From: an uncultured Candidatus Saccharibacteria bacterium | GTDB taxonomy: Bacteria > Patescibacteriota > Minisyncoccia > Phycocordibacterales > CAIRYW01 | Reading direction: 5' to 3' | Length of the DNA stretch: 64,000 bases | Assembly (NCBI GenBank): GCA_964386665.1 | Contig: CAYLQP010000002.1 | Span: forward strand, 105 to 64,104 | Part shown: positions 1 through 64,000 of the stretch, one piece after another | How positions within the stretch are numbered: position 1 is the stretch's first letter | Layout: every line of letters starts with the position of its first letter | Translations under genes and position numbers: made by a program | The notes under the pieces: generated by a model | Told to the model about the DNA's origin: nothing | Seen by the model: only the letters and a program-made list of their open reading frames with translations | Databases searched by the model: none

Positions 1-987
1 ATCCCACGCAATCACTTCTGCGCGAATAAATTTATCTTTAAAATCATTGTGAATTGCAGTTCCTGCGATCGGTGCAGTTGAATTCTTCTCGATTGTCCAG
101 GCTCTTGTTTCTACCTCCCCTGTTGTAAAGAATGTTTCAAGCCCAAGTAATGTGTATGCTTTTTGAATCAAAATATCGATTCCACCATCTTTGGCACCGA
201 GCTCTTCTTTAAAGAGCTTTTTTTCTTCACCGTCCATTTCTTTTAAGTCACTTTCCACTCCTGCGTCAATAATTGTATATACTGCTTTTTTTGATTCAAG
301 GAATTCAATAAGTGCGTCCCATTTGGCTCCACCAAGTTCATCCAAGTTTTTGCCCCCAGTTTTTTTGTTTAAGACGTACATAATCGGCTTCAGTGTAAGA
401 AGTGCAAGACTTTTGATTGAGTCTTTTTCTTCTTCCAAGAGGTCCACCTCGTGTGCAAGTATTTCTTTCAGAAGTGCATCTTTAATCTTTTCGAGTGCCT
501 CCTTTTCGATGACTGCTTTTTTGTTCCCTGCTCGCAAATCTTTTTCGATACTTCCAAGTCGTTTGTTTACTGTTTGAAGGTCTGCAAGAATAAGTTCAAG
601 ATTAATTACAGAAATATCTGAAATTGGGTCAATCTTCCCATCAACGTGAATAATATCGTTATCATCAAAAATACGGACCACCTGAGCGATTGCATTCACT
701 TCTCGAATATGAGAGAGAAATTGGTTTCCCAGCCCTTCTCCTTCACTTGCTCCTTTTACTAACCCTGCAATATCAACAAACTCAACAATTGCTGGAACGA
801 TTTTTGCTGTCTTGCTAAATTCTGCTAGTTTATAGAGCCTTTCATCTGGCACAGGTACAACCCCCACAGACGGATCAATAGTTGCAAAGGGATAATTAGC
901 TGCTAGTACACTTTTTTTTGTAAGCGCGTTAAAAAGCGTTGATTTACCAACGTTTGGAAGACCTACAATTCCGATTGATAGATTCAT
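1..987 (-). CDS. ychF: Ribosome-binding ATPase YchF (Obg-like ATPase), C-terminally truncated by the window edge
   Basis: The reverse-complement translation from ATG at 987 gives MNLSIGIVGLPNVGKSTLFNALTKK, the YchF G1/P-loop, followed by a G-domain and helical insert. The frame stays open to position 1. This ORF is not in the supplied track because it is incomplete. Confidence 0.85.
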   Translation of the reverse strand, partial: MNLSIGIVGLPNVGKSTLFNALTKKSVLAANYPFATIDPSVGVVPVPDERLYKLAEFSKTAKIVPAIVEFVDIAGLVKGASEGEGLGNQFLSHIREVNAIAQVVRIFDDNDIIHVDGKIDPISDISVINLELILADLQTVNKRLGSIEKDLRAGNKKAVIEKEALEKIKDALLKEILAHEVDLLEEEKDSIKSLALLTLKPIMYVLNKKTGGKNLDELGGAKWDALIEFLESKKAVYTIIDAGVESDLKEMDGEEKKLFKEELGAKDGGIDILIQKAYTLLGLETFFTTGEVETRAWTIEKNSTAPIAGTAIHNDFKDKFIRAEVIAWD

Positions 988-1015
988 AGGGCATACTATA
1001 TCAATTTAATGTGAT

Positions 1016-3058
<2,043 letters not shown>

Positions 3059-3065
3059 TCAAAAA

Positions 3066-3638
3066 CTAATAGAGTGTTCGAATCGCTCGTTCAAACCTAT
3101 TTGCTGCAGAAACATTACAAGTGCTGTATCCTCTTGATTCGATTTCAGTCGAAACGGTAACGTTGCTATCGTTGGATCTTTTAGTGATGTATACATCAAA
3201 ACAAATTGGGTTATTTTGTATATATGTACGCTCAACACGAATCACTGTTGTAGTATATTCAAAACCATTTACATCCACACCATCTGAATCAATTCCCATT
3301 GTTGCAGAAGGACCATTAATCCCTCCATTAATATTTAATATCACTCCATCAAACATATATGAATGATTTGATACATCACAGATACTGGTGCTTCCTGGTA
3401 ATGGAAAGATTCCATCTGGACAATCTTCTGTATTGTCTCCCCCTCTGTCTAGAAACAAAGCAAATTCAGTGCCCGTATCAGCTGCATAAAACGCTTTTTG
3501 AGATTCTCTTCCTGCTGAAGAAAGAGTGATTTGCTTGATAGTGATAGAAAGAATTGCAAGTCCAATCGCAAGAACAAGGCTCCCTACAAGCGATGCAAAG
3601 AGTACAGAAAATCCTTTTTGTGTATTTTTTTTATTCAT
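3066..3638 (-). CDS. Minor pilin-like protein (prepilin-type N-terminus lacking Glu5)
   Basis: The N-terminus MNKKNTQKGFSVLFASLVGSLVLAIGLAIL resembles a class III signal peptide but has no E at +5, as seen in GspK/PilX-type minor pilins. It is the last gene of the pilin cluster. Confidence 0.6.
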   Translation of the reverse strand: MNKKNTQKGFSVLFASLVGSLVLAIGLAILSITIKQITLSSAGRESQKAFYAADTGTEFALFLDRGGDNTEDCPDGIFPLPGSTSICDVSNHSYMFDGVILNINGGINGPSATMGIDSDGVDVNGFEYTTTVIRVERTYIQNNPICFDVYITKRSNDSNVTVSTEIESRGYSTCNVSAANRFERAIRTLY

Positions 3639-3640
3639 AA

Positions 3641-4237
3641 TTATTGATTCCAGTTAAATATACGTTCTCGAAGGACAAATGATTTGGTAGATGAAAAAAG
3701 TGTTCCTGTTTGCCACGAGACCGTTGTTTCAACAAGCGCTGATGCTGATGTTGCGATATTAGCATTATCTAAGGTCACCTTTACTTTTCGTCTAAACTTC
3801 GACTGAGGATAAGTTAATCCAACAGAAAAGATTGCAGTCGTATCATTGTACTCAAGTGTAGGACATAACGATGATGGAAGATTTGCACAAGAGGAAACAC
3901 TTCCAAAATCAGAAAATGCGTACCCATTGAGTATATTTACTGGGTTAATAGAACAGCCCGCATCTGAAAAACAAGAATTATCAAGACTATCAAGCCATAA
4001 ACTTGGCGTTCCATTAATGTCTTGAATATAATTTGTATCACGAAGATTACGTACAAACTCAAGCCCTTCTTGAGCAAGATAATAAGCCGAAATCTCATCT
4101 CGTGCATAAAAAGCTGAAAACATTCCTTTTGATGCAATTTCAAGAGGTCCGACAATCGACAAAAGCAATATTGAGATTGCAACAAGTGTTTCAATAAGAG
4201 TAAAACCTTTTTTTTGTTTAAATGTGTGTAAAGTCAT
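3641..4237 (-). CDS. Type IV pilin / pseudopilin-like protein (prepilin N-terminal cleavage/methylation domain)
   Basis: The N-terminus KQKKGFTLIETLVAISILLL matches the canonical G|FTLIE prepilin motif followed by a hydrophobic helix. Confidence 0.8.
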   Translation of the reverse strand: MTLHTFKQKKGFTLIETLVAISILLLSIVGPLEIASKGMFSAFYARDEISAYYLAQEGLEFVRNLRDTNYIQDINGTPSLWLDSLDNSCFSDAGCSINPVNILNGYAFSDFGSVSSCANLPSSLCPTLEYNDTTAIFSVGLTYPQSKFRRKVKVTLDNANIATSASALVETTVSWQTGTLFSSTKSFVLRERIFNWNQ

Positions 4238-4794
4238 TAGATTCGAAGATTTAGTAATCGTTGTGAAATAAGTGTCTGGATATTAAACTGACTTTCTTTG
4301 CCGCCTACCATTGCGGTTCCTTTAAGCACCATTAATACAAGAGGTTGTTTAGTATCATCATTAATCCCTACAGCATAAAACTTAAGTATTTCAATATTCA
4401 CATCATCAGAAGTGATTTGCAAAAAACTACTACCCCCATCTACTGATTTTTGAATTGAATTATTTTTAAGTTCATATACAACAGCTACGGGTGCACCAGA
4501 GATATCTTGATTAATCTGCTTTGACTTAAAGGCAAATGAAGTACATTCATCTCCTGTCCCACACTCATAGTCATACCCTGTTCGCATTTCTCGAACCATT
4601 GACTCAACCGCAAGGTTCAAGTTGTTAATAACATTATGAAGTGCCTGAGCTTTTTTGTTTGCCCCTACAATTGAAATAATTGCCCCAAGTGCCACCATCA
4701 TTACAAGTGAAAAGATCCCTACCGCAACAATCACCTCGATGAGAGTAAATCCTTTCTTGTTATCTTTTTTTTGTTTTATTTTACATACATTCAT
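4237..4794 (-). CDS. Type IV pilin / pseudopilin-like protein
   Basis: KKDNKKGFTLIEVIVAVGIFSLV is a prepilin motif. The track ORF (to 4842) has a 16-aa N-terminal extension. I place the start at the Met of MNVCKIKQKKDNKKGFTLIE. Confidence 0.75.
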   Translation of the reverse strand: MNVCKIKQKKDNKKGFTLIEVIVAVGIFSLVMMVALGAIISIVGANKKAQALHNVINNLNLAVESMVREMRTGYDYECGTGDECTSFAFKSKQINQDISGAPVAVVYELKNNSIQKSVDGGSSFLQITSDDVNIEILKFYAVGINDDTKQPLVLMVLKGTAMVGGKESQFNIQTLISQRLLNLRI

Positions 4795-4807
4795 ATAACA
4801 TTTTTTA

Positions 4808-5467
4808 TTACAAAGACTCACATCCTGTTGAACCAGCAGCAACTGGAACCACGCTGATTTGTCCTACCGTATTTACAACCACAGTTCGACACTTGTCTCC
4901 AAGTGAAGATTGAATCATAATCTTTGCTTCATTGTAGTGCTTTACAACACCATTTGATGTTCGTCCTGAAAGAATAGCATTAAGACTTGGTTTTACGAAA
5001 GCAATATCAAATCTATTGATTTCACCACTTCTAATACACTCGACTTCATCTGGACTTGCGGTTGTATCAACACCACAAAAATCAAGAAGTTTCTGCTCAC
5101 GGTTCAAGACGATGGTACTTACTATATTGTATTTAACAGGATCCGCGGCATTAAACAACGAATCATACGTTCCATCAGTATTTGGACTTTCTGAATAGAG
5201 AAGAAACTGCGACGCATCACTCGAAAAATAAACACCAAAACTTCTTTTACGATCACTTGGATTTGCATTTAATTTTGATCCTACTCCGTAGGTCTGAGCC
5301 TCACGAACCGCAAGAGCAATTTCATACGCCGTGTTCGTAATCAAAATATCACTCGAAAATTTAGACTGTCGAAACAGTGTTACTCCAGAGATAATCAAAA
5401 AAATAGAAACAACAACAAGTAACTCTACAAGCGAAAAACCTTTTGTTGTTTTTTTATAACGTCTCAT
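4808..5467 (-). CDS. Type IV pilin / pseudopilin-like protein
   Basis: The N-terminus MRRYKKTTKGFSLVELLVVVSIFLII has the prepilin G|FSLVE motif. Confidence 0.8.
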   Translation of the reverse strand: MRRYKKTTKGFSLVELLVVVSIFLIISGVTLFRQSKFSSDILITNTAYEIALAVREAQTYGVGSKLNANPSDRKRSFGVYFSSDASQFLLYSESPNTDGTYDSLFNAADPVKYNIVSTIVLNREQKLLDFCGVDTTASPDEVECIRSGEINRFDIAFVKPSLNAILSGRTSNGVVKHYNEAKIMIQSSLGDKCRTVVVNTVGQISVVPVAAGSTGCESL

Positions 5468-5471
5468 ATAA

Positions 5472-6287
5472 TTAATTTAAAAAGAGCTGAATCCATAAAT
5501 CAATATTGAAAATATCAGGTTGTATCAAGAAAGAAATAAATGTTCCCAAAATCAAAAATGGTGCAAGTGGGATTTCACTTTTCATTGTCAGTTGTTTACG
5601 AGCACGAGCTTTTTGAAGCAACATAAGCGTCACACTCCAAATTGCACCTGCCCAAATACCAATAATAACCGCAGAAAGTCCTCCAGCAAGACCAAGAAGC
5701 CAACCAATTCCTACTGCAAGTTTAGCATCGCCAAGTCCCATCCACGCACCACCCGACAAAAACCATACAAGAAAAAAAGGAAGAAAAAGAAAAGGTCCTG
5801 CTATCAAATGAAGAAGACTTTCTACACTTGCATACTGTCCTGCAAAAGTAACGAGATAATACACAAAACCTAAACAACCAAATGTAAACGAAAGACTATC
5901 TGGAATTATTTTGTGTTTTGCATCATAGAGTGAAATGACAATCAGTACTGAAAACACAGTGCCAAAAAACAAGAAGTAAGAAATATTTTCTGCAACAAGA
6001 GCAGTGAGTCCAAACATAAGTCCTGTACCAAGCTCCACGAGCGGATAACGCCACGAAATAGGAGTTTTGCATTTATAACACTTACCTTTCAAGAACAAGA
6101 AACTGAACAAAGGAATAAGCTCAAGAGCGGTTAATACCTTTCCACAAGAAAAACACATTGATCTTCCTTTTGTTACTTTACGAATCCCAAACCGAAGCGC
6201 AACAACATTAAGAAAGCTCCCTATAATGAGTCCGAAAACAAACGCAAAGAAAAATGAAAGACTTTCCATTTCTTTATTATACACCAA
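5472..6287 (-). CDS. pilD: Prepilin peptidase (A24 family, PilD-like)
   Basis: It is a polytopic membrane protein with an N-terminal CxxC...CxxC zinc-binding pair (CFSCG...CYKCK) and a GLGDAKL motif typical of A24 peptidases. It is embedded among the pilin genes. Confidence 0.85.
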   Translation of the reverse strand: MVYNKEMESLSFFFAFVFGLIIGSFLNVVALRFGIRKVTKGRSMCFSCGKVLTALELIPLFSFLFLKGKCYKCKTPISWRYPLVELGTGLMFGLTALVAENISYFLFFGTVFSVLIVISLYDAKHKIIPDSLSFTFGCLGFVYYLVTFAGQYASVESLLHLIAGPFLFLPFFLVWFLSGGAWMGLGDAKLAVGIGWLLGLAGGLSAVIIGIWAGAIWSVTLMLLQKARARKQLTMKSEIPLAPFLILGTFISFLIQPDIFNIDLWIQLFLN

Positions 6288-6310
6288 AAGAAATATAAAA
6301 GACTAGTCTT

Positions 6311-6736
6311 TTATAGAGGTCCTTGTATGATATATCGCTTTGGTTCACTTGAACCACTAATCGATGTGGTACAGCTACCAGAACTTTGAAGTGTCTCAAG
6401 GACCGCAAGGAGACAGTATCCTTTTGGAGTTGGAGGTGTGGCGTTTATTTTGACATACATATAATCAAGGCCAGTTTTCGGGTCTTTTGGCAAGATACCA
6501 TCAAATGATCCTTTGATGTCATTTAAACTATTTGGAAAAGTCCCATTCTCTTCAAAATACAACTGGACTGCATCCTTGATGGAATTTAATTCACTCACTC
6601 GCCTTGCATCACGAACCTTCAATTTGTGTGAAGATGAACTATTGATCCCAATAGTTACCAACACCCCAATAACCGAAACCGTAACAAGTAACTCCATCAA
6701 TGTAAACGCTCGTCTATATCTATTTGTTTGATTCAT
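6311..6736 (-). CDS. Major type IV pilin / GspG-like pseudopilin
   Basis: RRAFTLMELLVTVSVIGVLVTIG is a prepilin motif. The DARRVSELNSIKDAVQLYFEENGTFP segment is typical of GspG/PilA-type pilins. The gene overlaps obg by 17 nt. Confidence 0.8.
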   Translation of the reverse strand: MNQTNRYRRAFTLMELLVTVSVIGVLVTIGINSSSSHKLKVRDARRVSELNSIKDAVQLYFEENGTFPNSLNDIKGSFDGILPKDPKTGLDYMYVKINATPPTPKGYCLLAVLETLQSSGSCTTSISGSSEPKRYIIQGPL

Positions 6737-7706
6737 ACTCTTCTCTTAAAATTTTAACTAACTTATCTTTACATTCTTTTATTGATTCATCATCAAGCAG
6801 AGTAAGTGACCATACATCAGAAGAACAGGAACTAAGTGCTTTTTTTTGTTTTAGTACAACCGATTCATCAACCATATCTGTTTTTGTAAGAATAATGATT
6901 TCTCTTTTTGCTGCCAATTCAGGATCATATTTCTTAAGTTCGTTTCGCACAACACTATACACTTCAACTACGTTTTCATTTTCAAGTGAAATCAAATGCG
7001 CGACCATTTTTGTTCGTTTGATATGTCGAAGAAACTTATGCCCAAGCCCCTTTCCATCACTTGCCCCTTCAATAAGCCCTGGAATGTCAGCGAGGATAAA
7101 TTCATAAAGTGCACCAAGGTTTGGTTCAAGAGTGGTAAACTCATATCCACCCACCTTTGCCGCTGCGTTAGTAACTGCATTCAAAAACGAACTCTTGCCC
7201 GCATTTGGAAGTCCTATAAGCCCAATATCTGCAAACATCTCAAGCTCAATTCGAAATGTAGATTCTTCACCAGGTTGACCATTCGTTGATTCTTCAGGAG
7301 TTTGATTTGTTGAACTTTTAAAATGAGTATTTCCAAGTCCATTTCGTCCTCCTTTCAAAATAAGTTCTTGCTGATCAAGATGATCAAGAGAAAAACGTTC
7401 TCGTGTTTCAAGATTGGTAATTACTGCACCTACGGGAAGATCAATGATCAAGTCCTCACCGTTTTTTCCGTGACAGTTATCACGAAATCCTGGCTCCCCA
7501 TTTGGAGCCTCGAAACTCTTTTTGTTTTTGTAGTGATACAAGATACCAACATCAGAAACAGCTCTAATATAGACATCACCTCCTTTACCTCCGTTTCCAC
7601 CAGATGGTCCACCAAACTCCTTTCCCTTTTCATGAAGAAATCGCACGACTCCATCTCCACCATTTCCTGCTTTTATAGATACTTCTAGTTCATCAATGAG
7701 TGCCAT
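6720..7706 (-). CDS. obg: GTPase Obg/CgtA
   Basis: It has an N-terminal glycine-rich Obg fold (GNGGDGVVRF...GGNGGKGGDVY) and a G domain (GLPNAGKSSFLNAV). Confidence 0.93.
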   Translation of the reverse strand: MALIDELEVSIKAGNGGDGVVRFLHEKGKEFGGPSGGNGGKGGDVYIRAVSDVGILYHYKNKKSFEAPNGEPGFRDNCHGKNGEDLIIDLPVGAVITNLETRERFSLDHLDQQELILKGGRNGLGNTHFKSSTNQTPEESTNGQPGEESTFRIELEMFADIGLIGLPNAGKSSFLNAVTNAAAKVGGYEFTTLEPNLGALYEFILADIPGLIEGASDGKGLGHKFLRHIKRTKMVAHLISLENENVVEVYSVVRNELKKYDPELAAKREIIILTKTDMVDESVVLKQKKALSSCSSDVWSLTLLDDESIKECKDKLVKILREEYESNK

Positions 7707-7710
7707 ATAT

Positions 7711-8592
7711 TTATTCTTTTAAAGCTTGTTCTAATAATGTAAGTATACCCTCTTTTGTTTTTGTACTCGCAACAAATCGAGCGTTATGACAGAACAGTGC
7801 ATCTTTTACCCCTGTTACTTCTTGGAGTTCCTCGTTACTCTTTCCGGACCACGCAAGAGGAAGATCTTTTCGATTTTCGAAAGAAGATGAATCTTTCCTA
7901 ACAGCTCGAAGTGACCACGTCTCTTCTCTTGGAACAACAACAAATAAAAGCTCTGGGAAGTCTTTTGTGTATTGTTGCCAGATATAACGACTTATTTCTT
8001 TTTCTAAAACTACATATCGAGAGTCAGGACTTTTTTTAACTTCATCAAGAAAATACTCCTTAAAAGCAAGCGCTTCTTTTGTACCAGCAATTTCTCTTTC
8101 AATAAGCAACTTTGCAAAATCAACTGCCTTTAAAAATTCTTTATCGTATGTTTTGTCTACCTCAAAAGAAGTTGGGTTCATCGCCCCAATAACTGATGAG
8201 AGGTTATAATCAGAGACATCTTCAACAAGAGATTTGGATATACTTTTTCCGCTATCAATCGCATCAATTGGCATCACAAGCTTCTTTTCAATAACAGACG
8301 CTATATCATCTCCCCCACAAAGACTACTTCCAAATTTCTTCCATACGAGACCAAATGATGCATACGGAATCCCATTTTCTCTTGTGAGCGCACCTCCTTT
8401 TTGGTGATGGTCAAATCGATTTTTTTCTTCATCATACGTAAGCCCCACGTCAAGCACAATATCTGCATTCGATATTATCTGAGGATCTCTTGTTCGAATA
8501 ATCGAGGCACCTTTAAAAAGCAAAAGAAGTGTTGCACACGCAAACACATCGTCTGCGTGAAAACTATGATTATGGGTAACAATTGTGTTCAT
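7711..8592 (-). CDS. MYG1/UPF0160 family metal-dependent hydrolase
   Basis: IVTHNHSFHADDVFA, IRTRDP, DIVLDVGLTYD...RFDHHQ and a C-terminal ALFCHNARFVAS segment match the MYG1 family signature blocks in the same order. Confidence 0.8.
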   Translation of the reverse strand: MNTIVTHNHSFHADDVFACATLLLLFKGASIIRTRDPQIISNADIVLDVGLTYDEEKNRFDHHQKGGALTRENGIPYASFGLVWKKFGSSLCGGDDIASVIEKKLVMPIDAIDSGKSISKSLVEDVSDYNLSSVIGAMNPTSFEVDKTYDKEFLKAVDFAKLLIEREIAGTKEALAFKEYFLDEVKKSPDSRYVVLEKEISRYIWQQYTKDFPELLFVVVPREETWSLRAVRKDSSSFENRKDLPLAWSGKSNEELQEVTGVKDALFCHNARFVASTKTKEGILTLLEQALKE

Positions 8593-8822
8593 TGCAGTTC
8601 TTTTAATAAGTTATCAAAACTATCTGTATTCAGTTCTGAAGGTATATCAAAACTTGCGTACGAATCCAAAAACTTAGGTACCGCAACAATAAGTCCCAAC
8701 AGAGGTAAGACAAAAAGAGCAATCGTCACCCAAAATGTCCAAAGAAAATAACTCTTCATCTTTTTGACATCTGCCTGAATAGCATCTATCTTTGTTTCTA
8801 AATTTTTTATTTGTTCTTCCAT
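8589..8822 (-). CDS. Small membrane protein (hypothetical)
   Basis: 77 aa with an amphipathic N-terminus and one TM helix (FLWTFWVTIALFVLPLLGLIVAV). It is 4-nt coupled to the MYG1-like gene. Confidence 0.5.
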   Translation of the reverse strand: MEEQIKNLETKIDAIQADVKKMKSYFLWTFWVTIALFVLPLLGLIVAVPKFLDSYASFDIPSELNTDSFDNLLKELQ

Positions 8823-8828
8823 ATGTTA

Positions 8829-9641
8829 TTAATCTAATTTTAATAGTCTTCCTTCCTTTTTAACTTTTTTGAACATATGACTGAAAAACCATAACATACA
8901 GAGTAAATAGATGAGTACAGAAATAATCCCTTTTATCATCAATCCATAATGAACTACTCCCGTTTCAAGTGAAGCTCGCATTCCTTCGAATACATACGTA
9001 GATGGAATTAAATAAGAGATCCATGCAAATGAAGCAGGAAGCGCTGATACTGGATAAAATACAGCTGAAAATGGTTGAATCAAAAACACAAGTCCAAATG
9101 CTAAAATTTGTGCCGATGTCCCAAATCTTAAAATTATCGACATATTAAACACTCCAAGTGAAAATCCAAATATAAGTAATATAATCATATACGGAATTAA
9201 ACTCAACCCAAGTGAGAAAATACTGAAATGATACAACAATACAGACAATAGTGTCATAACTCCCACTACCCCGACAATTCTAATAATTCCTAATATCACC
9301 GTAGACATCAAAAATTCTCCAACTGTAAGTGGTGTCACAAATAGATTCAAAAAATTTCTCTCCCACACATCCTCCAAAAAAGTAATCGCAACTGCATTTT
9401 GCATTCTTTGCAATATCTCCCATAAAATAATAGCACCAAGTAAAACCGATACCACGTTTACAGACCCAAGATTTAGTTTACCTAAATAAACCGACAAAAA
9501 CCCCCACATCAAAATTGATACAACAGGCCAAAAAAATACGTCCATTAATCGAGGTAGACTTCTTTTATAGAGATATAAATGTCTTATAGTGAGTGCTTTA
9601 ATTCTATGTATGTTCATATAGGTAAGATTATTCTCGAGCAA
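8829..9641 (-). CDS. ABC-2 type transporter permease
   Basis: About six TM helices. It overlaps the upstream ATPase gene, which indicates an operon. Confidence 0.75.
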   Translation of the reverse strand: MLENNLTYMNIHRIKALTIRHLYLYKRSLPRLMDVFFWPVVSILMWGFLSVYLGKLNLGSVNVVSVLLGAIILWEILQRMQNAVAITFLEDVWERNFLNLFVTPLTVGEFLMSTVILGIIRIVGVVGVMTLLSVLLYHFSIFSLGLSLIPYMIILLIFGFSLGVFNMSIILRFGTSAQILAFGLVFLIQPFSAVFYPVSALPASFAWISYLIPSTYVFEGMRASLETGVVHYGLMIKGIISVLIYLLCMLWFFSHMFKKVKKEGRLLKLD

Positions 9642-10350
9642 TTTCTAAAAATACTTCATTTAAATCTTTGTGACCAAATTTCTTTATTAATTCATCAGGA
9701 GTTCCCTCTTCCCGTATTTTTCCTTTATTAATAAATATCACATGATCACAAATTTCTTCAATTTCTTGCATATTATGAGATGTGTATAGAATAGTTACGT
9801 TTCTTTCCATCTGAATCTTCTTAAGCATCTTACGAGTCTTATCTGCGATATCGGGATCAAGTGAAGCTGTTGCTTCATCTAGAAGTAACAGCTCAGGATC
9901 ATTTAAAAACGCTTTTGTTAAATTTACTCTCGTGAGTTGACCAGTTGATAAAGAGGGAGTTTTTCGGAAAAGCAAATCTTCGACTTCAAAATATCTTGCA
10001 GTTTCTTTTATTTTTGCCTCTGGATGTTTAACGCCATATAGTCGAGCAAAGGTAAGTAAATTTTCCATAACGGTTAAACTCATTGGAAGTGACACGTATG
10101 GTGAAGAAAAATTGATTCGAGAAAGAATCTCTTCTCGATGATCAGTGAGCGATAAGCCAAATACCTTTATTTCACCACTGGTTGGTGTAATCAAATTTAA
10201 AAGCATTTGAATTGTAGTTGTCTTTCCCGCTCCATTTGGTCCTAAAAGAGCTGTGATTTTCCCTTTCTCTATTTTTAAATTGAGATCCGATACAGCACAA
10301 AAACCACCGAATTCTTTAGTAAGATTTTTTGTTTCAATCGCAAAAACCAT
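9628..10350 (-). CDS. ABC transporter ATP-binding protein
   Basis: It has Walker A (GPNGAGKTT), an ABC signature variant (LSTGQLTRV) and Walker B (LLLLDEATASLD). Confidence 0.9.
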   Translation of the reverse strand: MVFAIETKNLTKEFGGFCAVSDLNLKIEKGKITALLGPNGAGKTTTIQMLLNLITPTSGEIKVFGLSLTDHREEILSRINFSSPYVSLPMSLTVMENLLTFARLYGVKHPEAKIKETARYFEVEDLLFRKTPSLSTGQLTRVNLTKAFLNDPELLLLDEATASLDPDIADKTRKMLKKIQMERNVTILYTSHNMQEIEEICDHVIFINKGKIREEGTPDELIKKFGHKDLNEVFLEIARE

Positions 10351-10352
10351 AT

Positions 10353-11411
10353 CTAAGATTTATAATCTTTGATAATGATTGTCTTATAAATATCAAGAAG
10401 CGCAAACAAGAAACTCAGAGCAATAGGACCCAAAAGAAATCCAATCACTCCAAAGTATCCGATTCCTCCAAGTGCAGAAAGCAGTATAAGAAATGGATGA
10501 ATCTTCATCCCCTTTTCAACAAAGAGTGGTCCCAAGATATTATCCACCAACCCAATCGCGACAATTCCCCACGCAAGAAGCCCGAGCCCTGCCCCAAGAC
10601 TTCCCACAAAGAAAAGATACAAGATTGCTGGAAAGACTACGATTGCGGTTCCCACTCCTGGAATAAGTGCCGCAAGGATTGCGATACTTCCCCACAAAAA
10701 TGGAGATGGGATACCGAAGATAGAAAACCCAATAATAGTAAGCACCCCTTGAATTAATGCAACCAAGATAGAACCTTTTACAATAGACAATACTGCAATG
10801 TGTAGTTTATGCAAAATAGTTTCATCACGCTCATCTTTAAAAGGACTGATATCAATGAGTTCTGTTTTAAACTTTTTACCATCCTTAATAAAATAATACA
10901 GTGCAACAAGAAACATAAATATATTTACAAAAAGCTTTGCAAGACCAGAAAAGATATCACCGAAGTTTCCTCGAAGCCAAGAAAGAAAAGTTAAAACATA
11001 ATTCTCTGTATCAACTGCGTCAAATACAGGAAACTGGAATCCAAACGGTGAAAATCGAGAAAGTAGTCCATTAAACGCATCCGTGAGGCGCCCAATAAAT
11101 CCTATACCTTCGCTTCCCAAAAAGACATAGTCATACAATTGTTTTACTTCATCAGAGAGTTGAATACCGAAGAGAATTATAGGAATCAACACCACAATCA
11201 CAATTACCAAAACAGTTACACTTGCCGAAAGACTGTGGTGCTTTGGCATCATACGTTCTATTCGTCTATGCACTGGTCCAAATACAACAGCAAAAAGGAG
11301 TGCCACAATTATTGCATAGAGGTATGGAGAAAAGACCGAAAACACGACATAAAAAGCAAATGCAAGGAGAATAAAAAATAAATAGATTTCAAGTTTTCGT
11401 TCGTGCATCAT
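10353..11411 (-). CDS. AI-2E family transporter (PerM/UPF0118)
   Basis: Eight predicted TM helices with the typical AI-2E layout of TM core plus cytoplasmic loop. It is the last gene of a minus-strand string that runs from 11411 down to position 1. Confidence 0.7.
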   Translation of the reverse strand: MMHERKLEIYLFFILLAFAFYVVFSVFSPYLYAIIVALLFAVVFGPVHRRIERMMPKHHSLSASVTVLVIVIVVLIPIILFGIQLSDEVKQLYDYVFLGSEGIGFIGRLTDAFNGLLSRFSPFGFQFPVFDAVDTENYVLTFLSWLRGNFGDIFSGLAKLFVNIFMFLVALYYFIKDGKKFKTELIDISPFKDERDETILHKLHIAVLSIVKGSILVALIQGVLTIIGFSIFGIPSPFLWGSIAILAALIPGVGTAIVVFPAILYLFFVGSLGAGLGLLAWGIVAIGLVDNILGPLFVEKGMKIHPFLILLSALGGIGYFGVIGFLLGPIALSFLFALLDIYKTIIIKDYKS

Positions 11412-11620
11412 ATGGTTTTAGTATACTGTACAATCCCATTAACGTAAAGCAGTATCTGCCTCCCTCGTTTTCACCCCAACATCAAAAAAGAGATTCGAGA
11501 CCCTGGATAAGGCTTTTTATATTCAATATTCTCTACTCTATTGTTCTTTTACCTCTTATCCCCAAACTGCCCACAGCTTATCAAGCATTGCAACTTCCCA
11601 CACAGACGTAACGTGGTAAA

Positions 11621-13015
11621 ATGAGCATTATGAAAAAAGAAACATACCAAGGAAAAACAAAAATCCCTCCTCAGCATCTTGAAAGCGAAATGGCGCTTCT
11701 TGGAGCAGTGATGATCCGTCCTGAAAACATTCATGAGATTATTGATATTATTTCTGTTGATTCGTTTTATGCTGATAAACACAAAATCATCTTTAAGGCA
11801 ATGCTTGATCTCCTTTCAAGAAGCCATCCAATTGACCTTCTTTCTCTTTCTTCAAAACTCGAAGAACAAAAGCAACTTGATATGGTTGGAGGACGTAGTT
11901 ACTTGGCCGAAATAATCCAAAGCGTTCCAACCGCAACAAACATTACTCACTATGCTGAAATGGTTCAAAAGAAATATATGCTTCGACGTCTTATCGAAGC
12001 AGGTGAAAAAATCCACGATCTCGGGTTTGATGAACAAACTGACATTGATGAAACTCTCGATAAAGCAGAGAAAAAAATTTATGAAGTAACAAACAACACA
12101 GGGAACCACAAGTTTATTGAAATCAAAGAAACACTTGGAGAAGCGTGGGATCGACTCGAAAAACTTCACGAATCAGGAGAAGGACTTCGAGGAGTTCCAT
12201 CAGGATTCACCGCTCTTGATAATATGCTTTCAGGATTTCAAAAATCAGACCTTGTCATTCTTGCTGCGCGACCTTCAATGGGAAAGACAGCGCTTGCCCT
12301 TGATATTGCTCGACAAGCTGCAACAGTACACAATATTCCAGTTGGTTTCTTTTCACTTGAAATGAGTTCTCAGCAACTCGTTGATCGTATGCTTGCAGCA
12401 GAGAGTAAAGTAAATGCGTGGAGACTACGAACTGGTAAACTTTCTCGTGACGATGACTTTGGACGAATTCGTGATGCACTCGACAAACTTTCAAGTGCAC
12501 CAATCTACATTGATGACCAACCAGGAAATAATATTCTCAAAATGCGCGCAGTTGCCCGACGTCTCAAAAGCGAAAAAGGCTTAGGACTTATTATTGTTGA
12601 TTACCTTCAACTTATTATCCCAACCAACAACAGAAACTCAGACAACGTTGTTCAGCAAGTAACCGAAATCTCACGATCACTCAAGCAACTTGCGCGTGAA
12701 CTTGAAGTACCTGTCATTGCCCTTTCCCAACTTTCTCGAGCCGTTGAACAACGAGGAGGAGATGGTCGTCCAAAACTTTCTGACCTTCGAGATTCAGGAT
12801 CAATCGAACAAGACGCTGATGTGGTTATGTTTATTCACCGAGAAGATAAATACAAAGAAAACTCAGAGAAACAAAACATTGCTCAAATCCACATCGAAAA
12901 GCACAGAAACGGTGCGGTTGGATCTATTGAATTATTCTTTGATAGTGAACGAACCACGTTTCTTAACTTGGACAAAAGTAACATTGGCGACTTTCTAAAA
13001 GATGATACGTTTTAG
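11621..13015 (+). CDS. dnaB: Replicative DNA helicase DnaB
   Basis: It has an N-terminal DnaB domain (HLESEMALLGAVM), Walker A (AARPSMGKTALALDIA) and Walker B (IIVDYLQLI). Confidence 0.93.
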   Translation: MSIMKKETYQGKTKIPPQHLESEMALLGAVMIRPENIHEIIDIISVDSFYADKHKIIFKAMLDLLSRSHPIDLLSLSSKLEEQKQLDMVGGRSYLAEIIQSVPTATNITHYAEMVQKKYMLRRLIEAGEKIHDLGFDEQTDIDETLDKAEKKIYEVTNNTGNHKFIEIKETLGEAWDRLEKLHESGEGLRGVPSGFTALDNMLSGFQKSDLVILAARPSMGKTALALDIARQAATVHNIPVGFFSLEMSSQQLVDRMLAAESKVNAWRLRTGKLSRDDDFGRIRDALDKLSSAPIYIDDQPGNNILKMRAVARRLKSEKGLGLIIVDYLQLIIPTNNRNSDNVVQQVTEISRSLKQLARELEVPVIALSQLSRAVEQRGGDGRPKLSDLRDSGSIEQDADVVMFIHREDKYKENSEKQNIAQIHIEKHRNGAVGSIELFFDSERTTFLNLDKSNIGDFLKDDTF

Positions 13016-13017
13016 CT

Positions 13018-13626
13018 ATGAACTCATTTGATAAACTTGTAGAAAAATTCGGAGAATTCCCAGGAATTGGAGAACGCCAGGCAAAACGGTTTGCTTATTT
13101 TCTTCTATCCAAAAACACTTCTTATCTACAAGAACTCGCCACACTTATCACTACCATAAAAAAAGATATTACTCGTTGTGATATGTGTTTACGGTTTTTT
13201 AGCAAACAAGGAAGTGACCTCTGTTCATACTGTGCCGATGCGCTCCGTGATCATACTACCCTTCTTGTTGTTTCAAAAGATGCTGATCTGATCGCAATTG
13301 AACGAAGTGGGCTTTACCATGGATATTATGTTGTACTTGGTGGACTAATTCCAATCCTTGAAAAAGAACCTCAAAACAAAATTCGTGCAAATGAATTACT
13401 CACAGTGGTCGAAGAGCGGAGTAAAAAAGGTCTAAAAGAAATCATCTTTGCCCTTTCTGCAACAGCTGAAGGTGAACATACCCGAGAATTTATTGAATCA
13501 CTCCTTAGTGATTACAAAACCAAAGGAATAATATGTAGTGAACTTGGAAGAGGGCTTTCAACAGGAACCGAGTTGGAATACGCAGATCCAGAAACAATTA
13601 AAGCGGCTCTCCAGAATAAGAAATGA
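13018..13626 (+). CDS. recR: Recombination protein RecR
   Basis: It has an HhH N-terminus (FPGIGERQAKRFAY), a C4 zinc finger (CDMC...CSYC) and a Toprim domain. Confidence 0.92.
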   Translation: MNSFDKLVEKFGEFPGIGERQAKRFAYFLLSKNTSYLQELATLITTIKKDITRCDMCLRFFSKQGSDLCSYCADALRDHTTLLVVSKDADLIAIERSGLYHGYYVVLGGLIPILEKEPQNKIRANELLTVVEERSKKGLKEIIFALSATAEGEHTREFIESLLSDYKTKGIICSELGRGLSTGTELEYADPETIKAALQNKK

Positions 13627-13659
13627 AAAAAGCCGTTCGCTTTTAGGCGAACGGCTTTT
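13627..13659. terminator. Bidirectional intrinsic terminator between convergent recR and rplU
   Basis: aaaaGCCGTTCGCttttaGGCGAACGGCtttt is a perfect 9-bp GC-rich stem flanked by A/T runs on both sides. Confidence 0.8.
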
Positions 13660-13666
13660 TGATTTC

Positions 13667-14023
13667 TTATTTGATGTTTTCAATCTTTACTTCAAAGAAA
13701 GGTTGTCGGTGTCCGTTTTTCTTGAAATATCGACTTTTTTGTTTGTATTTAATTACAGTTACTTTTGGATGTCGGCCAATCTTTACAAGAGTTGCTTCTA
13801 CCTTCGCACCTTCAATATAAGGTGTTCCAATTGTCGTATTTGAACCATCATCAACAAGAAGTACTTTATCAAAAGAAACTTTGTCTCCTTCGTTAAAATC
13901 TCCTTTTATTTTCTCAATTTTTACAAGATTACCCACAGAAACTTTGTACTGTTTTCCTCCAGTTGTAATAACCGCAAATTCATTATTTTGTTCAGTTTTT
14001 GTTGTTTTCTTAGGCATACGCAC
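13667..14023 (-). CDS. rplU: 50S ribosomal protein L21
   Basis: FAVITTGGKQYKV...KVTVIKYKQKSRYFKKNGHRQPFFEVKIE is the L21 signature. It has a roughly 15-aa N-terminal extension. Confidence 0.9.
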   Translation of the reverse strand: MRMPKKTTKTEQNNEFAVITTGGKQYKVSVGNLVKIEKIKGDFNEGDKVSFDKVLLVDDGSNTTIGTPYIEGAKVEATLVKIGRHPKVTVIKYKQKSRYFKKNGHRQPFFEVKIENIK

Positions 14024-14083
14024 TATATTACCAATTTATAAAAAAAAAAGCAACTATTTTATACAGATCTCCAGAAAAGAGGG

Positions 14084-15064
14084 TTATTTCTTCTTTGCAA
14101 AGAAATTATCTTCTTTTGTACGTAAAAACCACCGTGATCCTGCTCCAAATACCAACAATACACACGCAATAGAAAAATGAGGTAAGTGACCAAGAAGCTC
14201 AACTGGCCCAAGAAGCACGAGGGTGGTCACCAAAAAGACCGCAAGTGCAATAGTACTTAACCGAGTTACCAATCCAAGTAAGAAAAACAGACCAAAAAGA
14301 AACTCCCCTGCTCCAGCCGCGAATGCAAACCAGTAATCAGAAAACCATTCAAACCCAAGACGATGCATAAAATTCCAATTATATTGAAGCAAAAAATTCT
14401 GAGTAAGAGATGGGGTCAAGATTTTTTCTGAAAATCCAAGAATCATTAAATTAAGCCCTGTTCCAATTCGAAGTATCGATACCCCATATTCATGAAATCG
14501 ATGAGCAAGGTGTGAAAACCATTTTGCTTCCACAATATGCCACTTTGGTCTTCCTATTACCATTGCATAAAAAGCAAATCCAACCATTTCAAGTGTATCG
14601 AGCATTTCCACTAAACCATATCGATGTATCGACATTCCAAACAAAACCAAAAGAAGCAAACCTCCGATTCTTTCATAGACTCCAAAAAGGATCATAAAAC
14701 CGGCAAGCATTTGTAGAAGAAGTAATGTATCTCCTGTTGGATATGCAAGCAAATTTGGCGCAAAGATAAACCCAAAATAAGAGAAAATTAGAAATGCCGC
14801 ACCAAACCCAATACTCGCAATCGAAAGAATTGAAGGTGCACAGGTTGCAATTGTGTTTTGAAGCCACTTAGGCACACCAAGATGTCGTTGAAGAAGTATC
14901 CCAATAAGCACAATACCAAGTGCAATAGCGATAGTAACCAATACAGGTATGTCAGTAATCTGATATGGCCGTATAGTCTCACCTGATGTAGCGAACCATT
15001 TCACGTGAGCAGACGCAAATGAAAAAGAAGAGAAGAATAGTAACCACACTAGGTATCTTTTCAT
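14084..15064 (-). CDS. Polytopic membrane protein, DoxX-like (tentative)
   Basis: Signal peptide followed by about eight TM helices. The second half (GAGEFLFGLFFLLGLVTRLSTIALAVFLV) resembles DoxX helices. The family assignment is tentative. Confidence 0.45.
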   Translation of the reverse strand: MKRYLVWLLFFSSFSFASAHVKWFATSGETIRPYQITDIPVLVTIAIALGIVLIGILLQRHLGVPKWLQNTIATCAPSILSIASIGFGAAFLIFSYFGFIFAPNLLAYPTGDTLLLLQMLAGFMILFGVYERIGGLLLLVLFGMSIHRYGLVEMLDTLEMVGFAFYAMVIGRPKWHIVEAKWFSHLAHRFHEYGVSILRIGTGLNLMILGFSEKILTPSLTQNFLLQYNWNFMHRLGFEWFSDYWFAFAAGAGEFLFGLFFLLGLVTRLSTIALAVFLVTTLVLLGPVELLGHLPHFSIACVLLVFGAGSRWFLRTKEDNFFAKKK

Positions 15065-15068
15065 ACTA

Positions 15069-15998
15069 TTAGTTATTCAATTTATTAATAGGAAATCGAT
15101 CCTTATCAATCGTTCGATCAAAACACACTTCCCCAACTCCGTGATCAAAGTTACCCATAATCATAGGATACACCTCAACAACAGTCTGTGGATTTGGTTT
15201 TACTGAATCTGTTTTAAATGTCGCACAAAGGGTAAATGAAAGTGCTCCTGTTACCTCATACACATAAGACTCATTTGTTTCAGGATCTAACAGATTTGAT
15301 GTTCCAAGCAAAGGATCAACAGTTTCTTCAATGGTCTTTGGGAGATATCCTTTTGCTTGATAAAATGAAACAATTTGAGATTGTAATTGTTCAAGATGCA
15401 CTTGTCGTTGTCGATCGTTTGAAATATCACGCTGTACAGACGGAGATCCTATCAGATACAACCCAAAACCAACACTTATTACCACAAGAAGAAAAACTCC
15501 TTTTGCAATATAGTTTAGTTTCTTTGTTTTTTGTTCCCATACTCCTCGAATATCGGCTAAATAAAAAGTAAAAATACCAAGTGCAACCAAAAAGACCGAT
15601 AGTACCTTCAAAAGAAATCCAAGTGCTAATTGTTCACCAGAAAGAAATGTATTAATAAGTACAATTACATCAATTGCAAGTGCAAGTCCCGCCAAAAAGA
15701 GTGTCAAAAACAAAAGCCATTTTCTAAACCCAGCAACTTCTTTACTTTGTTCAACTTGTTTTCTATATATCCTTGATAACCAAAGAAAAAGAGGAAACAT
15801 TACAACCAATACCGAAACAGCAATTCTCATTGAGGCTCCAGTGGCATCATAATAATACGTATCAACAGTACCAAGTACGTCATCAATAACCGCAAAAACA
15901 AAGTTTAAGAAACTAATAACCGAAACATAAAGCGTTGTAATAATTCCAAGTTGGATAAAAAAATATTTTGGTGTGTTCATATGTATGTATTTTCTCAC
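15069..15998 (-). CDS. Membrane protein with extracytoplasmic C-terminal domain (hypothetical)
   Basis: Four to five N-terminal TM helices followed by a roughly 130-aa soluble domain. No recognisable motif. Confidence 0.5.
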   Translation of the reverse strand: MRKYIHMNTPKYFFIQLGIITTLYVSVISFLNFVFAVIDDVLGTVDTYYYDATGASMRIAVSVLVVMFPLFLWLSRIYRKQVEQSKEVAGFRKWLLFLTLFLAGLALAIDVIVLINTFLSGEQLALGFLLKVLSVFLVALGIFTFYLADIRGVWEQKTKKLNYIAKGVFLLVVISVGFGLYLIGSPSVQRDISNDRQRQVHLEQLQSQIVSFYQAKGYLPKTIEETVDPLLGTSNLLDPETNESYVYEVTGALSFTLCATFKTDSVKPNPQTVVEVYPMIMGNFDHGVGEVCFDRTIDKDRFPINKLNN

Positions 15999-16024
15999 AA
16001 GAACACAAAAATACCAACACCAAA

Positions 16025-16714
16025 CTAATCTCGAAGACGTTCCATATACACACTTATAGTTCTACGTTTAAATGCCTTACCCTGATAGATATGTTTGTAA
16101 CTTTTTATCATTTTGTAAATTTTGAAATAAGGAGAAAAAAATTCTTGGATTTCTTCTTCTGTCCATACGTGTTCTTGCGACTTTATCTTTGGGTGCATAT
16201 ATGAATTTTCTTCGTCTGTTGGATGTTCCAAAATCAATCTCTTTGCATGCAAATCGCCATCAAGAACAAACGTTTTAAAAAAGAACCAGCCGTAAGGCTT
16301 CATTACTCTTACTAGTTCATCTCGATACGCTTCACGCTCTTTTTTATTCAAAAAGTGGGTTGACATCATATCCAAAACTACATCAACAGACTGATCAGCC
16401 ACAGGGAACGGTTTTGAAGCAGTTTGTTCCTTAAATATAATCGGAAGACCTTTTGCCATTTTGTGCGCAAGCGTAAGAGCAGTGCTTGAAATATCAATAC
16501 CCAAGCCTTCCATATGTGCTTCTCTACAAAGAGAAATGATATTGCGCCCATTTCCACACCCAACATCAAGAACAAAACCACCTTCAGGAAAAGGAGGCCA
16601 TTCCGCATTCCTTACTACCCATCTTACAAATTTACCAAGATCTTCTGCCGGATCATCCGACAAAGTGAGATGATTTGCTTTGCTATATTCGTCATCCCAA
16701 AATTTTTTTGTCAT
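16025..16714 (-). CDS. Class I SAM-dependent methyltransferase
   Basis: Motif I is VLDVGCGNGRNI. A Rossmann-fold layout follows. Confidence 0.8.
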   Translation of the reverse strand: MTKKFWDDEYSKANHLTLSDDPAEDLGKFVRWVVRNAEWPPFPEGGFVLDVGCGNGRNIISLCREAHMEGLGIDISSTALTLAHKMAKGLPIIFKEQTASKPFPVADQSVDVVLDMMSTHFLNKKEREAYRDELVRVMKPYGWFFFKTFVLDGDLHAKRLILEHPTDEENSYMHPKIKSQEHVWTEEEIQEFFSPYFKIYKMIKSYKHIYQGKAFKRRTISVYMERLRD

Positions 16715-16786
16715 AAAAAAGTTAAATTATGTAATAGACATCTAATTAGTGGTATTTCTATAAAAACACACTTTTTGTACGTAGTG

Positions 16787-16860
16787 TGTCGAGGGTGGGA
16801 CTTGAACCCACGACCTGTCGATTATGAATCGACCGCTCTCACCAGCTGAGCTACCCCGAC
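16787..16860 (-). tRNA. tRNA-Met(CAU) (elongator or possibly a tRNA-Ile2 lysidine substrate)
   Basis: I folded it by hand into a canonical cloverleaf. The acceptor is GUCGGGG/CCUCGAC, with U8A9. The D-stem is GCUC/GAGC with a GG loop. The anticodon stem is GUCGA/UCGAC with loop UUCAUAA. The T-arm is GUGGG-UUCAAGU-CCCAC. The discriminator is A. Confidence 0.85.
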
Positions 16861-16943
16861 AATACATAGCAATATAATACAAAAAACCCAAAAAAACAAA
16901 CTTTTAGAGGTGTTTTCTATAATTATAAGAATTTTTTAACTTG

Positions 16944-17014
16944 TTGCGGAGTCCGGATTTGCACCGGAGTCTTCAGGTTATGAGCCTGACGAGATACTAC
17001 TTCTCTACTCCGCT
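16944..17014 (-). tRNA. Second CAU tRNA (Met-like), atypical D and T loops
   Basis: The anticodon arm UCAGG-CUCAUAA-CCUGA and the T-stem UCCGG/CCGGA closely resemble E. coli tRNA-fMet. The 1:72 pair is an A-A mismatch. The D-loop AGUAGUA lacks G18 and the T-loop reads UGCAAAU (G55). There is no GGG/CCC anticodon stem, so it is not a canonical initiator. Confidence 0.55.
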
Positions 17015-17096
17015 TTATTACTTTAGACATAACGTATAAAGTAAGTCGTATACTAACATACACAATACCTTTAATCAAGCAAACATTATATTGGAA

Positions 17097-17801
17097 TCAG
17101 ACGAAATAAAACTCTTCAAACACTTTTTTATACAACGCAAAAACTCTTTCAGCCTCTGATCGTGAAAGATGAAAGTCAGTACCTGAGTGAGCAATTCTAT
17201 TTCGAACCTTGTGTGCTTCCCATGCTTCATTTAATGTATGAAAATCACTTGGTTCTACTATTTTTAATTTGTCAGCAATACTTTCGCCTGGGTATCCCAT
17301 TTTTTTTAACATTTCATCAAGAAGAATATCGCATTCAATAATCGCAAGTCGCCAGTCCGCTTCATTGTGCGATTTGATGCGAAGGGTAATGTTTTCCCAA
17401 CGTTTTTTTGACTGATTTGCAGATCCTTGTGTCGTATGTCCACTCTCCTGTACTCCATGATGATCAGATGAATGGTGGTGTCCTCCACTTCCATGAGAAG
17501 TGTGATTATCGTGATGACCTCCGTGTCCGTGATGAGAAAGTTGTCCAAGTTTAAAATTGGCATACAGCGTACCAAGTAAAAACAAGAGACACAAAAAAAT
17601 CGATGCAACTTGTATCACATCAAATATTGCAACAAACACAGAAGAGAAACTTGGCAATTCGTTTAACCTAATCCCTACCAAATTTAACAGATATTTCACC
17701 ACAAGCCATAACGCACCTAAAAACAAAATCCAAAAAAGAACATCGCTAAATCCACCCCCTCCACCCCCTTCTTCAGCTCCTCCTTTTTTTTCTTCTGCCA
17801 T
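17097..17801 (-). CDS. Membrane-anchored protein with His-rich linker and C-terminal HEPN-like (R-x4-H) domain
   Basis: Gly-rich N-terminus and two TM helices. Then a His-rich tract (HHGHGGHHDNHTSHGSGGHHHSSDHH). Then an alpha-helical domain of about 100 aa containing KVRNRIAHSG, which matches the HEPN Rx4-6H motif. Confidence 0.55.
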   Translation of the reverse strand: MAEEKKGGAEEGGGGGGFSDVLFWILFLGALWLVVKYLLNLVGIRLNELPSFSSVFVAIFDVIQVASIFLCLLFLLGTLYANFKLGQLSHHGHGGHHDNHTSHGSGGHHHSSDHHGVQESGHTTQGSANQSKKRWENITLRIKSHNEADWRLAIIECDILLDEMLKKMGYPGESIADKLKIVEPSDFHTLNEAWEAHKVRNRIAHSGTDFHLSRSEAERVFALYKKVFEEFYFV

Positions 17802-17809
17802 AGATAAAA

Positions 17810-19216
17810 TTAGCTTAATTTTTCAAATGAATCTGCGAAATCAAGTAGTGTATAATCTAAATAAAACTCACTTAAGAACTGCATACTCAGTGGTAATCCT
17901 GTTTTAGTTTGACCACTTGGCACTGCAATAGCAGGAATCTGTGCAAGGTCTGCTGGAGACGTAAACACATCTTCAAGGTACATTGCAATAGGATCATTAG
18001 TCTTTTCTCCAATCTTAAATGCTGGATTTGCAGTTGAAGGCATTGCAATAATATCAACTTGAGTAAAGGCATTTTTAAAATCTTGTTTTATGAGTTCACG
18101 AATTTTTGTAGCTTTGCCATAATACGAATCATAATATCCAGAAGAAAGCACATACGTACCAATCAGAATTCGTCTCTGCACTTCTTTGCCAATAAGTGAT
18201 CCTCTTGTTTTGAAATAGTCAGCAGTTAAATTGTCTCCCTCTACTTTTTGACCAAACTTAACACCATCATATCGAGCCATATTTGAAGACACTTCAGCGG
18301 GCACAATAATGTAATACACTGGAATCGAATAGTGAATATGAGGTAGTGTTACATCAACAATCTCAAAACCGTTTTGTTTTAATTTTTCGATTGATTCATT
18401 AAAGTTATGAATTACCTCTTCATCAATTCCTCCTTTAGAAAGAAGCTCTCGACACACACCTATTTTTTTAACTGTTTTAGATTCTTTTGGTATTTCAATA
18501 GTCGTTGCATCATACGTATCAACACCCGCAATATATTTAAATACAATTTTTGCATCTTCTGCAGTCTTTGCAAAAGGTCCCATATGATCGAGAGAAGAAG
18601 CCATCGCCATTACTCCATGTCTTGAAACAGCACCATACGTTCCTTTGTACCCCACAACTCCACAAAAACTTGCAGGCTGTCTAATGGATCCACCTGTATC
18701 ACTTCCAATAGCAAATAAACAAAGCCCCGCTCCAAGAGCCGCTGCACATCCACCACTTGAACCTCCTGCGACTCGCTCAAGGTCAAACGGATTTTTAACT
18801 ACTCCATAAGCAGATGTTTCAGTTGAGGCACCCATCGCAAACTCATCCATATTTGCCCGTCCAAGAAGTACTGCTCCAGCTTCAATTAATTTTTTTGCCA
18901 CAGTACTATCATACGGCGCAATGTATCCTTCAAGCACTTTTGACGCAGAGGAAGCTCTACGTCCTTTAAACAAAAAGTTATCTTTCACCACATAAGGAAT
19001 ACCAAGGAGTTCTCCTTTTTCTCCATTCTTTATTCGTTCATCAGCCTTTTGTGCTTGTGCAAGTGCATCATCAAACACTTCGAGAAGTGCGTTAAGTTTT
19101 GGATTTTCTTCTTCTATCTTTTTTAAGAAATACGTCGTCAAATCAACTGATGTTATTTCACCATTTCGAAGTAACTCGCCCGCTTTTTTTATTGTAAGAT
19201 CTTTAAAATCAATCAT
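17810..19216 (-). CDS. gatA: Glutamyl-tRNA(Gln) amidotransferase subunit A
   Basis: It carries the amidase signature (GGSSGGCAAALGAG, catalytic Ser-cisSer-Lys context). It follows gatC by 4 nt. Confidence 0.93.
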   Translation of the reverse strand: MIDFKDLTIKKAGELLRNGEITSVDLTTYFLKKIEEENPKLNALLEVFDDALAQAQKADERIKNGEKGELLGIPYVVKDNFLFKGRRASSASKVLEGYIAPYDSTVAKKLIEAGAVLLGRANMDEFAMGASTETSAYGVVKNPFDLERVAGGSSGGCAAALGAGLCLFAIGSDTGGSIRQPASFCGVVGYKGTYGAVSRHGVMAMASSLDHMGPFAKTAEDAKIVFKYIAGVDTYDATTIEIPKESKTVKKIGVCRELLSKGGIDEEVIHNFNESIEKLKQNGFEIVDVTLPHIHYSIPVYYIIVPAEVSSNMARYDGVKFGQKVEGDNLTADYFKTRGSLIGKEVQRRILIGTYVLSSGYYDSYYGKATKIRELIKQDFKNAFTQVDIIAMPSTANPAFKIGEKTNDPIAMYLEDVFTSPADLAQIPAIAVPSGQTKTGLPLSMQFLSEFYLDYTLLDFADSFEKLS

Positions 19217-19220
19217 AGTG

Positions 19221-19499
19221 TTACATTATCTTCTTTACCTTCACAAACCCATTTTCAGAGGCTGGAGCACTCGACAAAAGCGACGAAGTATATTCTCCTG
19301 TTTGGTTCACCACTGTGTCTTGTCGGAAAACATTATTTGGGGAAAGCTTTCTATCTGCCTCTTGTGTAAGCGCACTGTCGATTTGACCAACATATTCAAT
19401 GATTGTACCTAGCTCTTTTGCCAAACCATCCAAAGATTCTGGAGAAACTTCAAGTCGAGCAAGTGTAGCCAATTTTTTAACTTCTTCTTTTGTAATCAT
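19221..19499 (-). CDS. gatC: Asp/Glu-tRNA amidotransferase subunit C
   Basis: 92 aa. MITKEEVKKLATLARLEVSPESL is the typical GatC N-terminus. Confidence 0.85.
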   Translation of the reverse strand: MITKEEVKKLATLARLEVSPESLDGLAKELGTIIEYVGQIDSALTQEADRKLSPNNVFRQDTVVNQTGEYTSSLLSSAPASENGFVKVKKIM

Positions 19500-19549
19500 A
19501 TATCAGATTGTAGCACAGAGAACAGAGAATGTGGAGAGGTGCCTTATAT

Positions 19550-19583
19550 GTAAAAACACTCGCTTGAGGCGAGTGTTTTTACA
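19550..19583. terminator. Intrinsic terminator downstream of the glutaredoxin-like gene (symmetric)
   Basis: gtAAAAACACTCGCttgaGGCGAGTGTTTTTac forms a perfect stem of about 14 bp with U-runs on both strands. Confidence 0.75.
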
Positions 19584-19593
19584 TACGTTCTTC

Positions 19594-19827
19594 TTATAGA
19601 CCTAGTATTTGTGTGAGATGTTCTTTATCAAATCCAACAATTATCTCTCCTTCGATATCAATAACAGGAACCCCCATTTGCTCACTCTTGTCGATCATTT
19701 CTTTACGGGCATTGAGATCAGTTGCTACATCGTGTTCTGTATATTCTACGTTATGTTGTTTAAAAAATTCTTTTGCCATATTGCAGTATGTACAAACTGG
19801 AGTTGAGTATATAGTTACTTTTTTCAT
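19594..19827 (-). CDS. Glutaredoxin/NrdH-like redoxin
   Basis: 77 aa with a CTYC active site inside a thioredoxin fold (VTIYSTPVCTYCNMAKEF). Confidence 0.8.
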   Translation of the reverse strand: MKKVTIYSTPVCTYCNMAKEFFKQHNVEYTEHDVATDLNARKEMIDKSEQMGVPVIDIEGEIIVGFDKEHLTQILGL

Positions 19828-19912
19828 AAATATATGTTGGTTAAATAGTAAGAACTCTATTCTAACAAAATACCTCTTGAAAACCTTATTGCCAACAAAC
19901 TTTTTTTATTCC

Positions 19913-20302
19913 CTAATGTCCGATACCAAACCAACTCCCAACTGATCTAAACATCCGTTTAAAAAACGATTCTGTTTCTACTTCTTCTACCTTTTCTTCA
20001 TCAGGCAACACAACGATTAATTGTTCTTGTGGTTTTGCAACATTAAACTTTTTTCGAAATTCACTTTCTAAACCATCTTCACTTTCGAGGTTTTTTATAT
20101 CTGATTCAAGAACATGCTCTCTTTCTTTTAGCTCAAGCAACTTTACTTCGAGCACTTCTTTTTCTACGATACTTAAACGGTATTTGAGATAAATATTAAC
20201 CACTGCTTTGATCAAAATAAGGCAAAGCACGAACATTCCAATAAGGACTGGTTTAGAGTACATTTTTCTTCTGATATTTTTTCGTTCTTGAAATTGGCGC
20301 AT
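19913..20302 (-). CDS. Septum formation initiator family protein (FtsB/DivIC-like)
   Basis: One TM helix followed by a coiled coil (LEVKLLELKEREHVLESDIKNLESE). The true start may be the internal Met of MYSKPVLIG. Confidence 0.6.
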   Translation of the reverse strand: MRQFQERKNIRRKMYSKPVLIGMFVLCLILIKAVVNIYLKYRLSIVEKEVLEVKLLELKEREHVLESDIKNLESEDGLESEFRKKFNVAKPQEQLIVVLPDEEKVEEVETESFFKRMFRSVGSWFGIGH

Positions 20303-20340
20303 AATATGCTACTATTCTACCTATAAATTAAAAAAATACT

Positions 20341-20451
20341 ATGTTTCTATTTGGAAAACGAGCACAAAAAATCATAAAAATCTTTTTCGCTATCATTTCA
20401 GTGATTATCATTATTAGTATGATTGCGTTTTATTTCCCACTTTCATACTAA
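20341..20451 (+). CDS. Possible 36-aa hydrophobic small protein (unannotated sORF)
   Basis: The sequence is MFLFGKRAQKIIKIFFAIISVIIIISMIAFYFPLSY. It is followed directly by the hairpin terminator at 20456-20491. It is below the ORF-track size cut-off. Coding status is uncertain. Confidence 0.25.
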   Translation: MFLFGKRAQKIIKIFFAIISVIIIISMIAFYFPLSY

Positions 20452-20455
20452 AAGA

Positions 20456-20491
20456 AACAAAAACCGCCGCGCCTTAGGGCGCGGCGGTTTT
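20456..20491. terminator. Bidirectional intrinsic terminator after lepA
   Basis: aaaaACCGCCGCGCCttagGGCGCGGCGGTtttt is a 12-bp GC stem with flanking A/T runs. Confidence 0.85.
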
Positions 20492-20537
20492 TGTTTACTT
20501 GCTCTATATTCAATATTTCATATTCTATATCCCTCCC

Positions 20538-22334
20538 TTACTCCCCCGTCTTCATCATTTTAAGAAACACGTCGTGAGGGATATTCACATTCTTTTTACC
20601 GTGTTCTAACATTTTCTTTTTTCCTTTCTTTTGTTTCTCAAGTAGTTTCATCTTTCGAGTAATGTCTCCTCCGTATAGATACCCCGTCACGTCTTTTCGA
20701 AGCGCCGAAAGCGATCGTGATGCAATAATTCGGCCATTTACTTTGGCCTGAATTTTGGTAGTAAACATTTGTCTTGGCAATACTTTTTCGAGTCGATCAA
20801 CCGCTTTGTTTGCTTCTTCTTCAGCGCGTCTTTGTGCAACCACTCGCGTAAAAGCCTCGATTACCTCATCAGCAACCAATATTTCCATTCTTGTTACATC
20901 CGCATCTCGAAGTGATTCAAATTCATACGAAAGTGACGCATATCCTGAAGACACACTTTTAAGCTCATCAAAAAAATTTCGCATCAACTCTCGAAGTGGC
21001 ATCTTAATTGCAATAGACGTTCGTCCATCTTTGAATGTTTCAGCATCTACCATTTCTGCTTCGTGATCATAAAGCAGTTGATACACATTTCCCACATACT
21101 GGCTTGGACAAATAACAGTGACTGCTACCCACGGCTCTTTGATCCCAATAATCTGACCGTGTTCAGGAAATAGTGATGGTGAATAGATAGTTGTTGTTTT
21201 GCCATTTTTTTCTGTGACTTCATAGGTAATAGTTGGAGTTGCAATCACAAGTGAGAGATTAAATTCTCTTTTGAGACGCTCGGTAATAATCTCAAGATGA
21301 AGCAATCCTAAGAAACCACATCGAAATCCCCGCCCAAGTGACCCGCTTGATTCTTCTTCAAATGAAAAAGCAGAATCAGAAAGTCGAAGTCTCGAAAGAG
21401 CTTGTTTTAAATTCTCAAATTCATCAGCGTCTTCTGGAAACACAGAGGCCCATACCACTGGACTTGGCTTTTCATAACCTGCAAGTGCTGGCAGTTGATT
21501 TCGAAAGAGCGTAATCGTATCTCCAACCGAAGCAACTCCTGGACGCTTGATTCCAGTCACGATAAATCCAATTTCACCTTTTGAAAGCAGACCGACTGTT
21601 TTTTCTTCGGGCACAAACACCCCTACATCAAGTGCGTGAAATTTTTCGTTTGCAATTGTAAACACGAGTTCATCCCCTTTTTTTATACTCCCTTCGGTTA
21701 CTCGCACAAACACAATCACGCCTTTATGATTTGAATATTGGAAATCAAACACAAGAGCTCTTGCAGAACTCGTTTGCATCTCTTCTTTTGGAGGCGGAAT
21801 CTTTTCAACAATTCTTTGTAATAATTCGGGTACCCCTTCACCTGTTTTTCCTGATGCACCCAAAATATCATTTGGGTCACAATCAAGAATTCGCGCAACC
21901 TCGTCTCGAACTTCCTTTAGACGTGCAAGAGGAGAATCAATTTTACTAAGTACAGGAATGATAGTAAGTCCTGCTTCACGCGCCATACGAAGTGTGGTAA
22001 GAGTCTGAGCTTGAACTCCTTGGGTAGAATCAACAAGAAGGATCGAACCTTCAACAGCCTTAAGTGCTCGCGATACTTCATACGAGAAGTCAATGTGACC
22101 TGGGGTATCAATTAAGTTTAGAATATAATTTTCACCCCCTTGTTTGTATTCCATTCGAACAGGACGCATCTTGATTGTGATCCCTTTCTCTCTTTCAAGT
22201 TCCATATCATCGAGAACTTGGTCTTTCATTTTTCGGGCTTCAATCGTATGAGTCACTTCAAGCATTCGATCAGCAAGAGTTGATTTACCGTGGTCGATAT
22301 GGGCAATAATGGTGAAATTTCTAATATGGTTCAT
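20538..22334 (-). CDS. lepA: Elongation factor 4 (LepA)
   Basis: MNHIRNFTIIAHIDHGKSTLADRMLE, the translational GTPase G1-G5 motifs and a LepA C-terminal domain. Confidence 0.95.
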   Translation of the reverse strand: MNHIRNFTIIAHIDHGKSTLADRMLEVTHTIEARKMKDQVLDDMELEREKGITIKMRPVRMEYKQGGENYILNLIDTPGHIDFSYEVSRALKAVEGSILLVDSTQGVQAQTLTTLRMAREAGLTIIPVLSKIDSPLARLKEVRDEVARILDCDPNDILGASGKTGEGVPELLQRIVEKIPPPKEEMQTSSARALVFDFQYSNHKGVIVFVRVTEGSIKKGDELVFTIANEKFHALDVGVFVPEEKTVGLLSKGEIGFIVTGIKRPGVASVGDTITLFRNQLPALAGYEKPSPVVWASVFPEDADEFENLKQALSRLRLSDSAFSFEEESSGSLGRGFRCGFLGLLHLEIITERLKREFNLSLVIATPTITYEVTEKNGKTTTIYSPSLFPEHGQIIGIKEPWVAVTVICPSQYVGNVYQLLYDHEAEMVDAETFKDGRTSIAIKMPLRELMRNFFDELKSVSSGYASLSYEFESLRDADVTRMEILVADEVIEAFTRVVAQRRAEEEANKAVDRLEKVLPRQMFTTKIQAKVNGRIIASRSLSALRKDVTGYLYGGDITRKMKLLEKQKKGKKKMLEHGKKNVNIPHDVFLKMMKTGE

Positions 22335-22440
22335 AAATTTCAGTTAAATATAGCGCAAAATATAGTTTTTGAATGCTTGACATAACAATAATAATGTGCC
22401 AAGATATCTCCAGCTTTTCGCTCATTTACATAAAGGAATT

Positions 22441-22493
22441 TGAATCAGCGTTTTGGGCAGAAATCTCAAGCTTCTGTCCAAAATGCTGATTCA
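22441..22493 (+). ncRNA. Long RNA hairpin with a 22-bp stem in the 5' region of the 22560 gene
   Basis: TGAATCAGCGTTTTGGGCAGAA, a 9-nt loop, then TTCTGTCCAAAATGCTGATTCA. The two mismatches are G-U wobbles only when the + strand is transcribed and C-A on the other strand. That asymmetry points to RNA-level selection on the + strand. Confidence 0.5.
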
Positions 22494-22559
22494 AAGTCTC
22501 CCGTGTGGGAATTTCTTTGACTTAGCGAGTCTTGTCACCTGTGGCTTAATCCCAACAGC

Positions 22560-23033
22560 GTGAGCTTGTCCGCGAGACAGTGGAGAATCCACAAAATAAT
22601 GAAAATCCAACCAGATGGCCCAGACGTTCAAAAAGCACTCAAAGATGGTCGGGTTGACCATCCTGTTTTTAGTGCAATCATGAACATGGTTAACGACACC
22701 TTTCGCTATCAGATCAATCCTCTGCCAATATTGCGCCAGCGATTTCCAGGATTCAACTGGGAGCGAATCGTGGTGCGTGTTGATGGACAAATAGTAGCCA
22801 TCAACCCTAGTTGGCAATATGTATTCGAATCTGAAAGCAGCGAGTGCCACCTAGACGATCGGAACAACGATGAACCGACAATAGTGGTGGCTACTCCAAA
22901 GGACACTTCTCCGTCTAACAGGTATTATTTCACCGCTGGAGCTGACTGTGAAAGCGATACCGAGGACGATGGTTCATGCGAAAGCTTCATGGAAATGCTG
23001 GAAAATGCTGGCTTCATTGAAGTACCCAAGTAG
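22560..23033 (+). CDS. Hypothetical protein (acidic C-terminus), more G+C-rich than its surroundings
   Basis: GTG start, 157 aa. It has its own downstream terminator. G+C content is visibly higher than the neighbouring genes. No recognisable motif. Confidence 0.55.
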   Translation: MSLSARQWRIHKIMKIQPDGPDVQKALKDGRVDHPVFSAIMNMVNDTFRYQINPLPILRQRFPGFNWERIVVRVDGQIVAINPSWQYVFESESSECHLDDRNNDEPTIVVATPKDTSPSNRYYFTAGADCESDTEDDGSCESFMEMLENAGFIEVPK

Positions 23034-23092
23034 AAAAACAGCTCGAAATGGACTAGCGCAACATCACTCGATGTTAACTGGACACTTTTACA

Positions 23093-23129
23093 GCCGGATT
23101 TTGCGCAAGCAGAATCCGGCCTTTTTTTT
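23093..23129 (+). terminator. Intrinsic terminator of the 22560-23033 gene
   Basis: GCCGGATTttgcgcaagcagAATCCGGC followed by a T9 run. Confidence 0.8.
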
Positions 23130-23191
23130 ATTTTTCTCTTTCAGTTTTTTTATACAACCTAACACCTTACACCTAAAAGCTAAACGCCTCT

Positions 23192-24874
23192 CTACTTCAT
23201 ATCACTTTGATCTGGCACCACTACCTCTGGTTTTTTCCAGAATTTTCGATGAAGTGTTCTTCCTACTTCAAACAACTCTTTGCTTCCCAAAATATGAAGC
23301 GTCACAATCCCGCTTCCAATTCCTACAATTCCCGCAAGAAGTCCTTGAAAAAAGATTCCCCACAAACGAGTAAGATCAAACAAATTATCAAAAATATTAA
23401 GTCCAATATAACTTCCAAATCCAATCATCACCGCCGCACAAAAAGACTGAAACAATGTTTTATTAATCCCCTTCCAAAGACCTTTGAAATCTTTTTCAAA
23501 TATATATATAAACAAAAAGGCATTTATAAGTGATCCAATCGAAAAGCCAAGTGGAAGCGCGATGATTTCAGTTCCTTCGATTTGAGAGATTTTGAATATA
23601 TGTTCGAGAAACGTGAGTGTACTTGGCACTTCTTTAAACAAAAACAAAAAAAACAAAGGAAAGACTACGAGCAACACTGAAGAGACAGTGTTAATGATAA
23701 GTGGTTTCTTGGTGCTTCCCGCAGCATAATACGCTCTCACAAAAAGCATACACAAACACTGTGCCGCAGCAGCAAATGCAAAAATCGCAAGACATGCGGC
23801 AGTGAGTCTTGTGTTGTCCCACGAAAAATTTCCACTCCCCAAAACCACACGAACAATTTGAGCTCTAAGCACGACAAAGAAAGCAATAACAGGAAGTGAC
23901 AAGAAAATAATATGCTTTGTTGCAACAATTATCGTTTCAGTGTATTTCTTTTTCTCACCAGAAGAAAATAGTTTTGAAAGCAGTGGAAACGCCGCCATAG
24001 AGTAACTCAGTCCTATCATAAGAAGTGGTACGGACTGAAGATTGTACGCAAGGTTAAAGATTGAAATAGAACCAGCCTGAAGCGTTGATGCAATCGCAAC
24101 AAGTCCAATAAGTGCAATACTTCCAAGTGCAAGACCAATAGTACGAGGAAGTGCTACATCAAAGATTTTTCTGATTGCTTTGATTTTGATTGGCAACACA
24201 ATATCAGGCAACAACCCAGTTTTACTCACAAATGGAACTTGAATAAATCCGTGCAAAAATGCACCCAAAAGTACCCCTGCGATAACTCCCCCAAGCCCAA
24301 AAATAGGTCTTAAGAAAATAATTCCAAACAAAATAGCTGCGTTATAAATAATTGGACAAATTGCATATAAGACAAAGCGTCTATGTGTCTGAGTAATACT
24401 TGCAAACAAGTTTGAAATTCCCATAAACAAGGGTGACAGAAGAAGAATACGACTAAAATGAACTATGTTTTCAATACTTCCCGCATCCATTTGGCTGAAC
24501 AAAAACCGAGTCAATGTCGGCATAAAAATGAACGCAATCACCGACACAAAAATAATTAATACAAAAAAGAGTGAAAATACATTATCAATAAATTCTTTTG
24601 TACTTTCTTTTCCTTCATTTATTTTCTCTTGAAGAAACGGTATTACAATCGAAACAGAAATAAATGATCCAACCATTACGAAAATAAAATCAGGAATACG
24701 AAATGAGGCATAATACACATCAAGCATTTCTCCTGCACCATAAAAGTACGTAAGCATTCTATCTCGAAAGAGACCGAGGATTTGAGATAGCAATGTAAAG
24801 AAAGCAAGGAAGTACGCAGCATTGTGAATGTTTGCGATTTCTTTATTTACAAGACCAAATATTTTTTTTACCAT
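23192..24874 (-). CDS. murJ: Lipid II flippase MurJ/MviN
   Basis: About 14 TM helices. The N-terminal region (FFTLLSQILGLFRDRMLTYFYGAG...SFRIPDFIF) is typical of MurJ. The track ORF extends by GTG to 24898, which would run into the rnpB terminator. I prefer the ATG at 24874. Confidence 0.85.
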   Translation of the reverse strand: MVKKIFGLVNKEIANIHNAAYFLAFFTLLSQILGLFRDRMLTYFYGAGEMLDVYYASFRIPDFIFVMVGSFISVSIVIPFLQEKINEGKESTKEFIDNVFSLFFVLIIFVSVIAFIFMPTLTRFLFSQMDAGSIENIVHFSRILLLSPLFMGISNLFASITQTHRRFVLYAICPIIYNAAILFGIIFLRPIFGLGGVIAGVLLGAFLHGFIQVPFVSKTGLLPDIVLPIKIKAIRKIFDVALPRTIGLALGSIALIGLVAIASTLQAGSISIFNLAYNLQSVPLLMIGLSYSMAAFPLLSKLFSSGEKKKYTETIIVATKHIIFLSLPVIAFFVVLRAQIVRVVLGSGNFSWDNTRLTAACLAIFAFAAAAQCLCMLFVRAYYAAGSTKKPLIINTVSSVLLVVFPLFFLFLFKEVPSTLTFLEHIFKISQIEGTEIIALPLGFSIGSLINAFLFIYIFEKDFKGLWKGINKTLFQSFCAAVMIGFGSYIGLNIFDNLFDLTRLWGIFFQGLLAGIVGIGSGIVTLHILGSKELFEVGRTLHRKFWKKPEVVVPDQSDMK

Positions 24875-24898
24875 TTTTGTTTCTTGGTATTTTAACAC

Positions 24899-24921
24899 AA
24901 AACGCGCATTACTGCGCGTTT
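24899..24921 (-). terminator. Intrinsic terminator of RNase P RNA
   Basis: In RNA sense: AACGCGCAguaaUGCGCGUUUUGUG. Confidence 0.75.
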
Positions 24922-25270
24922 TGTGTCTTGTCTATAAGCCGAATTCTGTTCAAGCATCTGTCGTAAGACAGATAAGCTTTTGATAATCATTTATCTAGGG
25001 ACTTTGTTACCAAAATCCTCAAGCGGCACTTCCGTCAAAGACGGACACGGCCTTGCACACAAGTAAGGGTTTAGCCGTTGCATTCTCTATGTTGCCATAA
25101 AGATTTATCCAATTGCTTGGATACCTTATCCTTTCGGAATCAGGCGTCACTGTTCGCACCTCTAGGATTGCTCCAGACGGGGGTTACCCGCTACCCTTGT
25201 CTTATCAAAAAGACTATGTGTTCGGACTTTCCTCAAGAAAACAAGTTTCCTGCGATTATCCGACAAGAAA
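24922..25270 (-). ncRNA. rnpB: RNase P RNA (bacterial type A-like)
   Basis: In RNA sense it has GAGGAAAGUCCGAAC (P4 5' strand) and ACAGAAUUCGGCUUAU (P4 3' strand). The GG->AA change in the 5' strand is compensated by CC->UU in the 3' strand relative to E. coli. P2 is GAUAAUC/GAUUAUC. CUAGAUAAAUGA, GCUUGAGG and GGAGCAA blocks are present. A promoter lies upstream and a terminator downstream. Confidence 0.88.
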
Positions 25271-25273
25271 AAA

Positions 25274-25301
25274 ATTATACCACAAATAAACGATTATTCA
25301 A
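25274..25301 (-). promoter_or_regulatory. Sigma70-like promoter of rnpB
   Basis: In RNA sense: TTGAAT (-35), a spacer of about 16-17 nt, then TGgTATAAT (extended -10), 6-7 nt before the P1 5' end. Confidence 0.7.
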
Positions 25302-25740
25302 AATCACACAGAAGTGTTTCTCCTATACTTATTTCTTGAGCAAGCGGATTTACCTCAACGACAAACAAACTTTCTTTTTCAGGATAAAATACTTCTGGAT
25401 ATGAAGACGGCAAAGCCTCTCTTACAAACCCAGTCACTGTACAGTTTTGATCAAGCCATATAATTGAAATAGGGAAATTCATTTCTTTCATCCAAAACCC
25501 ATACATCCCTAACTCATTAAATACAAATAAGAGACCTTGATCTCTTGGCAAACTCGATCTACCACTTAACCCTTTTTCTCTTTCACCTGATGTCTTTAGT
25601 ACTTCCAGATTATATGTATCACCACCTATATGAATCATAGTGGTCGAAGCTGGAGAAAAAAAAGAAAAAATAACCACGAACAAAAACAAAGAAAGACCTA
25701 TTATCATATACACTACACCTTGTCTTTTTTTCTTGTTCAT
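25294..25740 (-). CDS. DUF192 family protein
   Basis: N-terminal TM anchor followed by GLSGRSSLPRDQGLLFVF...GFWMKEMNFPISIIWLD, matching the DUF192/COG1430 signature. Confidence 0.7.
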   Translation of the reverse strand: MNKKKRQGVVYMIIGLSLFLFVVIFSFFSPASTTMIHIGGDTYNLEVLKTSGEREKGLSGRSSLPRDQGLLFVFNELGMYGFWMKEMNFPISIIWLDQNCTVTGFVREALPSSYPEVFYPEKESLFVVEVNPLAQEISIGETLLCDFE

Positions 25741-25743
25741 TTT

Positions 25744-26574
25744 TTATAGATGAATTTTTTTCGAAATGATTTTTTGACCAAAAAACCTCTTTCCGAGTCG
25801 ATCAAATTTTTCTTTTGAATCCGTAGTAAAAAATTCTTGTTTTTTATTTTTTGATAATTTCGTTTCTATTTCTTTGTGACGTGATAGATATGATTGGAGT
25901 TTAGTAGCCACTACTTTTCCTTCGGAGATCACACAAGCATTCTTTGCAATGCTTTTTATATACGGTTCGAGTATTTCATAATGAGTACAACCAAGGATTA
26001 GGGTATCCACACCACTTTTTAATGCCTTGGTCACGTATTGTTTTGTAAGAATTTGTGCACTCTCACTCTTGTCTTCCCCTGCTTCAATAAGTGGCACAAG
26101 AAGCGGTGCAGGAACTTCATATACGTGCATCGTCTTGTCTAATTTTTTGATTTCTCTTTTAAATGCACCTGATGAGATAGTTGCTTCTGTTGCGATGACT
26201 GCAACTTTTTTGTTTCTCGTCTTTGCCACAGCCTCTTCTGCTCCAGGAATAACTACACCCAACACTTTCTTTGTTGGATATGTTTTGAGTAAATGTTCTT
26301 GCTGAATAATTCGAAGTGCTTCACTTGAAGCAGTGTTACAAGCAAGAATCACAAGCTCTGCACCCTGCGAAAACAAGAAATCGATTCCTTGTAATGTAAA
26401 TTCCAAAATCATCTCTTGGGACCTATTTCCATAAGGAGCTCGTGCAGTATCACCCAAATACACGTAATTATATTCTGGAAGTTTCTTCACAATTGCTTTC
26501 AAAATAGAAAGCCCCCCAAACCCAGAATCAAACACTCCTATTTTTCCAACTTTTTTTTCTTTTTTAGAATTCAT
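25744..26574 (-). CDS. murI: Glutamate racemase MurI
   Basis: IGVFDSGFGGLSILKAI...YLGDTARAPYG...ILGCTHY. I trimmed the start to MNSKKEKK, because the track ORF's 32-aa extension overlaps the upstream gene. Confidence 0.9.
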   Translation of the reverse strand: MNSKKEKKVGKIGVFDSGFGGLSILKAIVKKLPEYNYVYLGDTARAPYGNRSQEMILEFTLQGIDFLFSQGAELVILACNTASSEALRIIQQEHLLKTYPTKKVLGVVIPGAEEAVAKTRNKKVAVIATEATISSGAFKREIKKLDKTMHVYEVPAPLLVPLIEAGEDKSESAQILTKQYVTKALKSGVDTLILGCTHYEILEPYIKSIAKNACVISEGKVVATKLQSYLSRHKEIETKLSKNKKQEFFTTDSKEKFDRLGKRFFGQKIISKKIHL

Positions 26575-27211
26575 ATTCTTTACCAATTTCAAGTACAGAA
26601 AAATTAATTCCGTTTTCAGGTAATGCAATTGAGATAGCTCCTTTATTAATAGATTTATAACCAAACTCATTCAGCTGACCATCATGAACAGGTATTGCCA
26701 CCTTCGGCTTCAAAGATAAGGCAAATTCGATCGAATCTTTTACTCGACACCAAGGACCTTGGACCGGCAAAAGAAGTATTTCGGTCTGTTTGTTTGGATT
26801 AAAGAAAGCATCTCCTGGATAATAAAGTCTTTCACCAATAAAATATCCTGTATTTATTACTCGACTAATATCTTTATAAATTTCAACATGTTCTTTTCCA
26901 AAACCCTTTAACACTAAATCATTTATCACCTCAGTCTCTCCATCTTCAACAACTTTTACATTCAAAATATTTTCTTTTTTTAATAATTCATTTACTGAAC
27001 TATTTGTCACAATTAACGCTTCTGGATTATTTTTCAAAATTTCTTTTACTGAATCGATATGAAAGTGGTCAGCGTGTTCGTGAGTAATGAGCACGATATC
27101 AATATTTTTGATTTCATTTTGTGTTGTTGTATAAGTTCCAGGATCAGTAAGAACCCTTACTCCTTTTTCTTCAATAAGCAAACAACAATGTCCAAATTTT
27201 GTGATTTTCAT
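26564..27211 (-). CDS. MBL-fold metallo-hydrolase
   Basis: HxHxDH motif (IVLITHEHADHFH) and a downstream His/Asp. Confidence 0.8.
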   Translation of the reverse strand: MKITKFGHCCLLIEEKGVRVLTDPGTYTTTQNEIKNIDIVLITHEHADHFHIDSVKEILKNNPEALIVTNSSVNELLKKENILNVKVVEDGETEVINDLVLKGFGKEHVEIYKDISRVINTGYFIGERLYYPGDAFFNPNKQTEILLLPVQGPWCRVKDSIEFALSLKPKVAIPVHDGQLNEFGYKSINKGAISIALPENGINFSVLEIGKEYEF

Positions 27212-27280
27212 CTTTGATTATAATTTGTTTAATCTGTGGCTACAGTTTTTTTGATCTGATGTTTCTAGAAAAAAAACTTA

Positions 27281-27895
27281 TTATAATTTTATTTTTGAAG
27301 TTAAAAAATTAAAAAACTGAATTAAAACAGAACTCTTGTTTGAACGACGTTTTATATCTTGGAGAATCTGTGTGCGTTCTTCTTCTGTTTTATTAAGAAG
27401 TCGAACGATATCAAAGGACTGTAATTTCATTCCACAAAACACAAAGATCCCAAAATACCATATCTTTATAAAAGGAAGTCCAAGTAAATAATAAATCGGT
27501 ACAGGTCCATCGCACGTGATATAGAGTCTTACTTTCTTGTCTGTGAGGTGAGGAATTCTTTTGCCGTTTTCGTAATGAAATGCAAATCCCGCGGTAATGT
27601 TTTGATCCAAGAAGTTTTTCATAATGGCCGGCATATTGAGCCACCAAAGAGGGTGAATGAATACATACTCATCGGCCTCTTTCATTTTGTTTTGAATCTG
27701 TGTTCGAATTGGATTCTCTAATTTCAGTTCTTGTCTTGATTCAAAAGACAGGAAATCTTGTTTTAGATCTGTTTTATAGAGATCAAAAATCTCAACATTC
27801 TTCCCTTCTTTTTCTCTTTCTTCTTTTAAGAGAGTGGCGATTCTATGTGTAAATGCATTTGTTGCAGGATGCGCTGTGATGATGAGTGTTTTCAT
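27281..27895 (-). CDS. Flavodoxin-like fold NAD(P)H-dependent oxidoreductase (MdaB/azoreductase-like)
   Basis: MKTLIITAHP N-terminus, followed by the WWLNMPAIMKNFLD segment typical of flavodoxin_2 family FMN reductases. Confidence 0.65.
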   Translation of the reverse strand: MKTLIITAHPATNAFTHRIATLLKEEREKEGKNVEIFDLYKTDLKQDFLSFESRQELKLENPIRTQIQNKMKEADEYVFIHPLWWLNMPAIMKNFLDQNITAGFAFHYENGKRIPHLTDKKVRLYITCDGPVPIYYLLGLPFIKIWYFGIFVFCGMKLQSFDIVRLLNKTEEERTQILQDIKRRSNKSSVLIQFFNFLTSKIKL

Positions 27896-27898
27896 AAC

Positions 27899-29458
27899 TT
27901 ATATAGTAAACGTTTTTAAATTAATAGTTACATTTGTTCCCTTTCCTTCTTCACTTGTAATTGATATGGATCCTCCGCAAGCCTCGATAATGTTTTTTAC
28001 AATATAAATACCAAGTCCTGATCCATATGTATTTTGTCGAAGTGCATTATCTGCCCTAAAGAACCTGTCTCCTACTCGTTTCTGTACTTCAAGTGGAATT
28101 CCGATACCATAATCAATCACCGAAAGAGAAACAATTCCTGTGGACTCTTCCTTAGCCAACAGAACAATCGAACTTTCAGGAGAACTGTATCGAATCGCAT
28201 TATCAATAACTGCCGAAAGTACGTATTTAAACTTATCTTTATCCACTGCAACCAGAGATTTAACCGTTACCTCTCGTTTAAATGTAAGCTCTTTCCGTTT
28301 TGCTATTTCAGCTACTGTTGCAAGCACCTCATCAAGCATTGTATTGAGATCAATAGATGCGATCTTGTATACCGCTTTGTTATTCATAATATCATCGGCC
28401 ATCAATATCTCGTTAACAACATTATTCATTGAATCATTTGTAATCATCGCGTCTTCTACTACTTTCTTTTGTGTATCGGTCAAAGGTCCTGTATCTTCTT
28501 CTTTTAGCAAACTCAGTGCCCATTTGACTGCTACAAGCGGTGTTCGCATTTGGTGTCCTACAAGGGAAATAAACTCCGATTTTCTTTGATCGAGTTCTTG
28601 CAAATCAGCATATGCTTTTTTTAATTCTACTACTCGTTCTTCAACCTTTTGTTCAAGTTGTTTATTTAATATCTCAAGTTCGTTTGTCTTCTCTCGAACC
28701 CGTTCTTCAAGTTCTCCTTTTGATAACATCGAAAGCCATGCATTAAGGTTCAACACTCGTTCAGGGATAACCACAAGAACCTCTGATACAATCTCTGAGT
28801 TATATACCTTGTGTAGTTTTTCATACACTCCATTAAAAAGCTGTTTTGTTACATCATTACCAAACGAAACCTCCACTCTTTCAGAAAAGACTTCGAAGTA
28901 CACTTTAAACAAAGATAAGATTTGCTCCTCTGCTTCACGCTTGGCTCGTAATACTTCAGTGTTAAATTGCCTAAAGTCAAACCCATCTTTTGTAATATTT
29001 ACTTTTTCTGATATCTCGTTAATCGTAAGAGATGCATTTGTAGTAATAAGCACATCAATACCAAGGTTGTCGATTACATACAAAGAAACAAAGTGAAGAA
29101 AAAGTTCTGCAAGATAAATAATCTGTATTTCTCGTTTTTCAAAAATCAGTCCAAATGCAATATCAACTTTATTTAAAGGAATTTCTGTGTTGATTTTTTT
29201 GCGTAATATACTTGCAGTCAAAACTTCTCCTGATCCCACTTTTTGCTGAGTAATAACAAAATCCTCCCAATCAAGATAAAGCCGAGTAAATGTAAATATA
29301 TCAGCACTGCGAGATTTTTTTAGTCCTTCTAACTTGTACCAAAAATCATCTCGAATACTTGCATCAGGTGTAAGTGTTGCAAGGATATTGAACACCTTAC
29401 CCATATCTTCATTTCTTGAAAAGCAAGTTTCTTTTTGTTTTGAAAAAAAACCAAACAT
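27899..29458 (-). CDS. Sensor histidine kinase (soluble, no TM segment)
   Basis: H-box (FISLVGHQMRTPL) and HATPase_c G-boxes (GSGLGIYIVKNIIEACGG). The N-terminal 250 aa are of unknown fold, followed by a coiled coil. Confidence 0.85.
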   Translation of the reverse strand: MFGFFSKQKETCFSRNEDMGKVFNILATLTPDASIRDDFWYKLEGLKKSRSADIFTFTRLYLDWEDFVITQQKVGSGEVLTASILRKKINTEIPLNKVDIAFGLIFEKREIQIIYLAELFLHFVSLYVIDNLGIDVLITTNASLTINEISEKVNITKDGFDFRQFNTEVLRAKREAEEQILSLFKVYFEVFSERVEVSFGNDVTKQLFNGVYEKLHKVYNSEIVSEVLVVIPERVLNLNAWLSMLSKGELEERVREKTNELEILNKQLEQKVEERVVELKKAYADLQELDQRKSEFISLVGHQMRTPLVAVKWALSLLKEEDTGPLTDTQKKVVEDAMITNDSMNNVVNEILMADDIMNNKAVYKIASIDLNTMLDEVLATVAEIAKRKELTFKREVTVKSLVAVDKDKFKYVLSAVIDNAIRYSSPESSIVLLAKEESTGIVSLSVIDYGIGIPLEVQKRVGDRFFRADNALRQNTYGSGLGIYIVKNIIEACGGSISITSEEGKGTNVTINLKTFTI

Positions 29459-30306
29459 TATTCTGGAAGATTATGTTCTGTAGTTGATAAAGTGAAGCTT
29501 CGAGCAATAAAATAGATTCCAATTGCAAGCAATAACCCTGAGAAGGCATACAACAAATCACCTACGTCTCCAGTATAGTATGTCCCGCTTTCAATTCGTG
29601 AAAAGAATACCAAGTCAGCAGCAACATTCACAATAAGTCCAAGCAAGAAAACTAATAATCCTTTAAATATTTTTCCTCCCGCAAGTCGAAGTGTTACAAC
29701 AACAACCGCAACCAAGATAATATCGGTAAATGTATATGCAACATCAAAAAATGATTTAAGAAATGTATCACCTCCTTCAAATGAAGGAAATGATAGCCCG
29801 AACACAAAAAACATTGCACTACTTGCTAAAAGCGCAAGGACAAATGCTTGAAACAACTTAAATTTAGTTGTAACAGAACGATAGACATTAAGTAAGTAAA
29901 GAACCCCTATACTCACAAAGTAATAAAAGAAAACATAAAAGAAATCGGCTGGAGCAGGATAAAGCTCACTTTGACCAAGAAGTGTTTCTGAGATAAACCA
30001 AGTAAAAAAACCAAGTGCATTAGCACAAAGCGCAAACCCAATGTACAGAAGTGATTTTCCTACCGCACCAGCAAACCCAAGTCGCTTTGAACCAACAAAG
30101 GCAGTAAATGCTCCCACAAGCATACTAATATGAATAAAATAAATCACATGATATTTAATCACATCATCAGAAACAATCGGATCAAGAAAATGAAACATTA
30201 AAAGCCAACCAAAAACATACCAAAGTAAAGAACCTATAATAAGTAAAACATAATGACCTTTATTAAATAGCATATATCTATTATAACACCCTATACAAAC
30301 TTGCAA
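29458..30306 (-). CDS. Polytopic membrane protein (7-8 TM), translationally coupled to the histidine kinase
   Basis: All hydrophobic helices. Its stop overlaps the histidine kinase start. Confidence 0.55.
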   Translation of the reverse strand: MQVCIGCYNRYMLFNKGHYVLLIIGSLLWYVFGWLLMFHFLDPIVSDDVIKYHVIYFIHISMLVGAFTAFVGSKRLGFAGAVGKSLLYIGFALCANALGFFTWFISETLLGQSELYPAPADFFYVFFYYFVSIGVLYLLNVYRSVTTKFKLFQAFVLALLASSAMFFVFGLSFPSFEGGDTFLKSFFDVAYTFTDIILVAVVVVTLRLAGGKIFKGLLVFLLGLIVNVAADLVFFSRIESGTYYTGDVGDLLYAFSGLLLAIGIYFIARSFTLSTTEHNLPE

Positions 30307-30329
30307 ACCCTCTTATCTTGAATATCTTT

Positions 30330-30923
30330 CTATTCTTGTTTTTGTGCTTCTGCCACGAAATACCCCTTTTCTTGTTTCAAAAGTGTATAATTTCCAAAAA
30401 GAGCTTCAAAATTCTTTTTGATAAAGAAATCCAGCCCCGCAATGGTCACCACAACAAACTTCCCTCCAACCTGTAAATGATCTTTTACCTGCGCAAAAAG
30501 AATCCAAAAAAATTCTTTTGATACCTTGGCAGGTAGATTTGAGACAATCAAATCGAATTTTTGCCCTTCTTTAATATGAGAAAAACCGTTTGAAAGATAG
30601 GTGTCAGCCTTCACATTGTTTAATAGAGCATTTTTGGCTGCATACTCTACCGCCACAAAGTCTTTGTCTACCATATGAACAACTTTGCTTTTGTATTTCT
30701 TTGCAAGTGCAATACCAACCGGTCCATACCCACATCCAATATCCAAAATAGCATCAGCTTTTGAGACTTGAATAGCTTCGAGCAACGCAATTGTTCCTTC
30801 ATCGATTCTTTCTGGACTAAAAAGTCCCCACGTCGTTTTAAACAAACATTTGTTTTGCAGAAGCGTTGCTTCTATTTCTCTATCTTTTTTGAGCTCTTCA
30901 ATTGGTATGTGTTTAGAAGACAT
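30330..30923 (-). CDS. Small-domain SAM-dependent methyltransferase (RsmC/RlmG-like)
   Basis: Motif I is ILDIGCGYGPVG. The motif IV-like LIVSNLPAK is an NPP variant. Confidence 0.7.
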   Translation of the reverse strand: MSSKHIPIEELKKDREIEATLLQNKCLFKTTWGLFSPERIDEGTIALLEAIQVSKADAILDIGCGYGPVGIALAKKYKSKVVHMVDKDFVAVEYAAKNALLNNVKADTYLSNGFSHIKEGQKFDLIVSNLPAKVSKEFFWILFAQVKDHLQVGGKFVVVTIAGLDFFIKKNFEALFGNYTLLKQEKGYFVAEAQKQE

Positions 30924-30941
30924 AAACTTTATGGTTATTTT

Positions 30942-31646
30942 TTATAATTCATCATCTGAAACATCATCAAAAGCCTTTTTGGCCGGTGTATTATAATTTA
31001 TGTCATACAAAATAATCTCATCTTTTTCCTCATCATATGACATATTTTTGGGAGTAATATCAACAAATTTTTCACCTAACACCTCAAAAATTTCACCTAA
31101 TCTTTTTTGAATTGACCGTTCTTTTTCTCTTAATGCGTTACACATACGTACATTTGAAGAAGACGATTCTGCTTCACTCAGTTTTTGATAAAGTAAAGAA
31201 AGATAATCACTCATTTTTCTTGAAGAAACAACAGTATTAAACTCAGAAACAACGTAACGTTCTCTCTTGATTTGATCATCATAGGCAAATATATATCTTA
31301 CAACTCTTACTCCTTTGACATTTTTTTGTTTCAATAAATCAGAAGCCTCATATCCAGCCTTAAACTCTGAAATCCCCCCCTGACTTACCTCTGAGGTAGT
31401 TTGTTTTATAAAAAATTTTTGATTAGTCCCATCTTGGTTTGGTATCTGTATACTGAAGTATGTTCTTGTTGGCTTTTTTTTCTTCTCATCAATCCATTCT
31501 TGTAAAACAGGATTATGATGTGATTCAAGTGCTTTACACACGTCTTGAATAATAGAAGGATGTTGATCATGCACGGCGGTAAATTCTGGAGCATAAACCA
31601 TGTTAAAACTTGGTCTTAACATCTCTCGAAATCCATTTTCGTTCAT
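30942..31646 (-). CDS. Hypothetical protein
   Basis: 234 aa, no recognised motif. 4-nt coupled to htpX upstream. Confidence 0.5.
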   Translation of the reverse strand: MNENGFREMLRPSFNMVYAPEFTAVHDQHPSIIQDVCKALESHHNPVLQEWIDEKKKKPTRTYFSIQIPNQDGTNQKFFIKQTTSEVSQGGISEFKAGYEASDLLKQKNVKGVRVVRYIFAYDDQIKRERYVVSEFNTVVSSRKMSDYLSLLYQKLSEAESSSSNVRMCNALREKERSIQKRLGEIFEVLGEKFVDITPKNMSYDEEKDEIILYDINYNTPAKKAFDDVSDDEL

Positions 31647-32563
31647 TTTTTGTAACTAAGTAAGGCTTGTATTCGCTCCTGTACTGGCGGGTGTGTCATA
31701 AACATCTTTGCAAGGAAGGATACTTTTTGCTCTTTGTCTGGCACCCCATCTCCATCTGCATCACCCCCAAGAGGGTTTGCAAGAAACATATGTGCAGTTG
31801 CTTTGTTCACACGACTAAGTGGTCCATGGTAATCAGAAATTTTGTGAAGGGCGCTCGCTAAGCCTTCTGGATAACGAGTAAGCAGTGCCCCAGTTGCGTC
31901 TGCAAGAAACTCTCTCTTTCGAGAAATTGCAAGTTGTATCAACGTTGCAATAAGAGGAGAAAGAATCATAAATACGATTCCAAGTATCGCAAAGAGAGGA
32001 TGTTTGTTTTCATTGTCTCGTCCTCCAAACATAGACATCCGCATCAACCAGTCCGCAATCATCGCAATTGACCCTACAAGCACCGCAACAACACTTTGAA
32101 GTAAGATATCCTTGTTACCAATATGAGCAAGTTCGTGCGCAACAACTCCTTCTAATTCACTGCGATCAAGTAAATTCAAAATTCCAGTTGTAAACGCGAC
32201 CGCCGCGTGGTTCTTGTTTCGTCCTGTTGCAAATGCATTTGGCGCAGAATCTTCTATCACATATACTCGTGGCTTTGGAAGTCCTGCAGTGATAGCAAGG
32301 TTTTCAACAAGTCGGTGAAGTTCTATGTATTCTTTACTATCAGCTTCTTTTGCACCATTGACTGCAAGCGCCAGTTTGTCTGAAAACCAGTAACTTCCGA
32401 TGTTCATCACAATACTAAAGATAACTGCACCATAGAGAATCCCTGGATTTCCATAATATGCACTTGCAAAGTATCCGATAGCTACAAAAAAACTCAAAAA
32501 CACCCCCATAAGCAAGATGGTTTTGAAATTGTTTTCTGATTTGTGAGTGTAAAGTGTTTTCAT
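31643..32563 (-). CDS. htpX: Zinc metalloprotease HtpX (M48)
   Basis: Two N-terminal TM helices, HELAHIGNKD (HExxH) and a downstream E. Confidence 0.88.
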   Translation of the reverse strand: MKTLYTHKSENNFKTILLMGVFLSFFVAIGYFASAYYGNPGILYGAVIFSIVMNIGSYWFSDKLALAVNGAKEADSKEYIELHRLVENLAITAGLPKPRVYVIEDSAPNAFATGRNKNHAAVAFTTGILNLLDRSELEGVVAHELAHIGNKDILLQSVVAVLVGSIAMIADWLMRMSMFGGRDNENKHPLFAILGIVFMILSPLIATLIQLAISRKREFLADATGALLTRYPEGLASALHKISDYHGPLSRVNKATAHMFLANPLGGDADGDGVPDKEQKVSFLAKMFMTHPPVQERIQALLSYKK

Positions 32564-32591
32564 ATTTTTATAGATCTAAACTTTTTTCATT

Positions 32592-32969
32592 TTATTTTTC
32601 GAAACCAGAATTACTATACGATACGCTTACTGAATATCCAGCAGATTCTTTTACAAAAGGACCTGTTTTAGTTTCATCTTTAATTATAACTACATCAAAC
32701 TTTCTTCCATTAACAGGATTATCAAAAGAAATAACCTCTTTTCTGCCAGCAGAAAAACGGTTTAGACTTTGATTTATTCCATCCAGTTTAGCCATAGCCT
32801 CTTCTGCAGATCCTTCAGTAAGTGCTTCATTTAATGCTGGACCAAGAGTAGGAAAAAGCTCATACATTTTATCCATTAATGCAAGTCTTTCTTCTCTTCT
32901 TGGATCCACTTCTTGAGGTTGATCTGTATCTTGTATAGGTTCTTGCCATCCTGGTTTTTCGTATCCCAT
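32592..32969 (-). CDS. Hypothetical protein
   Basis: 125 aa, acidic, no motif. It sits between lemA and htpX. Confidence 0.45.
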   Translation of the reverse strand: MGYEKPGWQEPIQDTDQPQEVDPRREERLALMDKMYELFPTLGPALNEALTEGSAEEAMAKLDGINQSLNRFSAGRKEVISFDNPVNGRKFDVVIIKDETKTGPFVKESAGYSVSVSYSNSGFEK

Positions 32970-33005
32970 ATATTAGTGCCAATTTAATAAATCTATATTC
33001 TATTC

Positions 33006-33566
33006 TTAGAATTTAACCTCCGGTACCTTCTGAGCCTCATCATTGTCTGGAAGATCAAAGAGATCCATTTTTCCAAATCCAAACATTTTTCCGATTACAT
33101 TTGATGGGAATGATTCTACTGCAATATTGAGATCTCGAACAGTTCCGTTATAAAACCGTCGTGATGCTTGTACTTTGTTTTCTGTGTCAGAAAGTTCTCG
33201 TTGAAGTTCTACGAAGTTACCACTCGCCTTAAGGTCTGGGTAATTTTCTGCTACTGCAAAAAGACTCTTGAGTGCTCCTGTAAGCCCTCCTTCTGCTTGT
33301 GCATGTTCTGCTGTTGGACCTGTTGATTGCATTGCTTTACTTCGAGCTTCTGTAAGCTTTTCAAGAACTCCTGCTTCGTGAGCGGCGTATCCTTTCACTG
33401 AGTTAATAAGGTTTGGGATCAAATCATACCGACGCTTTAGTTGCACTTCGATATCTGCCCACGCTTCCTTTGCTTGGTTTACAAGTCGAACAAATCGGTT
33501 ATAAAGTCCTACAACCATAAGAACTACTACCGCCAGAACAATTAAGACAATAACTAATGGTGACAT
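33006..33566 (-). CDS. lemA: LemA family protein
   Basis: N-terminal TM helix followed by NRFVRLVNQAKEAWADIEVQLKRRYDLIPNL, the LemA signature. Confidence 0.85.
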   Translation of the reverse strand: MSPLVIVLIVLAVVVLMVVGLYNRFVRLVNQAKEAWADIEVQLKRRYDLIPNLINSVKGYAAHEAGVLEKLTEARSKAMQSTGPTAEHAQAEGGLTGALKSLFAVAENYPDLKASGNFVELQRELSDTENKVQASRRFYNGTVRDLNIAVESFPSNVIGKMFGFGKMDLFDLPDNDEAQKVPEVKF

Positions 33567-33654
33567 AATAAATTTAAATTAAATGATAATGCGATATGCT
33601 CCCATTATAACATAAAAATCGAAAGTCAAACGAAATACGCTTATCTTTCATACC

Positions 33655-33690
33655 CTTTTCTATAAATTGACTTCCCTAACCCTTTTGTGA
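33655..33690 (+). promoter_or_regulatory. Candidate sigma70 promoter for secG
   Basis: TTGACT, an 18-nt spacer, then TGaTAGACT (extended -10-like), about 95 nt upstream of the secG ATG. Confidence 0.35.
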
Positions 33691-33781
33691 TAGACTTTCA
33701 AATAACAGCAAATCTCTCTTTAATCTTATAAAACTATCTTAAAGAGCGACATATTAATTATATAACCAACAAACACTTCGT

Positions 33782-34012
33782 ATGACTTCACTTACTCTTT
33801 CGTATATCCAAATCATTCTTTCAGTTATTATGGTGGGGCTTATTCTTCTTCAATATTCTGAAGCAGGTGCCGGAAGCGCCTTTGGAGGTGGAGATAACTT
33901 CTCTTCTGGATTCCATACTCGACGTGGAGCTGAAAAAGCAATCTTTTATACAACTATCGTTGTAGGTATTCTTTTCGTTGCATCAACATTTGCTGCTCTT
34001 ATTATTAAATAA
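33782..34012 (+). CDS. secG: Preprotein translocase subunit SecG
   Basis: 76 aa, two TM helices and a glycine-rich loop (LLQYSEAGAGSAFGGGDNF). Confidence 0.85.
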   Translation: MTSLTLSYIQIILSVIMVGLILLQYSEAGAGSAFGGGDNFSSGFHTRRGAEKAIFYTTIVVGILFVASTFAALIIK

Positions 34013-34048
34013 TTATAATCAAGAAGTTATTCTTGACCTCAATCTATC

Positions 34049-35788
34049 GTGACACAACCATCTGGGCAAATCCCAAAAGCTATGTCAGCTTTTTCTCGAA
34101 TCAAAACAAAAGGACTTGAAGCGTATCGTGCGTTTTCTTTTACTGAACAAATTATTTTTTATACACTTCTTGCAATCTTCACAGGAAGCACGCTCTTTCT
34201 ACTTGCAAAGGTAAATGAACAATTTACCGTAGAAGTTCCTCTTGCGGGAGGCACCATAAAAGAAGGTGTTGTTGGATATCCTCGATACATCAACCCTATT
34301 ATTTCAATTACAGACACTGGTAAGGATTTGAGTTTGCTTGTGTATTCCGGACTCCTCAAAGCTACTCCGGAAGGAAGTATCATTCCCGACCTTGCTGATA
34401 GCTATACTGTATCAGAAGACGGGCTTGAATATACTGTTATCTTAAAGGAAGATATTACGTTCCACGATGGCAAACCCGTTACCACAAAAGATGTTGATTT
34501 CACAATCAAAAAACTGCTCGACCCTGCTCTAAAAAGTCCAAAAGCACCGAACTGGAAAGGAGTAAGTGTTTCCGTTGTTGATGATAGAACCATTGTCTTC
34601 AACCTTAAAGCTCCTTACAGTCCTTTTCTCGAAAACTTAACCCTTGGAATCTTGCCAGAACACATTTGGAAAGATATTAATTCTGAAGGATTTGTGTTTA
34701 GTCAATTCAACATTGAACCTGTTGGATCTGGTCCATACAAAATTACTGAAATAAAACAAGATAAGTCTGGGCTCCCTGAGTATTACCATTTCGTACCTTT
34801 TAGTAAATACGCTTTGGGTAAACCATACATCAAAGACTTTTATACGTATTTTTTCACAAATGAAGAAAAGATGCTCGAAGCTTGGAATGACGGAATCATA
34901 GATCAAATGAATTCTATTTCTCCAGAAGTTGCCAAAAACATCACAACCAAGAAATCAGCACTTATCCATACTCCTCTCCCACGAATATTCGGACTATTCT
35001 TTAATCAAAACGAAGCGCCTGTATTTACCCACAAAGAAGTACGTCTTGCACTCAACACTGTCGTAAACCGTCAAGCAATTATCGACAACGTATTGTTTGG
35101 ATTTGGTACTGCATCATTTGGTCCATTTCCAACTCAAGGACAAAAAGATCTTGTACCTAAAGACACCGAAACTCTCATTACTATTGGACAAGAAATTCTC
35201 GAACGAAATGGTTGGACCAAAAATGCAGATAGTATTTACGAAAAGAAAGATAAGAAAGGAAGCACACTTTTAAGTTTCTCTATTTCGACTTCCGATACTC
35301 CAGAACTCAAAGCAACTGCATATCTCCTCAAAGATATTTGGACTAAACTTGGTGCACAGGTAGAAATAAAGATATTTGAACTTTCAGATCTTAACCAAAA
35401 CATTATCAGAGGACGTAAATATGATTCACTTCTCTTTGGACAATCAGTTGGAAGATACAATGACATCTTTGCCTTCTGGCATTCAAGCGAACGAAATGAT
35501 CCAGGACTCAATGTATCAATGTACACAAACTCAAAAGTAGATAAAATAATTGACGATTTACGCAAAACTACTTCCGAAGAAAAACGAGTGCAACTGTACG
35601 AAACATTTGAAAAAGAAATAACCAACGATATTCCTGCTGTATTTATTTATTCACCCGACTTTATTTACATTACTCACAAAAACATAAAAGGAGTTGAGAT
35701 TGATGGAATCGTAAGTGCATCAGAAAGATTTCTAAACATCCACAAGTGGTATACAGACACACAAAAAATTTGGAACATATTTAATTAA
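34049..35788 (+). CDS. ABC transporter substrate-binding protein, family 5 (Opp/Dpp-like), membrane-anchored
   Basis: N-terminal TM anchor and the SBP_bac_5 layout (GPYKITE...). No cognate permease or ATPase genes are adjacent. Confidence 0.75.
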   Translation: MTQPSGQIPKAMSAFSRIKTKGLEAYRAFSFTEQIIFYTLLAIFTGSTLFLLAKVNEQFTVEVPLAGGTIKEGVVGYPRYINPIISITDTGKDLSLLVYSGLLKATPEGSIIPDLADSYTVSEDGLEYTVILKEDITFHDGKPVTTKDVDFTIKKLLDPALKSPKAPNWKGVSVSVVDDRTIVFNLKAPYSPFLENLTLGILPEHIWKDINSEGFVFSQFNIEPVGSGPYKITEIKQDKSGLPEYYHFVPFSKYALGKPYIKDFYTYFFTNEEKMLEAWNDGIIDQMNSISPEVAKNITTKKSALIHTPLPRIFGLFFNQNEAPVFTHKEVRLALNTVVNRQAIIDNVLFGFGTASFGPFPTQGQKDLVPKDTETLITIGQEILERNGWTKNADSIYEKKDKKGSTLLSFSISTSDTPELKATAYLLKDIWTKLGAQVEIKIFELSDLNQNIIRGRKYDSLLFGQSVGRYNDIFAFWHSSERNDPGLNVSMYTNSKVDKIIDDLRKTTSEEKRVQLYETFEKEITNDIPAVFIYSPDFIYITHKNIKGVEIDGIVSASERFLNIHKWYTDTQKIWNIFN

Positions 35789-35802
35789 TAATCAAAACAC
35801 AT

Positions 35803-37791
35803 ATGACAGAACAACACAAAAAAGAAACTGGCGTTGAAGCAACTCCAGTAACAGGAGCACCGCAAAGAACAGTACGAAAACCGTTCCATGCAACAAGTAG
35901 TATCCTTAAACAAAAACCAGGGCAACACAAAACTCCTTCTCACACAGCTTCGCACTCACATAGCTCTTTTTCTTCGACTAAACATCCTCACCGATCTCAC
36001 TCACACAACAAACAACCTATGCGTCCACATGTTGTAGCCCCACACAAAGACACAAACAAACATACAACGATACAAAAACCGGTCTCAAAAAGTGCATCTA
36101 TCCCTCAACCTGCACCTGGAATCGTACGAATCATTCCACTTGGAGGTGTTGAAGAGGTAGGAAAAAATATGACTGCAATTGAAATCGGTAATGATATTAT
36201 CGTGATTGATGCAGGATTTGCTTTTGAAGATGATACAACTCCTGGAATCGACTATATCCTTCCGAACACAAAATACCTCGAGGAACGAAAAGATCGTGTT
36301 CGAGCAATCTTTATTACTCACGGACACCTCGACCACACAGGAGGAATTCCTTATATTATGGACCGAATCGGTAATCCTCCTCTGTATACTCGAAACCTTA
36401 CCGCTCTTATGATTAAGAAGCGTCAAACAGAATTTCCAAACGCACTTCCAATCGATTTTAAAATAGTTGAAAAAGACGAAGAGCTTACTGTTGGAAATAT
36501 CAGAGTGAAATTCTTTGGAGTAACTCACTCAATCCCTGATTGTATGGGAATAATGGTACGTACACCTTACGGAAACATCATCAACCCAGGAGACTACAAA
36601 CTTGACCACGAAGATGGTATTCCTGAAGCATATGAAGAAGCGATTTACAGTAAAGTGGCATCAGAGAAGACGCTTCTCCTTATGACTGACTCAACGAACA
36701 TTGAAAACCCAGGATTTTCTACTCCAGAAAAACTAGTCCACCAAAACCTTGCGGATATTATTCGTAACACAAAAGGACGTCTCATCCTCGCAATGTTTGC
36801 CTCGCACATCTCGCGAATCGTAAAAGTAATTGAAGCTGCCGAAGCGTGCAACAAACGTATTGTTGTTGAAGGGCGAAGTATGAAAAACAATATTGAAATC
36901 TGTAGAGAAGGACGTCTTATTGAAATCAAAAAAGATACCATCATTCCTGCTTCTGAAATCGATCAATATCCACCTGACCGAATCGTCATCCTCGCAACAG
37001 GAGGACAAGGAGAAGAGTTTTCAGCTCTTTCACGAATGGCTGCAAAGAACTTCAAATACATTCAACTTAACCCTCGAGACACAGTGGTACTTTCATCTTC
37101 TATTATCCCAGGAAACGAGCGAGCGGTTCAAAAACTCAAAGACAATCTTGCTCGAAACGGTATCAAGATCATCCACTACCGAACTTCTGATGTCTTTATT
37201 CACTCAACAGGACACGGAAACCGAGGTGAGATTGAATGGTTGCACCGAAAGCTCAAGCCTAAATTCTTTATCCCGATCCACGGAAACCATTATATGCTTC
37301 GACTCCACGCCGAGCTTGCAAAAGAAGTAGGGATGCCTGCCGAAAATATTGTTGTCCCTGACAACGGAATGATCATAGAAATCCAAGACAATGGTGAAAA
37401 GATTGTTGCACTCAAAGAAAAAGCACCTTCAGGACAAATGATGGTGGATGGATTTGCCATTGGTGATATGCAAGAAGTAGTAATCCGTGATCGACAATTA
37501 CTTGCTCAGGACGGAATGTTTGTGATCATCGCAACAGTGAACACAACAAATGGTAAGCTCAAAAAATCTCCTGATATTATTTCTCGAGGATTTGTATACT
37601 TGCGTGAAAACCAAGAACTTCTTCGACAAGCTCGTATTATCATCAAGAAGACCATAGAAGATAACACTGTAGGAATGCATCCAATCAACTTTGATCTTCT
37701 CAAAAATATCTTAACTGACAATATGAGTCGTTTCCTTTTCCAAAAAACAAACAAACGACCAATCGTGATCCCGGTTCTACTTGGAGTGTAA
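35803..37791 (+). CDS. rnj: Ribonuclease J
   Basis: Beta-lactamase/beta-CASP core (IIPLGGVEEVGKNMT...ITHGHLDHTGGIPY). The N-terminus has a low-complexity His/Ser-rich extension of about 100 aa. Confidence 0.9.
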   Translation: MTEQHKKETGVEATPVTGAPQRTVRKPFHATSSILKQKPGQHKTPSHTASHSHSSFSSTKHPHRSHSHNKQPMRPHVVAPHKDTNKHTTIQKPVSKSASIPQPAPGIVRIIPLGGVEEVGKNMTAIEIGNDIIVIDAGFAFEDDTTPGIDYILPNTKYLEERKDRVRAIFITHGHLDHTGGIPYIMDRIGNPPLYTRNLTALMIKKRQTEFPNALPIDFKIVEKDEELTVGNIRVKFFGVTHSIPDCMGIMVRTPYGNIINPGDYKLDHEDGIPEAYEEAIYSKVASEKTLLLMTDSTNIENPGFSTPEKLVHQNLADIIRNTKGRLILAMFASHISRIVKVIEAAEACNKRIVVEGRSMKNNIEICREGRLIEIKKDTIIPASEIDQYPPDRIVILATGGQGEEFSALSRMAAKNFKYIQLNPRDTVVLSSSIIPGNERAVQKLKDNLARNGIKIIHYRTSDVFIHSTGHGNRGEIEWLHRKLKPKFFIPIHGNHYMLRLHAELAKEVGMPAENIVVPDNGMIIEIQDNGEKIVALKEKAPSGQMMVDGFAIGDMQEVVIRDRQLLAQDGMFVIIATVNTTNGKLKKSPDIISRGFVYLRENQELLRQARIIIKKTIEDNTVGMHPINFDLLKNILTDNMSRFLFQKTNKRPIVIPVLLGV

Positions 37792-37805
37792 GGAGAACTT
37801 TACTC

Positions 37806-37841
37806 AAAAAGCCCCGCAAGCGAAGCTTGCGGGGCTTTTTT
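37806..37841 (+). terminator. Intrinsic terminator of rnj
   Basis: aaaaaGCCCCGCAAGCgaaGCTTGCGGGGCtttttt. Confidence 0.85.
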
Positions 37842-37861
37842 ATTTCCCCTATACTAGAGCA

Positions 37862-39040
37862 ATGTTTAAACCATTTTTAACCAAAGCAACCTCAAACAAA
37901 AAATTCCTCTATGTATTCATAGCGGGACTTTTTTTAGCATTTCATTATTACTTAATCGTCTATATCAATTCAACACTGCTTGGTCAATTCATTTCCACAG
38001 AAACACTTGGAACGATATATATTTCTGGTTCAATACTCCATATTTTACTCCTCCTTCAAATCCCAAAGCTTGCAAAGAAATTTGGTGTTTACCATCTCAT
38101 GCTTTTCTTTACCTCTTTTGAAATCTTATTTCTTACCATACTTGCTCTTTCACACACACCATCAATCCTCATTGGAACATTTATGCTCCATCATGCACTG
38201 AGTCCACTCCTACTCCTCTGTCTCAATATTTGTCTTGAAGACCAAACAAGCTTAGGACATATGGGCGAAACACGTGGGTTGTTTCTAAGTATCCTTTCAA
38301 TTGCTGCTGTTACTGCTCCTATTTTTTCTGGGACATTATTTGAAAGCTCAAATGGATTACGTCCAGTCTATCTTGTGTCGGCACTCTTTATGCTTTTATT
38401 TTTTTTCACAATACTCACCAACTTCAAACAAACTCGCTATGGTGAATACAAAAAAATTGATACCCTCGACTCAATCAAAGAATTACTTTCAAACAAAGAA
38501 CTCACTCTTATCAGCATCGCGGGGATTATGTTACAATTCTTGTTTTCTTGGCTTATCATTTATCTTCCTATTTATCTTCATAGTGAAATAGGTATCCCAT
38601 TTAAAGATATCGGTATACTTATTAGTATCACCTTGCTCCCCTTCTTGTTTTTAGAAATTCCTGTGGGAGAACTTGCAGATACAAAATACGGTGAAAAAGA
38701 ATTTTTGATTGGAGGAATGCTTACTTCTGCTATTGCTTTTTTTGCATTTCAATTTATCACAAGTAGCTCGATTGTGATCTGGGGCCTTATCGTTCTTCTG
38801 GCACGAACTGGCGCAAGTATTATGGAAACAGCTATTGAAACCTATTTCTACAAAAAAGCCAAAGGAAAAGACGAGCTTATTAGTGTTTTTAGTTTGGGTT
38901 CTCCAATTGCCTATATTATAGGTCCGCTCATAGGAAGTCTTACTCTTATATTTTTGCCATTCAAATCAATGTTTATAGTGCTTGCAGCAGTGTTAGTACT
39001 TGGAAGTATACTTATGTTTCGACTCAAGGATACGAAGTAA
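37862..39040 (+). CDS. MFS transporter
   Basis: 12 TM helices. I moved the start to MFKPFLTK, downstream of the rnj terminator. The track ORF begins inside rnj and spans the terminator. Confidence 0.7.
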   Translation: MFKPFLTKATSNKKFLYVFIAGLFLAFHYYLIVYINSTLLGQFISTETLGTIYISGSILHILLLLQIPKLAKKFGVYHLMLFFTSFEILFLTILALSHTPSILIGTFMLHHALSPLLLLCLNICLEDQTSLGHMGETRGLFLSILSIAAVTAPIFSGTLFESSNGLRPVYLVSALFMLLFFFTILTNFKQTRYGEYKKIDTLDSIKELLSNKELTLISIAGIMLQFLFSWLIIYLPIYLHSEIGIPFKDIGILISITLLPFLFLEIPVGELADTKYGEKEFLIGGMLTSAIAFFAFQFITSSSIVIWGLIVLLARTGASIMETAIETYFYKKAKGKDELISVFSLGSPIAYIIGPLIGSLTLIFLPFKSMFIVLAAVLVLGSILMFRLKDTK

Positions 39041-39162
39041 ACTAATTAACCTCATCTTTCACACACTCATTAAATACCTCAACTGATGTATTGTAATCCC
39101 GTATAGCATCTTCAAGTACCTCAAGGAGACTGTTATATTCCTTCACAAGCTCATTGTACATA

Positions 39163-39936
39163 TCAATATCTGTTTTTTTTTCCGCTTGTTTCTACTTCTT
39201 GTTTCTTGTCTTTCATTTCAAGTGCAAGTTGTTTGAGGGTTGCATTTGTGTAGTCTATATTTTTCTTTTCTTGTTCATTTGGTGCATTACAAACGGATGC
39301 TGGTTTTCCAAACTCCTGAACTGCAAGATAAACCATATCACCTTCAAAGAGACCTTTTTTTACCGCCACTCCAATCTCAGTAAACTGTTTACCGAGTATA
39401 TTGGCACGGTGTCCAGGACTATCCATCCAAGCCTTTACGAGCTCTTTGTCATCTTCAAATACCCCAAGAGCAAGATTCTCTCCTGTTGTAAGATATGCGT
39501 ATCCTGCTCCTGTTACAAAATCAGCTGGTGCTTTACCCTGTGGAGACACGTGTTCGAAATACTGATACTTAAACATATCGTCAACTTTCGCGAGAGCCGC
39601 TTTTGCAAGGGTTTGATTATAAACAAGTGGTGGTATGTTTTGTTGTACACGTTCATTGTTGGTTTCTTCAAACACCCCTGATGCCGAAAGCACTCCATTA
39701 GTGGAAGCATCTTGTTTTGGTTTTACAACAAGAGGAATACTCTCGGTTACCTTTTTTAAATCTTCAAATAGACGATCAACATCTTTTATCTCAATATCAA
39801 GTGTCTTCATATGCGAAACACCACTTGATAGATTTTCAACTTGCTCAAACAAAAAGTCTCGGCTATCTTTTCGCAAGACAACCAAGACTATTAGTAGCAT
39901 CAAGATTCCTAAAAAAAATTTAAAAATCCGAAACAT
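39163..39936 (-). CDS. CAP/SCP (PR-1-like, YkwD-type) domain protein, membrane-anchored
   Basis: N-terminal TM helix. The C-terminal YFEHVSPQG...GENLA...AWMDSPGHRANIL segment carries CAP signature motifs. Confidence 0.75.
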   Translation of the reverse strand: MFRIFKFFLGILMLLIVLVVLRKDSRDFLFEQVENLSSGVSHMKTLDIEIKDVDRLFEDLKKVTESIPLVVKPKQDASTNGVLSASGVFEETNNERVQQNIPPLVYNQTLAKAALAKVDDMFKYQYFEHVSPQGKAPADFVTGAGYAYLTTGENLALGVFEDDKELVKAWMDSPGHRANILGKQFTEIGVAVKKGLFEGDMVYLAVQEFGKPASVCNAPNEQEKKNIDYTNATLKQLALEMKDKKQEVETSGKKNRY

Positions 39937-39942
39937 TGTTAT

Positions 39943-40344
39943 TTATTTCTTTGGTGCACTTTTCTTAACTGCAACTTTTTTTGGTGATGTGCCTTTTGCT
40001 TTCTTTTGCATTACTTTCCAGTATGATCGGAGTTCCTTTGCAAGCACGTCTACTTCATCACCATATTTATCTTTCATTTTGTAATACTTACCCATCACAG
40101 CATCGATTGCTCCTGTGTACTTGTCTTCAGTCAAATCTTTGATTGCTTCGATTTTTTCAAGCGCTTCACCTTTTGCTTTAACCATCCATCCTTTTACCGC
40201 CTTTCGTTTTTGTTCACCTGCTTTTGTTCCGTATAAGAAGTATGCTCCTGCAATTGCTCCAAGTCCTGCAACCACTGCTCCTCCTACCGCTAAACCTTTC
40301 TTAAGTCCATTTGCTTTTGTTGTTGTGCTTTTTTTTGTTGCCAT
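39943..40344 (-). CDS. YtxH-like protein
   Basis: GLAVGGAVVAGLGAIAGAYFLYGTKAGEQKR resembles the YtxH N-terminus. The protein is Lys-rich and helical. Confidence 0.5.
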   Translation of the reverse strand: MATKKSTTTKANGLKKGLAVGGAVVAGLGAIAGAYFLYGTKAGEQKRKAVKGWMVKAKGEALEKIEAIKDLTEDKYTGAIDAVMGKYYKMKDKYGDEVDVLAKELRSYWKVMQKKAKGTSPKKVAVKKSAPKK

Positions 40345-40387
40345 ATTTTTTTATTATTTATAAATCTCTCGGTTTTTTCTTTGACTC

Positions 40388-40642
40388 TCATTTTTTATGA
40401 TTGCCAAACAATAAAGATACGATACCAGAAAGTGACGTACCCTTTTCTTTGATCGTCTCTCTCATTTCCCGAGCATCTTGAAGAAACTCAACGCTTTCTT
40501 CTTTTATTTTCTTTGAAACGTATTTAACATCAGACATAATTCTGATAGCATACGTAATCGCTACTACAACAAACAGAGCCACTACTACCACTACTATTGT
40601 CGTAACAAAAAAGAAAATATCTGATTTTAAAATTCCTTCCAT
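40388..40642 (-). CDS. DUF948 (YtxG-like) small membrane protein
   Basis: 84 aa with an N-terminal TM helix and a helical tail. Its position upstream of the YtxH-like gene mirrors the ytxG-ytxH arrangement. Confidence 0.45.
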   Translation of the reverse strand: MEGILKSDIFFFVTTIVVVVVALFVVVAITYAIRIMSDVKYVSKKIKEESVEFLQDAREMRETIKEKGTSLSGIVSLLFGNHKK

Positions 40643-40671
40643 ACCTTCTATTATACTCGAAGAGTGCTAAA

Positions 40672-41142
40672 TTATTCAAATAGAATGGGGATATCAAATT
40701 GAAGAGGAAATCCATCTCCAGAGACGTCTTCCCGCTCAAAGATAAGAAACCCGCTCTTTGTATCTGGTTTTACAAACGAAAGACTTCCCTCAAAAGGCAC
40801 CAATTCTTCTGTCATAGAGTCTTTTGATGCAAGGACAATTCCCGAACTTATCACATTTCGGTATTGATCAGTAAGAACAACATTAAACTGCCCTTCAAAA
40901 AACCACACACCACTTGCCTGTCCTTCGATCACTACCGGAGACAACACAAGATTGTTTGAGATAGGTGATTCAATAACAATTTTTGGAAGATTTTTGTGTC
41001 CCTTTTTAAACGCACCTGCTAATTCGCTGAAGGGATTTTTTTCACCTCGTTCAATCCATACGTCATACGTCACAACACACACAGAAACAATTGCTGCAAC
41101 AATCACCATATGTTCAAATATATTTTTAAATTTAGTTTTCAT
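40672..41142 (-). CDS. Membrane-anchored Gmad2-like Ig-domain protein (tentative)
   Basis: N-terminal TM helix and a beta-rich C-terminal domain (VVIEGQASGVWFFEGQFNVVLTD). Confidence 0.4.
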   Translation of the reverse strand: MKTKFKNIFEHMVIVAAIVSVCVVTYDVWIERGEKNPFSELAGAFKKGHKNLPKIVIESPISNNLVLSPVVIEGQASGVWFFEGQFNVVLTDQYRNVISSGIVLASKDSMTEELVPFEGSLSFVKPDTKSGFLIFEREDVSGDGFPLQFDIPILFE

Positions 41143-41662
41143 CTATTACTTTCTGTCTTATCATCACAATCACCTCTTCGATCGGATGTTGCGATGTATC
41201 AATCACCAAATCAAATACTTCATCTCGAGTTTCGTAATCAAAATCAAGATTATAATAATTTTTAAACCGCTCTCGAATCGCCTGCTCACGCGATACGGTT
41301 TCTTCTTTTACTTGATCAAGTGACTTGTTTTCTCGCTTCATAATTCGTACAAGCCGGACTTCATCAGGACAAATAAGTTTCACTTTAAAAGAGTCTGGTA
41401 CGTTAAACCATCCCAACCTTGCTTCAATAACGCAGTTTGAGTGAGTCTGTCCAAATTGCTTTAAATGCTCGTCTCGGAGCAAATCATATTTCTTGTCTTT
41501 TTTTGACAACTCTTCAAGCTCATTTAACGTAATCCCGAGTTCAGAAGCAGTTAAACGTCCCATATCTCCACCTGAAGCAAAAGGATACCCAAGAACAACC
41601 GCAAGTTCTTTCCCTGTACTTGAAGTTCCTGTTCCTGCGAGCCCAAATATTGTGATTTTCAT
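41132..41662 (-). CDS. Cytidylate kinase-like family P-loop kinase
   Basis: MKITIFGLAGTGTSSTGKELA is a P-loop resembling archaeal-type CMP kinase-like proteins. I trimmed the start to this Met. Confidence 0.6.
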   Translation of the reverse strand: MKITIFGLAGTGTSSTGKELAVVLGYPFASGGDMGRLTASELGITLNELEELSKKDKKYDLLRDEHLKQFGQTHSNCVIEARLGWFNVPDSFKVKLICPDEVRLVRIMKRENKSLDQVKEETVSREQAIRERFKNYYNLDFDYETRDEVFDLVIDTSQHPIEEVIVMIRQKVIDEN

Positions 41663-41690
41663 AGCTATGATTGTAGTATGAAGGAAGAAT

Positions 41691-41733
41691 AAAAACAACC
41701 ACCGCGGCCTTCGGCCGCGGTGGTTGTTTTTTT
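41691..41733. terminator. Intrinsic terminator after the 41738-42745 gene
   Basis: AACCACCGCGGCCttcgGCCGCGGTGGTT followed by a T-run, with a UUCG tetraloop. Confidence 0.85.
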
Positions 41734-41737
41734 CAAA

Positions 41738-42745
41738 TTAATGATCAAAAGAATCTTCCAAATTCTCACCATTTATATATATCTCCACATCATCTACCGT
41801 TGAGAACTGTAAGGCAGTTTGTTTTAATTGAACATACACTGTGTACTTAGAACAGTACCCCGAAGAAGTCGCGTCCCACTCTTTTCCTAAAAGTTTTATA
41901 GTTGCCACACCTTTTTTAATAAATATATCCTCTATTTTTAAATTATATTTACTTACAGGATTAAGTAATGCTGATTCATCTTGTGGTTTAGGTTCAATCA
42001 GTATTTTTATAATATCTCTCAGTGGTGAAATAGAACTTACATTATAAGAAAGGCCTACAAATTCATTTCCACACTCACTTGAGGTGTTATCTAAAGAGTC
42101 AACAAAAAATGCTTTTGCACTTGTTTTATTTGAATCAAAAGAAGTAGTAACCTCAAAACTTACCTTATTACTCTTCTTTCCGAACGGACTTGTATACAAC
42201 TTATACATACCAGGAGTAATATTTAGATAACTTGTACAAGGGTTTCCTGAATAACTATTATTTTGTTTACAAGCTCTTTCTGGAATCTTCACTACAATTT
42301 GATCTGTCTTAAGTTGACCTGAATACATTCCAGGAAGATATCCAACCTCTCCCGCACTATTTTCTATCCATGCATCAAGATCACCTTCGAAACCAGCAAG
42401 GTCAACTCCCTTTAAGGTAACAACTGTACCAATTGATCCCGATGACTTATCAATCGATTTAATAAAGGGAGATATATTAAGTTTCGCGCTATTATCTACA
42501 GGATTTGACGACATTCTTGCAATCACATTACTCATTAAGTTAGTAATGATAGTCAAAAAACTTCGCTCCTGCTGCGCTGTAATTTTGTTTTGATTCCGTA
42601 AAACAGGAATTTGAGCACTCAAATTACTCAGCGTACTTAAAATAGATTGATATTGAGCTTGCTCAATATTAGATGAACCTACCGCAAACACGCTCGACGA
42701 AACAAAAAACAAACCAAACAAAACTCCTAGAATTATTTTTTTCAT
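41738..42745 (-). CDS. Secreted protein with C-terminal GerMN-like domain (tentative)
   Basis: Signal peptide MKKIILGVLFGLFFVSSSVFA. The C-terminal beta-rich region (IKILIEPKPQD...TIKLLGKEWDATSSGYC...VEIYINGENL) has a GerMN-like pattern. Confidence 0.45.
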   Translation of the reverse strand: MKKIILGVLFGLFFVSSSVFAVGSSNIEQAQYQSILSTLSNLSAQIPVLRNQNKITAQQERSFLTIITNLMSNVIARMSSNPVDNSAKLNISPFIKSIDKSSGSIGTVVTLKGVDLAGFEGDLDAWIENSAGEVGYLPGMYSGQLKTDQIVVKIPERACKQNNSYSGNPCTSYLNITPGMYKLYTSPFGKKSNKVSFEVTTSFDSNKTSAKAFFVDSLDNTSSECGNEFVGLSYNVSSISPLRDIIKILIEPKPQDESALLNPVSKYNLKIEDIFIKKGVATIKLLGKEWDATSSGYCSKYTVYVQLKQTALQFSTVDDVEIYINGENLEDSFDH

Positions 42746-42883
42746 ATTTTTTTAAATTAATATACCCTTTATATTAACATAAATACCCCCCCTCCATAAA
42801 CCAGTTATACACACTACTTGTCTAGGTTAGCTTTTTATCAGATATTGGCAATTTAATTCTATATTCTATAACCCTCTCACACC

Positions 42884-44641
42884 TTACTCAATGAATCCTC
42901 TATTTTGGTGATTCCAGAAGTTGAAGTAAGTTCCCTTCTTCGCAAGCAATTCTTTGTGATTTCCTTCTTCGATAATCTCTCCTTTTTCAAGCACAATGAT
43001 TCTATCCATCTTCTCAATAGTTGAAAGTCGGTGCGCGATTACAATGGTTGTTTTACCCTGCATAAGTCGGTCTAGTGCTTCCTTGATATGTGTTTCTGAA
43101 ACTGAGTCTAGGGAACTCGTAGCCTCATCAAGGATAAGTACTGGAGCGTTTTTAAGTATCGCTCGCGCAATAGCTACTCTCTGACGCTCTCCTCCCGAAA
43201 GTTTTATTCCTCGCTCCCCGACAAGCGTATCGTATCCATATTCAAGACCTGAAATAAACTCGTGACAATGAGCTTCTTTTGAAGCCTCAATTATCTCTTC
43301 CTCTGTTGCATCTGGTTTACCGTACGCGATATTTTCTCGGAGTGTCCGGTGAAAAAGAATTGGGTCTTGTGGCACATACGAGACAACTGACCGCAAATCA
43401 TCTTGGGTGATGTTTCGAATATCTTGACCATCAATAGTAATACTTCCACCCGTCACATCAGCAAAACGAAGAAGAAGTTTTGTAATTGTGGTCTTTCCAG
43501 CTCCTGAAGTACCAATGATACCGACTTTTTCTCCAGAACTAATTTTGAGTTCCAAATCTTTAAAAATAGGTTTTCCGCTTTTGTAAGCAAAAGAAGTTTT
43601 GTTAAACTTAATTTCACCTTTTAATATATTTAACTTTTCAGGAGACTGCGGATCGGTTATTTCAATACTTTCGTTTAGTATATCTGTGAATTCTTTTGCA
43701 TTTGTGTATGCATCTGTAAAACGCCTGATAGCGCTCCCTAGACCACCTAATCTATTGAATAAGGTAGTTGCATAAGAAATTGTAAGTACAATGGTTCCCG
43801 TAGTGATGAGCTCTTGATTCCAAAGCCACACACTCAAAAATATAAGAGAGCTTTGAGCCAAAATTGATACAGTGGCTTGCACAGTATAAGTTTTGTTCGC
43901 ATAGCCCCAATTCCTTATTCGAATTGTGTGATCTTCAGTCAAGAGATTGTGGAAGTTCTTTTCTTCCTGTGTCTGAGAAGAAAAGAGTTTGAGATTAATT
44001 ACATTACTTACAATATCAGAAAGCACACCGGTAACTTTTGAATCCATTCTACTTGACTCACGCTCAAGAGGAATACGCTTTATCGTCGCATAAAGCATAA
44101 CAGAAAAAAATACAATAAACCAAAACAACGCCACGAGACCTAAAAAAATGTTGTTTATAAAAAACAAAACCAATATACCGATAACATTTAAGAATGCGAA
44201 CAAAAAATCTCTGACAATAAAACTAAATAGATCGTCAACAGATCTTACAAATCTTTTGAACTTCGTTACAAGAGAACCTGCGAAATTATTCGTGAAAAAC
44301 TGATATGAATGACTCGACAAAAGCCTTAGCCCATAATCACCATTTTTTACATACGCTTTTGAAATTAATTTTGAATCAAAATATTCAAAACCTCGATAGA
44401 ATAAGACTTGAAGCAATCCTAAACCAAAAATTGAAAGTAAAATACCTACAATAATTTCGTAAGAACTGCCAGTGGTGATTGCGTCTATCAGATTTTTATA
44501 GAAGTTCGGTAAGATAATACCACCAACAACAACCCCTAGTCCAAAAATACAAGCCACAAACAAAAAAGCAACAGAGTGTTTTTTGCCTAAAGCCTTTTTA
44601 TAATGCCCAAAAACGGACATTTGTTTTTGTTCTTTTTTCAT
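42884..44641 (-). CDS. ABC exporter, fused permease/ATPase (MsbA/LmrA-like)
   Basis: Six N-terminal TM helices. Walker A (GIIGTSGAGKTT), signature (LSGGERQRVAIARA) and Walker B (ILDEATSSLD). Confidence 0.88.
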   Translation of the reverse strand: MKKEQKQMSVFGHYKKALGKKHSVAFLFVACIFGLGVVVGGIILPNFYKNLIDAITTGSSYEIIVGILLSIFGLGLLQVLFYRGFEYFDSKLISKAYVKNGDYGLRLLSSHSYQFFTNNFAGSLVTKFKRFVRSVDDLFSFIVRDFLFAFLNVIGILVLFFINNIFLGLVALFWFIVFFSVMLYATIKRIPLERESSRMDSKVTGVLSDIVSNVINLKLFSSQTQEEKNFHNLLTEDHTIRIRNWGYANKTYTVQATVSILAQSSLIFLSVWLWNQELITTGTIVLTISYATTLFNRLGGLGSAIRRFTDAYTNAKEFTDILNESIEITDPQSPEKLNILKGEIKFNKTSFAYKSGKPIFKDLELKISSGEKVGIIGTSGAGKTTITKLLLRFADVTGGSITIDGQDIRNITQDDLRSVVSYVPQDPILFHRTLRENIAYGKPDATEEEIIEASKEAHCHEFISGLEYGYDTLVGERGIKLSGGERQRVAIARAILKNAPVLILDEATSSLDSVSETHIKEALDRLMQGKTTIVIAHRLSTIEKMDRIIVLEKGEIIEEGNHKELLAKKGTYFNFWNHQNRGFIE

Positions 44642-44656
44642 TTTCTTTATTATAAC

Positions 44657-46168
44657 TTAGTCTTTAATTTCTTCGAGGAGATCTCCAAGGTCTTTGTAAC
44701 GAGGATGTACTTCTTGCTTATGAAGTACCCAGAACACACTCGGATTGAAGTTTTCGATAAACTCATAGTCGTGACTTACAAGGAGTATTGTACTTTTAGA
44801 ATTTTTGCAGGCCATAAGAAGGATTTCCCAAGTCACTTCATCGAGATGGTTTGTTGGTTCATCAAAGATAATCACATCACTCTTCCGTCCAAACACAATC
44901 CCAAACCGCACTCGCATTCGCTCCCCTCCAGAGAGACTCTGGATTGGTACGGACATTTTTTCACTATTAAACCTCATACTTCCGAGCACACTTCGCGCCG
45001 TTTCGTCATCACAATGGAGTGCGTCCACTACTGCTTCAACAGGAGTTTTGCTCTCATCGAAATGCGCGTGCTGGTCAAAGTATGAAAACGTGATTCCTGG
45101 CGTCCAAGCCACTTCACCTTTGGTCAATTTCCATTCTTCGATCAAACATTTAAGAAAGGTACTTTTACCAGAACCATTTCGTCCAAGGAGTACAATATGC
45201 CCACCGGTACGAATCTCAAGATGCACGTTTCTAAATATATCTGTTTTGCTTCCTTCATAGTGGTATCCTGCATCTTTCATTTTCCAAAGAAGCTTTCCTC
45301 CGTGGAGACCATCACCCTTTTGATGAATTCTGATTTTGGTCTTTTTGTCTTCTGGTCGGTCAGACTCTTTGTGCTTTGTTTTGAGTTCATTTAACTCTTC
45401 CATCTTACGTTTGTAGGCAGAGATTTCTTTTCCTCGAAACGCTTTTTGGCGAAGAATCACCACCGTTGCTTCAAGTTGTCTGATCCGCTTACTTTCAGCA
45501 TCATACTGTCGTTGCAGTCCACCGATTCGCTCCATCTTACTTTGAATATAATCTTCATATCCTCCTTCTGATAAGTGCATCACTCCTCCCGCAACTTCAG
45601 CAACCTTGGTCGCAAGCGCGTCGATAAACAACCGATCGTGAGAAATAAAGATAATGCTTCCTCGATACTCTTGGAGCATTTCAATAAGGACCATTCGACT
45701 CACAATATCAATATGGTTTTCAGGTTCATCAAGAAGAATAAAGTCAGGGTTCGTCGCAATCACCACCGAGAGAGCCAGAAGCTTTTGTTGTCCTCCCGAA
45801 AGCGAGCCACACGTTCGGTCCATAATACGAGAAATATCAAGTCCAAGCTTCTTTGCAATATCATCAACTCTTTTTGCAACAGTCACTCCTGCCTTCTTGA
45901 TCATATAGTCAGAAACCGTCGTCTCAAATTCTTTGTTTTCAAACTCTTGAGGAACGTATGCGATCCGCATATGAGTACTCTTGTCGATATTCCCCTCAAA
46001 AGAATCAATATCTCCTGCAATAATCTTGAGAAGCGTTGACTTACCACATCCGTTTTCTCCCAAGATACACAGTCGCTCTCCTTCTGTACACTTAAACGAC
46101 ACCCCTTTGAGAAGTGGTTTTTCAGTGTAAGAAAAGACGATGTTTTTAATTGTAATTGTTTTTTGCAT
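44657..46168 (-). CDS. ABC-F family ATPase (tandem NBDs, no TM domain)
   Basis: Two Walker A motifs (GENGCGKST; GRNGSGKST), two signature motifs (LSGGQQ; LSGGER) and a coiled linker. Confidence 0.88.
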   Translation of the reverse strand: MQKTITIKNIVFSYTEKPLLKGVSFKCTEGERLCILGENGCGKSTLLKIIAGDIDSFEGNIDKSTHMRIAYVPQEFENKEFETTVSDYMIKKAGVTVAKRVDDIAKKLGLDISRIMDRTCGSLSGGQQKLLALSVVIATNPDFILLDEPENHIDIVSRMVLIEMLQEYRGSIIFISHDRLFIDALATKVAEVAGGVMHLSEGGYEDYIQSKMERIGGLQRQYDAESKRIRQLEATVVILRQKAFRGKEISAYKRKMEELNELKTKHKESDRPEDKKTKIRIHQKGDGLHGGKLLWKMKDAGYHYEGSKTDIFRNVHLEIRTGGHIVLLGRNGSGKSTFLKCLIEEWKLTKGEVAWTPGITFSYFDQHAHFDESKTPVEAVVDALHCDDETARSVLGSMRFNSEKMSVPIQSLSGGERMRVRFGIVFGRKSDVIIFDEPTNHLDEVTWEILLMACKNSKSTILLVSHDYEFIENFNPSVFWVLHKQEVHPRYKDLGDLLEEIKD

Positions 46169-46230
46169 TTTATTGTTTTTCTTTTACAGAAAGGGGTTGG
46201 ACCCCTTTCTGAATTGTTTTTTTTGTATTT

Positions 46231-47031
46231 TTACTTATTTAAGTGTTTCTTTACTTCCTTCAAAATTTCTTGGTGAGTGACTCGATTAGACATAACCACT
46301 CCTTTAAAAGGTTTGAGGTATGAGAGTTTTGATCCATCAAGTGCAGTTATCTTACCGCCAGCTTCTTCAACAATAACTTCTAAGGCACATACATCATGAT
46401 TATTAACACCAGGTTCTGTGTGTCCAACAATTTTACCAGAAACCAAAAGATTTGCTTTATATACCACACCACTTATCGAGAATATACGTGCACCTTTAGA
46501 TTTAATACTTTGTAAAAAACTAGAAAATGGTTCTGTCATACACTTTGATAAACTTCCTGATCCTGCAAATACCCCATTTTTTAAGTTTTTTTGAGACACT
46601 CTTAGACGCTTGTTATTTAAAAAACTTCCGCTTCCTTTTATACCTTTAAATAGTTTATTTAAAAATGGATCAAATATTACACCCAAAACAGGTACTCCAT
46701 CTATCACAAGTCCAAGTGAAAACATCGCAGTTGGACAACCATACACAAATGCCGCTGTCCCATCGATTGGGTCACAAAACCACTTTCGCCCCATTCCAAA
46801 AGAACCAGAACTTTCTTCTTCTCCAATCACATCATCGAGAGGAAAAGCTTTTTTCAATTCTTTAATAACCATAGTGTTAATCTTTTTGTCGGCAACTGTT
46901 ACAAAAGATTTATCTTCTTTTGTTTCAACTTTTTGATCTCGATCGAAGTAATACAACATTACCTCTCCTGCTTTCCGAGCAATCATTTCTGCAACTTCTA
47001 TTTCTTTTTTAAAATTTTGTTTTTTTGTCAT
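46231..47031 (-). CDS. Inositol monophosphatase family protein
   Basis: DPIDGTAAFV motif and metal-binding acidic residues. Confidence 0.85.
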   Translation of the reverse strand: MTKKQNFKKEIEVAEMIARKAGEVMLYYFDRDQKVETKEDKSFVTVADKKINTMVIKELKKAFPLDDVIGEEESSGSFGMGRKWFCDPIDGTAAFVYGCPTAMFSLGLVIDGVPVLGVIFDPFLNKLFKGIKGSGSFLNNKRLRVSQKNLKNGVFAGSGSLSKCMTEPFSSFLQSIKSKGARIFSISGVVYKANLLVSGKIVGHTEPGVNNHDVCALEVIVEEAGGKITALDGSKLSYLKPFKGVVMSNRVTHQEILKEVKKHLNK

Positions 47032-47037
47032 TAATCT

Positions 47038-47673
47038 TTATTGTCTTATAAGCACTGCTCGGGCAAGTCCTCCATCACATCCGACAATCTTGAGAGGAAA
47101 CGCAGACAAGATATATTCACCTCCCTCTACTTCTTTTAAATCAACTCCTTCAAGAATAGGAATGTTTCGAGAAAGAAATTCCAAGTGCGGTCGGTTGTCG
47201 CTACTTCCCTTTTGTTTGATAGAAAGAAAGTCGATGCCAACAAGTGATACTTTTTTTGACGCCACGTATTCGCTCGCTTCTCCGGACAAAAAGACAAAAT
47301 CGTTTCGAAACGTCTCAAACCCCACAAGAGAATTCTTTGTCTTGAAGAGCACTCGATCTCCTTCTTCGATTTGTTTGCTTTGTACAAAGGCAAGTGAAAC
47401 TGACCCTTCTTCTCCTGTCGCATCAAACACCTTACAAGGACCAAAGAAAGCAGAGAGCGGGAGCGTATCTATCGAAGCGCCCGCAGGAATACAGTGACTT
47501 GGCGCATCAATATGTGTCCCTGTATGACTCCCAAGAGTGAGTCGAGAGACATTAGAACTTCCCCCACAATCAATATCCTGAACTCGCGACACCTCCACCT
47601 CGGGATTGCCCGGATACACCATCATTCCTGTATAGAGTGGGATAGAAATATCAATGATCTCTTTGGCGTTCAT
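47038..47673 (-). CDS. Cyclase family protein (kynurenine formamidase-like)
   Basis: HTGTHIDAPSH motif. Confidence 0.8.
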   Translation of the reverse strand: MNAKEIIDISIPLYTGMMVYPGNPEVEVSRVQDIDCGGSSNVSRLTLGSHTGTHIDAPSHCIPAGASIDTLPLSAFFGPCKVFDATGEEGSVSLAFVQSKQIEEGDRVLFKTKNSLVGFETFRNDFVFLSGEASEYVASKKVSLVGIDFLSIKQKGSSDNRPHLEFLSRNIPILEGVDLKEVEGGEYILSAFPLKIVGCDGGLARAVLIRQ

Positions 47674-47831
47674 ATTGTAACAATATACTCTAAAACGGCC
47701 TTAATAGAAAGCATTTCCTTTTTATCCCAAATCTGCTATATTTTGTAGGTCAAAAGGGGTATATATTTAGCTTCAGCTCTCTCTGCCAAGACAAATACAA
47801 GCTGAAACCCATTTGATACAATGTAACAATT

Positions 47832-47903
47832 GGCCCTATCGTCTAACGGTTAGGACGAAGCGTTCTCAATGCTTAAATCAGAGTTCGATTCTCTGTAGGG
47901 TCA
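47832..47903 (+). tRNA. tRNA-Glu(CUC)
   Basis: Hand-folded. The acceptor is GGCCCUA/UAGGGUC (one G-U). The D-arm is GUC-UAACGGUUAG-GAC. The anticodon arm is AAGCG-UUCUCAA-UGCUU. The T-arm is CAGAG-UUCGAUU-CUCUG. The discriminator is A. Confidence 0.8.
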
Positions 47904-47934
47904 CAATAGAGAGAGCTAGTTCGAGCACTCGAGA
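47901..47934 (+). repeat. 34-bp direct repeat, copy 1 (begins in the last 3 nt of tRNA-Glu)
   Basis: TCACAATAGAGAGAGCTAGTTCGAGCACTCGAGA, identical to 48854-48887. Confidence 0.9.
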
Positions 47935-47952
47935 GGGGTCGAAAGACTCTTG

Positions 47953-47983
47953 TAAAAATACACCTTTAATTAGGTGTATTTTT
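47953..47983 (+). terminator. Hairpin plus T-run after tRNA-Glu (also a perfect DNA palindrome)
   Basis: AAAATACACCtttaattagGGTGTATTTTTG. Arms of 10 bp around a TTAATT centre. Confidence 0.6.
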
Positions 47984-47998
47984 GTATATAATAAGAGT

Positions 47999-48760
47999 AT
48001 GGATTTAGTAACAGCAGGCACAATTACATATTTAGGAAAACAACTTCTAGGCAAAACCTTTGATGTTATAAGTTCTGACATTGCAGATTTATATAAATCG
48101 GGCAGAGATAGAATTATTGAAAAATCAACAAAAAAGATTTCTAACCTAGACGATGGAAAAACAGCAAATCTTCGAGTGGCACGAGATGTTTTTTGGAATG
48201 GGTCTTTTACTGACGATGCTATTTGTGCTGAGTATTTTGGAGGTATCCTGGCTTCATCTAGGAGTGTCGATGGGAAAGATGATAGTGGAGTGTATTATGT
48301 TGATTTAATTAAATCTTTGTCATCAAGCCAATTATCACTGCATTACTTAATATATTTCTGCCTTAATCAAACATTTATAAAAAAAAGCGAAAAGAAATCT
48401 TTGAATGTAGGGCAAGAGAGCGAACTTCAAAGAGAAAAAATATTTATCTCTTTGAATGAGTTGAGTAGTATATTAAAATCAGATTTAGGTCGCGACCTGC
48501 ACGCATTGCATGCAAAAGGCTTGATTGGAGAATTCCAGACTGGTCATCACGATCTTAAAAACGGAGATAAAATTCCAAATTTGAGAGTTGCCCCCAAAAC
48601 ACTAGGTGTCCAACTTTTTGCTGTAGCTCATAACAAAATTGACGAGTGGCGTAATTTTCCAACCTTTGAATTTAGTAAGTTTGAAGAACTAGGAGTTCCA
48701 AATTTTTACGGATCAAACATAACTGAGTTATTAGAAAAAGCTGGTATTAAAGACGAATAG
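47999..48760 (+). CDS. Hypothetical protein (island gene A)
   Basis: 253 aa from MDLVTAGTITYLGKQ. The track ORF from 47813 reads through the tRNA and the repeat, so I trimmed it. No recognisable motif. Confidence 0.55.
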   Translation: MDLVTAGTITYLGKQLLGKTFDVISSDIADLYKSGRDRIIEKSTKKISNLDDGKTANLRVARDVFWNGSFTDDAICAEYFGGILASSRSVDGKDDSGVYYVDLIKSLSSSQLSLHYLIYFCLNQTFIKKSEKKSLNVGQESELQREKIFISLNELSSILKSDLGRDLHALHAKGLIGEFQTGHHDLKNGDKIPNLRVAPKTLGVQLFAVAHNKIDEWRNFPTFEFSKFEELGVPNFYGSNITELLEKAGIKDE

Positions 48761-48853
48761 TATCTACTCGAGAGAGGTCGTTCTTATTATTTTAACGATA
48801 GCTAAATAAGTTTTACCTCGTAATGAAATCATTGGGTTCTATCTCGAGAAAGT

Positions 48854-48887
48854 TCACAATAGAGAGAGCTAGTTCGAGCACTCGAGA
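48854..48887 (+). repeat. 34-bp direct repeat, copy 2
   Basis: Identical to 47901-47934. It ends 8 nt before the ATG of island gene B. Confidence 0.9.
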
Positions 48888-48894
48888 AGGATAT

Positions 48895-49389
48895 ATGTAT
48901 ACAGAACTTTTAGGAAAATTAATCTCAAATCTATGGTCTCTTGAGACTGTTATTAGGTATTTTATTTCTATAAGATTAAATGAATCAACACCCGATATTT
49001 ATGAAATAGAAATTGGTGATGAGGTTGAGGATAGTTATTTTACTAATTTTAAAAGTCTAGATCAATTAATTGAAAAGTATAATTCTCTGTGCTCTCATGA
49101 TTTTCAAAAGATTGATAAGGAAAGAGTTTTAGATATAAGGGATTTACTTGCTCATGGAAGAATACACGTAACTGATAAAATAGATGCAAATAACTGGTAT
49201 TTAGTTAAGTTTAGTGATCCTAAAAAAGATAGTGGAAAAAAAATAATGCTAACCCACAAGGTAAAACCCAATAATGATTCAGGTGCGTGGATAAAAGAAA
49301 GTATAAAATTTATTTCTGAACAACTACACAGGGTTGGAAAAAGTGGTAACTTTGAAATTATTCAGAACAAAAAGACTACTCGAGAATAG
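48895..49389 (+). CDS. Hypothetical protein with R-x4-H (HEPN-like) motif (island gene B)
   Basis: 164 aa from MYTELLGKL. It contains VLDIRDLLAHGRIHV. The track ORF start at 48823 lies upstream of and runs through the repeat. Confidence 0.5.
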   Translation: MYTELLGKLISNLWSLETVIRYFISIRLNESTPDIYEIEIGDEVEDSYFTNFKSLDQLIEKYNSLCSHDFQKIDKERVLDIRDLLAHGRIHVTDKIDANNWYLVKFSDPKKDSGKKIMLTHKVKPNNDSGAWIKESIKFISEQLHRVGKSGNFEIIQNKKTTRE

Positions 49390-49488
49390 TTAAACTAATT
49401 CCTAAATTTATTAAATACAACATAGTATATACTAAAAACATCCACATCACTTGCCACCAATCTCCCCTTTCTCTGCTATACTTACATT

Positions 49489-49893
49489 ATGAACTCCTAC
49501 AACTGGTACTCACAATTAATCAGACCTACGTGGTCACCTCCCGGATGGCTTTTTGGTCCTGTATGGTCGGTGCTTTATACCATCATTGCGGTTTCGTTTG
49601 GAACGGTCTTTTACAAAGCATTCACAAAACAGATTCCTTGGTTTGTTGCACTTCCCTTCGCACTAAACTTACTCTTCAACTTCATCTTTACTCCAATCCA
49701 ATTTGGACTCAAAAACAATCTTCTTGCAGCAATCGACATCTTGCTTGTACTTGCAACACTTATTTGGGCGCTTGTCTTACTTTGGAAAACAGTACCGAAT
49801 CTACATTGGGTAGTATATGCAAACATTCCCTACCTTCTCTGGGTGACATTCGCCACCTGCCTCCAACTCACCATCACGTATTTGAATAAATAA
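49489..49893 (+). CDS. tspO: TspO/MBR family tryptophan-rich sensory protein
   Basis: WYSQLIRPTWSPPGWLFGPVWSVLYTII and five TM helices. The stop codon is at 49891-49893, inside the 51-bp repeat. Confidence 0.85.
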   Translation: MNSYNWYSQLIRPTWSPPGWLFGPVWSVLYTIIAVSFGTVFYKAFTKQIPWFVALPFALNLLFNFIFTPIQFGLKNNLLAAIDILLVLATLIWALVLLWKTVPNLHWVVYANIPYLLWVTFATCLQLTITYLNK

Positions 49894-49894
49894 A
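49844..49894 (+). repeat. 51-bp perfect direct repeat, copy 1 (last 16 codons plus stop of tspO)
   Basis: TGACATTCGCCACCTGCCTCCAACTCACCATCACGTATTTGAATAAATAAA, identical to 51050-51100. Confidence 0.92.
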
Positions 49895-50983
49895 CTAGTG
49901 TCCTCTTTTTTTAATAAAGACCGGAGGTTTTTCTATTGGTGTACCTTTATCTGGAAACAATTCCACTATTTCATCCAAAATATATTTCCATGTTTTCATA
50001 TCTCTAAAACCATCACCTGGGGTCAGAAACAAATCTTCTCCATTTATTTTATTTGGCTTTAAAGAAGCATCAATTCCAAATTCTTGCGCTTTTGTTTGAA
50101 TCCGAGAAAAGAGCAACGGATCTATGGAATCTTTCTCAAACCCAATCATTTGCCTACCTGTGTACATATATTTCTCATTGATCCCTGAATATGTCGTTTT
50201 GTAGCCTTTTTTTGCAAGATGGATCACAGCATCTCTTACTTGAAACTCAAGCATCTCTTTAAAAACACCTATCCTCTCTTCATCTGCATCTGGTATAAGT
50301 TCTGACATATCAGTAACGCCATTCTCTTGCAACCTTCTTGCAAGAGAATGATCTGTTTCTTCTTTAAGTTTTGCTACTTCCACTTGATTTACTTTTGCAT
50401 TTCTTTCTTGTTCTTCCGTAAGAATATGAGGCTGACCATCAAGAAATCTGTCTATTGCCCCTCTGATTCCGAAGTGAATATCTTCTGACACCTCTTTACT
50501 AAAAGAGAGTGAATAATGACCATCATCAAGACGAAAAGTAATCCCATACTTATCTAATTGGGCTTGTAAATCTGCTGGCAGAGACTGTTCTTCTTTATTG
50601 AGAAGTGGAGATTTTTTTTGATTAAACTTAAATCTGTCTATAAAATTTTTAAAACGAATAAAAAGACGTGTAAACACCCCTGGTTCTTTTTTACCTTTCG
50701 AAGGCAAAGATCTGTCTGGAGATAACGAAAAACTTGTTCGAGGACCTTTCTCTTCTTGTCTTACTATATCGTTATCGTCGCCCGAATCTAGATTAAGTGA
50801 ATCTCTCACCTGTTTAGCCATACCCCTATCATCAGCCGCAGCTTCCACCACCTCAATTCCAGAACTTTCATTTTTATTTCCATTTCCTTCTAGAACCTTC
50901 GTATGCTCAGGAAAAAAGACTCCTGATTCTGATTTAGGTATTTCTCCTTTATCCGTATTGGAAGAATGCATTTCTGAGGACAT
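49895..50983 (-). CDS. Hypothetical protein (inserted gene C)
   Basis: 362 aa. The N-terminal 110 aa or so are acidic and Ser-rich and look disordered. The C-terminal 250 aa are globular with no recognised motif. Its stop codon abuts repeat copy 1. Confidence 0.55.
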   Translation of the reverse strand: MSSEMHSSNTDKGEIPKSESGVFFPEHTKVLEGNGNKNESSGIEVVEAAADDRGMAKQVRDSLNLDSGDDNDIVRQEEKGPRTSFSLSPDRSLPSKGKKEPGVFTRLFIRFKNFIDRFKFNQKKSPLLNKEEQSLPADLQAQLDKYGITFRLDDGHYSLSFSKEVSEDIHFGIRGAIDRFLDGQPHILTEEQERNAKVNQVEVAKLKEETDHSLARRLQENGVTDMSELIPDADEERIGVFKEMLEFQVRDAVIHLAKKGYKTTYSGINEKYMYTGRQMIGFEKDSIDPLLFSRIQTKAQEFGIDASLKPNKINGEDLFLTPGDGFRDMKTWKYILDEIVELFPDKGTPIEKPPVFIKKRGH

Positions 50984-51049
50984 ATCTTGATTATCGAATA
51001 TTAATTTATATAACTATAATAACATACCGCTACTGTTTTTTATTATAAC

Positions 51050-51100
51050 TGACATTCGCCACCTGCCTCCAACTCACCATCACGTATTTGAATAAATAAA
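51050..51100 (+). repeat. 51-bp perfect direct repeat, copy 2
   Basis: Identical to 49844-49894. It reconstitutes a tspO 3' end with no gene attached. Confidence 0.92.
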
Positions 51101-51138
51101 AAAGGACCATCAATTTCTTGATGGTCTCACAATACAAA

Positions 51139-51885
51139 TCACCGCACCTCTAATCCTGCCTCCCTGTAGACAGTAGAAACATAATCATTCCACGCCGGAC
51201 TGTTTTCGTTACCTCCAGAACGTTTCCAGGCCTGATACCAATCCAGGCTATCAGAGTTTGGAATGATGCCGTACTTTTCAATAGACGGCACTATCGCAAA
51301 GCGACAAGACTGAGCCCACGCGTACTTTTCGGACCTGATCAATTCATCTGTGTTTTGATGCGTTTTACCGCGATCAAAAACCAAATGTTCAAGTTCGTGA
51401 TGGATCGAAGAAAGAAAACTTACTTTGAGCTGCTGTTCAAAATTTTCTTTTGATACAGAGCGCAAGCTTTCTGCTATATCCATCTGTCTCTGCACCACAA
51501 TCTCTATCACCGGGACACCCTGGTCAAACCACGCCCCTGCCGCTACAGTACGACTTTTGTAATGATAGGTCGTGATTAACCGCACTGCAACGGGTTTTGA
51601 ATAGAGCAACTCTATTTGTTCCCGAAGCTCAGTGACACGACCCTGAACTTCAGTGAACGTGGACTTCCCTTCAAACAGCTCGTTGAAGGTTTTTTCCAAG
51701 CAGGTTGTCCAAAAACGTTTCTGCGCATCCTCAGACCGATCAGAAAAGACTGGAACATAATTACTGATCGACGGTTCGTCGGCAGTCTTGTGCTCAGTAT
51801 TTTTCCGATTTGACGACATGAACAGTGGCAGAACGATTAACACACTAACCAACAGAGCAAGGATAATAGGAATTTTTGATTTCAT
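51139..51885 (-). CDS. Membrane-anchored putative zinc metallopeptidase (HExxH)
   Basis: N-terminal TM/signal helix (IPIILALLVSVLIVLPLF). HHELEHLVF is an HExxH motif. G+C content is visibly higher than the flanks. Confidence 0.55.
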   Translation of the reverse strand: MKSKIPIILALLVSVLIVLPLFMSSNRKNTEHKTADEPSISNYVPVFSDRSEDAQKRFWTTCLEKTFNELFEGKSTFTEVQGRVTELREQIELLYSKPVAVRLITTYHYKSRTVAAGAWFDQGVPVIEIVVQRQMDIAESLRSVSKENFEQQLKVSFLSSIHHELEHLVFDRGKTHQNTDELIRSEKYAWAQSCRFAIVPSIEKYGIIPNSDSLDWYQAWKRSGGNENSPAWNDYVSTVYREAGLEVR

Positions 51886-52094
51886 ATTTTAAAAAGAACA
51901 TTTTTACAATACAACATTTTTTTAAAAAAGTAAATACATGGATGAAAATAAAAAACGCACAAAATTATGCGGATTGAGGATTGAGACGTAACACGAATAT
52001 GGCACCAAGTAGCGCTATCATCTTATCTTTCATCACATTTGGCTTTAATGCTCTGATCAGTATTTTTTTAAAATCAATATAGATTTAGTTATAA

Positions 52095-52394
52095 TTGACC
52101 TATACCCCTGAGGGGGTATACAATATATATGTGCATAGAAATAAGCAAAAATTAATTCGTCGTCTCAAAATTGTAGAAGGACAGACACGAGGACTACAAG
52201 ATATGGTCGAGAGAGATGCATACTGTATTGATGTCATTACTCAAACTTCTGCCATTAAACAGGCACTTTCAAATATTGAGGATATGCTTATGGAAAACCA
52301 TCTCGGTCATTGTGTCGTGGAACAAATTAAGAAAGGTCAGACAGAAAAGGCTAAGGGAGAGATATTAAAAGTCTATCGCCTAAAGCGAAAATAA
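52095..52394 (+). CDS. csoR: CsoR/RcnR family metal-sensing transcriptional repressor
   Basis: LIRRLKIVEGQTRGLQDMVERDAYCIDVITQTSAIKQALS...HLGHCV matches the CsoR W-X-Y-Z pattern, including the Cys/His ligands. The start is uncertain: TTG at 52095 or GTG at 52131. Confidence 0.85.
   Translation: MTYTPEGVYNIYVHRNKQKLIRRLKIVEGQTRGLQDMVERDAYCIDVITQTSAIKQALSNIEDMLMENHLGHCVVEQIKKGQTEKAKGEILKVYRLKRK
52101..52120. promoter_or_regulatory. Candidate CsoR operator (GC-tract pseudo-palindrome)
   Basis: TATACCCCtgaGGGGGTATA resembles the ATACCC-N-GGGTAT type CsoR operators. It lies immediately downstream of a TATAAT at 52090-52095. Confidence 0.55.
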
Positions 52395-52489
52395 TAAAAT
52401 CCTTATGATATTAGTAACGCCCATCGAAGATGTTCTTATAGCAACGGAGACTTTGGCGATGATACTTATTACACCCTATCTTTAATAAT

Positions 52490-52879
52490 ATGCATATTTC
52501 ATCTCTTATCAAAAAAACATTTCTCACACTTGCTCTACTGGGTCACCTTAGTGTGGTATTACTTGGTGTTTTTCATATCGCTCATATGGCAAAAATTGAT
52601 ATGCCAATGGAGCACTGCCCGTTTGCACTCGGTAACCATTCTTTGTGTCAAATGAATGTGGCAGATCATATTAAGGCATGGCGAGAACTATCCACTACTC
52701 TTTTGCCCACCATAAAAATACTGTTCTTAGTAAGTGTTATTTTTATACTGTTTTCATTTGCGTATCACATACCTCCTATTACGCACCTCTTGCTTTACCA
52801 GAAACGGGAGCGAATCGAAATTATACCTTTATATCAACTCCTCTTCTCAAAAGGTATTCTTAATCCAAAAATACCATAA
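52490..52879 (+). CDS. Membrane protein with Cys/His/Met cluster (hypothetical, csoR operon)
   Basis: Three TM helices and a MPMEHCPFALGNHSLCQM segment. Confidence 0.5.
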   Translation: MHISSLIKKTFLTLALLGHLSVVLLGVFHIAHMAKIDMPMEHCPFALGNHSLCQMNVADHIKAWRELSTTLLPTIKILFLVSVIFILFSFAYHIPPITHLLLYQKRERIEIIPLYQLLFSKGILNPKIP

Positions 52880-52921
52880 CTCGTATTACGTTCTCATTAT
52901 TAAACTAACATAAACTAATTT

Positions 52922-53314
52922 ATGAAAAATCAAACTATAGTAACCATTATTATTTCACTTATCATAGGTCTTGCTCTTGGATACACTATGTGGGGTAAGA
53001 CTCCCGTAACAGTATCAAATGGGATGATGCACCAGATGCCAGACGGCTCAATGATGAATAGTGGAGGAGGTATGAATATGGACGAGATGATGAAAGGAAT
53101 GATGGCAGGACTTGAAGGTAAAACAGGAGATGCTTTTGATAAAGAATTTCTTACTGAAATGATTGTCCATCACCAAGGAGCAGTTGAAATGGCAAAAGCT
53201 GTCCTTGCAAAGTCGAATCGACCCGAACTTATCAAACTTGCAAACGATATTATTTCTGCTCAGAACAAGGAAATTGGAATGATGCAGGGATGGCAAACAA
53301 CTTGGTTTAAGTAA
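52922..53314 (+). CDS. DUF305 family protein with Met-rich tract
   Basis: FDKEFLTEMIVHHQGAVEMA is the DUF305 signature. MMHQMPDGSMMNSGGGMNMDEMMKGMMAG is a Met-rich tract of the kind that binds Cu(I). N-terminal TM anchor. Confidence 0.75.
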   Translation: MKNQTIVTIIISLIIGLALGYTMWGKTPVTVSNGMMHQMPDGSMMNSGGGMNMDEMMKGMMAGLEGKTGDAFDKEFLTEMIVHHQGAVEMAKAVLAKSNRPELIKLANDIISAQNKEIGMMQGWQTTWFK

Positions 53315-53325
53315 AGCTCACTTTA

Positions 53326-53371
53326 AAGCAACCAAAAACACCTCGAAAGAGGTGTTTTTGGTTGCTTTAAA
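53326..53371 (+). terminator. Strong intrinsic terminator of the csoR operon
   Basis: AAGCAACCAAAAACACCTCgaaaGAGGTGTTTTTGGTTGCTT, a perfect stem of about 20 bp. Confidence 0.85.
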
Positions 53372-53469
53372 TAGAAAGACAACGATTAAAAGTAAGGTTG
53401 CTTTTAATCTATCTATAAAGAAGAGTCAAAATAAAAAAACCGAGCTCATGTGGAAACTCGGATTAACGC

Positions 53470-54033
53470 TTACTCTCCTCGAAGTCTTAGCACATCTGGA
53501 TCACCCCGCCAGTATGAATCCAGTATCACAATTACTGTAAACTCTCTTGGTACAGGAATTTCTTCCTTCTTGACATCTGATATCAAGACGGCGGCGTAAT
53601 CAGCTGCCAAACCAAGACTGTCGCTTAAGCAGTGAGCATCACTCATCCGGACAAATACTTCACCTGCTTCACCGATTGTGACAAGCACCCCGTCGACAAG
53701 CGCAGATCTTGATTCATTAGAAGAATTCGTTGTCTGTAAGGCAGCAACGTATGCCTTACAAATAATCTGTGCCAATTCTTCTATCTCCTGTGTTAGTAGC
53801 TTTTTTACTACATACTGAGTTGCGAGATAAAACACAAAAAAAAGAACGGGTATAAAAATCAATCTATTTGCAAAAAAAGAAAGTAATCGCAACGTCTCTA
53901 CCTTCCAAATATCAAACATGCTTCCAACTGCATAAGAAAGATAGAGAATCACCACTAAACCAATAGATAGTATCGTGGGCAAGACTGCTTTTTTTTGAGC
54001 TACCGCCAATTCTGTAAAGGGTCCATTTTTCAT
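53470..54033 (-). CDS. Membrane protein with cytoplasmic C-terminal domain (hypothetical)
   Basis: Two TM helices and a 110-aa domain with no motif. Confidence 0.45.
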   Translation of the reverse strand: MKNGPFTELAVAQKKAVLPTILSIGLVVILYLSYAVGSMFDIWKVETLRLLSFFANRLIFIPVLFFVFYLATQYVVKKLLTQEIEELAQIICKAYVAALQTTNSSNESRSALVDGVLVTIGEAGEVFVRMSDAHCLSDSLGLAADYAAVLISDVKKEEIPVPREFTVIVILDSYWRGDPDVLRLRGE

Positions 54034-54213
54034 AACTTACACCATCAAAGCATGTATAAACAAATGAGTCAAAAGTTGACGGTATAGATTCTCTCACGTA
54101 TATTCAAGACAGATTGGCCGCCAACCCATCTTGAGTTGTTCCATCACCCGCACACCTTTTTAAGGCAGTGTGGTTTTTTATTTAAAAGTTGTTATACATA
54201 AATCAAAAAGGTT

Positions 54214-54648
54214 TTACTCCTCCTCGAACCCTAAACACACTGAATTAATACAATATCGTTTTTTTGTTTGTGTTGGACCATCATCAAATACGTGTCCAAG
54301 GTGAGACTGACATTTCGCACACAATACTTCAACTCTCCTCATCCTGTGACTGTCATCTTCTTTTTCGATTATTGCACCAGAAACCGCGCTATCAAAACTC
54401 GGCCACCCTGTTCCTGAGTCAAATTTACTTCCTGAATCAAACAACTTCGCATCACACACCTTACAATGAAAACTTCCGTCACGTTTTTCATTTAACAATG
54501 CGCCCGAAAAAGGTCTTTCTGTTCCCTTCTCTCGAAGCACAGTGTATTCTTCTTCTGTGAGTTTCTTTTTGATTTCGTCTTCTTGCATATGTGGTGTATA
54601 TAGTATCTCATAGTGACAAACATTTTCATACAAAATTCTAGATTCCAT
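54214..54648 (-). CDS. msrB: Peptide methionine sulfoxide reductase MsrB
   Basis: CxxC...CxxC zinc site (CKVC...CAKC) and a GTGWPSF catalytic region. The catalytic Cys is present ([19 protein letters not shown]). Confidence 0.9.
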
Positions 54649-54824
54649 ATTCTGTATTCTATGTCCTAAATCCCTACCCTCTAACCCTTCCCTTTTTAAG
54701 GAGTATGTGATATATTTGGGGAGTCAATTTCCGGCCTTTGGCCGTTTTGTTAGCAACGTAAAGCGAGCGAAAAACAAAAGATTATTTTTGTTTTTCCGAG
54801 CCGAGGAGCTAATCGGTTGAATAC

Positions 54825-54891
54825 TCCGAAGCAAAGCTTCGGACATAGTGCGAGTGAAACGAGTACTATACCTCGAAGCAAAGCTTCGAGG
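54825..54891 (+). promoter_or_regulatory. Two near-identical palindromic hairpins in the typA/msrB intergenic region
   Basis: TCCGAAGCaaaGCTTCGGA at 54825-54843 and CCTCGAAGCaaaGCTTCGAGG at 54871-54891. The centres are 47 nt apart. Confidence 0.5.
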
Positions 54892-54933
54892 TAGTTAATT
54901 TTTATAGAAATTATCAATATTTGACTTAAATTT

Positions 54934-56715
54934 ATGGATATTAGAAACATCGCAATTATCGCCCACGTAGACCACGGAAAAACAACTCTTACTGACGCCC
55001 TTATGAAACAAACAGGGATGGTAACAGATGATACATCAATGGACTCAAACGCTCTCGAAAAAGAACGAGGGATTACTATCTATGCCAAGAACACTTCAAT
55101 CAACTACAAAGGATCAAAGATCAACATTGTAGACACACCGGGCCACGCCGACTTCGGATCTGAAGTAGAACGAGTACTACGGTCAATTGACTGTGTACTT
55201 CTTGTAGTTGATGCGCAAGAAGGACCAATGCCACAAACGCGTTTCGTACTCAAGAAATCTCTTGAACTTGGACTTAAGCCAATTGTAGTGATCAACAAAA
55301 TCGACAAGCCTGCTGCCAACCCTGCTCGATGTCACGATGAAGTGCTTGAGCTCTTTATGGATCTTGGTGCTAACGATGAACAACTTAACTTCCCTACTGT
55401 ATATGCAATTGGACGAGAAGGAGTTGCAATGAAAGGTCTTGATGATCCACGAGAAAACCTCAACCCTCTTATCGACGTTGTTCTTGAACACGTCTCACCT
55501 GCAAATACACACAACGATACTCCTTTGCGTGCACAAGCATTCAACCTTGCGTACGATAACTTCCTTGGACGTATGGCAGTGTGCCGAATCTATGATGGAA
55601 CAATCAAAAACGGTTCAACTATCCTCCTTAAAAAACAAGATGGCTCAAAAAAATCTTACCGTATCACGAAGCTTTATACTTTTTCTGGAGTAAACAAGAA
55701 GGAAGCAGAAGAAGCAACTTCAGGAGATATTGTGATGGTGGCGGGACTTACTGATGTATACATCGGAGATACACTTTGTGTAGATGAAGAGACTTTACCA
55801 CTTCCACTTATCGCTATCGACGAACCAACTATCGCACTTGATTTCCTTGTAAACGATTCACCGTTTGCAGGACGAGTTGGAAAGTTTGTAACCACAAGAC
55901 AAATTCGAGACCGACTCGAAAAAGAACTTGAAGTAAACGTAGGGCTCAAAGTTGATTTCGGAAATGCAGACAAATTCAAAGTATACGGACGAGGAGAACT
56001 TCACGTTGCAATCCTCCTTGAAAATATGAGACGAGAAGGATTTGAAGTCCAAGTATCGAATCCAGAAGTAATTATGCACGAAGAAAACGGAACGAAGCAC
56101 GAACCGTTTGAAGAAGTAACCGTAGATACTCCAGAAGCCTTTTCAGGTGCAGTAATCGAAAAACTCGGAAAACGAAAAGGGATTATGACCAATATGAAAC
56201 AAGACGGCAGCCAAGTACGAATGATATTCGAAATCCCAACTCGAGGACTTCTAGGATACCGAAACCAATTCATTATTGACACAAAGGGAGAAGGAATTAT
56301 CTGTTCTCGGTTTGTAGGATTCAAAGAGTTTGCAGGACCAATCGAGAAACGAGAAGTAGGATCAATGATCTCTATGGAAGCAGGTAAGACACTTGCCTTT
56401 GCACTTGATAACCTTCAACAACGAGGAACACTTTATGTGGGAGCAGGAACAGAAGTATATGTTGGAATGGTTGTTGGAAACACATCGAAGGGAGAAGAAA
56501 TGGAAGTGAACCCAACCAAAGGAAAACAACTTACCAATATGCGAGCAAGTGGATCAGACGGAACAACGTACCTTACTCCACATTACGAGATTGATATCGA
56601 ACGAGGTCTTGAACTTCTTCAAGAAGATGAATACCTTGAAATCACACCAACAGATGTACGAATCAGAAAACAATATCTCACAAAAACTGATAGAGACAAA
56701 AATAGAAAGAAATAA
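54934..56715 (+). CDS. typA: Translational GTPase BipA/TypA
   Basis: [27 protein letters not shown]-like domains and a BipA C-terminus. Confidence 0.93.
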
Positions 56716-56767
56716 TAGAGTGGTGAGGTAGAGAGGAACAAGACTTTAATGAGAATGAAAACAAAAA

Positions 56768-56810
56768 GACGCTTTGCCCTTCGGGCAAAGCGTCTTTTTG
56801 TTTTTATTCT
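56768..56810. terminator. Bidirectional intrinsic terminator after typA
   Basis: AAAGACGCTTTGCCCttcgGGCAAAGCGTCTTT with A/T runs on both sides. Confidence 0.85.
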
Positions 56811-56974
56811 CCCTCTTTTTCTTCTTCTACTTCTTCTTGGAGTCCTGCTGTAGCCGTCTCAAGTCGATTTGCCAAATCTTCCGACGCTGAAGCTAAATCA
56901 GCCACCTCTTCCTCCAAAACACCTATATCCTCTTCTGCTTTTTTTAATTGTTTTTCTCCTGGTTCTTCTGGCAT
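56801..56974 (-). CDS. Possible 57-aa acidic coiled-coil small protein (unannotated)
   Basis: MPEEPGEKQLKKAEEDIGVLEEEVADLASASEDLANRLETATAGLQEEVEEEKEGE. Its ATG is 10 nt downstream of the stop of the 480-aa coiled-coil gene. It is below the ORF-track size cut-off. Confidence 0.3.
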
Positions 56975-56984
56975 ATATTTAAAA

Positions 56985-58427
56985 TTAATTCCAACTAAAT
57001 AAACTTCGCCACCAAGACTTTGCTCTTCCTACCATTGTTTGCTTTGGACGATTTGGTTCTATTTTTCTTTGACCGAAACTTACAGGACGTCTTCCTCCCC
57101 TTGAAGCAGTTTGACTTCGAGATTCAGTTTTTGGTTGTCCAGATGTAGCCTGTGTTGTTGCCGCAGAAGCGGAAGCTGTAGCTGTAGACGTTTCTGCAAC
57201 CTTTGGCTCTTCTACTACAAGATCTTCAAATACAAACCCCTCAAAAGAACCTTGGTTTGATCCAAGATCTGTTGACTCTTCAATCCCCTTTGTTTTCTTG
57301 ACACCTTCGATAGAATCAATTCTCTTATCGATACCACCAAGTAATTTTTCTGCTTTTGCCAGATCTTTTTCTACCGTCTTTAGCTGAGCTTTGATTCCAG
57401 CGATTCTTTCTTTGTTTTTTTCTATCTGATTATCAAACTCTTTTTTACCTTGTTTGTCTATTTTTTTAAGCCCTTTAAAGAGCTCAATTTGTTTTTCAAG
57501 TTCGGTGATTTCTTCAAGAGCTTTGTCATATCCTTCTTTAAGAGTATTGTAATTTCCCTTTTCTTGTTCCAAGTTTGTTGCAATCTCAATACGTTTTATT
57601 TCAGCATCAAGCTGACTTCGCATTGACTCTCGAATCGTATTTATACCTCCTTCAATAGCTAGAAAATCTCTTTTTTGATTTTCGTATGTTTCACTGAGTC
57701 GATCAAACTGAGTCTGCAAATTTGCTTTTTGCGCATCGAGAATAGTCTTTTTCTCGGCAAAAACCTTTTCGATAGACTCAGCTACAGCTGGAGGAACGTT
57801 TTGTCCCTCACCTGTTTTAAGTGCAAGTGAGCGCTTTTTGATATCTTCTGCGTCTTTTAATTCTTGATTGAGACGTTTCACCTTTGCTCTTACTTGGATG
57901 ATTTCTTGTTGAGTAGCAGTTATTTCAACAAGAGCATTTTCTCTTCGTGCAACAAGAGATTTCATTTCTTCAAACTCAGAACTGCTTTCAAGTTTCTTGC
58001 CAATATCCTTTGCACTCAAAAACACTTCAGTCAAAGGAGCTTCTTGTTCAAATTTTTCTGACTCCACAGGAACTTCTTCCTCTTCGGTATTTTCTGGCTG
58101 CACTAGCCTCCCTGAGGCTTCGAATGTTTTGAAAGCACTGGGTTCAATTCCATTCTTTTTTTGTAACGGGAAACCTCTTTGTTTTTCAGCTACTTGTTGT
58201 TCAGTTGTAGAAGTTGAATTTTTGGCTTCTTCAAACGTCTTAAAATCACCCTGCTTCACCCCACCTTTCTTTTCAAAAGGAAATCCTTCTCCTCTTTCCT
58301 CAAGAGATTTACTATCCCCTTTTGGTGTAGAGGGAGATTCTGGATCATCATCAAAATCTCTAAAATCACCACGGGCAGATCGGTAATTTGGATCAAACTC
58401 TTCCATTAGTCTTTGTTGTTGGTTCAT
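56985..58427 (-). CDS. Coiled-coil protein with repeated F-x-F-E motifs (hypothetical)
   Basis: 480 aa. Repeats GFPFEKKGG.KQGDFKTFEEA, GFPLQKKNGIEPSAFKTFEAS and GSFEGFVFEDL. A long central coiled coil. Basic C-terminus. Confidence 0.55.
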   Translation of the reverse strand: MNQQQRLMEEFDPNYRSARGDFRDFDDDPESPSTPKGDSKSLEERGEGFPFEKKGGVKQGDFKTFEEAKNSTSTTEQQVAEKQRGFPLQKKNGIEPSAFKTFEASGRLVQPENTEEEEVPVESEKFEQEAPLTEVFLSAKDIGKKLESSSEFEEMKSLVARRENALVEITATQQEIIQVRAKVKRLNQELKDAEDIKKRSLALKTGEGQNVPPAVAESIEKVFAEKKTILDAQKANLQTQFDRLSETYENQKRDFLAIEGGINTIRESMRSQLDAEIKRIEIATNLEQEKGNYNTLKEGYDKALEEITELEKQIELFKGLKKIDKQGKKEFDNQIEKNKERIAGIKAQLKTVEKDLAKAEKLLGGIDKRIDSIEGVKKTKGIEESTDLGSNQGSFEGFVFEDLVVEEPKVAETSTATASASAATTQATSGQPKTESRSQTASRGGRRPVSFGQRKIEPNRPKQTMVGRAKSWWRSLFSWN

Positions 58428-58470
58428 ATATCAATTATATACGAAGAAGGAGACTGTGTACAAGCATAGC

Positions 58471-58896
58471 TTAATTTACTTTGTTTATAAGCCTCTTTTC
58501 TTTATACTTCTCCCAAAAGTGCCAAATAAAAGCAAGAATAATTGAGATCCATATTAAATTACCAAATAAAATTGCAGATAACTGAATTGCAATTGAACTC
58601 CGTGAAAAACATACCCCCCAACTACACCCGAGTTCATCTACACCGAAAGTCATACCTAATACAGCCAAAAGAGTTGGTATACCTAATACAAACCACACCT
58701 TAAAGACTTTTATTGGGAAAAAGATCAACGTCAAAAGTGAAATTATAAGAGGGAGAGATAAAGCTAATACAGGATAAAAAAATAACTCTCTATATTGACC
58801 AAAAAAGCGACCAAGCACATAGGCTAAAATGGCTAATAATGAAAATAATATTAAAATTTGTAAATTCAACTTCCTCTTTCTAAAAAAATCTTTCAT
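58471..58896 (-). CDS. Membrane protein (4 TM, hypothetical)
   Basis: 141 aa. 4-nt coupled to the upstream 1006-aa gene. Confidence 0.5.
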   Translation of the reverse strand: MKDFFRKRKLNLQILILFSLLAILAYVLGRFFGQYRELFFYPVLALSLPLIISLLTLIFFPIKVFKVWFVLGIPTLLAVLGMTFGVDELGCSWGVCFSRSSIAIQLSAILFGNLIWISIILAFIWHFWEKYKEKRLINKVN

Positions 58897-61800
58897 TTTT
58901 GTTCTAATAAATCTAATAATTCATTAATCATTGTTATGAGCACTTCGACATCTGTCTTTGTAATGTGTTTGTGATGGTGTTTATTATACTCGTGATGTGA
59001 CAAATGTTTAAGTTTATAATTGAAGTCACGGATTTTTTTGATCAGTTTTTTGTCTACCCCTTTTTGAAGAAGCTTTTCTATTTTTTCAATTCGTTTTATC
59101 AACTTATCTTTGATCTTTTTTGAAATTTGAAGTTCAAGGACTGTTTTTTTGAGTAATCCGATATATTCTAAAGGAGTTAACTCTGTATTCGATTCAAGCT
59201 CAACATCAACAACCCCATCCCCTTCAATATCTAATTGAAGTATTGGTTCCGCTTCTGGTTCTAAGACTACTTCAGCAAGTGTATTAGCAGTTGTTGGAAT
59301 GTCAGCAAAAACTTTTTCTTCTATTGTCACTCCTCCTTCTTGCTTTTCGATTTCGAGCGTAAATGTTCCGGTTCCAAGTCCTTCAAGCTTAATAACTGGA
59401 TTAGTATGATCAAAGAGATAGACGTATTTCCCTTCTCCCACTTCTTCATACAGACTATTTGGGATTCCTTCTTCAATATAAGTTTTTCCTGTTTCTTCGT
59501 CAACTTTCACTCCTGTGAAGTTGCCAAGCCCATCATAGACTCCAAGTGATACTGGGGAATGCAGTCCTATACGTAAGTTTGGATAGTCTTTGTAAGACGG
59601 TTTTTCGAGAGTAATATATTCTGGAAGCGTTACAAGAGAATCGGTCAAAAGCTCTGATATAAGCGCTTTTATATCTGTAACTTCCATTATATCAGTATGT
59701 TTTGAGGCACTACCACTAACGTTATAGTTGAGCATATCGAGATAATAAGTTCTTCCTGCATTAGCAGTTACACTCGGGGTCACTACTGTTTCGTCCCCAT
59801 CAATTGTCTTGATAGTTTTGTAATCAAGTTTACCTTTGTCGTTTTTGAAATATTCAAGTCCTGAAGTCGTAAACACGCCCCATCCAACCACCTGAATCAA
59901 ATCAATTCCTTCGGGCGGAGTCCAGTCGTCTATCTGAGTATGAACATTCGTTGCGTTGTTTAGAAGTACAGAGTTCAACACATTAGGTTTTGCAACTTCA
60001 TCACTTCGCGGGTCTGTCCGACCATCTCTTGATGCTGTAAGAAATGCTACTAGCTCACTGTGTGAATCAACTTCACTACCATACAATCGATAGAGGTTAC
60101 TAATATCGTTTGTCGAAGATGCAATCTTGATAACCGGGTCATTAACAATATCAAAATACATCGGTGAAGGAATGAGATTATAAGCCGATTTCATATTCTC
60201 CCCCAATTGACGTATAGTTGCTTTTCCTGCTATTAATTTAATTGTTTGCTCTTCCCCATGCAACATACTTCCAATCGTCTTTGGTGTCCCGAGCTGTGGT
60301 GGAGCAACCAAAATCATTTGATCAACAATATCTTGGTGACCCTGAGATTTGAGTTTATCGACAAGTTTTTTTGCAAGGAGTCCTCCATTACTGTGAGTTA
60401 CCAACGAAACTTTCTTCGTCTTGGAAGTACTCGCAAGTCGAACCACTTCGTCAACCAAGTTTTGAGTATATGTTTCGTACCTTACTCCATCTGTTAATAA
60501 TGTATCGTAGTCAAAGCGCCAGTCATACGGGAGAGCTTTCCATTCGGTAATCTTCTCGTCACTTACCAACTTATCCATAGTAGTAATAAATGTTTTATAC
60601 ACATCAAAATCAAAGATGTTTCCTCCCGAATTAGTTCTATCCAGAATATCTCTTGTATAGATTCCAGTATTCTTAGAAGTTCCATCTGGTTTCAAATATA
60701 GGTATTCAACATCAGAAGCAAAAGAAATATTGGGTTCCCACAACTGATCTTCAAGAATCCCCTTCTTATAGAGCCTTGAAGCCTGAATCCCCGGCAGAAA
60801 CGCAACGTTTGAACAGCACACCTCTGGTGTATCATCTGGGGCATTAAGCCAAGGTTCGAAAAGTACTTGTACATCAAATATTTTTATCGTATCTCCTTGT
60901 CCTAAATCATTACCTTCAAACACATATGGACCTGTTGCATTACCCCACCAATTATTTCTTGCATCTACAATCTGATCTGGATTATTTCCGTTGCCATAGG
61001 CGATGACCCCAACACCATTATTTACAATTTTGTTAAGAAAAAACTTTGATTCGGATAATTCGTTACTTGTATAATACTCAATCCCTTTTGTATTGTTCGA
61101 GATCTCTGAATCAATGACTGCAATGTTACCACCATACACAAGAATACCCACTTCAGTAAAATTACGTACAATACTGTCTTCAAGTAAAAAGTCCCCACTG
61201 TATATTTTAATACCTGTTTGAAGTCCTCCTTCAATAACCAAACCTGTACCAAAAAGACTGTGGCCAAATGAGACAAGTGGTGTTCCAAAGGTCGAATTAA
61301 TTGTTACACGATCAAGATCAACAAAACTATTATAAAACACTGCCGTTGCTTGAGGCCAACTCAACGCTTCTGCCTCAAGAGAACCCTGTTTCAGAAGCAC
61401 TTCTGATTCTTCATAAGAAGTAATTGCGATGTTTTTTGTATTGATATCAAAATTTGAAATCACTACTTTACTTCCACCATAGACATTAATTCCATCAGAA
61501 TAATTTTCCATATCCAAAGACTCAATATCGAGCGTCGCACCATGAACATCAAGACCGACACCAAAAAAATGAGTATGCTTGATCATTGATTGTGTCGAAT
61601 AGAATACCCGCAGTACGGCATCATTCAAAGCTCCGTCAGCCAAAGTAAAGATAACAGGGTCTTCTTCACTTCCCTTAATTAGGATTTCACCAAAAATGTT
61701 TAGATCGTCACCTGACGATAGTACTACTTTTACTCCTGGTTCAATAGTGAGAATGGTACCTAAATCAAAAGAAACGTTAGAAGCAATAACATAAGGACTA

Positions 61801-61913
61801 TTTTGCTTAGTCCATGTTGCGCTTTCTAATTGATAACCAGAAACATTCGTCTGTGCAGATGTTGGAGAGAAACTTAAGAACAAAGATAGAAGAACAAAAA
61901 ATATTTTCTTCAT
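58893..61913 (-). CDS. Large secreted protein with N-terminal parallel beta-helix repeats and central alpha/beta-hydrolase (PGAP1/LCAT-like lipase) domain
   Basis: Signal peptide MKKIFFVLLSLFLSFSPTSA. Repetitive N..G..I..N segments typical of PbH1 beta-helix. Lipase-type nucleophile elbow VSLVTHSNGGLLAKKLV. His-rich C-terminus HHEYNKHHHKH. Confidence 0.65.
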   Translation of the reverse strand: MKKIFFVLLSLFLSFSPTSAQTNVSGYQLESATWTKQNSPYVIASNVSFDLGTILTIEPGVKVVLSSGDDLNIFGEILIKGSEEDPVIFTLADGALNDAVLRVFYSTQSMIKHTHFFGVGLDVHGATLDIESLDMENYSDGINVYGGSKVVISNFDINTKNIAITSYEESEVLLKQGSLEAEALSWPQATAVFYNSFVDLDRVTINSTFGTPLVSFGHSLFGTGLVIEGGLQTGIKIYSGDFLLEDSIVRNFTEVGILVYGGNIAVIDSEISNNTKGIEYYTSNELSESKFFLNKIVNNGVGVIAYGNGNNPDQIVDARNNWWGNATGPYVFEGNDLGQGDTIKIFDVQVLFEPWLNAPDDTPEVCCSNVAFLPGIQASRLYKKGILEDQLWEPNISFASDVEYLYLKPDGTSKNTGIYTRDILDRTNSGGNIFDFDVYKTFITTMDKLVSDEKITEWKALPYDWRFDYDTLLTDGVRYETYTQNLVDEVVRLASTSKTKKVSLVTHSNGGLLAKKLVDKLKSQGHQDIVDQMILVAPPQLGTPKTIGSMLHGEEQTIKLIAGKATIRQLGENMKSAYNLIPSPMYFDIVNDPVIKIASSTNDISNLYRLYGSEVDSHSELVAFLTASRDGRTDPRSDEVAKPNVLNSVLLNNATNVHTQIDDWTPPEGIDLIQVVGWGVFTTSGLEYFKNDKGKLDYKTIKTIDGDETVVTPSVTANAGRTYYLDMLNYNVSGSASKHTDIMEVTDIKALISELLTDSLVTLPEYITLEKPSYKDYPNLRIGLHSPVSLGVYDGLGNFTGVKVDEETGKTYIEEGIPNSLYEEVGEGKYVYLFDHTNPVIKLEGLGTGTFTLEIEKQEGGVTIEEKVFADIPTTANTLAEVVLEPEAEPILQLDIEGDGVVDVELESNTELTPLEYIGLLKKTVLELQISKKIKDKLIKRIEKIEKLLQKGVDKKLIKKIRDFNYKLKHLSHHEYNKHHHKHITKTDVEVLITMINELLDLLEQK

Positions 61914-62162
61914 TTATTTAAATTAATAGGGTTGATAATTCTAAAAATAGTATATCAATATACTTATTTATAATTCCAGAAACATCTGTGTATAACTTTA
62001 GAGATGTCAGACTGATTATTAGTTCAATTGACTTTCCTATCAAACCTTCACAACCAAAAACATATTCTGATATTCTCAAGAGTACCAGAATTATGACGGT
62101 TAAAAAGTAAATATCAAATAAATTGAGATGAGTGAAGGGGGGGGCAAAACCTACAAACCAAA

Positions 62163-62915
62163 CTATCCTACTCTGGTTCGTTTGATCGAAAACGCGAGAG
62201 CAAAAGAATCAAGTTTCTTTCCAATACTCTCTGCAAGCGAACGCATATAGGTACCACTTGAACACGAGACCTTAATCTTTGCTATTTGAAATGAGCCCAG
62301 ACTACCCTGCAATACATCTCGCCACAAAGACACAACTTCTTCTTGTCGGAAATCTCCTTTTACTTTTGCAATATTCTCGAGTATGTAATCAAGCAACACC
62401 TTGCTTGATACCCCTCTTTGTTCTAATAGATCAATACTGAAAATCTCTACTTCTTTTGTTGGAAGTGTTTCGGGCAAATTACCGCTTTTTGCCAACCCTT
62501 TTGCATAAGCAAAAAGCGGCTCTCCATTGACCGTCTTTGATGAAAACGCGGGATACTCTTGAACAAACTTCCCTTCTAAGCTTTTTAAGACTTGTTCTAG
62601 TTCTGCTTTTTGAGTTTCAATGTGGCTTTTTGAGTTTTGACTTTTGACTTTGCCAAGCAAATCCCCTGTATCAGTCTCAAACCCCAAAAGCACCTCAACT
62701 TCATACACTTTATTTAAACCAAGATACTGCTCTTTCTTCTTGCACTCCTCACCAACAAGAATCAAAAGCACTCCCTCTGCCATAGGATCGAGCCGCCCCG
62801 CATAGGTCATTGGTAGCAAGGGGTCCAACCCCTTGCTGATACGCACTCTTTCAAGTGCTTTAAGCGGGGTTTCGCCGATGTGTTTGTATACCGAAAAACA
62901 TTTCTCTTGATTCAT
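62163..62915 (-). CDS. truB: tRNA pseudouridine(55) synthase TruB
   Basis: GRLDPMAEGVLLILVGE with the catalytic Asp. I trimmed the start to MNQEKCF. Confidence 0.85.
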   Translation of the reverse strand: MNQEKCFSVYKHIGETPLKALERVRISKGLDPLLPMTYAGRLDPMAEGVLLILVGEECKKKEQYLGLNKVYEVEVLLGFETDTGDLLGKVKSQNSKSHIETQKAELEQVLKSLEGKFVQEYPAFSSKTVNGEPLFAYAKGLAKSGNLPETLPTKEVEIFSIDLLEQRGVSSKVLLDYILENIAKVKGDFRQEEVVSLWRDVLQGSLGSFQIAKIKVSCSSGTYMRSLAESIGKKLDSFALAFSIKRTRVG

Positions 62916-62937
62916 ATTATCTGTTAAAATAGCATTT

Positions 62938-64000
62938 ATGGACAAAACATCAAAATTAACCACAGAACCCTACAAAGGAGTTCGGGATTTCTATCCAGAA
63001 GATATGGCAATCCAAAACTATATTTTCGACGTGTGGCGCAAGACCGCAGAGAGCTTTGGATATGTTGAATACAGCGCTTCCCCATTAGAACCAACAGAAC
63101 TCTACAAAGCAAAAAGTGGAGAAGAAATAATCAACGAACAAACATACAGCTTCAAAGACCGAGGTGACCGAGAAGTGACCCTTCGTCCTGAAATGACACC
63201 AACTGTTGCCCGAATGATTGCGGGACAAAGACGCGAAATGAAGTTTCCTCAAAGGTGGTTTTCGATTCCTAACTGTTTTAGATATGAACGTCCACAAAAA
63301 GGACGCCTTCGAGAACACTTTCAATTTAATTGTGATATATTTGGTGTTGCCCAGATCGAAGCAGAGGTTGAAATTATTTCACTTCTTTTCTCTGTACTCA
63401 AAAATTTTGGACTAAAGCCCGAAAACTTCAAAATAGGAGTAAACAGTCGTGAATCAATCTATCAAACAATCAAAAACCTTGGAGTAAAAGATGAAGATGT
63501 AGAAAAAGTTCGAGGACTTCTTGATAAGAAGAATAAAATAAAAAACTTTGACGAAGAGCTCGAAAAAATAATCGGCAAAAAAGTAGATATCAAAATAGAA
63601 GAAAGTGATGATGTAAAAGAATTAATTAAGAAACTTCACAAAAAAGGTATCACAAATGTTTTCTTTGATGAATCGCTTGTTCGTGGGTTTGATTATTATA
63701 CAGGTATTGTATTTGAATTTTCTGATACAAATGAGGCCAACCCTCGAGCGCTTTGTGGAGGTGGACGATACGACAACTTACTTTCAATCTTTGGAGTGGA
63801 CCCTATTCCAACCGTTGGATTTGGTATGGGTGATGTGACAATACGTGATGTACTTGAAACGTACGACCTCTTGCCAGAGTACACATCAAAGACAGCTATT
63901 GCTATCCTTCCCTTTTCTCTCAAACAATTTGAATACGCAGATATGGTTGCTACAACACTTCGTGCAACACAAAATGTGTCTGTTGATTATAGTGAAAAAA
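62938..64000 (+). CDS. hisS: Histidine--tRNA ligase, 3'-truncated by the window edge
   Basis: From ATG at 62938: MDKTSKLTTEPYKGVRDFYPEDMAIQNYIFDVWRK...FRYERPQKGRLREHFQFNCDIFG (class II motif 2). The frame stays open to the window end. It is not in the track because it is incomplete. Confidence 0.85.
   Translation, partial: MDKTSKLTTEPYKGVRDFYPEDMAIQNYIFDVWRKTAESFGYVEYSASPLEPTELYKAKSGEEIINEQTYSFKDRGDREVTLRPEMTPTVARMIAGQRREMKFPQRWFSIPNCFRYERPQKGRLREHFQFNCDIFGVAQIEAEVEIISLLFSVLKNFGLKPENFKIGVNSRESIYQTIKNLGVKDEDVEKVRGLLDKKNKIKNFDEELEKIIGKKVDIKIEESDDVKELIKKLHKKGITNVFFDESLVRGFDYYTGIVFEFSDTNEANPRALCGGGRYDNLLSIFGVDPIPTVGFGMGDVTIRDVLETYDLLPEYTSKTAIAILPFSLKQFEYADMVATTLRATQNVSVDYSEK

Follow-up and report, generated by a model that had tools for sequence, protein, structure and literature searches.

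X, a gene in the 64,000-nucleotide stretch of DNA that was analysed (the window), is a conserved core gene of Paceibacteria (Patescibacteria) and not a mobile defence toxin. Its product is best explained as a HEPN endoribonuclease that is tethered to the membrane, faces the cytoplasm and has a role either in housekeeping or coupled to a signal, a reading to which we assign a probability of roughly 55%. X occupies positions 17097-17801 of the minus strand and, according to the list of open reading frames, encodes 234 amino acids between an ATG start and a stop codon at 17097-17099. A database search with the ORF returned 859 homologs and a profile of its C-terminal domain matched 2902 representative clusters (50% identity) at E≤1e-3, indicating that the reading frame is not a chance occurrence.

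The two transmembrane (TM) helices described in an earlier, sequence-only reading were recovered both as two Kyte-Doolittle peaks (19-residue window, >1.6) and as two helices in a full-length AF2 model with a mean pLDDT of 81. The N-terminal tail (residues 1-17, MAEEKKGG...GGGGGG; 17751-17801, minus strand, as for all parts of the gene) is predicted to be cytoplasmic, and its glycine run is encoded by a 9-nt repeat in two copies. It is followed by TM helix 1 (residues 18-41, 17679-17750; hydropathy centres 25-37, AF2 helix 18-41), a short outer loop (residues 42-51, 17649-17678) and TM helix 2 (residues 52-82, 17556-17648; hydropathy centres 59-77, AF2 helix 52-90). Over 94 homologs the mean count of lysine plus arginine was 3.2 in the N-terminal tail, 0.2 in the TM1-TM2 loop and 2.2 in the 15 residues after TM2; in 234 relatives, 2.8 such residues followed the last TM segment. 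By the positive-inside rule alone, X would form a hairpin in the membrane with both termini in the cytoplasm. Longer relatives carry an SH3-like ectodomain of 100-350 amino acids at the position of the TM1-TM2 loop, giving the order lysine-rich N-terminal tail, TM, SH3-like domain, TM, K/R-rich stretch and HEPN-like domain. One relative (P0203) matched SH3_3 at 42.7 bits (cut-off 27), and a Pfam scan of X itself found no SH3 domain.

The C-terminal domain (residues 127-234, 17100-17423) is predicted to be cytoplasmic and, judged by AF2 and by sub-threshold database matches, to be a HEPN-like four-helix domain. Residues 127-230 were modelled with pLDDT >93 in the full-length protein, and the domain modelled alone reached a pLDDT of 95.5 and a pTM of 0.88. 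In domain numbering its helices span residues 2-16, 21-41, 64-83 and 88-104, and residues 42-63, between core helices 2 and 3, form a loop with a short insert helix (49-54). A motif R74-N75-x3-H79 ends the third core helix, which corresponds to residues 190-209 of X; in the numbering of the whole protein this is R200-N201-R-I-A-H205 (17187-17204), the predicted catalytic Rx4H motif as read from the sequence. The helical domain had been described as about 100 residues long and ending in AHKVRNRIAHSGTDFH. A folded domain of about 105 residues is indeed present, but RNRIAH is followed by G207 and a loop, and a conserved helix (residues 214-230, ...VFEEFYFV) lies beyond AHKVRNRIAHSGTDFH.

The motif is embedded in an extended invariant block, A193 W194 .. 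H197 K198. R200 N201 ... H205. G207, and RNxxxH was found in every one of 261 relatives, so that conservation of the arginine and histidine, on which the sequence-only reading had staked its nuclease assignment, was confirmed for R, N and H alike. Residues invariant in the alignment were D158, W194, H197, K198, R200, N201, H205 and G207. Of these, D158 lies in core helix 2 within E156-C157-D158 (17328-17336), where E156 is also ≥90% conserved, and it is the candidate for the second acidic residue of HEPN domains. Mean column identity over the domain was 67%, and of the 246 relatives that carry the extended motif, 245 have the domain at their very C-terminus.

HEPN domains, grouped in Pfam clan CL0291, have been defined by a four-helix up-down core whose helices 2 and 3 are separated by an insert, by an Rx4H motif that ends helix 3, by a polar residue after the arginine and by a conserved acidic residue of helix 2 that lies close to the motif (PMC3710099). 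The predicted model of X contains a four-helix core of two alpha-hairpins, the helix 2-3 insert and the motif in the corresponding position. Scans of the window protein against Pfam, NCBIfam, PHROGs and PADLOC gave nothing meaningful, including no match to the Swt1-like HEPN or DUF4145 models of Pfam at E≤10. Among 94 homologs, sub-threshold matches were obtained to HEPN_Swt1 in 33 (best E 1.4e-3, over 86-96 amino acids of the 115-position model), to RiboL-PSP-HEPN in 17 (best 8.8e-4) and to Cthe_2314-HEPN in four, and relatives also matched DUF4145 at E 0.08 and pEK499_p136 at 0.26, again below threshold. The family consensus matched Swt1-HEPN (PF18731) at E 0.0026 with 18.5 bits, where the gathering score is 27.5, and the best score for DUF4145 (PF13643) was 13.4 bits against 23.1; with both scores under the gathering thresholds, X was rejected as a curated member of either family. 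The sole NCBIfam match of the consensus was to Cas13e (E 0.0045). The similarities that recurred over the domain were to HEPN families from different libraries and covered nearly its full span, none of them above threshold. A search of PDB sequences with the protein and the domain profile retrieved no HEPN chain, and its matches to GDH, MukF and MobB were spurious.

When the domain model was compared with the PDB using Foldseek, every E-value was ≥0.19, and the best match was the HEPN protein 2hsb (probability 0.94, TMq 0.69, 3.1 Å; the E-value of 0.9 is not significant), which had the highest TM and the lowest rmsd among the PDB matches. The HEPN chains 1wwp, 1wty and 2q00 and the MtlR structure 6kcr were also listed, and cytochrome b562 bundles fitted the domain worse (TM 0.45-0.5, rmsd 6-7 Å). 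The search with the full-length model was swamped by BRIL/GPCR four-helix bundles, and the BFVD viral structures gave nothing interpretable (top match unnamed, probability 0.98, E 0.49). Because the four-helix bundle is a common fold and R-x4-H a short motif, convergence could account for the resemblance, and the domain would then be a lineage-specific bundle unrelated to HEPN that serves some unknown membrane biology. This would fit the sub-threshold level of all HEPN similarities, the many generic four-helix bundles that Foldseek returned at similar E-values and the purely spurious outcome (GDH, MukF) of the PDB profile search. It would, however, leave to coincidence the joint occurrence of the helix 2-3 insert, the motif that closes helix 3, the asparagine after the arginine and the acidic residue in helix 2, and it fits poorly with the dominance of HEPN-clan families from different libraries among the recurrent, nearly full-domain matches and with a bona fide HEPN protein giving the best structural superposition; we judge it improbable. 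Membership of the C-terminal domain in the HEPN superfamily is supported but not proven. The membrane-tethered HEPN nuclease originally proposed is consistent with the anchor, the HEPN-like model and the features of the motif, while the matches lie below threshold and the nuclease activity is a prediction.

A likeness had also been drawn between X and the product of an island gene of the window (48823-49389; motif IRDLLAHG). Alignment of the X family profile with that protein using hhalign gave a probability of 0.3% (E 0.19), and the island protein had no Pfam or PADLOC match. The likeness is confined to the R-x4-H string.

The membrane hairpin and the C-terminal domain are joined by a juxtamembrane linker (residues 86-126, 17424-17546), across which the AF2 pLDDT was 43-56, indicating disorder. 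The His/Gly/Ser composition reported for this region was borne out: 13 of its 41 residues (32%) are histidine, against a background of 1.9% in the long ORFs of the window, and the core tract comprises residues 90-115 (17457-17534). A slippage-prone DNA repeat was rejected as the basis of the tract, as the underlying DNA contains no tandem repeat. His-richness was limited to the nearest ~57 homologs and one outlier, and in these homologs, down to ~42% identity, it is a matter of composition, the sequence itself being unalignable. Since the rest of the family has 0-2 histidines here, the tract is not part of the conserved mechanism, and the suggestion that the protein is metal-regulated is not supported.

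The main task of X might alternatively be to handle metal, as a sensor, a chaperone, a store or an accessory of a transporter, with the poly-His tract and the conserved His, Asp and Glu of the C-terminal domain binding Ni, Zn, Co or Cu at the membrane. The excess of histidine over background, the retention of the composition in the ~57 homologs despite unalignable sequence and a weak match to RcnA, a Ni/Co efflux family, in its His-rich loop (NF007454, E 0.0098) are in keeping with such a role. That match covers residues 67-147, from the end of TM2 through the tract to the start of the C-terminal domain, and falls on low-complexity sequence; as it did not exceed 15.1 bits against a cut-off of 195, X was rejected as an RcnA-type protein. 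Furthermore, family members without the tract keep the domain, the operon position and the motif, the conserved neighbourhood is devoid of metal-transport or metallochaperone genes, and the conserved block resembles a HEPN active site rather than a known metal site, all of which makes a primary role in metal handling very improbable. The RcnA loop, the tails of HypB, UreE and SlyD and the cytosolic loops of CDF and ZIP proteins likewise present a disordered stretch rich in His, Gly, Ser and Asp near the membrane, but X shares no homology with them beyond composition and most of its family lacks the tract.

Directly upstream of X lies gatA (17810-19216, minus strand; Pfam Amidase 1.4e-138), which encodes the amidase subunit of the Glu/Asp-tRNA amidotransferase and whose stop is separated from the X start by 8 nt. 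It is preceded by gatC (19221-19499, minus strand; Pfam GatC 9.3e-11), the first gene of a putative gatC-gatA-X operon. Consensus matching alone revealed a promoter-like site ahead of gatC (19535-19507, TCCACA-17-TACAAT with TG) and no terminator-like site from gatC to the end of X. Judged from this arrangement, gatA and X are probably co-transcribed and translationally coupled. In all 78 related loci, drawn from different species and with every architecture included, gatA was found directly upstream on the same strand, at a median gap of 20 nt and at <100 nt in 70 of them, and relatives display the gene order ligA-gatC-gatA-X. At least 589 genomes, each representing a species, carried relatives of X, and every one of them bore the label of a Patescibacteria/Parcubacteria lineage or a generic one. 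The GC content of X is the same as that of its neighbours, and horizontal acquisition is not supported on that ground.

On its other side X adjoins two tRNA(CAU) genes, as had been noted previously, both on the minus strand and both identified by ARAGORN. The nearer one (16943-17014, 82 nt downstream of X) has the initiator-like features of an A1xA72 mismatch, A11 and G30G31:C39C40. The second (16786-16860) is of elongator Met or Ile2 type, with G1:C72 paired and, by eye, an anticodon stem without a G-C run. Among 56 related loci, a tRNA(CAU) gene occurred ≤1.5 kb downstream of X in 49 and was the first feature within ≤300 nt in 43. The initiator-like tRNA stands next to X on the opposite strand in many relatives, which weakens co-transcription with the tRNAs as the cause of the adjacency. 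Within a single class, synteny this tight may be due in part to common descent and not to a functional link.

Bacterial HEPN families that retain Rx4-6H intact are mostly toxins or defence effectors (PMC3710099), and X might accordingly be read as a chromosomally fixed Abi or stress toxin, comparable to Abi2/AbiD/AbiF, PrrC/RloC or HepT, in which the hairpin would sense envelope damage or phage entry and the RNase would then stop translation. The nearest Pfam similarities (Swt1/Abi2-like, RiboL-PSP, Cthe_2314 and pEK499_p136) are indeed to conflict-system families, a membrane sensor joined to an effector is a layout typical of Abi proteins, and the variable ectodomain (SH3 or none) resembles sensor diversification. 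The distribution of the gene argues otherwise. Defence genes are normally patchy and fast-evolving, whereas X is neither: it occurs in the ≥589 species genomes, follows gatA at 78 of 78 loci, shows 67% mean column identity and has a native GC content. Beside X, neither the window nor the annotated loci of relatives showed a nucleotidyltransferase, antitoxin or other partner gene: gatA precedes it, and tRNA genes or a methyltransferase follow. PADLOC gave no match for X, tblastn against 50,697 phage and 72,556 plasmid records detected no relatives, and none were found in 2.9 M IMG/VR contigs. Given these absences and the fixed site, X was not classed with the known Abi or anti-phage HEPN effectors, nor, given the lack of an adjacent minimal nucleotidyltransferase, with the HEPN-MNT (HepT/MntA) modules. 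A lineage-wide core gene locked into the gatC-gatA operon argues against the toxin/Abi analogy, and a fixed stress toxin seems to us a poor candidate. A fixed chromosomal position alone does not exclude a suicide or stress function.

Several HEPN families bind a substrate or regulate instead of catalysing, and such families usually lack the Rx4-6H motif (PMC3710099). The domain of X might similarly be a non-catalytic HEPN-like module that anchors GatCA, tRNA or some other partner at the membrane, or that binds a nucleotide in the manner of the HEPN-like domains fused to nucleotidyltransferases. An invariable place in the operon beside gatC-gatA, with which X is probably coupled in translation, would suit this role, as would the conserved tRNA genes just downstream. 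Moreover, gatB was detected neither in the window nor at any of 86 loci (motif search, and tblastn with an approximate B. subtilis GatB query, a weak negative), so that X occupies the third slot of the operon where gatB does not adjoin. X showed no similarity to GatB or to its tail domain, and was rejected as a disguised form of either. Gene adjacency is not evidence of physical interaction, and the invariance of R, N and H in 261 of 261 relatives, together with the acidic residue in helix 2, contrasts with the usual loss of the motif in families that have given up catalysis. We consider a scaffolding function unlikely.

In the preferred reading, a catalytic one, X would be an inner-membrane hairpin whose flexible linker keeps a HEPN-superfamily domain at the cytoplasmic side of the membrane. 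The predicted activity of this domain is that of a metal-independent endoribonuclease. H205 may act as general base or acid, with R200 and N201 holding the scissile phosphate and D158 of helix 2 assisting, and cleavage would be expected to yield 5'-OH termini and 2',3'-cyclic phosphates. Like other HEPN enzymes, X would be expected to be active only when two domains meet and form a composite site. X would be vertically inherited and expressed from the gatC-gatA-X operon, and it is this inheritance as a core gene that points to a housekeeping or signal-coupled role in RNA cleavage at the membrane. The protein might operate as an Ire1-like device, with a sensor outside or in the membrane and the RNase inside; the TM1-TM2 segment (~10 residues in X, SH3-like in many relatives) would be the likely input side, and the His-rich linker of the subclade an additional tether, possibly one that binds divalent metal or responds to pH. 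Alternatively, it could be a functional analogue of the membrane-tethered RNases that initiate decay. Since the same genome encodes RNase J, a dedicated decay-initiating role for X is not required. A more specific version, which we hold to be rather unlikely, makes X an essential, lineage-wide RNase of Paceibacteria that works with GatCA, possibly at the membrane, on tRNA, mischarged Glu-tRNAGln or Asp-tRNAAsn, or transcripts of the adjacent initiator-tRNA cluster, or that couples an external host-contact or cell-wall signal, received by the hairpin or SH3 domain, to translation capacity.

RNase Y and RNase E are core endoribonucleases held at the inner membrane face by an N-terminal TM segment or amphipathic helix, but their folds and chemistry (HD/KH; S1/DNase I-like and metal-dependent) are unrelated to those of X. 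Closer in structure are the Swt1/Abi2-like (PF18731) and DUF4145 (PF13643) families, which share with X a four-helix core of ~105 amino acids, the helix 2-3 insert, an R-N-x3-H that closes helix 3 and precedes a glycine, and an acidic residue in helix 2. X differs from both in its own extended invariant block (AW.AHK.RN..AH.G), its C-terminal VF.EF tail and its housekeeping operon, the other two being found in R-M, Abi or TA contexts. The arrangement of the protein had been called unusual in the sequence-only reading. In 2013, however, at least three groups of bacterial TM-linked HEPN proteins had already been described (a WP-signature TM with DUF4145, a helical domain with TM and Abi2/Swt1, and HEPN with two TM and a Zn ribbon) besides Firmicutes fusions of TM, SH3 and DUF4145, and membrane-associated HEPNs had been proposed to cut RNA at the inner membrane face upon surface stimuli (PMC3710099). 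These proteins, like X, place a cytoplasmic HEPN domain on one or more TM segments with a possible external sensor, and the long X relatives, with their TM, SH3-like, TM, HEPN order, may parallel the Firmicutes fusions as these are described. Set against the published descriptions, X differs in its two-TM hairpin with a ~10-residue loop, in a HEPN domain that is C-terminal rather than N-terminal, and in having no WP signature, N-terminal globular domain or Zn ribbon; it also comes from a Patescibacteria lineage unknown in 2013 and has a conserved core-operon context. With two TM segments and a TM consensus without a conserved WP, X was rejected as a member of the single WP-signature-TM DUF4145 group.

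The tRNA-targeting HEPN nucleases PrrC and RloC (PMC3710099), along with HepT, have an Rx4-6H active site like that of X and act on tRNAs or mRNAs, and X is itself flanked by tRNA-related genes, with gatCA upstream and a tRNA cluster downstream. They are nevertheless patchily distributed modules of toxin or defence type, accompanied by an ATPase or MNT partner, whereas X has no partner and is universally syntenic. In eukaryotes, the KEN domains of Ire1 and RNase L and the protein C6orf70 also combine a membrane anchor with a cytoplasmic HEPN-type RNase, with dimerization-dependent output and a core or cellular rather than selfish function (PMC3710099). Given that X has no kinase domain, that KEN is circularly permuted and that no sequence relationship is detectable, the parallel is an analogy of logic only.

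What is new is the context, that of a gatC-gatA-linked core gene in Paceibacteria. The literature yielded nothing specific on HEPN proteins in Patescibacteria, on a gatCAB-associated membrane protein or, after 2013, on membrane-anchored HEPN RNases. To our knowledge, the HEPN nucleases described from bacteria are nearly all toxins, Abi effectors or accessory RNases of CRISPR systems, and X, a conserved core gene at a single locus across a class of ultra-small Patescibacteria, encodes a HEPN-like domain whose motif is intact. Paceibacteria are largely uncultured, which limits tests to heterologous or in vitro systems. An active X would point to RNA cleavage, for housekeeping or coupled to a signal, in organisms whose RNA metabolism has hardly been studied, and bacteria would then have a counterpart to Ire1 and Las1, for which eukaryotes recruited HEPN domains. 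Were X a fixed suicide or stress module instead, it would mean that Abi-like logic can enter a minimal core genome. With a link to GatCA and translation, X would be a HEPN nuclease put to work in core translation or in RNA metabolism, and outside-in signalling would make it an Ire1-like RNA switch in an ultra-small episymbiont. The analysis offers a testable function for a family of at least 2900 sequence clusters that are now labelled 'hypothetical protein'.

The gene encoding the 234-aa protein X lies at 17097..17801 on the minus strand (ORF list). It follows gatC (19221..19499; Pfam GatC, 9e-11) and gatA (17810..19216; Pfam Amidase, 1.4e-138), in that order and on the same strand, with the gatA stop codon 8 nt ahead of the X start. 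ARAGORN placed two tRNA(CAU) genes on this strand, at 16943-17014 (82 nt downstream of X) and 16786-16860, confirming the adjacency described in the sequence-only reading. Its outline of two transmembrane (TM) helices, a His-rich linker and a helical C-terminal domain with RNRIAH (residues 200-205; nt 17187-17204, minus strand, read from the sequence) was likewise borne out by Kyte-Doolittle analysis, composition and an AF2 model. After an N-tail rich in Lys, Glu and Gly, two hydrophobic segments (peak centres at residues 25-37 and 59-77) are covered by AF2 helices at 18-41 and 52-90. The linker holds 13 His in 41 residues (32%, versus 1.9% in the long ORFs of the window) and is disordered in the model (pLDDT 43-56), while the C-terminal helical domain spans residues 127-230 (pLDDT >93). 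This domain does not end at the motif, as had been proposed; one further conserved helix follows. A 9-nt unit (TCCACCCCC, 2.1 copies, 17751-17769) encodes the N-terminal run GGGGGG and is the sole tandem repeat within the gene; a tandem-repeat check found none under the His tract.

Among 5.8 billion proteins searched, 859 were homologues of X; none had a precomputed Pfam domain, and all named ones came from Patescibacteria (Paceibacterota, Taylorbacteria, Nomurabacteria and others). The profile built from the C-terminal domain matched 2902 cluster representatives (50% identity) at E<=1e-3, 1832 of them at <=1e-10; the domain was always at the extreme C-terminus of proteins of 128-696 aa. In a 94-sequence alignment the invariant residues were all within this domain (W150, D158, L161, G172, A193, W194, H197, K198, R200, N201, H205, G207, V227, F228, E230 and F231). 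RNxxxH occurred inside the last 60 residues of all 261 retrieved family sequences, clearly establishing the conservation of Arg and His on which the nuclease reading hinged. The extended block HK.RN..[AST]H.G was present in 246 of the 261, and one or more TM-like segments precede the domain in 234 of these 246.

X itself had no match in Pfam, NCBIfam or PDB sequence searches, and a PDB profile search with the family gave spurious matches only. Among 94 family members, sub-threshold matches were obtained to Swt1-like HEPN (33 members, best E 1.4e-3), RiboL-PSP-HEPN (17 members, best E 8.8e-4) and Cthe_2314-HEPN (4 members), with DUF4145 and pEK499_p136 each matched by single members. The family consensus aligned with Swt1-HEPN through 96 of its own 108 residues (E 0.0026; 18.5 bits against a gathering score of 27.5), and its sole NCBIfam match was Cas13e, a HEPN RNase (E 0.0045). 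The HEPN signal across family sequences is thus consistent, though sub-threshold. Modelled alone, the domain (pLDDT 95.5, pTM 0.88) has core helices at 2-16, 21-41, 64-83 and 88-104 (domain numbering) and a short extra helix at 49-54, between helices 2 and 3. As defined by Anantharaman et al. 2013 (PMC3710099), a HEPN domain has four helices in an up-down fold, the second and third separated by an insert; it carries Rx4-6H where helix 3 ends, with a polar residue (N, D or H in most cases) following the Arg, and an acidic residue is conserved within helix 2. All four features map onto the predicted model and the alignment. A Foldseek search against the PDB gave no significant E-value. The best superposition was with the HEPN protein AF0298 (2hsb; prob 0.94, TM 0.69, rmsd 3.1 A), and other HEPN chains were listed (1wwp, 1wty, 2q00 and MtlR, 6kcr); generic cytochrome b562 bundles superposed worse (TM about 0.45-0.5, rmsd 6-7 A). 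That the domain is instead a non-HEPN bundle with a convergent motif is, we consider, rather improbable.

Counts of Lys plus Arg over the 94 homologues averaged 3.2 in the N-tail, 0.2 in the TM1-TM2 loop and 2.2 in the first 15 residues beyond TM2. The positive-inside rule therefore predicts a cytoplasmic location for the N- and C-termini and, with the latter, for the HEPN-like domain. Longer relatives (290-610 aa) share this plan, including a K/R-rich stretch after the second TM, and carry a 100-350-aa domain between the TM helices. This domain is SH3-like, with SH3_3 above threshold in the relative P0203 (42.7 bits) and weaker SH3/Tudor-like matches in others. The charge topology and the long relatives thus point to a family plan of variable outside part, TM, linker and invariant cytoplasmic domain. 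In X this plan is reduced to its minimum, the outer loop being only about 10 residues long. The "unusual architecture" suggested earlier does not hold: HEPN domains, their Rx4-6H active site and TM-linked bacterial HEPN proteins, the last including a TM+SH3+DUF4145 arrangement, are established (PMC3710099), so a membrane-tethered HEPN is not a new kind of protein.

His-rich linkers, with 4-18 His, were found in the approximately 57 homologues closest to X; a single more distant protein, P0067, also has one (17 His), and remaining members have 0-2 His. The tract is a trait of one subclade, preserved as composition and not as sequence, and any metal regulation would not be family-wide. Putative metal binding or pH sensing by the linker is a reasonable guess; that X is a metal-handling protein altogether is very improbable.

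One genome per species was scanned across 185,579 species, and X relatives were found in at least 589; the best 80 of these were all labelled as Patescibacteria/Parcubacteria lineages or generically. Context was taken from the best-80 loci plus three contigs from protein look-ups. The usual order on one strand is ligA-gatC-gatA-X, ligA being the NAD-dependent ligase gene, and gatA was directly upstream of X, on the same strand, in all 78 loci having upstream sequence, for short and long architectures alike. The gap had a median of 20 nt and was below 100 nt in 70 of 78, with several overlaps. In one lineage (loci L005 and L006, with the P0094 group of relatives) a 77-aa ORF without a Pfam match (5765-5998) separates the X homologue from gatA in the gene calls. 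In the window, no terminator-like site was found between gatC, gatA and X, and a promoter-like site (consensus match only) precedes gatC. Here ligA (1016-3043, minus strand) is about 16 kb away and gatC is preceded by genes for glutaredoxin (19594-19827) and a DivIC-like protein (19913-20302), so that the order has been rearranged locally but gatC-gatA-X-tRNA was not broken up. A motif search and tblastn with an approximate B. subtilis GatB query revealed no gatB in the 64-kb window, nor, across 86 related loci, in the roughly 6 kb around gatCA; in these genomes the third place of the usual gatCAB operon is taken by X.

On the downstream side, 49 of 56 loci have a tRNA(CAU) no more than 1.5 kb from X, and in 43 of the 56 it is the feature immediately after X (<=300 nt); a second tRNA(CAU), tRNA-Asp and two tRNA-Thr often come next. 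This first tRNA is encoded on the strand opposite to X in many loci, so co-transcription cannot explain the adjacency. The 72-nt tRNA at 16943-17014 (minus strand) has the initiator features A1xA72 mismatch, A11 and G30G31:C39C40, the last giving two rather than three G-C pairs, and encodes only C74 of its CCA end. Among 63 equivalent tRNAs, the 1x72 mismatch (AxA or CxA) occurs in 50, A11 in 47 and GG:CC in 53. Because of these features, the conserved block reads as gatC-gatA-X-tRNAi-tRNA(CAU)-tRNA-Asp-tRNA-Thr x2. By association only, the gatCA linkage and the tRNA cluster make tRNA-related RNA an attractive candidate substrate. X could also be non-catalytic and act as a scaffold, for GatCA or tRNA for instance, which we regard as unlikely.

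X could alternatively be a fixed Abi or stress toxin. However, its GC content is that of its neighbours, it matches no PADLOC model, no nucleotidyltransferase-type partner gene adjoins it, and relatives were absent from 50,697 phage records, 72,556 plasmids and 2.9 million viral contigs. These traits are those of a core gene passed on vertically rather than of a toxin-antitoxin or Abi module, and we consider a toxin role improbable. The proposed resemblance to the island gene (ORF 48823-49389, IRDLLAHG) comes down to the R-x4-H string alone (hhalign probability 0.3%). The 5′ end of that ORF contains the second copy of a 37-nt direct repeat (47901-47937 and 48854-48890; 97% identical, spacing 953 nt), which begins at the 3′ end of tRNA-Glu(CTC) (47832-47904) and brackets an ORF weakly similar to Abi_alpha and PADLOC PDC-S47 (both E 8e-4); it may represent an att-like duplication left by a small insert at this tRNA, or a repeated leader. 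Elsewhere the window encodes RNase J (35803-37791, plus strand; beta-CASP 1.7e-42), so at least one canonical nuclease of RNA decay is present in this genome; the same scan identified a family-5 solute-binding protein, an MFS transporter, MurJ, a histidine kinase and BipA.

Taken together, the data show that X is a two-TM hairpin protein whose C-terminal four-helix domain is modelled with confidence and carries an invariant RN..xH block, and whose gene keeps a fixed gatC-gatA position. By analogy with HEPN enzymology (PMC3710099), the domain would be a metal-independent endoribonuclease requiring the pairing of two domains, in which H205 and R200/N201, aided by D158, would catalyse 2′-O-transesterification to leave 2′,3′-cyclic-phosphate ends. 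With the predicted topology, cleavage would occur at the inner face of the membrane. Signal-coupled action of membrane-associated HEPNs was proposed in 2013 (PMC3710099), and the variable outer segment suggests that X may similarly respond to a signal perceived either within the membrane or outside it, the His-rich tether being a possible extra input in its subclade. In the searchable literature we found no description of this family, which lacks a curated model, of its restriction to Patescibacteria and near-universality there, of its strict gatC-gatA operon position or of the His-rich subclade. To the specialist, a HEPN gene so firmly linked to gatCA in the core genome of ultra-small bacteria would come as a mild surprise.

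Follow-up and report, generated by a model that had tools for sequence, protein, structure and literature searches.

A nearly invariant leader element precedes an orphan gene inserted between lepA and murJ in a CPR genome

The locus described here raises the question of why a single gene of atypical composition should stand antisense between two housekeeping genes, and what role may be played by the structured sequence that precedes it. The window, a stretch of 64,000 nucleotides, is A+T-rich (37.4% G+C) and finds its closest gene similarity among Paceibacteria/Parcubacteria (CPR) genomes, its LepA being 77% identical to the best match among GTDB species representatives. The original prediction, made from the sequence of the window, that a lone plus strand gene resides amid the minus strand genes lepA and murJ was confirmed, as the gap between these two genes contains one long ORF, on the plus strand (Table 1). 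A murJ gene located immediately 5′ of lepA and on the same strand was observed for 57 of 80 related loci, and in 35 of those 57 the intervening gap is at most 260 nt as compared to 857 nt in the window. Neither the ORF (by tblastn) nor its leader (by means of a covariance model) was detected in any of the 80 related loci, and owing to this absence the cassette is considered to be an insert specific to this lineage, which lies antisense to the conserved gene pair it separates and was probably acquired horizontally. Some relatives carry different lineage-specific genes at the murJ-lepA position, examples being an ABC transporter and small pairs that resemble toxin-antitoxin systems, and further inserts, bounded by direct repeats, occur elsewhere in the window. 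A weak promoter-like site for lepA and the putative promoter of the cassette stand back to back.

Table 1. Features of the orphan-gene cassette and its flanks (positions refer to the window).
Feature	Position	Strand	Remarks
lepA	20538-22334	minus	
lepA promoter-like site	22359-22388	minus	TTGTTA-18-TATATT; 9/12 consensus matches; weak, putative
Putative sigma-70-type promoter	22377-22405	+	-35 TTGACA 22377-22382; 17-nt spacer; TG-extended -10
-10 of cassette promoter	22397-22405	+	TG 22397-22398, CAAGAT 22400-22405; putative, read from sequence
Motif GCTCATTTACA in 5′ tail	22420-22430	+	possible small 5′ hairpin; boxA-like
P0, 24-bp hairpin	22439-22495	+	arms 22439-22462/22472-22495; loop 22463-22471 (9 nt)
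Variable linker	22499-22523	+	bears anti-Shine-Dalgarno strand; UUUC invariant
P1 5′ strand GGAAUUUC	22508-22515	+	3′ strand 22583-22590
Alternative pairing UCCC/GGGA	22499-22502/22507-22510	+	
Nearly invariant core	22524-22579	+	AGCGAGUCUUGUCACCUGUGGCU(UA)A(U)CCCAACAGnGUGAGCUUGUCCGCGAGACA; ~56 nt
10-bp core hairpin	22535-22544/22552-22563	+	common to every prediction
UUGUC-CGCGA-GACAG	22566-22580	+	in core
Ribosome-binding region	22580-22598	+	Shine-Dalgarno GGAG 22582-22585
Alternative local hairpin GUGGA-GAA-UCCAC	22580-22592	+	
Orphan protein gene (P0001, 144 aa)	22599-23033	+	pI 4.4; motif F..NPLP.LR..FP.F.W
Intrinsic terminator	23093-23129	+	12-bp stem 23093-23120; GCAA loop; T8 23122-23129
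murJ	23192-24898	minus	

The gene was found to be real and protein-coding, yet shorter than originally predicted: translation had been assigned to start at a GTG codon at 22560, resulting in a protein of 157 aa, while the start is almost certainly the ATG at 22599, with which the start of every homologue aligns. The public prediction of the window protein is likewise 144 aa in length, and the GTG codon lies within conserved non-coding sequence and, in one homologous locus (L086, see below), is out of frame with the ORF. The claim that the gene is richer in G+C than its neighbours was borne out, with the ORF (GC 0.468, GC3 0.465) topping the 50 long ORFs of the window (mean GC 0.376±0.034 and GC3 0.285±0.059); just 0.16% of 435-nt sliding windows match its G+C content, and the composition at this locus is thus far from average.

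When 5.8 billion protein clusters were searched by means of a word index, the query alone was returned, while phmmer, run exhaustively against 1.84 billion representatives, retrieved P0002 (148 aa, 38% identity, E=3e-17) and P0003 (151 aa, E=2.8e-4); one spurious repeat protein was also returned. Profile searches yielded P0005 as their sole addition, resulting in an orphan family of four members which have the motif F..NPLP.LR..FP.F.W and little else in common, at identities of 18-35%. The family proteins are moderately acidic (pI 4.4-5.7), and the acidic C-terminus, to which attention had been drawn from the window sequence, proved to be peculiar to the window copy; with the tail unconserved and the family only moderately acidic, the suggestion of a DNA mimic was abandoned. 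AlphaFold2 returned a fairly confident alpha/beta model for the window protein (pLDDT 78, pTM 0.74), for which Foldseek detected no counterpart in PDB or BFVD, the best matches having E values of 0.3-1.2 and TM scores of at most 0.27. No credible match to any of the four proteins was obtained in Pfam, PHROGs, PADLOC, NCBIfam or PDB sequence profiles, and nothing was recovered from phage, plasmid and E. coli collections (DNA and protein) or from IMG/VR, which was searched with three DNA patterns and one protein profile. The rarity of the cassette is estimated from JGI metagenomes, IMG/VR and protein databases. As a small hypothetical protein with homologues detectable in just a handful of metagenomic contigs, the family resembles the lineage-specific orphans of CPR/Patescibacteria, but it differs from typical examples in that the gene is accompanied by a promoter and terminator of its own and by a structured leader which is conserved, and in that the non-coding sequence is much more conserved than the coding sequence.

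DNA comparisons were based on three independent sequences only, these being the window, L081 and L086. L081 to L085 are mutually identical and carry P0003, while L086 to L089, also mutually identical, carry P0005 and were recovered by means of a leader 20-mer in a metagenome scan. The three loci are laid out alike, with a promoter of sigma-70-like type followed by the long hairpin, the conserved leader and the ORF, and with a terminator at the end. Their genomic contexts differ, as the cassette of L081 is flanked by murC on one side and by a small membrane gene and murD on the other, and that of L086 is located between rpoB and trmD; on the 1,691-nt contig encoding P0002 (ENA ERZ27296333), trmD is situated downstream and is convergent. 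The L081 cassette has a G+C content of 46% compared to 36% for its contig, whereas the excess in L086 is small (42.5% versus 40%) and counts against the interpretation favoured below. Between the ORFs, 49-69% of sites are different at each of the three codon positions, representing saturated divergence. The window, L081 and L086 contigs have no host gene in common by which the relatedness of the hosts might be gauged. A search with covariance model R1 of the window and 82 loci, 80 of them being the related Paceibacteria loci (0.98 Mb), returned the three known copies and nothing further, and in the known copies the leader element is always accompanied by the ORF.

In the alignment, the counterparts of the putative window promoter are TTTACA-16-TATAAT (L081) and TTGACA-18-TATAAT (L086), and the distance from the -35 hexamer to the hairpin is 62-70 nt in the three loci. 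The promoter scanner did not list the cassette promoter, whose -10 hexamer matches the consensus at three of six positions; this promoter, and a transcription start near 22412, are putative. The 5′ tail contains the motif GCTCATTTACA, with partly conserved counterparts in L081 (CCTTTACA) and L086 (GTTCTTTTACA); in the window and L086 this motif is found 9-19 nt 5′ of the hairpin. Its resemblance to the boxA consensus, GCUCUUUAACAA, is not significant, seeing that boxA-like strings which depart from the consensus at no more than two positions are encountered about 20 times in 64 kb of this A+T-rich DNA. At the other end, the predicted terminator of the orphan gene was confirmed, a stem of 12 bp being capped by a GCAA loop and followed by a run of eight T residues; it would function on the plus strand only, as the minus strand is without a T run. 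L081 and L086 each possess a terminator at the corresponding position, and 27 nt of these are identical to each other, an identity which is unexplained by RNA-based regulation of translation and which is counted against the interpretation we favour below.

The hairpin in the leader had been described as a 22-bp inverted repeat at 22441-22493. The repeat is real, but the length was understated, as the stem comprises 24 consecutive pairs (P0, Table 1). Both of its imperfections are, as stated previously, G·U pairs on the plus strand (G22450·T22484 and G22457·T22477) and A·C on the other strand. The argument built on this asymmetry, namely that the hairpin is selected as RNA, is weak when based on these two pairs alone; two transitions fall on the same strand by chance about half of the time. 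The argument does hold when the homologues are included, for the wobble pairs of the three loci amount to 7 G·U/U·G versus 1 A·C on the plus strand (one-sided binomial p ~0.035). Moreover, the hairpin is present at the same place in both L081 and L086, and 11 of its 24 pairs exhibit compensatory double changes across the three loci, which points to an RNA structure under selection on the plus strand. The arms measure exactly 24 positions each in all three loci when aligned from the base, 95.8% of the cells are paired, none of 500 shuffles performed as well, and sliding the partner by 1-3 columns reduced pairing to 33-46%. On this comparative evidence P0 is an RNA helix of conserved length on the plus strand, and the leaders as a whole fold with z-scores of -6 to -7.

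Hairpins processed by RNase III are known from the leaders of E. coli rnc and pnp, from phage T7 (R1.1) and from lambda N. P0 is similar to these in that it represents a long, near-perfect stem of about two helical turns in which 24 bp are kept while the sequence drifts, and it contains the approximately 20 bp of essentially uninterrupted dsRNA characteristic of RNase III substrates: 24 bp in the window, 14+5+3 bp in L081 and 16+8 bp in L086, the segments being separated by single mismatches. It differs from such leaders in being followed by a second conserved element and in its position some 25-35 nt from the predicted 5′ end.

This second element, which had not been recognized in the original prediction and stands out above all other features of the locus, extends downstream of the hairpin from 22499 to 22598 and contains sequences able to pair with the Shine-Dalgarno sequence. 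Its core is identical between loci at 51-53 of 54 aligned positions (94-98%), as compared to 56-73% for the arms of P0 and 48-79% for the linker, and comparison of the three sequences establishes extreme purifying selection on the nucleotide sequence of the core. A coding explanation for this conservation was rejected, as indels of one and two nucleotides break every frame and the GTG-initiated extension is out of frame in L086. Searches of Rfam 15 at gathering and permissive thresholds returned no family match for the window or either homologous locus; the sub-threshold matches, which were miRNA-precursor-like, fell on the long hairpin and scored at most 23 bits versus thresholds of 47-102, while the core attracted nothing in any of the three loci. 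A scan for tRNA and tmRNA genes likewise returned nothing in this region. Mimicry of rRNA or tRNA was also considered and dismissed on the basis of a comparison with E. coli genomes, to which the core bears no similarity. The core has no similarity to phages or plasmids and was not found elsewhere in 0.98 Mb of related genomes.

Because the core is nearly invariant in the three sequences, its helices are without covariation support. It can be drawn as a four-way junction or as an irregular rod, both being about 95% paired with zero double changes, and the one-sided changes that do occur, from U·G to U-A in UUGUC/GACAG and from C-G to U·G, do not disrupt pairing. Folding of the core yields z-scores of -1.5 to -2.6 for the plus strand and of -0.3 to -0.8 for the minus strand, and is hence more favourable on the former. 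The element may be closed over the ribosome-binding site by invariant pairing of UUUC (22512-22515), together with a flanking G-G-A, with GGAG-AA-UCC (22582-22590). Pairing in this helix, P1, amounts to 87.5% over the three loci and double changes are absent, and the mismatch present in each sequence, for which there is no compensatory change, weighs against our preferred interpretation, as does the long spacing of 10-13 nt between the Shine-Dalgarno sequence and the AUG. In structure predictions for the three leaders the second and third bases of GGAG (G and A) are almost always paired, with a probability of being unpaired of at most 0.2; the outer bases are predicted to be partly or largely unpaired in the window and L081, and all four bases to be paired in L086. 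Modelling thus shows that the ribosome-binding site can be engaged in pairing in each of the three leaders, and in silico this provides the expression platform that is expected of a riboswitch-type element.

The interpretation which we favour, and hold to be slightly better than an even bet, is that the cassette is a self-contained unit, probably obtained by horizontal transfer, and that a new leader RNA, acting in cis and absent from Rfam, controls its translation or stability. The transcription unit would span 22377-23129 and consist of a promoter, a structured leader of ~185 nt, the 144-aa ORF and a terminator, with the leader acting in cis as a regulatory RNA made up of two modules, P0 and then a larger fold. 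By analogy with known leaders, P0 could be a fixed-length dsRNA module that serves as a site for RNase III or a dsRNA-binding protein, or a stabilizer that sets the half-life of the mRNA. In the second module the UUUC-containing strand would pair with GGAG and enclose the ~56-nt core, such that the default fold masks the ribosome-binding site. Recognition of the invariant core by a conserved cellular factor (a metabolite, an ion, a host protein or a host RNA) would shift the balance toward or away from the alternatives, these being the UCCC/GGGA pairing or the local Shine-Dalgarno hairpin, and the balance between folds would set the level of translation of the orphan protein. We infer both the regulatory nature of the sequestration and the involvement of RNase III. 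As the RNA is constant and the protein just 18-35% identical, the partner of the core is more likely to be a conserved cellular component than the encoded protein. Invariant stems across saturated divergence are atypical for riboswitch aptamers, and base-specific recognition by a protein or RNA, or a role at the DNA level, may fit better.

The proposed control resembles that of translational riboswitches and other leaders that sequester the Shine-Dalgarno sequence (SAM-II, preQ1-II and ribosomal-protein leaders). In these, as in the present leader, the Shine-Dalgarno sequence forms part of the helix that closes the fold, the expression platform is preceded by a strongly conserved core, and more than one pairing scheme can be adopted. 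The present leader is distinguished from these by the lack of an Rfam match or of any hint of a ligand from gene association, by stems that are invariant and not covarying, and by its occurrence in three instances which all precede one orphan family. A bolder proposal, doubtful in our view though deserving of mention, is that P0 and the core together form a new class of ligand- or factor-sensing RNA (riboswitch-like, self-processing or RNase III-gated) on a tiny, horizontally moving CPR cassette, in which the RNA and not the fast-evolving protein is the selected unit. To our knowledge, CPR/Patescibacteria are uncultivated and very few regulatory RNAs are known from them. The present locus offers a compact leader which is directly testable, with one helix proven by covariation and a 56-nt stretch that is conserved like a ribozyme or a segment of rRNA and precedes a four-member family without a recognizable fold. 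A core that responds to a conserved cellular signal would represent a new class of regulatory RNA; one that marks a mobile cassette would reveal a new route by which small genes spread among CPR genomes; and if the RNA is the selected unit, the locus would constitute an RNA-centred selfish or accessory module of an undescribed kind. In each case the non-coding parts outlast the coding part, contrary to the usual expectation for orphan genes.

That the RNA is conserved far above the protein would also be expected if the 5′ part of the cassette were a stable or dual-function non-coding RNA, with P0 and the core forming a product that is possibly released by RNase III and the ORF being secondary and weakly constrained. 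Stable RNAs typically stand out by a high G+C content where the genome is A+T-rich, the nearby RNase P RNA being alike in this respect, and the fixed 24-bp helix is reminiscent of processing stems. Nonetheless, we regard this explanation as unlikely, as the sequence runs from the core to the ORF without a terminator or obvious 3′ end, the 3′ flank of the core holds the Shine-Dalgarno sequence and leads into an ORF that has been maintained and whose protein has a conserved motif and a confidently predicted fold, and the element was never found without the ORF. The arrangement is also unlike that of type III (ToxIN-like) toxin-antitoxin systems, as the leader lacks the tandem ~36-nt repeats of those systems, its sole repetition being direct, imperfect and ~10 nt long (GAG(U)CUUGUC), and no ToxN-type match for the family proteins was found in PADLOC or Pfam.

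Alternatively, the conserved non-coding ends may act as DNA, being the recognition sites by which a cassette of ~750 bp is moved as a non-autonomous mobile element or in the manner of attC, an explanation to which we assign a small probability. The three insertion contexts, the atypical composition and the very patchy distribution of the cassette would be accounted for, as would the conservation of both ends in L081 and L086 (the core and the 27 nt of the terminator) around ORFs that are just 22% identical; the direct-repeat-bounded inserts elsewhere in the window are also in keeping with it. It suffers from the absence of a recombinase or transposase in or beside any copy and from the failure to find terminal inverted repeats or target-site duplications, only 9-12-nt repeats at chance level being present at the cassette. 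The cassette is a single copy in the window, is absent from 0.98 Mb of related DNA, and has no counterpart in phage, plasmid or viral collections, while the G·U asymmetry and the pairing of the ribosome-binding site point to RNA. In addition, P0002 and L086 both adjoin trmD at 26% identity, which suggests vertical inheritance there.

Among known elements, IS200 is ~700 bp in length and carries a ~150-aa ORF, with a terminator-like hairpin in its 5′ region and a stem-loop that occludes the tnpA ribosome-binding site. The cassette is similar in size, in the order of hairpin, structure occluding the ribosome-binding site and ~150-aa ORF, and in its patchy occurrence and atypical composition, but unlike IS200/IS605 it lacks a Y1/HUH signature or Pfam match, is single copy and has no element ends. 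Specifically, none of the four proteins matches a Y1 (HUH) TnpA in Pfam, NCBIfam or PHROGs, and their invariant columns contain neither a His-hydrophobic-His nor a conserved Tyr pattern; multiple copies, or subterminal hairpins at both ends, were not observed, with none of the 80 related loci containing the cassette and the 3′ hairpin being an ordinary terminator. An integron cassette (attC) is also dissimilar, as the conserved hairpin here is 5′ of the ORF and the neighbours are housekeeping genes which form no array, and GTTRRRY/RYYYAAC attC cores were not found in the cassette sequence.

Leader and ORF are tightly coupled in every known copy, and the ribosome-binding site is located within the structured element, as would be seen if the encoded protein bound the core or P0 of its own leader and repressed its own translation, as occurs with ribosomal-protein leaders. 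Such autoregulation is improbable, as a protein at 18-35% identity combined with an invariant RNA is the opposite of the expected co-variation, the acidity of the proteins (pI 4.4-5.7) is unfavourable for RNA binding, and no RNA-binding fold was detected in the orphan protein. Finally, it is barely credible that this is an ordinary lineage-specific orphan whose hairpin and leader similarity stem from recent common ancestry or chance, for although orphans and lineage-specific inserts are common at murJ-lepA in relatives and two G·U pairs alone prove little, the ORFs and the remaining leader are heavily diverged relative to a core that is 94-98% identical, P0 has 11 compensatory pairs, and the leaders reach folding z-scores of -6 to -7.

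A further pairing between the two untranslated ends, absent in the window, was observed in L081 and L086, where the terminator arm GACUCGCG can pair with GCGAGUC of the core over 7 bp, as compared to about 0.06 such matches expected by chance.

The junction between murJ and lepA, occupied here by the plus-strand cassette that carries the orphan ORF, seems to have received insertions repeatedly: lineage-specific genes other than the cassette lie in this gap in several relatives (the lepA-bearing loci L008, L011, L016, L024 and L053), either an ABC-transporter-like ORF of 586 aa or pairs of small, toxin-antitoxin-like genes. In a further lepA-bearing locus, L071 (6001-8331 of the locus; CAYZZT010000003.1), the lepA match extends over 2,331 nt as compared to the usual ~1,790, and ~550 nt break the reading frame after approximately residue 65; this interruption may represent an intron, a MITE or some other insertion within lepA.

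At two homologous cassette loci in other genomic contexts, L081 and L086, the terminators (1642-1669 and 4549-4575, respectively) share 27 identical nt, CCCGACTCGCGTTCGCGCGTTTCGGGA, whereas the ORFs upstream of them are only 22% identical, and the 5' arm of this terminator is complementary to GCGAGUC of the leader core, the nearly invariant RNA segment upstream of the orphan ORF. The plus-strand terminator of the cassette in the window lacks a T run on the minus strand, and murJ transcripts may therefore read through antisense across the cassette and into lepA. Promoter-like sites for lepA (22359-22388, minus strand) and the cassette (22377-22405, plus strand) were observed back-to-back, both at most 42 nt from the lepA start.

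The second G+C peak, near 24900-25200, is explained by the RNase P RNA gene located immediately past murJ. Elsewhere in the window, the first copy of a 37-nt repeat begins at the 3' end of tRNA-Glu (47832-47904), with the second 953 nt downstream, an arrangement suggestive of either an integrated element or a series of insertions beside this tRNA gene. The 51-nt repeat duplicates the 3' end of a 134-aa membrane ORF (49489-49893); its two copies with the 362-aa ORF between them resemble an insertion that generated a long target duplication. The adjoining 248-aa gene, which ranks second-highest in G+C in the window, is another compositionally foreign gene.

Coordinates of additional features in the window
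Feature	Position	Strand	Details
Bacterial class A RNase P RNA	24919-25271	-	118.8 bits, E=9e-36
37-nt direct repeat	47901-47937 and 48854-48890		36/37 identical
51-nt direct repeat	49844-49894 and 51050-51100		perfect; brackets 362-aa ORF
362-aa hypothetical ORF	49895-50983	-	between 51-nt repeat copies
248-aa hypothetical gene	51139-51885	-	GC 0.45, GC3 0.47

Follow-up and report, generated by a model that had tools for sequence, protein, structure and literature searches.

A putative array of single-gene cassettes downstream of tRNA-Glu in a Patescibacteria genome

Introduction

The genomes of CPR bacteria (Patescibacteria) are very small, and the ways in which these bacteria acquire or exchange accessory genes, such as those for phage defence, are poorly known. 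In Neisseria, genes are swapped or inserted via homologous flanks as "minimal mobile elements", and the cis-mobilisable elements (CIMEs) of streptococcal ICEs form by tandem accretion. Tandem accretion has also been described for the tycheposon islands of Prochlorococcus, which are integrative islands targeting tRNA genes (bioRxiv 10.1101/2020.12.28.424599). Many cassettes of integrons encode defence systems (bioRxiv 10.1101/2024.07.02.601686). Abi-alpha (Pfam PF14337, formerly DUF4393) is an abortive-infection family whose single-gene action is proven; the phenotype, premature lysis, has been demonstrated only for EF2833, which is carried by prophage 6 of Enterococcus faecalis V583 (PMC6356687).

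In this study a locus with traits of both tRNA islands and integron arrays was analysed in a Patescibacteria (Paceibacterota-like) genome. Together with about 45 related loci, it points to a recurrent tRNA-Glu-anchored hotspot of very small cassettes.

Results and Discussion

The tRNA-Glu anchor and the 34-mer pair

The window, i.e., the whole 64-kb stretch of DNA that was analysed, contains a tRNA-Glu gene followed by two genes (A and B) and by two copies of a 34-mer. The features of the locus are:

47832..47904, + strand: tRNA-Glu gene (anticodon CTC), anchor of the putative array (ARAGORN; Rfam RF00005 tRNA match at 47832-47903, 58.6 bits)
47901..47934, + strand: 34-mer copy 1, the "long trailer" R directly 3' of the tRNA end (exact duplicate)
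47927..47941, + strand: 15-nt direct repeat ACTCGAGAGGGGTCG (core box plus GGGTCG), recurring at 48766-48780 (repeat search)
47954..47992, + strand: hairpin and T-run (AAAAATACACCT..AGGTGTATTTTT), then TATAAT (read by eye)
47999..48760, + strand: gene A, 253 aa, divergent Abi-alpha-like protein, the ORF between the 34-mer copies
48766..48860, + strand: EL, a decayed copy of a conserved noncoding junction element of ~95 nt (nhmmer E=7.8e-18)
48854..48887, + strand: 34-mer copy 2, trailer R on the pseudo-tRNA end of EL (exact duplicate, side-by-side comparison of tRNA ends)
48895..49389, + strand: gene B, 164 aa, predicted HEPN-fold protein, an ORF starting 7 nt after copy 2
49376..49385, + strand: solitary core box CTACTCGAGA, overlapping the gene B stop and identical to 48764-48773, 5 nt past the gene A stop

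The tRNA-Glu(CUC) and the 34-bp repeat at 34/34 identity, both part of the original prediction, were recovered by ARAGORN/Rfam and by exact search, respectively. The tRNA gene carries no encoded CCA. Exactly two copies of the 34-mer (TCACAATAGAGAGAGCTAGTTCGAGCACTCGAGA) occur in the 64-kb window, each with 0 mismatches, and no third copy was found there with up to 3 mismatches allowed; the expected count is 0.00 (100 dinucleotide-preserving shuffles). Copy 1 shares the last 3 nt of the tRNA (TCA), so that the direct repeats include the tRNA 3' end in the manner of attL/attR, and a weaker similarity runs on for ~20 nt from the 34-mer into the T-arm. The 253-aa ORF expected between the copies is gene A. 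The 164-aa ORF after copy 2 and its motif VLDIRDLLAHGRI were also found, with a start 7 nt rather than 8 nt beyond the repeat; the 3' end of copy 2 (GAGAAGGA) provides a Shine-Dalgarno-like AAGGA 5 nt ahead of the gene B ATG.

Several shorter repeats accompany the pair. The similarity extends to a 37-nt block of 97% identity (repeat search), and the last 8-10 nt of copy 1 (GCACTCGAGA) form a short core box. The 15-nt repeat ACTCGAGAG(G/A)GGTCG flanks gene A on both sides (47927 and 48766) and matches the consensus 5' start of EL, CGAGAAGGGTC. Within 1.46 kb the + strand has four copies of the 8-mer ACTCGAGA; the whole 64 kb has six, against 1.85 expected. Box CTACTCGAGA is found at the 3' end of gene A (48764) and of gene B (49376); core boxes are present at both ends of both cassettes, and the box at 49376-49385 is likely the right boundary of the gene B cassette. 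The 37-nt block, the 15-nt repeat, the 8-mer cluster, the CTACTCGAGA boxes and the position of copy 2 as the tail of EL had all been missed earlier. The GC content of the cargo segment is 0.29-0.36, and that of most flanks is higher (mostly about 0.38-0.46). The stretch at 47954-47992 resembles, by eye, a tRNA terminator followed by a -10 box for gene A; this reading is weak because a consensus scan called neither.

Exact short direct repeats 953 bp apart might also arise without any mobile element, if replication slippage had locally duplicated the tRNA trailer in tandem and unrelated genes lay between its copies. There is no duplication of the sequence that the repeats enclose, however; the intervening segment is absent from a related locus (L014, below), and copy 2 is embedded in a conserved element of about 45 other loci. 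Such an origin is barely credible, and simple slippage was rejected on architecture and distribution. A type III toxin-antitoxin (TA) system of the ToxIN kind was rejected on the same grounds: the locus has two copies only, 953 bp apart with a gene between them, and no tandem head-to-tail RNA repeats immediately ahead of a toxin gene.

Variable presence of gene A

In the Paceibacterota relative L014, a tRNA-Glu(CTC) is followed by a homologous spacer and directly by the ATG of gene B; gene A is missing. Compared with the window, L014 shows 87.9% identity in gene B DNA (473 nt) and 85.5% in the tRNA itself; the homology stops at about 49343. Judged against the tRNA-Glu-R-gene B arrangement of L014, the 953-bp gene A segment (gene A, EL and one R) is an insertion. 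The flanking genes of L014 are not syntenic with those of the window. L014 is not a strict orthologous empty site, since synteny is missing outside the tRNA-gene B block; the same non-syntenic flanks, taken with the identity of gene B DNA, argue for recent cassette transfer. The empty-site comparison proposed earlier showed gene A to be variably present, and lends support to the view of the repeats as attL/attR-type duplicates at a tRNA 3' end.

The original prediction had further suggested that the cargo is a two-gene defence module. Genes A and B are adjacent and co-oriented, and HEPN proteins often have partners such as MNT; the pair could form one TA or abortive-infection module (HEPN toxin plus partner) to which the repeats are incidental. 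The two genes occur independently elsewhere: L014 and L013 have gene B but no gene A, and L001-L012 have gene A homologs but no gene B. They are therefore not a two-gene module. A 134-nt junction element separates them in the window, gene A is Abi_alpha-like and not a nucleotidyltransferase as in MNT-HEPN type II/VII systems, and the Abi-alpha family acts as a single gene. The module is contradicted by gene distribution already and deserves very little credence; a two-gene HEPN TA was rejected on architecture and distribution.

A conserved junction element

A profile search identified copy 2 of the 34-mer as the tail of EL. The profile was built from 7 copies including that of the window, and the nhmmer match in the window is for this reason partly circular. 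Set against tRNA-Glu 3' ends, the 3' end of the window EL (48835-48856, GGGTTCTATCTCGAGAAAGTTCA) imitates a tRNA in its T-loop, acceptor strand and discriminator. The family comprises 66 nhmmer matches; 61 copies are distinct, spread over about 45 metagenome loci that have up to 3 each, and mean column identity is 74% (alignment of 60 copies). A co-oriented tRNA-Glu (CTC or TTC) lies 0.9-2.5 kb upstream of EL in 8 loci; at times an array may begin at another tRNA, as in L100.

Across the about 45 loci, EL copies set apart variable, mostly co-oriented accessory genes. Profile annotation of ORFs on EL-bearing contigs covered about 30; genes near ELs include Shedu (2 cases), PIN_12, Fic, DUF4238 and NOV_C, and non-defence genes (HD, His_Phos_1, UbiA-like) also adjoin them. 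In related genomes the downstream flank trxB-ftsZ-ftsA is conserved, yet the genes following EL differ. The trailer R follows real tRNA-Glu ends (window, L014, L027, L095, L130), EL ends, and displaced partial tRNA-Glu 3' ends situated 160-230 nt downstream of an intact tRNA (L016, L058, L063, L083). The long type of trailer seen in the window is found after tRNA-Glu ends and EL ends in L012, L097, L084, L081, L113 and L045 as well. Downstream of tRNA-Glu, many related genomes have variable accessory genes set apart by EL plus R, a conserved multi-copy junction sequence, and EL itself had not been catalogued before.

EL is often preceded by a conserved palindrome, tandem TGTCACTTT boxes and TATAG, a promoter/operator-like arrangement, and a strong hairpin with a T-run often comes after it. 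The palindrome with the TGTCAC module lies upstream of about 20 of the 61 copies; the divergent window EL has neither. These surroundings raise the possibility that the 34-mer and EL act in the transcript, as a leader, a tRNA-derived processing or punctuation signal, a small RNA or a terminator/insulator, their repetition reflecting regulation. The upstream ORF is co-oriented with EL in 41/53 cases and the downstream ORF in 28/48, the trailer sequence GAGAAGG would serve gene B as a Shine-Dalgarno-like sequence, and a pseudo-tRNA 3' end could draw tRNA-processing enzymes. Against this, Rfam matched only tRNAs in the window, at the permissive threshold of E<=10, and in 21 related loci, with no family for EL or the 34-mer. 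RNAalifold gave -1.5 kcal/mol for 7 copies and 0 conserved pairs for 60 copies. No conserved small ORF was found in EL, any frame being open in at most 20/60 copies, and the consensus scan called no sigma-70-like promoter or terminator at the 34-mers. A role in the transcript would also leave the L014 empty site and the displaced partial tRNA ends unexplained, and we regard it as improbable.

The original prediction had taken occurrence of the 34-mer ahead of many unrelated genes as the sign of a common promoter or leader. In other genomes it does precede many unrelated genes; the promoter or leader reading nevertheless fails, and the sequence is always placed on a tRNA-Glu end or a pseudo-tRNA end. 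This placement, combined with the lack of promoter features, argues that the 34-mer is a junction or attachment sequence.

Other readings of EL were also tried. Helices proposed by hand (CCUUAC/GUAAGG and GCCUU/AAGGC) had too many exceptions. A hammerhead-like reading of the GAAA...CUGACGA stretch in tRNA-adjacent inserts was rejected because the spacing cannot accommodate stems I and III. In IMG/VR the EL pattern gave chance matches only, with no EL nhmmer match within L135-L154; together with the missing gene A family in viral contigs, this led us to reject a phage origin.

Comparison with tRNA islands and integrons

The locus resembles tycheposon and CIME islands in its tRNA anchor, in direct repeats that include or adjoin the tRNA 3' end, in scattered partial tRNA 3' ends and in cargo rich in defence and niche genes. 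Later insertions would likewise push older ones outward, and integrase-less units would need a recombinase in trans. Unlike in those islands, the units are tiny (0.5-1 kb, often one gene), and most of the shared identity block (31/34 nt) falls in the trailer beyond the tRNA rather than within the tRNA. Their junctions carry the ~95-nt element, which only mimics a tRNA end and to which about a third of the copies add the palindrome and tandem boxes. Here a CPR bacterium is the host, and the recombinases seen nearby are all of the large serine type; a regex search detected no tyrosine recombinase.

Integron arrays (IntI, attI, attC) share with these loci the mostly co-oriented, often single-gene cassettes, a conserved site of ~100-130 bp after each cassette, a short core sequence at both cassette boundaries and a recombinase outside the cassette. 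The differences are that no intI lies beside the array (regex check), a tRNA gene serves as the primary site, core boxes are direct rather than inverted, and the cassettes here appear to carry their own promoters and terminators. EL plus R also has no attC-like imperfect palindrome and no strong dyad symmetry, and its single-strand DNA folding is no better than that of shuffles (z -0.3 to -1.6). Structured-RNA and attC-like hairpin readings of EL were rejected on the RNAalifold and single-strand folding results.

Recombinases and the proposed cassette array

As originally predicted, no integrase was seen: a motif scan found no recombinase-like ORF in the 64-kb window and no element-encoded integrase beside the att site. 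Tyrosine-recombinase motifs were absent from the window and the EL loci by regex, a search too simple to establish the absence of a tyrosine integrase firmly. Large serine recombinases are encoded in 3 of the about 45 EL loci (L097, L113, L129), and in L129 the gene abuts the 3' end of an EL whose trailer is missing. Serine recombinases usually leave just 2-bp duplications, not 34 bp.

We lean, with modest confidence, toward two integrase-less cassettes of one gene each, inserted successively 3' of tRNA-Glu as a short tandem array. The layout would be tRNA-Glu, trailer R, gene A, EL, trailer R, gene B and core box, each cassette having moved as a unit. The likely mobile form is a circle with the cargo and an attP-like EL-R junction, which would recombine site-specifically with the attB-like tRNA-Glu-R site. 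The crossover would fall in or beside the shared trailer or core box (GCAC(TC)GAGAAGG). The recombinase would be encoded elsewhere and so act in trans, the large serine recombinases of the three EL loci being candidates. The earlier suggestion of a trans-mobilised or decayed element, or a tandem cassette array, fits the division of variable genes by the junction in about 45 loci; of the earlier interpretation as a whole, the attachment-site duplicates and the cassette array find support and the two-gene module does not.

Cassettes may instead be swapped by homologous recombination, with EL, trailer and tRNA as mere homology anchors for incoming DNA (e.g., in natural transformation). The 34-mers are 100% identical while both of their flanks differ, the outcome expected from recombination or gene conversion between repeats. 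A motif scan of the window found no recombinase, and the window has a prepilin-type gene cluster (3066-6736, N-terminal motifs) consistent with a DNA-uptake pilus, and the similarity of ELs between genomes would be enough for short homology. On the other hand, RecA-dependent exchange has its lower limit at about this length of 34 bp, and partial tRNA-Glu 3' ends displaced beside intact tRNAs are what site-specific integration classically leaves behind, unlike homologous replacement. The short core box also returns precisely at the ends of the cassettes, and large serine recombinases co-occur with ELs in the three loci. We consider homologous exchange rather unlikely.

In favour of the cassette array are the exact 34-mer duplicate, the L014 arrangement, the multi-copy EL family with tRNA-Glu upstream in 8 loci, the trailer shared by real, displaced and pseudo-tRNA ends, the changing genes beside conserved trxB-ftsZ-ftsA flanks, the co-orientation of the upstream ORF with EL (41/53), the core boxes at cassette ends, the AT-richer cargo segment, the defence-type cargo elsewhere, the Abi_alpha matches in the gene A family and the large serine recombinases of three loci. 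Points against it are that no recombinase was found in the window and most EL loci, that neither an excised circle nor a polymorphic site was seen, that EL and trailer lack strong symmetry or folding, that the duplication is longer than serine recombinases normally leave, that the window EL is divergent, that L014 is not syntenic beyond the tRNA-gene B block, that non-defence cargo is present and that gene A scores below the Abi_alpha threshold. A broader and more tentative proposal, which we consider possible but doubtful, is that Paceibacterota-type CPR bacteria have an integron-like but unrelated cassette system. Its primary insertion site would be tRNA-Glu plus trailer, and its cassette-borne recombination site a composite of ~130-165 bp (palindrome, tandem TGTCACTTT boxes, EL with pseudo-tRNA end, trailer and direct core box C(A/T)CGAGAAGG). 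Defence and accessory cassettes of one gene each would be reshuffled, within these tiny genomes and from one to another, by a recombinase whose gene lies elsewhere and which may be of the large serine type.

If the junction is a true recombination site, it would serve as a sequence tag by which CPR metagenomes can be searched for variable and defence genes, offer an attB/attP pair with which to test a new recombination system, and point to two abundant uncharacterised families (a HEPN clade and an Abi-alpha-like clade) as candidates for minimal defence effectors. If it is merely decayed att debris, the locus is an ordinary tRNA island in an unusual host.

Cargo genes

In the cassette array, genes A and B would act independently. 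The gene A protein has a helical N-terminal part and a winged-helix-like C-terminal part. It matches Abi_alpha (PF14337) with 20.6 bits (E=5e-4), below the Pfam gathering threshold of 29 bits; 40/66 members of its family reach E<=0.01 (best 1.8e-5), the match covering the N-terminal ~115 residues. By these profile matches, gene A belongs to a divergent clade related to Abi_alpha. The clade has >460 members in Patescibacteria and is highly conserved (50-72% identity); none was found in IMG/VR viral contigs. In L001 and L012 the gene A homolog is paired with a His_Phos_1 gene. Like EF2833, gene A stands alone and is of similar size (253 vs 272 aa). Unlike it, gene A of the window falls under the curated cut-off, belongs to a distinct Patescibacteria clade, is not prophage-borne here, and has a C-terminal part without counterpart in the matched region. 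Its product would be a single-protein Abi-alpha-like abortive-infection factor.

The gene B protein was examined for the HEPN character originally suggested. The window protein gave no Pfam, NCBIfam or PADLOC match, and a PDB sequence-profile search returned 0 matches. Among 70 homologs, 9 match HEPN_RiboL-PSP (best 6e-4), 5 HEPN_MAE_28990 and 3 pEK499_p136. The protein contains the motif RDLLAHGR and with it the R-x4-6-H signature (R82-DLLA-H87), R82 and H87 being invariant in 70 and in 76 homologs; its fold is an all-alpha up-down helical bundle. Both features agree with the HEPN assignment, and gene B is predicted to encode an RNase of the HEPN fold. It would be a toxin or an effector of abortive infection in which R82 and H87 form the catalytic pair. 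No constant neighbour of gene B homologs was found, and in contrast to MNT-HEPN systems gene B has no MNT or other obvious partner.

Gene B was compared with the HEPN RNases of defence and TA systems (MNT-HEPN, RiboL-PSP-HEPN, MAE_28990-like, and the HEPN domains of AbiA, AbiU2 and Csm6). It differs from them in that no Pfam HEPN model is significant on the window protein, in a three-stranded insert between helices (residues about 89-123), and in two further invariant arginines, R21 and R89. The family has about 480 members, and 4 distant ones are present in viral contigs (IMG/VR).

Structure of the tRNA-Glu locus

On balance, the locus appears to consist of two integrase-less cassettes arrayed in tandem after tRNA-Glu, the first made up of R, gene A and EL and the second of R, gene B and the core box, where R is a 34-mer, EL a noncoding junction element and the core box a short repeat at cassette ends. 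The original prediction of a tRNA-Glu gene, two identical 34-bp repeats and two ORFs was correct, since the ARAGORN and Rfam tRNA calls, the exact repeat search and the ORF positions all agree:

47832-47904, tRNA-Glu(ctc), ARAGORN (Rfam model match, 47832-47903)
47901-47934, 34-mer TCACAATAGAGAGAGCTAGTTCGAGCACTCGAGA, exact copy 1
47999-48760, gene A, 253 aa
48766-48860, EL
48854-48887, 34-mer, exact copy 2
48895-49389, gene B, 164 aa

Gene B adjoins copy 2 as predicted, with its start 7 nt past the repeat and not 8 nt. No third copy of the 34-mer was found in the 64-kb window with up to three mismatches allowed, and none is expected by chance (shuffled sequence). The repeat lengthens to 37 nt at 97% identity. 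Shorter repeats were also detected: a 15-nt repeat, ACTCGAGAG(G/A)GGTCG, flanks gene A (at 47927 and 48766), the 10-mer CTACTCGAGA lies at the 3' ends of gene A (48764) and gene B (49376), and the 8-mer ACTCGAGA has four plus-strand copies within 47927-49385 (six window-wide versus 1.85 expected). Two tRNA-Met(CAT) genes (16786-16860 and 16943-17014, minus strand) lie about 80 nt apart elsewhere in the window; neither EL nor anything resembling a trailer was detected in their vicinity.

An empty-site comparison with relatives had been suggested. The nearest relative of gene B belongs to a contig of Candidatus Paceibacterota (L014), on which CCAATTAGAGTATGGTTCGAGGCGCTCAAAAAGTATAT comes after tRNA-Glu(ctc) (5643-5717) and leads immediately into the gene B start, without gene A; the adjacent genes are unrelated to those of the window. 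Based on this arrangement, the 953-bp segment comprising gene A, the noncoding stretch 3' of it and one 34-mer is an insertion. Gene B is 87.9% identical between the two contigs over 473 nt of DNA, the tRNA-Glu genes only 85.5%; as the protein gene is the more similar of the two, the gene B block looks recently transferred. The L014 copy of gene B (5753-6315) is split by a 1-nt frameshift and is likely a pseudogene. After it, at 6306-6325, CTCTGTAG-TAT-GGGTCA is similar to a displaced 3' end of tRNA-Glu as found in the window.

A conserved junction element

The most interesting by-product of this analysis is EL itself, which is uncatalogued. The window copy resembles noncoding stretches beside gene A/B homologs on three other metagenome contigs (L001, L012, L013). 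Metagenome contigs were scanned for the pattern and then searched by nhmmer with a profile of seven copies (window copy included). This gave 66 matches (E-values 1e-23 to 1e-6), representing 61 distinct copies at about 45 loci, no locus having more than three; all 20 matches to the pattern in viral contigs were due to chance. The consensus is ACGCACGAGAAGGGTC...CCTTAC.GGGTAA.GAA...GGTTCTATCTCGAGAAGGCTCACCA, about 95 nt long, and its last ~25 nt align in register with the tRNA-Glu T-loop, T-stem 3' strand, acceptor strand, discriminator A and CCA.

After the EL end comes a T-run hairpin or else a trailer, the latter being either short (CCAT-CAACAGCTAGCACGAGTAGC) or long (the 34-mer). Besides EL ends, the trailers follow real tRNA-Glu 3' ends (window, L014, L027, L095, L130) and displaced partial tRNA-Glu 3' ends 160-230 nt past the intact tRNA (L016, L058, L063, L083); in L100 the trailer follows a displaced partial tRNA-Arg 3' end. 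The trailer joined straight onto the EL 5' start in L023 reveals a short box, C(A/T)CGAGAAGG, common to both. About 20 of the 61 ELs are preceded by a conserved module consisting of the palindrome GTTACA-N6-TGTAAC, ~18 nt and TGTCACTTTTGTCACTTTTTATAG (tandem TGTCACTTT TGTCACTTTTTATAG), directly 5' of EL. The module has the appearance of an operator/promoter, or of arm sites for a recombinase. The window EL, one of the more divergent copies, is without it. Examples are:

L001, 5405-5464
L012, 2720-2766
L097

The 160-230-nt inserts between intact tRNAs and displaced 3'-end copies share conserved blocks (GAATCGAAAGACGGAGG..GACGAG.CGAG.CGGGGT.GC, a hairpin, and GTGACC):

L016, 1752-1985
L058, 1560-1723 (-)
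L063, 7690-7845 (-)
L083, 8520-8697 (-)
L117, 2690-2812
L100, 76-275
window, 47934-47951 (remnant)

They have no Rfam match, their sole covariation is in one small hairpin, and they could represent minimal elements or a novel RNA.

EL has no match among Rfam families, no conserved secondary structure (0 pairs among 60 copies) and no conserved reading frame. Single-strand folds of the 34-mer, EL and the junctions were not better than shuffles, and neither promoters nor terminators were called at the 34-mers by a consensus scan. These results point to a protein-binding or recombination sequence acting at the DNA level; action of EL at the transcript level is decidedly improbable.

Genomic context and cargo

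A co-oriented tRNA-Glu (CTC or TTC) was observed 0.9-2.5 kb upstream of EL at 8 loci, including the window. Eight of the 20 tRNAs in the 44 EL loci scanned are tRNA-Glu, far above the expectation from one or two isoacceptors among ~45. In several genomes tRNA-Glu is followed by variable genes with ELs and then, on the opposite strand, by trxB-ftsZ-ftsA; the intervening genes differ among genomes. The ORF 5' of EL has the same orientation as EL in 41 of 53 cases. Adjacent cargo includes two Shedu proteins, PIN_12, Fic, DUF4238 and NOV_C, as well as HD phosphohydrolases, His_Phos_1, a UbiA-like membrane protein and gene A/B family members. Given this mixed cargo, the array is an accessory-gene hotspot in which defence-type genes are abundant but not exclusive. 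R-x4-H-type motifs (YFRNGIAHS, IRNLIVHNEG, RRNAAVHAW) were seen in other cargo proteins, none with a Pfam match, and several unrelated HEPN-like proteins may populate EL arrays:

L113, 2215-2604 (-)
L113, 644-1855 (-)
L063, 6327-7589 (-)

Gene A and gene B families

More than 460 homologs of gene A (50-72% identity) were found, the named ones nearly all in Patescibacteria metagenome bins (Paceibacterota, Falkowbacteria), which places the window in a CPR genome. In other CPR lineages (e.g., Falkowbacteria) homologs are bracketed by one common 25-30-nt inverted repeat, TTAG(C/G)TGAAATATTTTCAATTTTCT, whose arms are 90-92% complementary:

L002, 3965-3989 / 4780-4804
L005, 3909-3938 / 4740-4769

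This different packaging of gene A could point to a separate setting, mobile or regulatory.

An exhaustive phmmer search gave 477 relatives of gene B (~150-170 aa) with invariant R21, R82, H87 and R89; the motif RDaLAHGR is of the R-x4-H type. The window protein has no Pfam match, and of 70 relatives 9, 5 and 3 weakly match three HEPN-clan families. The database call (P0121; 188 aa, ATG 48823, window 48823-49389) takes in the 3' end of EL and all of the 34-mer as coding sequence. Since homologs begin at the methionine encoded at 48895, this call is almost certainly too long, and the true start is ATG 48895 (164 aa). The genes had been proposed to form a two-gene module, but they occur apart: L014 and L013 have gene B but not gene A, and L001-L012 have gene A but not gene B (in L001 and L012 the next gene is His_Phos_1).

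Recombinases and proposed assembly of the array

As originally noted, no integrase was found: a crude motif scan detected no tyrosine or serine recombinase among the window's 63 larger ORFs. Among 337 EL-locus ORFs, a family of large serine recombinases (Resolvase, Recombinase and Zn_ribbon_recom domains) was identified:

L097, 1404-2684 (+)
L113, 5366-6700 (-)
L129, 1687-3198 (+)

The L129 gene adjoins an EL 3' end without a trailer, as expected had an element inserted there, a suggestive observation at most. To our knowledge, 34-bp duplications are not normally made by serine recombinases. In L097 the order is EL, a methyltransferase-like ORF, a DUF262/HNH-like ORF (both labels read by eye), a 931-aa ORF and the recombinase.

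Both cassettes of the window start after GCACTCGAGA and end with CTACTCGAGA. The tRNA-Glu-R junction would be the attB-like site of entry, and the EL-R junction has the appearance of an attP-like site caught between successive insertions. The earlier interpretation is supported in part, as a tandem cassette array at a tRNA gene and not as a two-gene module; the mechanism by which the cassettes would move is an inference. Such tRNA-anchored accretion of small mobilisable cassettes would be of a kind already known: tycheposon islands (bioRxiv 10.1101/2020.12.28.424599) and CIME-type trans-mobilised units likewise form tRNA islands by repeated integration, with partial tRNA repeats. Integron cassette arrays are similar in outline; however, the present array has no intI and no attC-like fold, and its cores are direct, not inverted.

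The main alternative, homologous recombination swapping cassettes through the conserved junctions, is rather unlikely, although plausible in a bacterium with a prepilin gene cluster and hence possible DNA uptake. Successive ORFs at window 3066-6736 (-) have N-termini of the prepilin type (KGFTLIE/LVE...) and, judging from this N-terminal sequence, form a putative cluster for a type IV pilus or a competence-like system. It adjoins a 271-aa ORF that may encode a prepilin peptidase.

Follow-up and report, generated by a model that had tools for sequence, protein, structure and literature searches.

Cis-mobilizable elements (CIMEs) are att-flanked remnants of ICEs or IMEs situated in the 3' ends of genes, e.g., those of the Streptococcus ICESt1/3 family at fda (PMC5704250). 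Recombinase-less, att-flanked derivatives of this kind are established (PMC5704250), and tandem accretion of CIMEs at one site is known. In the tRNA islands of Prochlorococcus tycheposons, integrated elements are bordered by att sites of about 40 nt (bioRxiv 10.1101/2020.12.28.424599). The locus described here, a single gene enclosed by two copies of the 3' end of tspO, is similar to CIMEs in its organization: direct repeats flank the insert, one of them regenerates the 3' end of the target, integrase and transfer genes are missing inside, and mobility would need a recombinase in trans.

The segment 49895-51049 is tentatively read as an att-flanked, recombinase-less integrative cassette, CIME-like and dependent on a recombinase in trans, the repeat of which may have recombined recently; we hold this to be possible and somewhat short of probable. 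The window (i.e., the whole stretch of 64 kb that was analysed) represents ordinary CPR chromosome, with genes for DnaB, RecR, LigA, Obg, pilins, PilD, GatCA, LepA, MurJ, RNase J, ABC-F, BipA, MsrB and TruB. The features at and immediately beside the locus are the following:

47832..47904, forward strand: tRNA-Glu(CTC), anchor of a small island (ARAGORN; Rfam tRNA, 58.6 bits)
47901..48890, forward strand: second one-gene insert, with 37-nt direct repeats at 47901-47937 and 48854-48890 (36/37 identical) around an Abi-like ORF at 47999..48760
49489..49893, forward strand: tspO, 134 aa, intact, the target gene with the duplicated 3' end (Pfam TspO_MBR, 6.1e-26)
49844..49894, forward strand: repeat copy 1 (attL-like), comprising the last 15 2/3 tspO codons, the stop codon and 1 nt; 51/51 identical to copy 2
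49895..50983, reverse strand: ORF362, 362 aa, the sole cargo gene (from the ORF listing), C-terminal domain (aa 206-362) predicted to be folded
50984..51049, reverse strand: sequence ahead of ORF362, forming the right edge of the insert, with TATAAT at 51047-51042, 2 nt from copy 2
51050..51100, forward strand: repeat copy 2 (attR-like), an orphan tspO 3' fragment preceded by sequence unrelated to tspO
51105..51126, reverse strand: intrinsic-terminator hairpin of the convergent 248-aa gene (terminator scan; DNA fold z = -2.2)
51139..51885, reverse strand: right-flank gene, 248 aa, orphan (GC3 0.47, atypical)

Both copies of the repeat lie in direct orientation and are identical at 51 of 51 positions (49844-49894 vs. 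51050-51100). They constitute the longest local repeat within the 64-kb window, the chance expectation for such 51-mers in 64 kb being about 4e-22, and they are bounded on both sides by mismatches, with no microhomology at either junction. The original prediction had described them as the last 16 codons of tspO plus stop; the identity holds, whereas the extent has to be corrected to two bases of codon 119, the 15 codons from 120 to 134, the stop and one base beyond it. In an alignment with the tspO genes of relatives, the likeness of copy 2 to tspO begins precisely at its first base. Directly after copy 2 follows the terminator hairpin, a good intrinsic terminator on the minus strand, with a 9-bp stem and a T-tract that overlaps the final ~13 nt of the copy and leaves about 38 nt unconstrained. 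The succession of copy 2 and terminator hairpin therefore looks like the original downstream junction of tspO.

Concerning tspO itself, the protein scores 91.4 bits against PF03073 (gathering cut-off 24), with the match starting at profile position 22. Its 7990 homologues are nearly all 134 aa long and end in ...TITYLN[KR], and the 134-aa subfamily comprises thousands of members (78-94% identity) on CPR/Patescibacteria contigs, such that both the length and the C-terminus of the gene product are typical. The 248-aa gene on the right flank has no homologue among 5.8 billion clusters and no match in genome contigs.

The 1155 bp between the copies contain, as had been predicted, one long ORF on the minus strand, the stop codon of which (49895-49897) abuts the end of copy 1 at 49894. 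Upstream of ORF362, a perfect TATAAT is found and a canonical -35 element is absent; the promoter scan did not list this TATAAT because no -35 element qualified. The first 100 residues of ORF362 are mildly acidic (pI 4.9; 20 D+E vs. 14 K+R) and pLDDT is below 50 at residues 1-102, in agreement with the acidic, disordered N-terminus noted before. Neither a Pfam nor a PADLOC match exists for the protein, and no full-length relative was found among 5.8 billion clusters, nor any match in the metagenome-contig search. A full HMMER scan yielded 63 remote clusters that match residues ~190-362; these are CPR hypothetical proteins, one of them named from Candidatus Taylorbacteria and one fused to a nucleotidyltransferase domain; tandem paralogues of the family are present in loci L011 to L016. 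For residues 206-362, AlphaFold (AF2, 34-sequence alignment) gives a pLDDT of 93.7, Foldseek comparison of the fold with PDB and BFVD returned no match at E<=0.001, and a sequence profile search of PDB returned nothing significant. According to this model, the C-terminal 157 residues would form an uncharacterised, confidently folded domain that is widespread in CPR.

Compared with the homologue on contig L010 (see below), ORF362 exhibits a dN/dS of 0.23, which marks it as a real gene under purifying selection. Its GC3 is 0.25, and its synonymous codon usage lies within the range of the housekeeping genes of the window. A foreign composition of the insert is therefore rejected; it is tspO (GC3 0.46) and the 248-aa neighbour (0.47) that are the GC3 outliers of the window.

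An intact target, an orphan duplicate of 51 bp, one self-contained gene and a displaced downstream junction together make up the textbook outcome of a reciprocal crossover, inside a common segment, between a circle and a chromosome. The putative circular DNA would have carried ORF362 together with a duplicate of the final 51 bp of tspO, and a reciprocal crossover with the chromosomal tspO end within the 51-bp identity would have produced the order repeat, cassette, repeat; tspO would have stayed intact, and its original junction to the terminator would have been shifted 1.2 kb downstream. Catalysis would most likely have come in trans from a site-specific recombinase whose gene lies at another genomic location or on a helper element, with a RecA-driven crossover across the 51-bp identity as fallback. 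The presence of exactly one gene between the copies, of its own -10 box and of a repeat directly after the stop codon of the cargo supports the reading as a cassette. Since it has no recombinase, the cassette resembles a CIME: copy 1 completes the intact tspO and copy 2 is left as an orphan, as in target regeneration, and genes for integration or transfer are missing inside, the one ORF having no domain match. The earlier statement that no recombinase is encoded inside the insert was borne out, no recombinase domain being found within 49895-51049.

Concerning the window as a whole, neither an integrase nor a resolvase nor a transposase was found within its 64 kb, which argues against the CIME-like reading, as does the repeat itself, which shows no hairpin, dyad or inverted-repeat structure and folds no better than shuffled DNA (z = 0.14), and as do the insert ends, which lack terminal inverted repeats. 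Neither the repeat nor the ORF362 family occurs in IMG/VR, among the INPHARED phages or among the PLSDB plasmids, and no related autonomous element occurs there. An empty site or a circular junction was likewise not found, the only close relative (L010) being occupied at the left junction. With regard to derivation from an ICE or IME, the window accordingly offers no recombinase and the collections no autonomous relative sharing the att sequence.

A phage or plasmid origin of cargo or repeat is rejected, given the lack of matches in the viral, phage and plasmid collections. A transposon or insertion sequence does not fit the locus: no transposase was found in the window, the duplication measures 51 bp instead of 2-15 bp, and terminal inverted repeats are missing, the insert ends showing none of at least 9 nt beyond A/T-rich chance matches. 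The same fold value of the repeat region speaks against an attC-type palindrome and thus, together with the lack of an integrase in the window, against an integron cassette; known RNAs and attC-like or other structured sites were not found at the repeat.

The generality of the arrangement was assessed with 120 CPR species representatives, found with a degenerate pattern that covers the ten final codons of tspO, 90 of which had at least 1.5 kb of downstream sequence. None of these 120 other genomes contains a second copy, even an approximate one, of its own tspO end; tspO is therefore not a recurrent target, which counts against the CIME-like reading, and its role as a general hot spot is rejected. 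A tie of the ORF362 family to tspO elsewhere is rejected, too: a family member is situated within 8 kb in one of the 120 loci (L111), non-adjacent, and the contexts of the two closest ORF362 homologues are without tspO. A degenerate pattern of the repeat had no match among metagenome contigs.

The neighbours of tspO vary among these genomes, with a PG-binding-like gene in loci L004 to L006 and DinB in L007. In about 0.94 Mb of tspO loci, the only clearly comparable structure is that of L051, with one ORF between the copies of a 31-nt repeat that duplicates a gene's 5' end.

The junction between tspO and ORF362 recurs in L010, a 1309-bp contig (JGI 3300037882, Ga0394681_163238) in which tspO and an ORF362 homologue meet stop to stop as in the window; this contig ends inside ORF362, such that the comparison covers the left junction only. 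Between the window and L010, tspO exhibits 94% amino acid and 90.1% nucleotide identity (dS 0.42) and ORF362 84.6% and 88.7% (dS 0.33), with a divergence across both genes of dS about 0.37. The likeness reaches no further to the left than ~26 nt before the tspO ATG, so that a block of tspO and ORF362 is common to both, with different left flanks. Within the 51 nt of the repeat, the two lineages differ at 6 positions, whereas the two copies in the window differ at none; had the duplication arisen together with the adjacency and escaped homogenisation, the copies should have accumulated about 11 differences, with dS taken as the neutral rate (P of none about 1e-5). Taken together, the shared junction and the host-like composition suggest that the adjacency of tspO and ORF362 is old or co-inherited, and only the repeat looks young.

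The original prediction had concluded from the perfect identity that the event was recent. This fits the repeat, whereas a recent arrival of the insert is undercut by the L010 junction and by the host-like codon usage of ORF362. In the same way, the postulated integration at the tspO 3' end with regeneration of the terminus agrees with the geometry (tspO intact, copy 2 orphan, insert without recombinase) and fails with respect to recent arrival. An old adjacency together with a perfect repeat is the one genuinely unexplained feature of the locus; it would require recent (re-)formation, homogenisation, or an independent acquisition of diverged cassettes at the same site by both lineages. Under the reading as a cassette, the latter would be no newcomer to the lineage, and its perfect copies would reflect recent recombination of the repeat (excision and re-integration, or conversion) instead of an old fossil. 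Against this stands that ORF362, having diverged along with tspO and showing host-like codon usage, could equally well be a long-time resident or a mobile gene.

A first alternative, which we consider doubtful, is an old and immobile insertion that became fixed beside tspO before the split of the window and L010 lineages, with RecA-dependent gene conversion from the selected coding copy keeping the 51-bp copies identical and selection for ORF362 purging pop-out deletions. The same junction with similar dS values in L010 (0.42 and 0.33), the native composition and the dN/dS of ORF362, the lack of a recombinase in the window and the constraint on the end of copy 2 as terminator T-tract all accord with it. 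Gene conversion, however, is inefficient for repeats of just 51 bp and would have had to outpace mutation over a dS of ~0.18 per lineage down to zero differences, including the unconstrained part of copy 2; moreover, the origin of the duplication is left unexplained by such a fixed insertion.

Alternatively, and in our view unlikely, a recent rearrangement within the species could have proceeded without any recombinase and have duplicated the 51 bp as a by-product. This might have happened by homology-facilitated or Campbell-type integration of a taken-up, circularised unit of repeat and ORF362 from a conspecific donor that already possessed ORF362 after tspO, or by a template switch during replication, in which ORF362 was copied and tspO entered again 51 nt upstream of the point where it had been left. 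Natural competence can occur in Patescibacteria, and a perfect repeat despite an old adjacency would be accounted for, as would the lack of a recombinase in the window and of a structured site in the repeat; the 31-nt repeat around a single ORF in the CPR genome L051 provides a comparable case. On the other hand, several rare steps would be needed, microhomology is absent at both junctions, and a donor with identical 51 bp is required, whereas 6 of the 51 positions are different in the nearest relative.

As to the junctions in the assemblies, Logan contig L001 (SRR12762291, k=31, 1215 bp) consists of the complete insert, extended on either side by exactly 30 nt of the repeat, and the right-flank contigs of SRR12762291 and SRR12762304 end exactly 30 nt into copy 2, with no mismatch to the window. 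With both junctions present in the raw k=31 graphs of two samples, the repeat is not the invention of one assembler, and the joining of a full-length tspO to an ORF362 homologue in the independent JGI assembly of L010 indicates that the left junction is chromosomal. The earlier concern about an assembly artefact is thereby removed for the junction sequences, which are real, and persists for their arrangement, since k=31 graphs yield the same contigs for the integrated form (repeat, insert, repeat) and for an empty site plus a circle. That the tspO-terminator site of the chromosome is empty, with the cassette confined to a separate circular or tandem molecule or to another strain and threaded in by the assembler via the shared 51 bp, is nevertheless very improbable: this ambiguity and the source in a metagenome-assembled contig would allow it, whereas the two junctions and the direct link of tspO to ORF362 in L010 speak against it, a circle of 1.2 kb that has a single ORF and lacks a replication gene is an implausible replicon, and a repeat-bearing element would be implied even so.

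A second one-gene insert is situated immediately to the left, 1.9 kb away, in a small variable island at tRNA-Glu. Its 37-nt repeat begins at the last 4 nt of the tRNA gene. The Abi-like ORF in between has weak matches only (Abi_alpha 8e-4; PDC-S47 of PADLOC 5.5e-4) and reaches 19.9 bits against PF14337, below the gathering cut-off of 29, such that the match is a lead and no assignment. Five of the 15 CTCGAG sites of the window are found in the 1.5 kb after tRNA-Glu (Poisson P about 1e-6), and the 8-mer ACTCGAGA occurs at each unit boundary, i.e., after the tRNA, after the stop codon of the Abi-like ORF, in copy 2 of the 37-nt repeat and over the stop codon of ORF164. By analogy with CIME/IME accretion (PMC5704250) and tycheposon islands (bioRxiv 10.1101/2020.12.28.424599), this is the pattern that successive integrations at one att core would leave, and the second insert together with the CTCGAG cluster indicates local repeat-mediated accretion. 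The CTCGAG-containing motif is absent from the tspO repeat, and no motif common to both inserts was found.

A bolder interpretation, to which we attach little credence, is that this CPR lineage shuffles cassettes of one gene each into the terminal 30-50 bp of conserved genes, by a recombinase in trans or by a short-homology route, with the target end regenerated each time. Targets would be tRNA-Glu (with its CTCGAG core) and tspO, the two copies at tspO would serve as an active att pair even though the cassette has long been resident, and the process would amount to integron-like capture without attC hairpins in ultra-small genomes.

CPR/Patescibacteria possess tiny genomes with few recognisable mobile elements, and how they gain and swap accessory genes is therefore poorly understood. 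Two adjacent one-gene inserts, at tRNA-Glu and at tspO, with duplicated target ends and no recombinase would give these bacteria a concrete and testable case of minimal gene flux of the cassette type. The tension between an old adjacency and a perfect repeat provides a direct handle on whether the site still recombines, and ORF362 draws attention to its uncharacterised, confidently predicted domain, widespread in CPR. If the repeat is a homogenised relic only, the finding would be an ordinary one.

Despite the general similarity to CIMEs, there are some clear differences: the tspO cassette contains no decayed integrase or conjugation remnants and has no known related autonomous element; it is 1.15 kb long with one gene, resides in a CPR host, targets tspO and carries a compositionally native cargo. 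Many att cores are shorter than its 51-bp identity. The tandem accretion known from CIMEs finds its counterpart in the tRNA-Glu island.

Tycheposons share with the present locus the streamlined genomes and the att motifs of ~40 nt around cargo, and their successive integrations leave partial target copies between units, as is seen beside tRNA-Glu. They carry tyrosine recombinases and replication modules, however, and target tRNA genes, whereas the focal locus has no recombinase and a protein-coding target. Integron cassettes, like the ORF362 unit, are single promoter-proximal genes that encode no recombinase and are inserted by one acting in trans; the tspO cassette differs in having neither an attC-type imperfect hairpin nor IntI or attI, and its flanking repeat is sequence of the target gene. 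Xer-dependent modules (IMEX elements, pdif modules of Acinetobacter) are small, recombinase-less and moved by housekeeping recombinases, similar to what is proposed here, whereas the tspO repeat exhibits, by inspection, no 11-6-11 dif-like architecture or dyad symmetry. Membership of the cassette among CIMEs and the wider ICE/IME world is not established, whereas its geometry is that of a CIME, and the locus probably represents an element of a known kind, small and minimal, in an under-studied phylum.

To the left of tspO (49489-49893, forward strand), the small island anchored at tRNA-Glu(CTC) (47832-47904, forward strand) contains the second one-gene insert of the window, while the features of the focal locus treated here lie in ORF362, the single cargo gene between the two copies of the duplicated tspO end, and directly to its right:

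47901-47937 and 48854-48890: direct repeat of 37 nt (36/37 identical), the first copy starting in the last 4 nt of tRNA-Glu(CTC)
47999-48760: lone ORF inside this repeat pair
49898-50368, reverse strand: uncharacterised CPR-wide domain, aa 206-362 of ORF362 (homologues P0122-P0183)
51139-51885: 248-aa gene on the right flank of the tspO/ORF362 locus

The lone ORF of the tRNA-Glu insert exhibits weak matches to Abi_alpha (8e-4) and to PADLOC PDC-S47 (5.5e-4). Between the tRNA gene and tspO, five CTCGAG sites are found within 1.5 kb (47927-49389), as against 15 in the whole window (P ~1e-6), and the 8-mer ACTCGAGA occurs at each unit boundary (47927, 48766, 48880, and 49378); the 16-mers at 47926-47941 and 48765-48780 agree at 14 of 16 positions. 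This pattern looks like mini-cassettes accreted in tandem at a single att core.

Concerning ORF362, its C-terminal domain carries the core motif E..LE.QVRDAV..L..KGY.T..SGF ... WK..WD and is modelled confidently by AF2 (pLDDT 93.7); fold comparison of this model with PDB and BFVD yielded no significant match. In other CPR loci, domains of this type are found as tandem paralogues (L011-L016), twice in one protein (L111, 4045-5022), and joined to a nucleotidyltransferase (P0147). The coding sequence of ORF362 also contains a hairpin with a perfect 13-bp stem (50320-50350) and a stretch of 14 nt (50434-50447) exactly complementary to 51113-51126, the terminator stem just beyond copy 2; both may be due to chance. 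The 248-aa gene exhibits the most atypical codon usage of the window (GC3 0.47) and had no homologue in 5.8 billion clusters.

TspO itself (134 aa) recurs with 78-94% identity in thousands of contigs of many CPR classes (P0002-P0121), and its gene has a GC3 (0.46) atypical for the host genome; either the gene itself is exchanged horizontally, or it is under unusually strong constraint. Since the Pfam match begins at profile position 22, the protein seems to lack the first helix. Further repeats and a conserved neighbour are situated at other tspO loci:

L004 and L005, 5659-5955, and L006, 187-483: conserved 98-aa gene, 45 nt upstream of tspO
L081, 3381-3413 and 5008-5040: perfect 33-nt repeat, with imperfect similarity extending about 20 nt further
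L051 (uncultured Saccharibacteria contig), 2114-2144 and 3258-3288: perfect 31-nt direct repeat enclosing one ORF of 315 aa

The 98-aa gene is kept beside tspO in these relatives, whose more distant flanks differ, which suggests a small co-transferred tspO module in these lineages. In L081, the two copies are placed 65 nt upstream of tspO and in front of a 125-aa membrane ORF, respectively; the repeat may represent a shared leader or regulatory element. In L051, copy 2 constitutes the opening 29 nt, ATG included, of the following gene, which is situated just upstream of tspO; this structure is a putative insert of a single gene in which one end of a gene is duplicated, in the same style as the inserts of the window.
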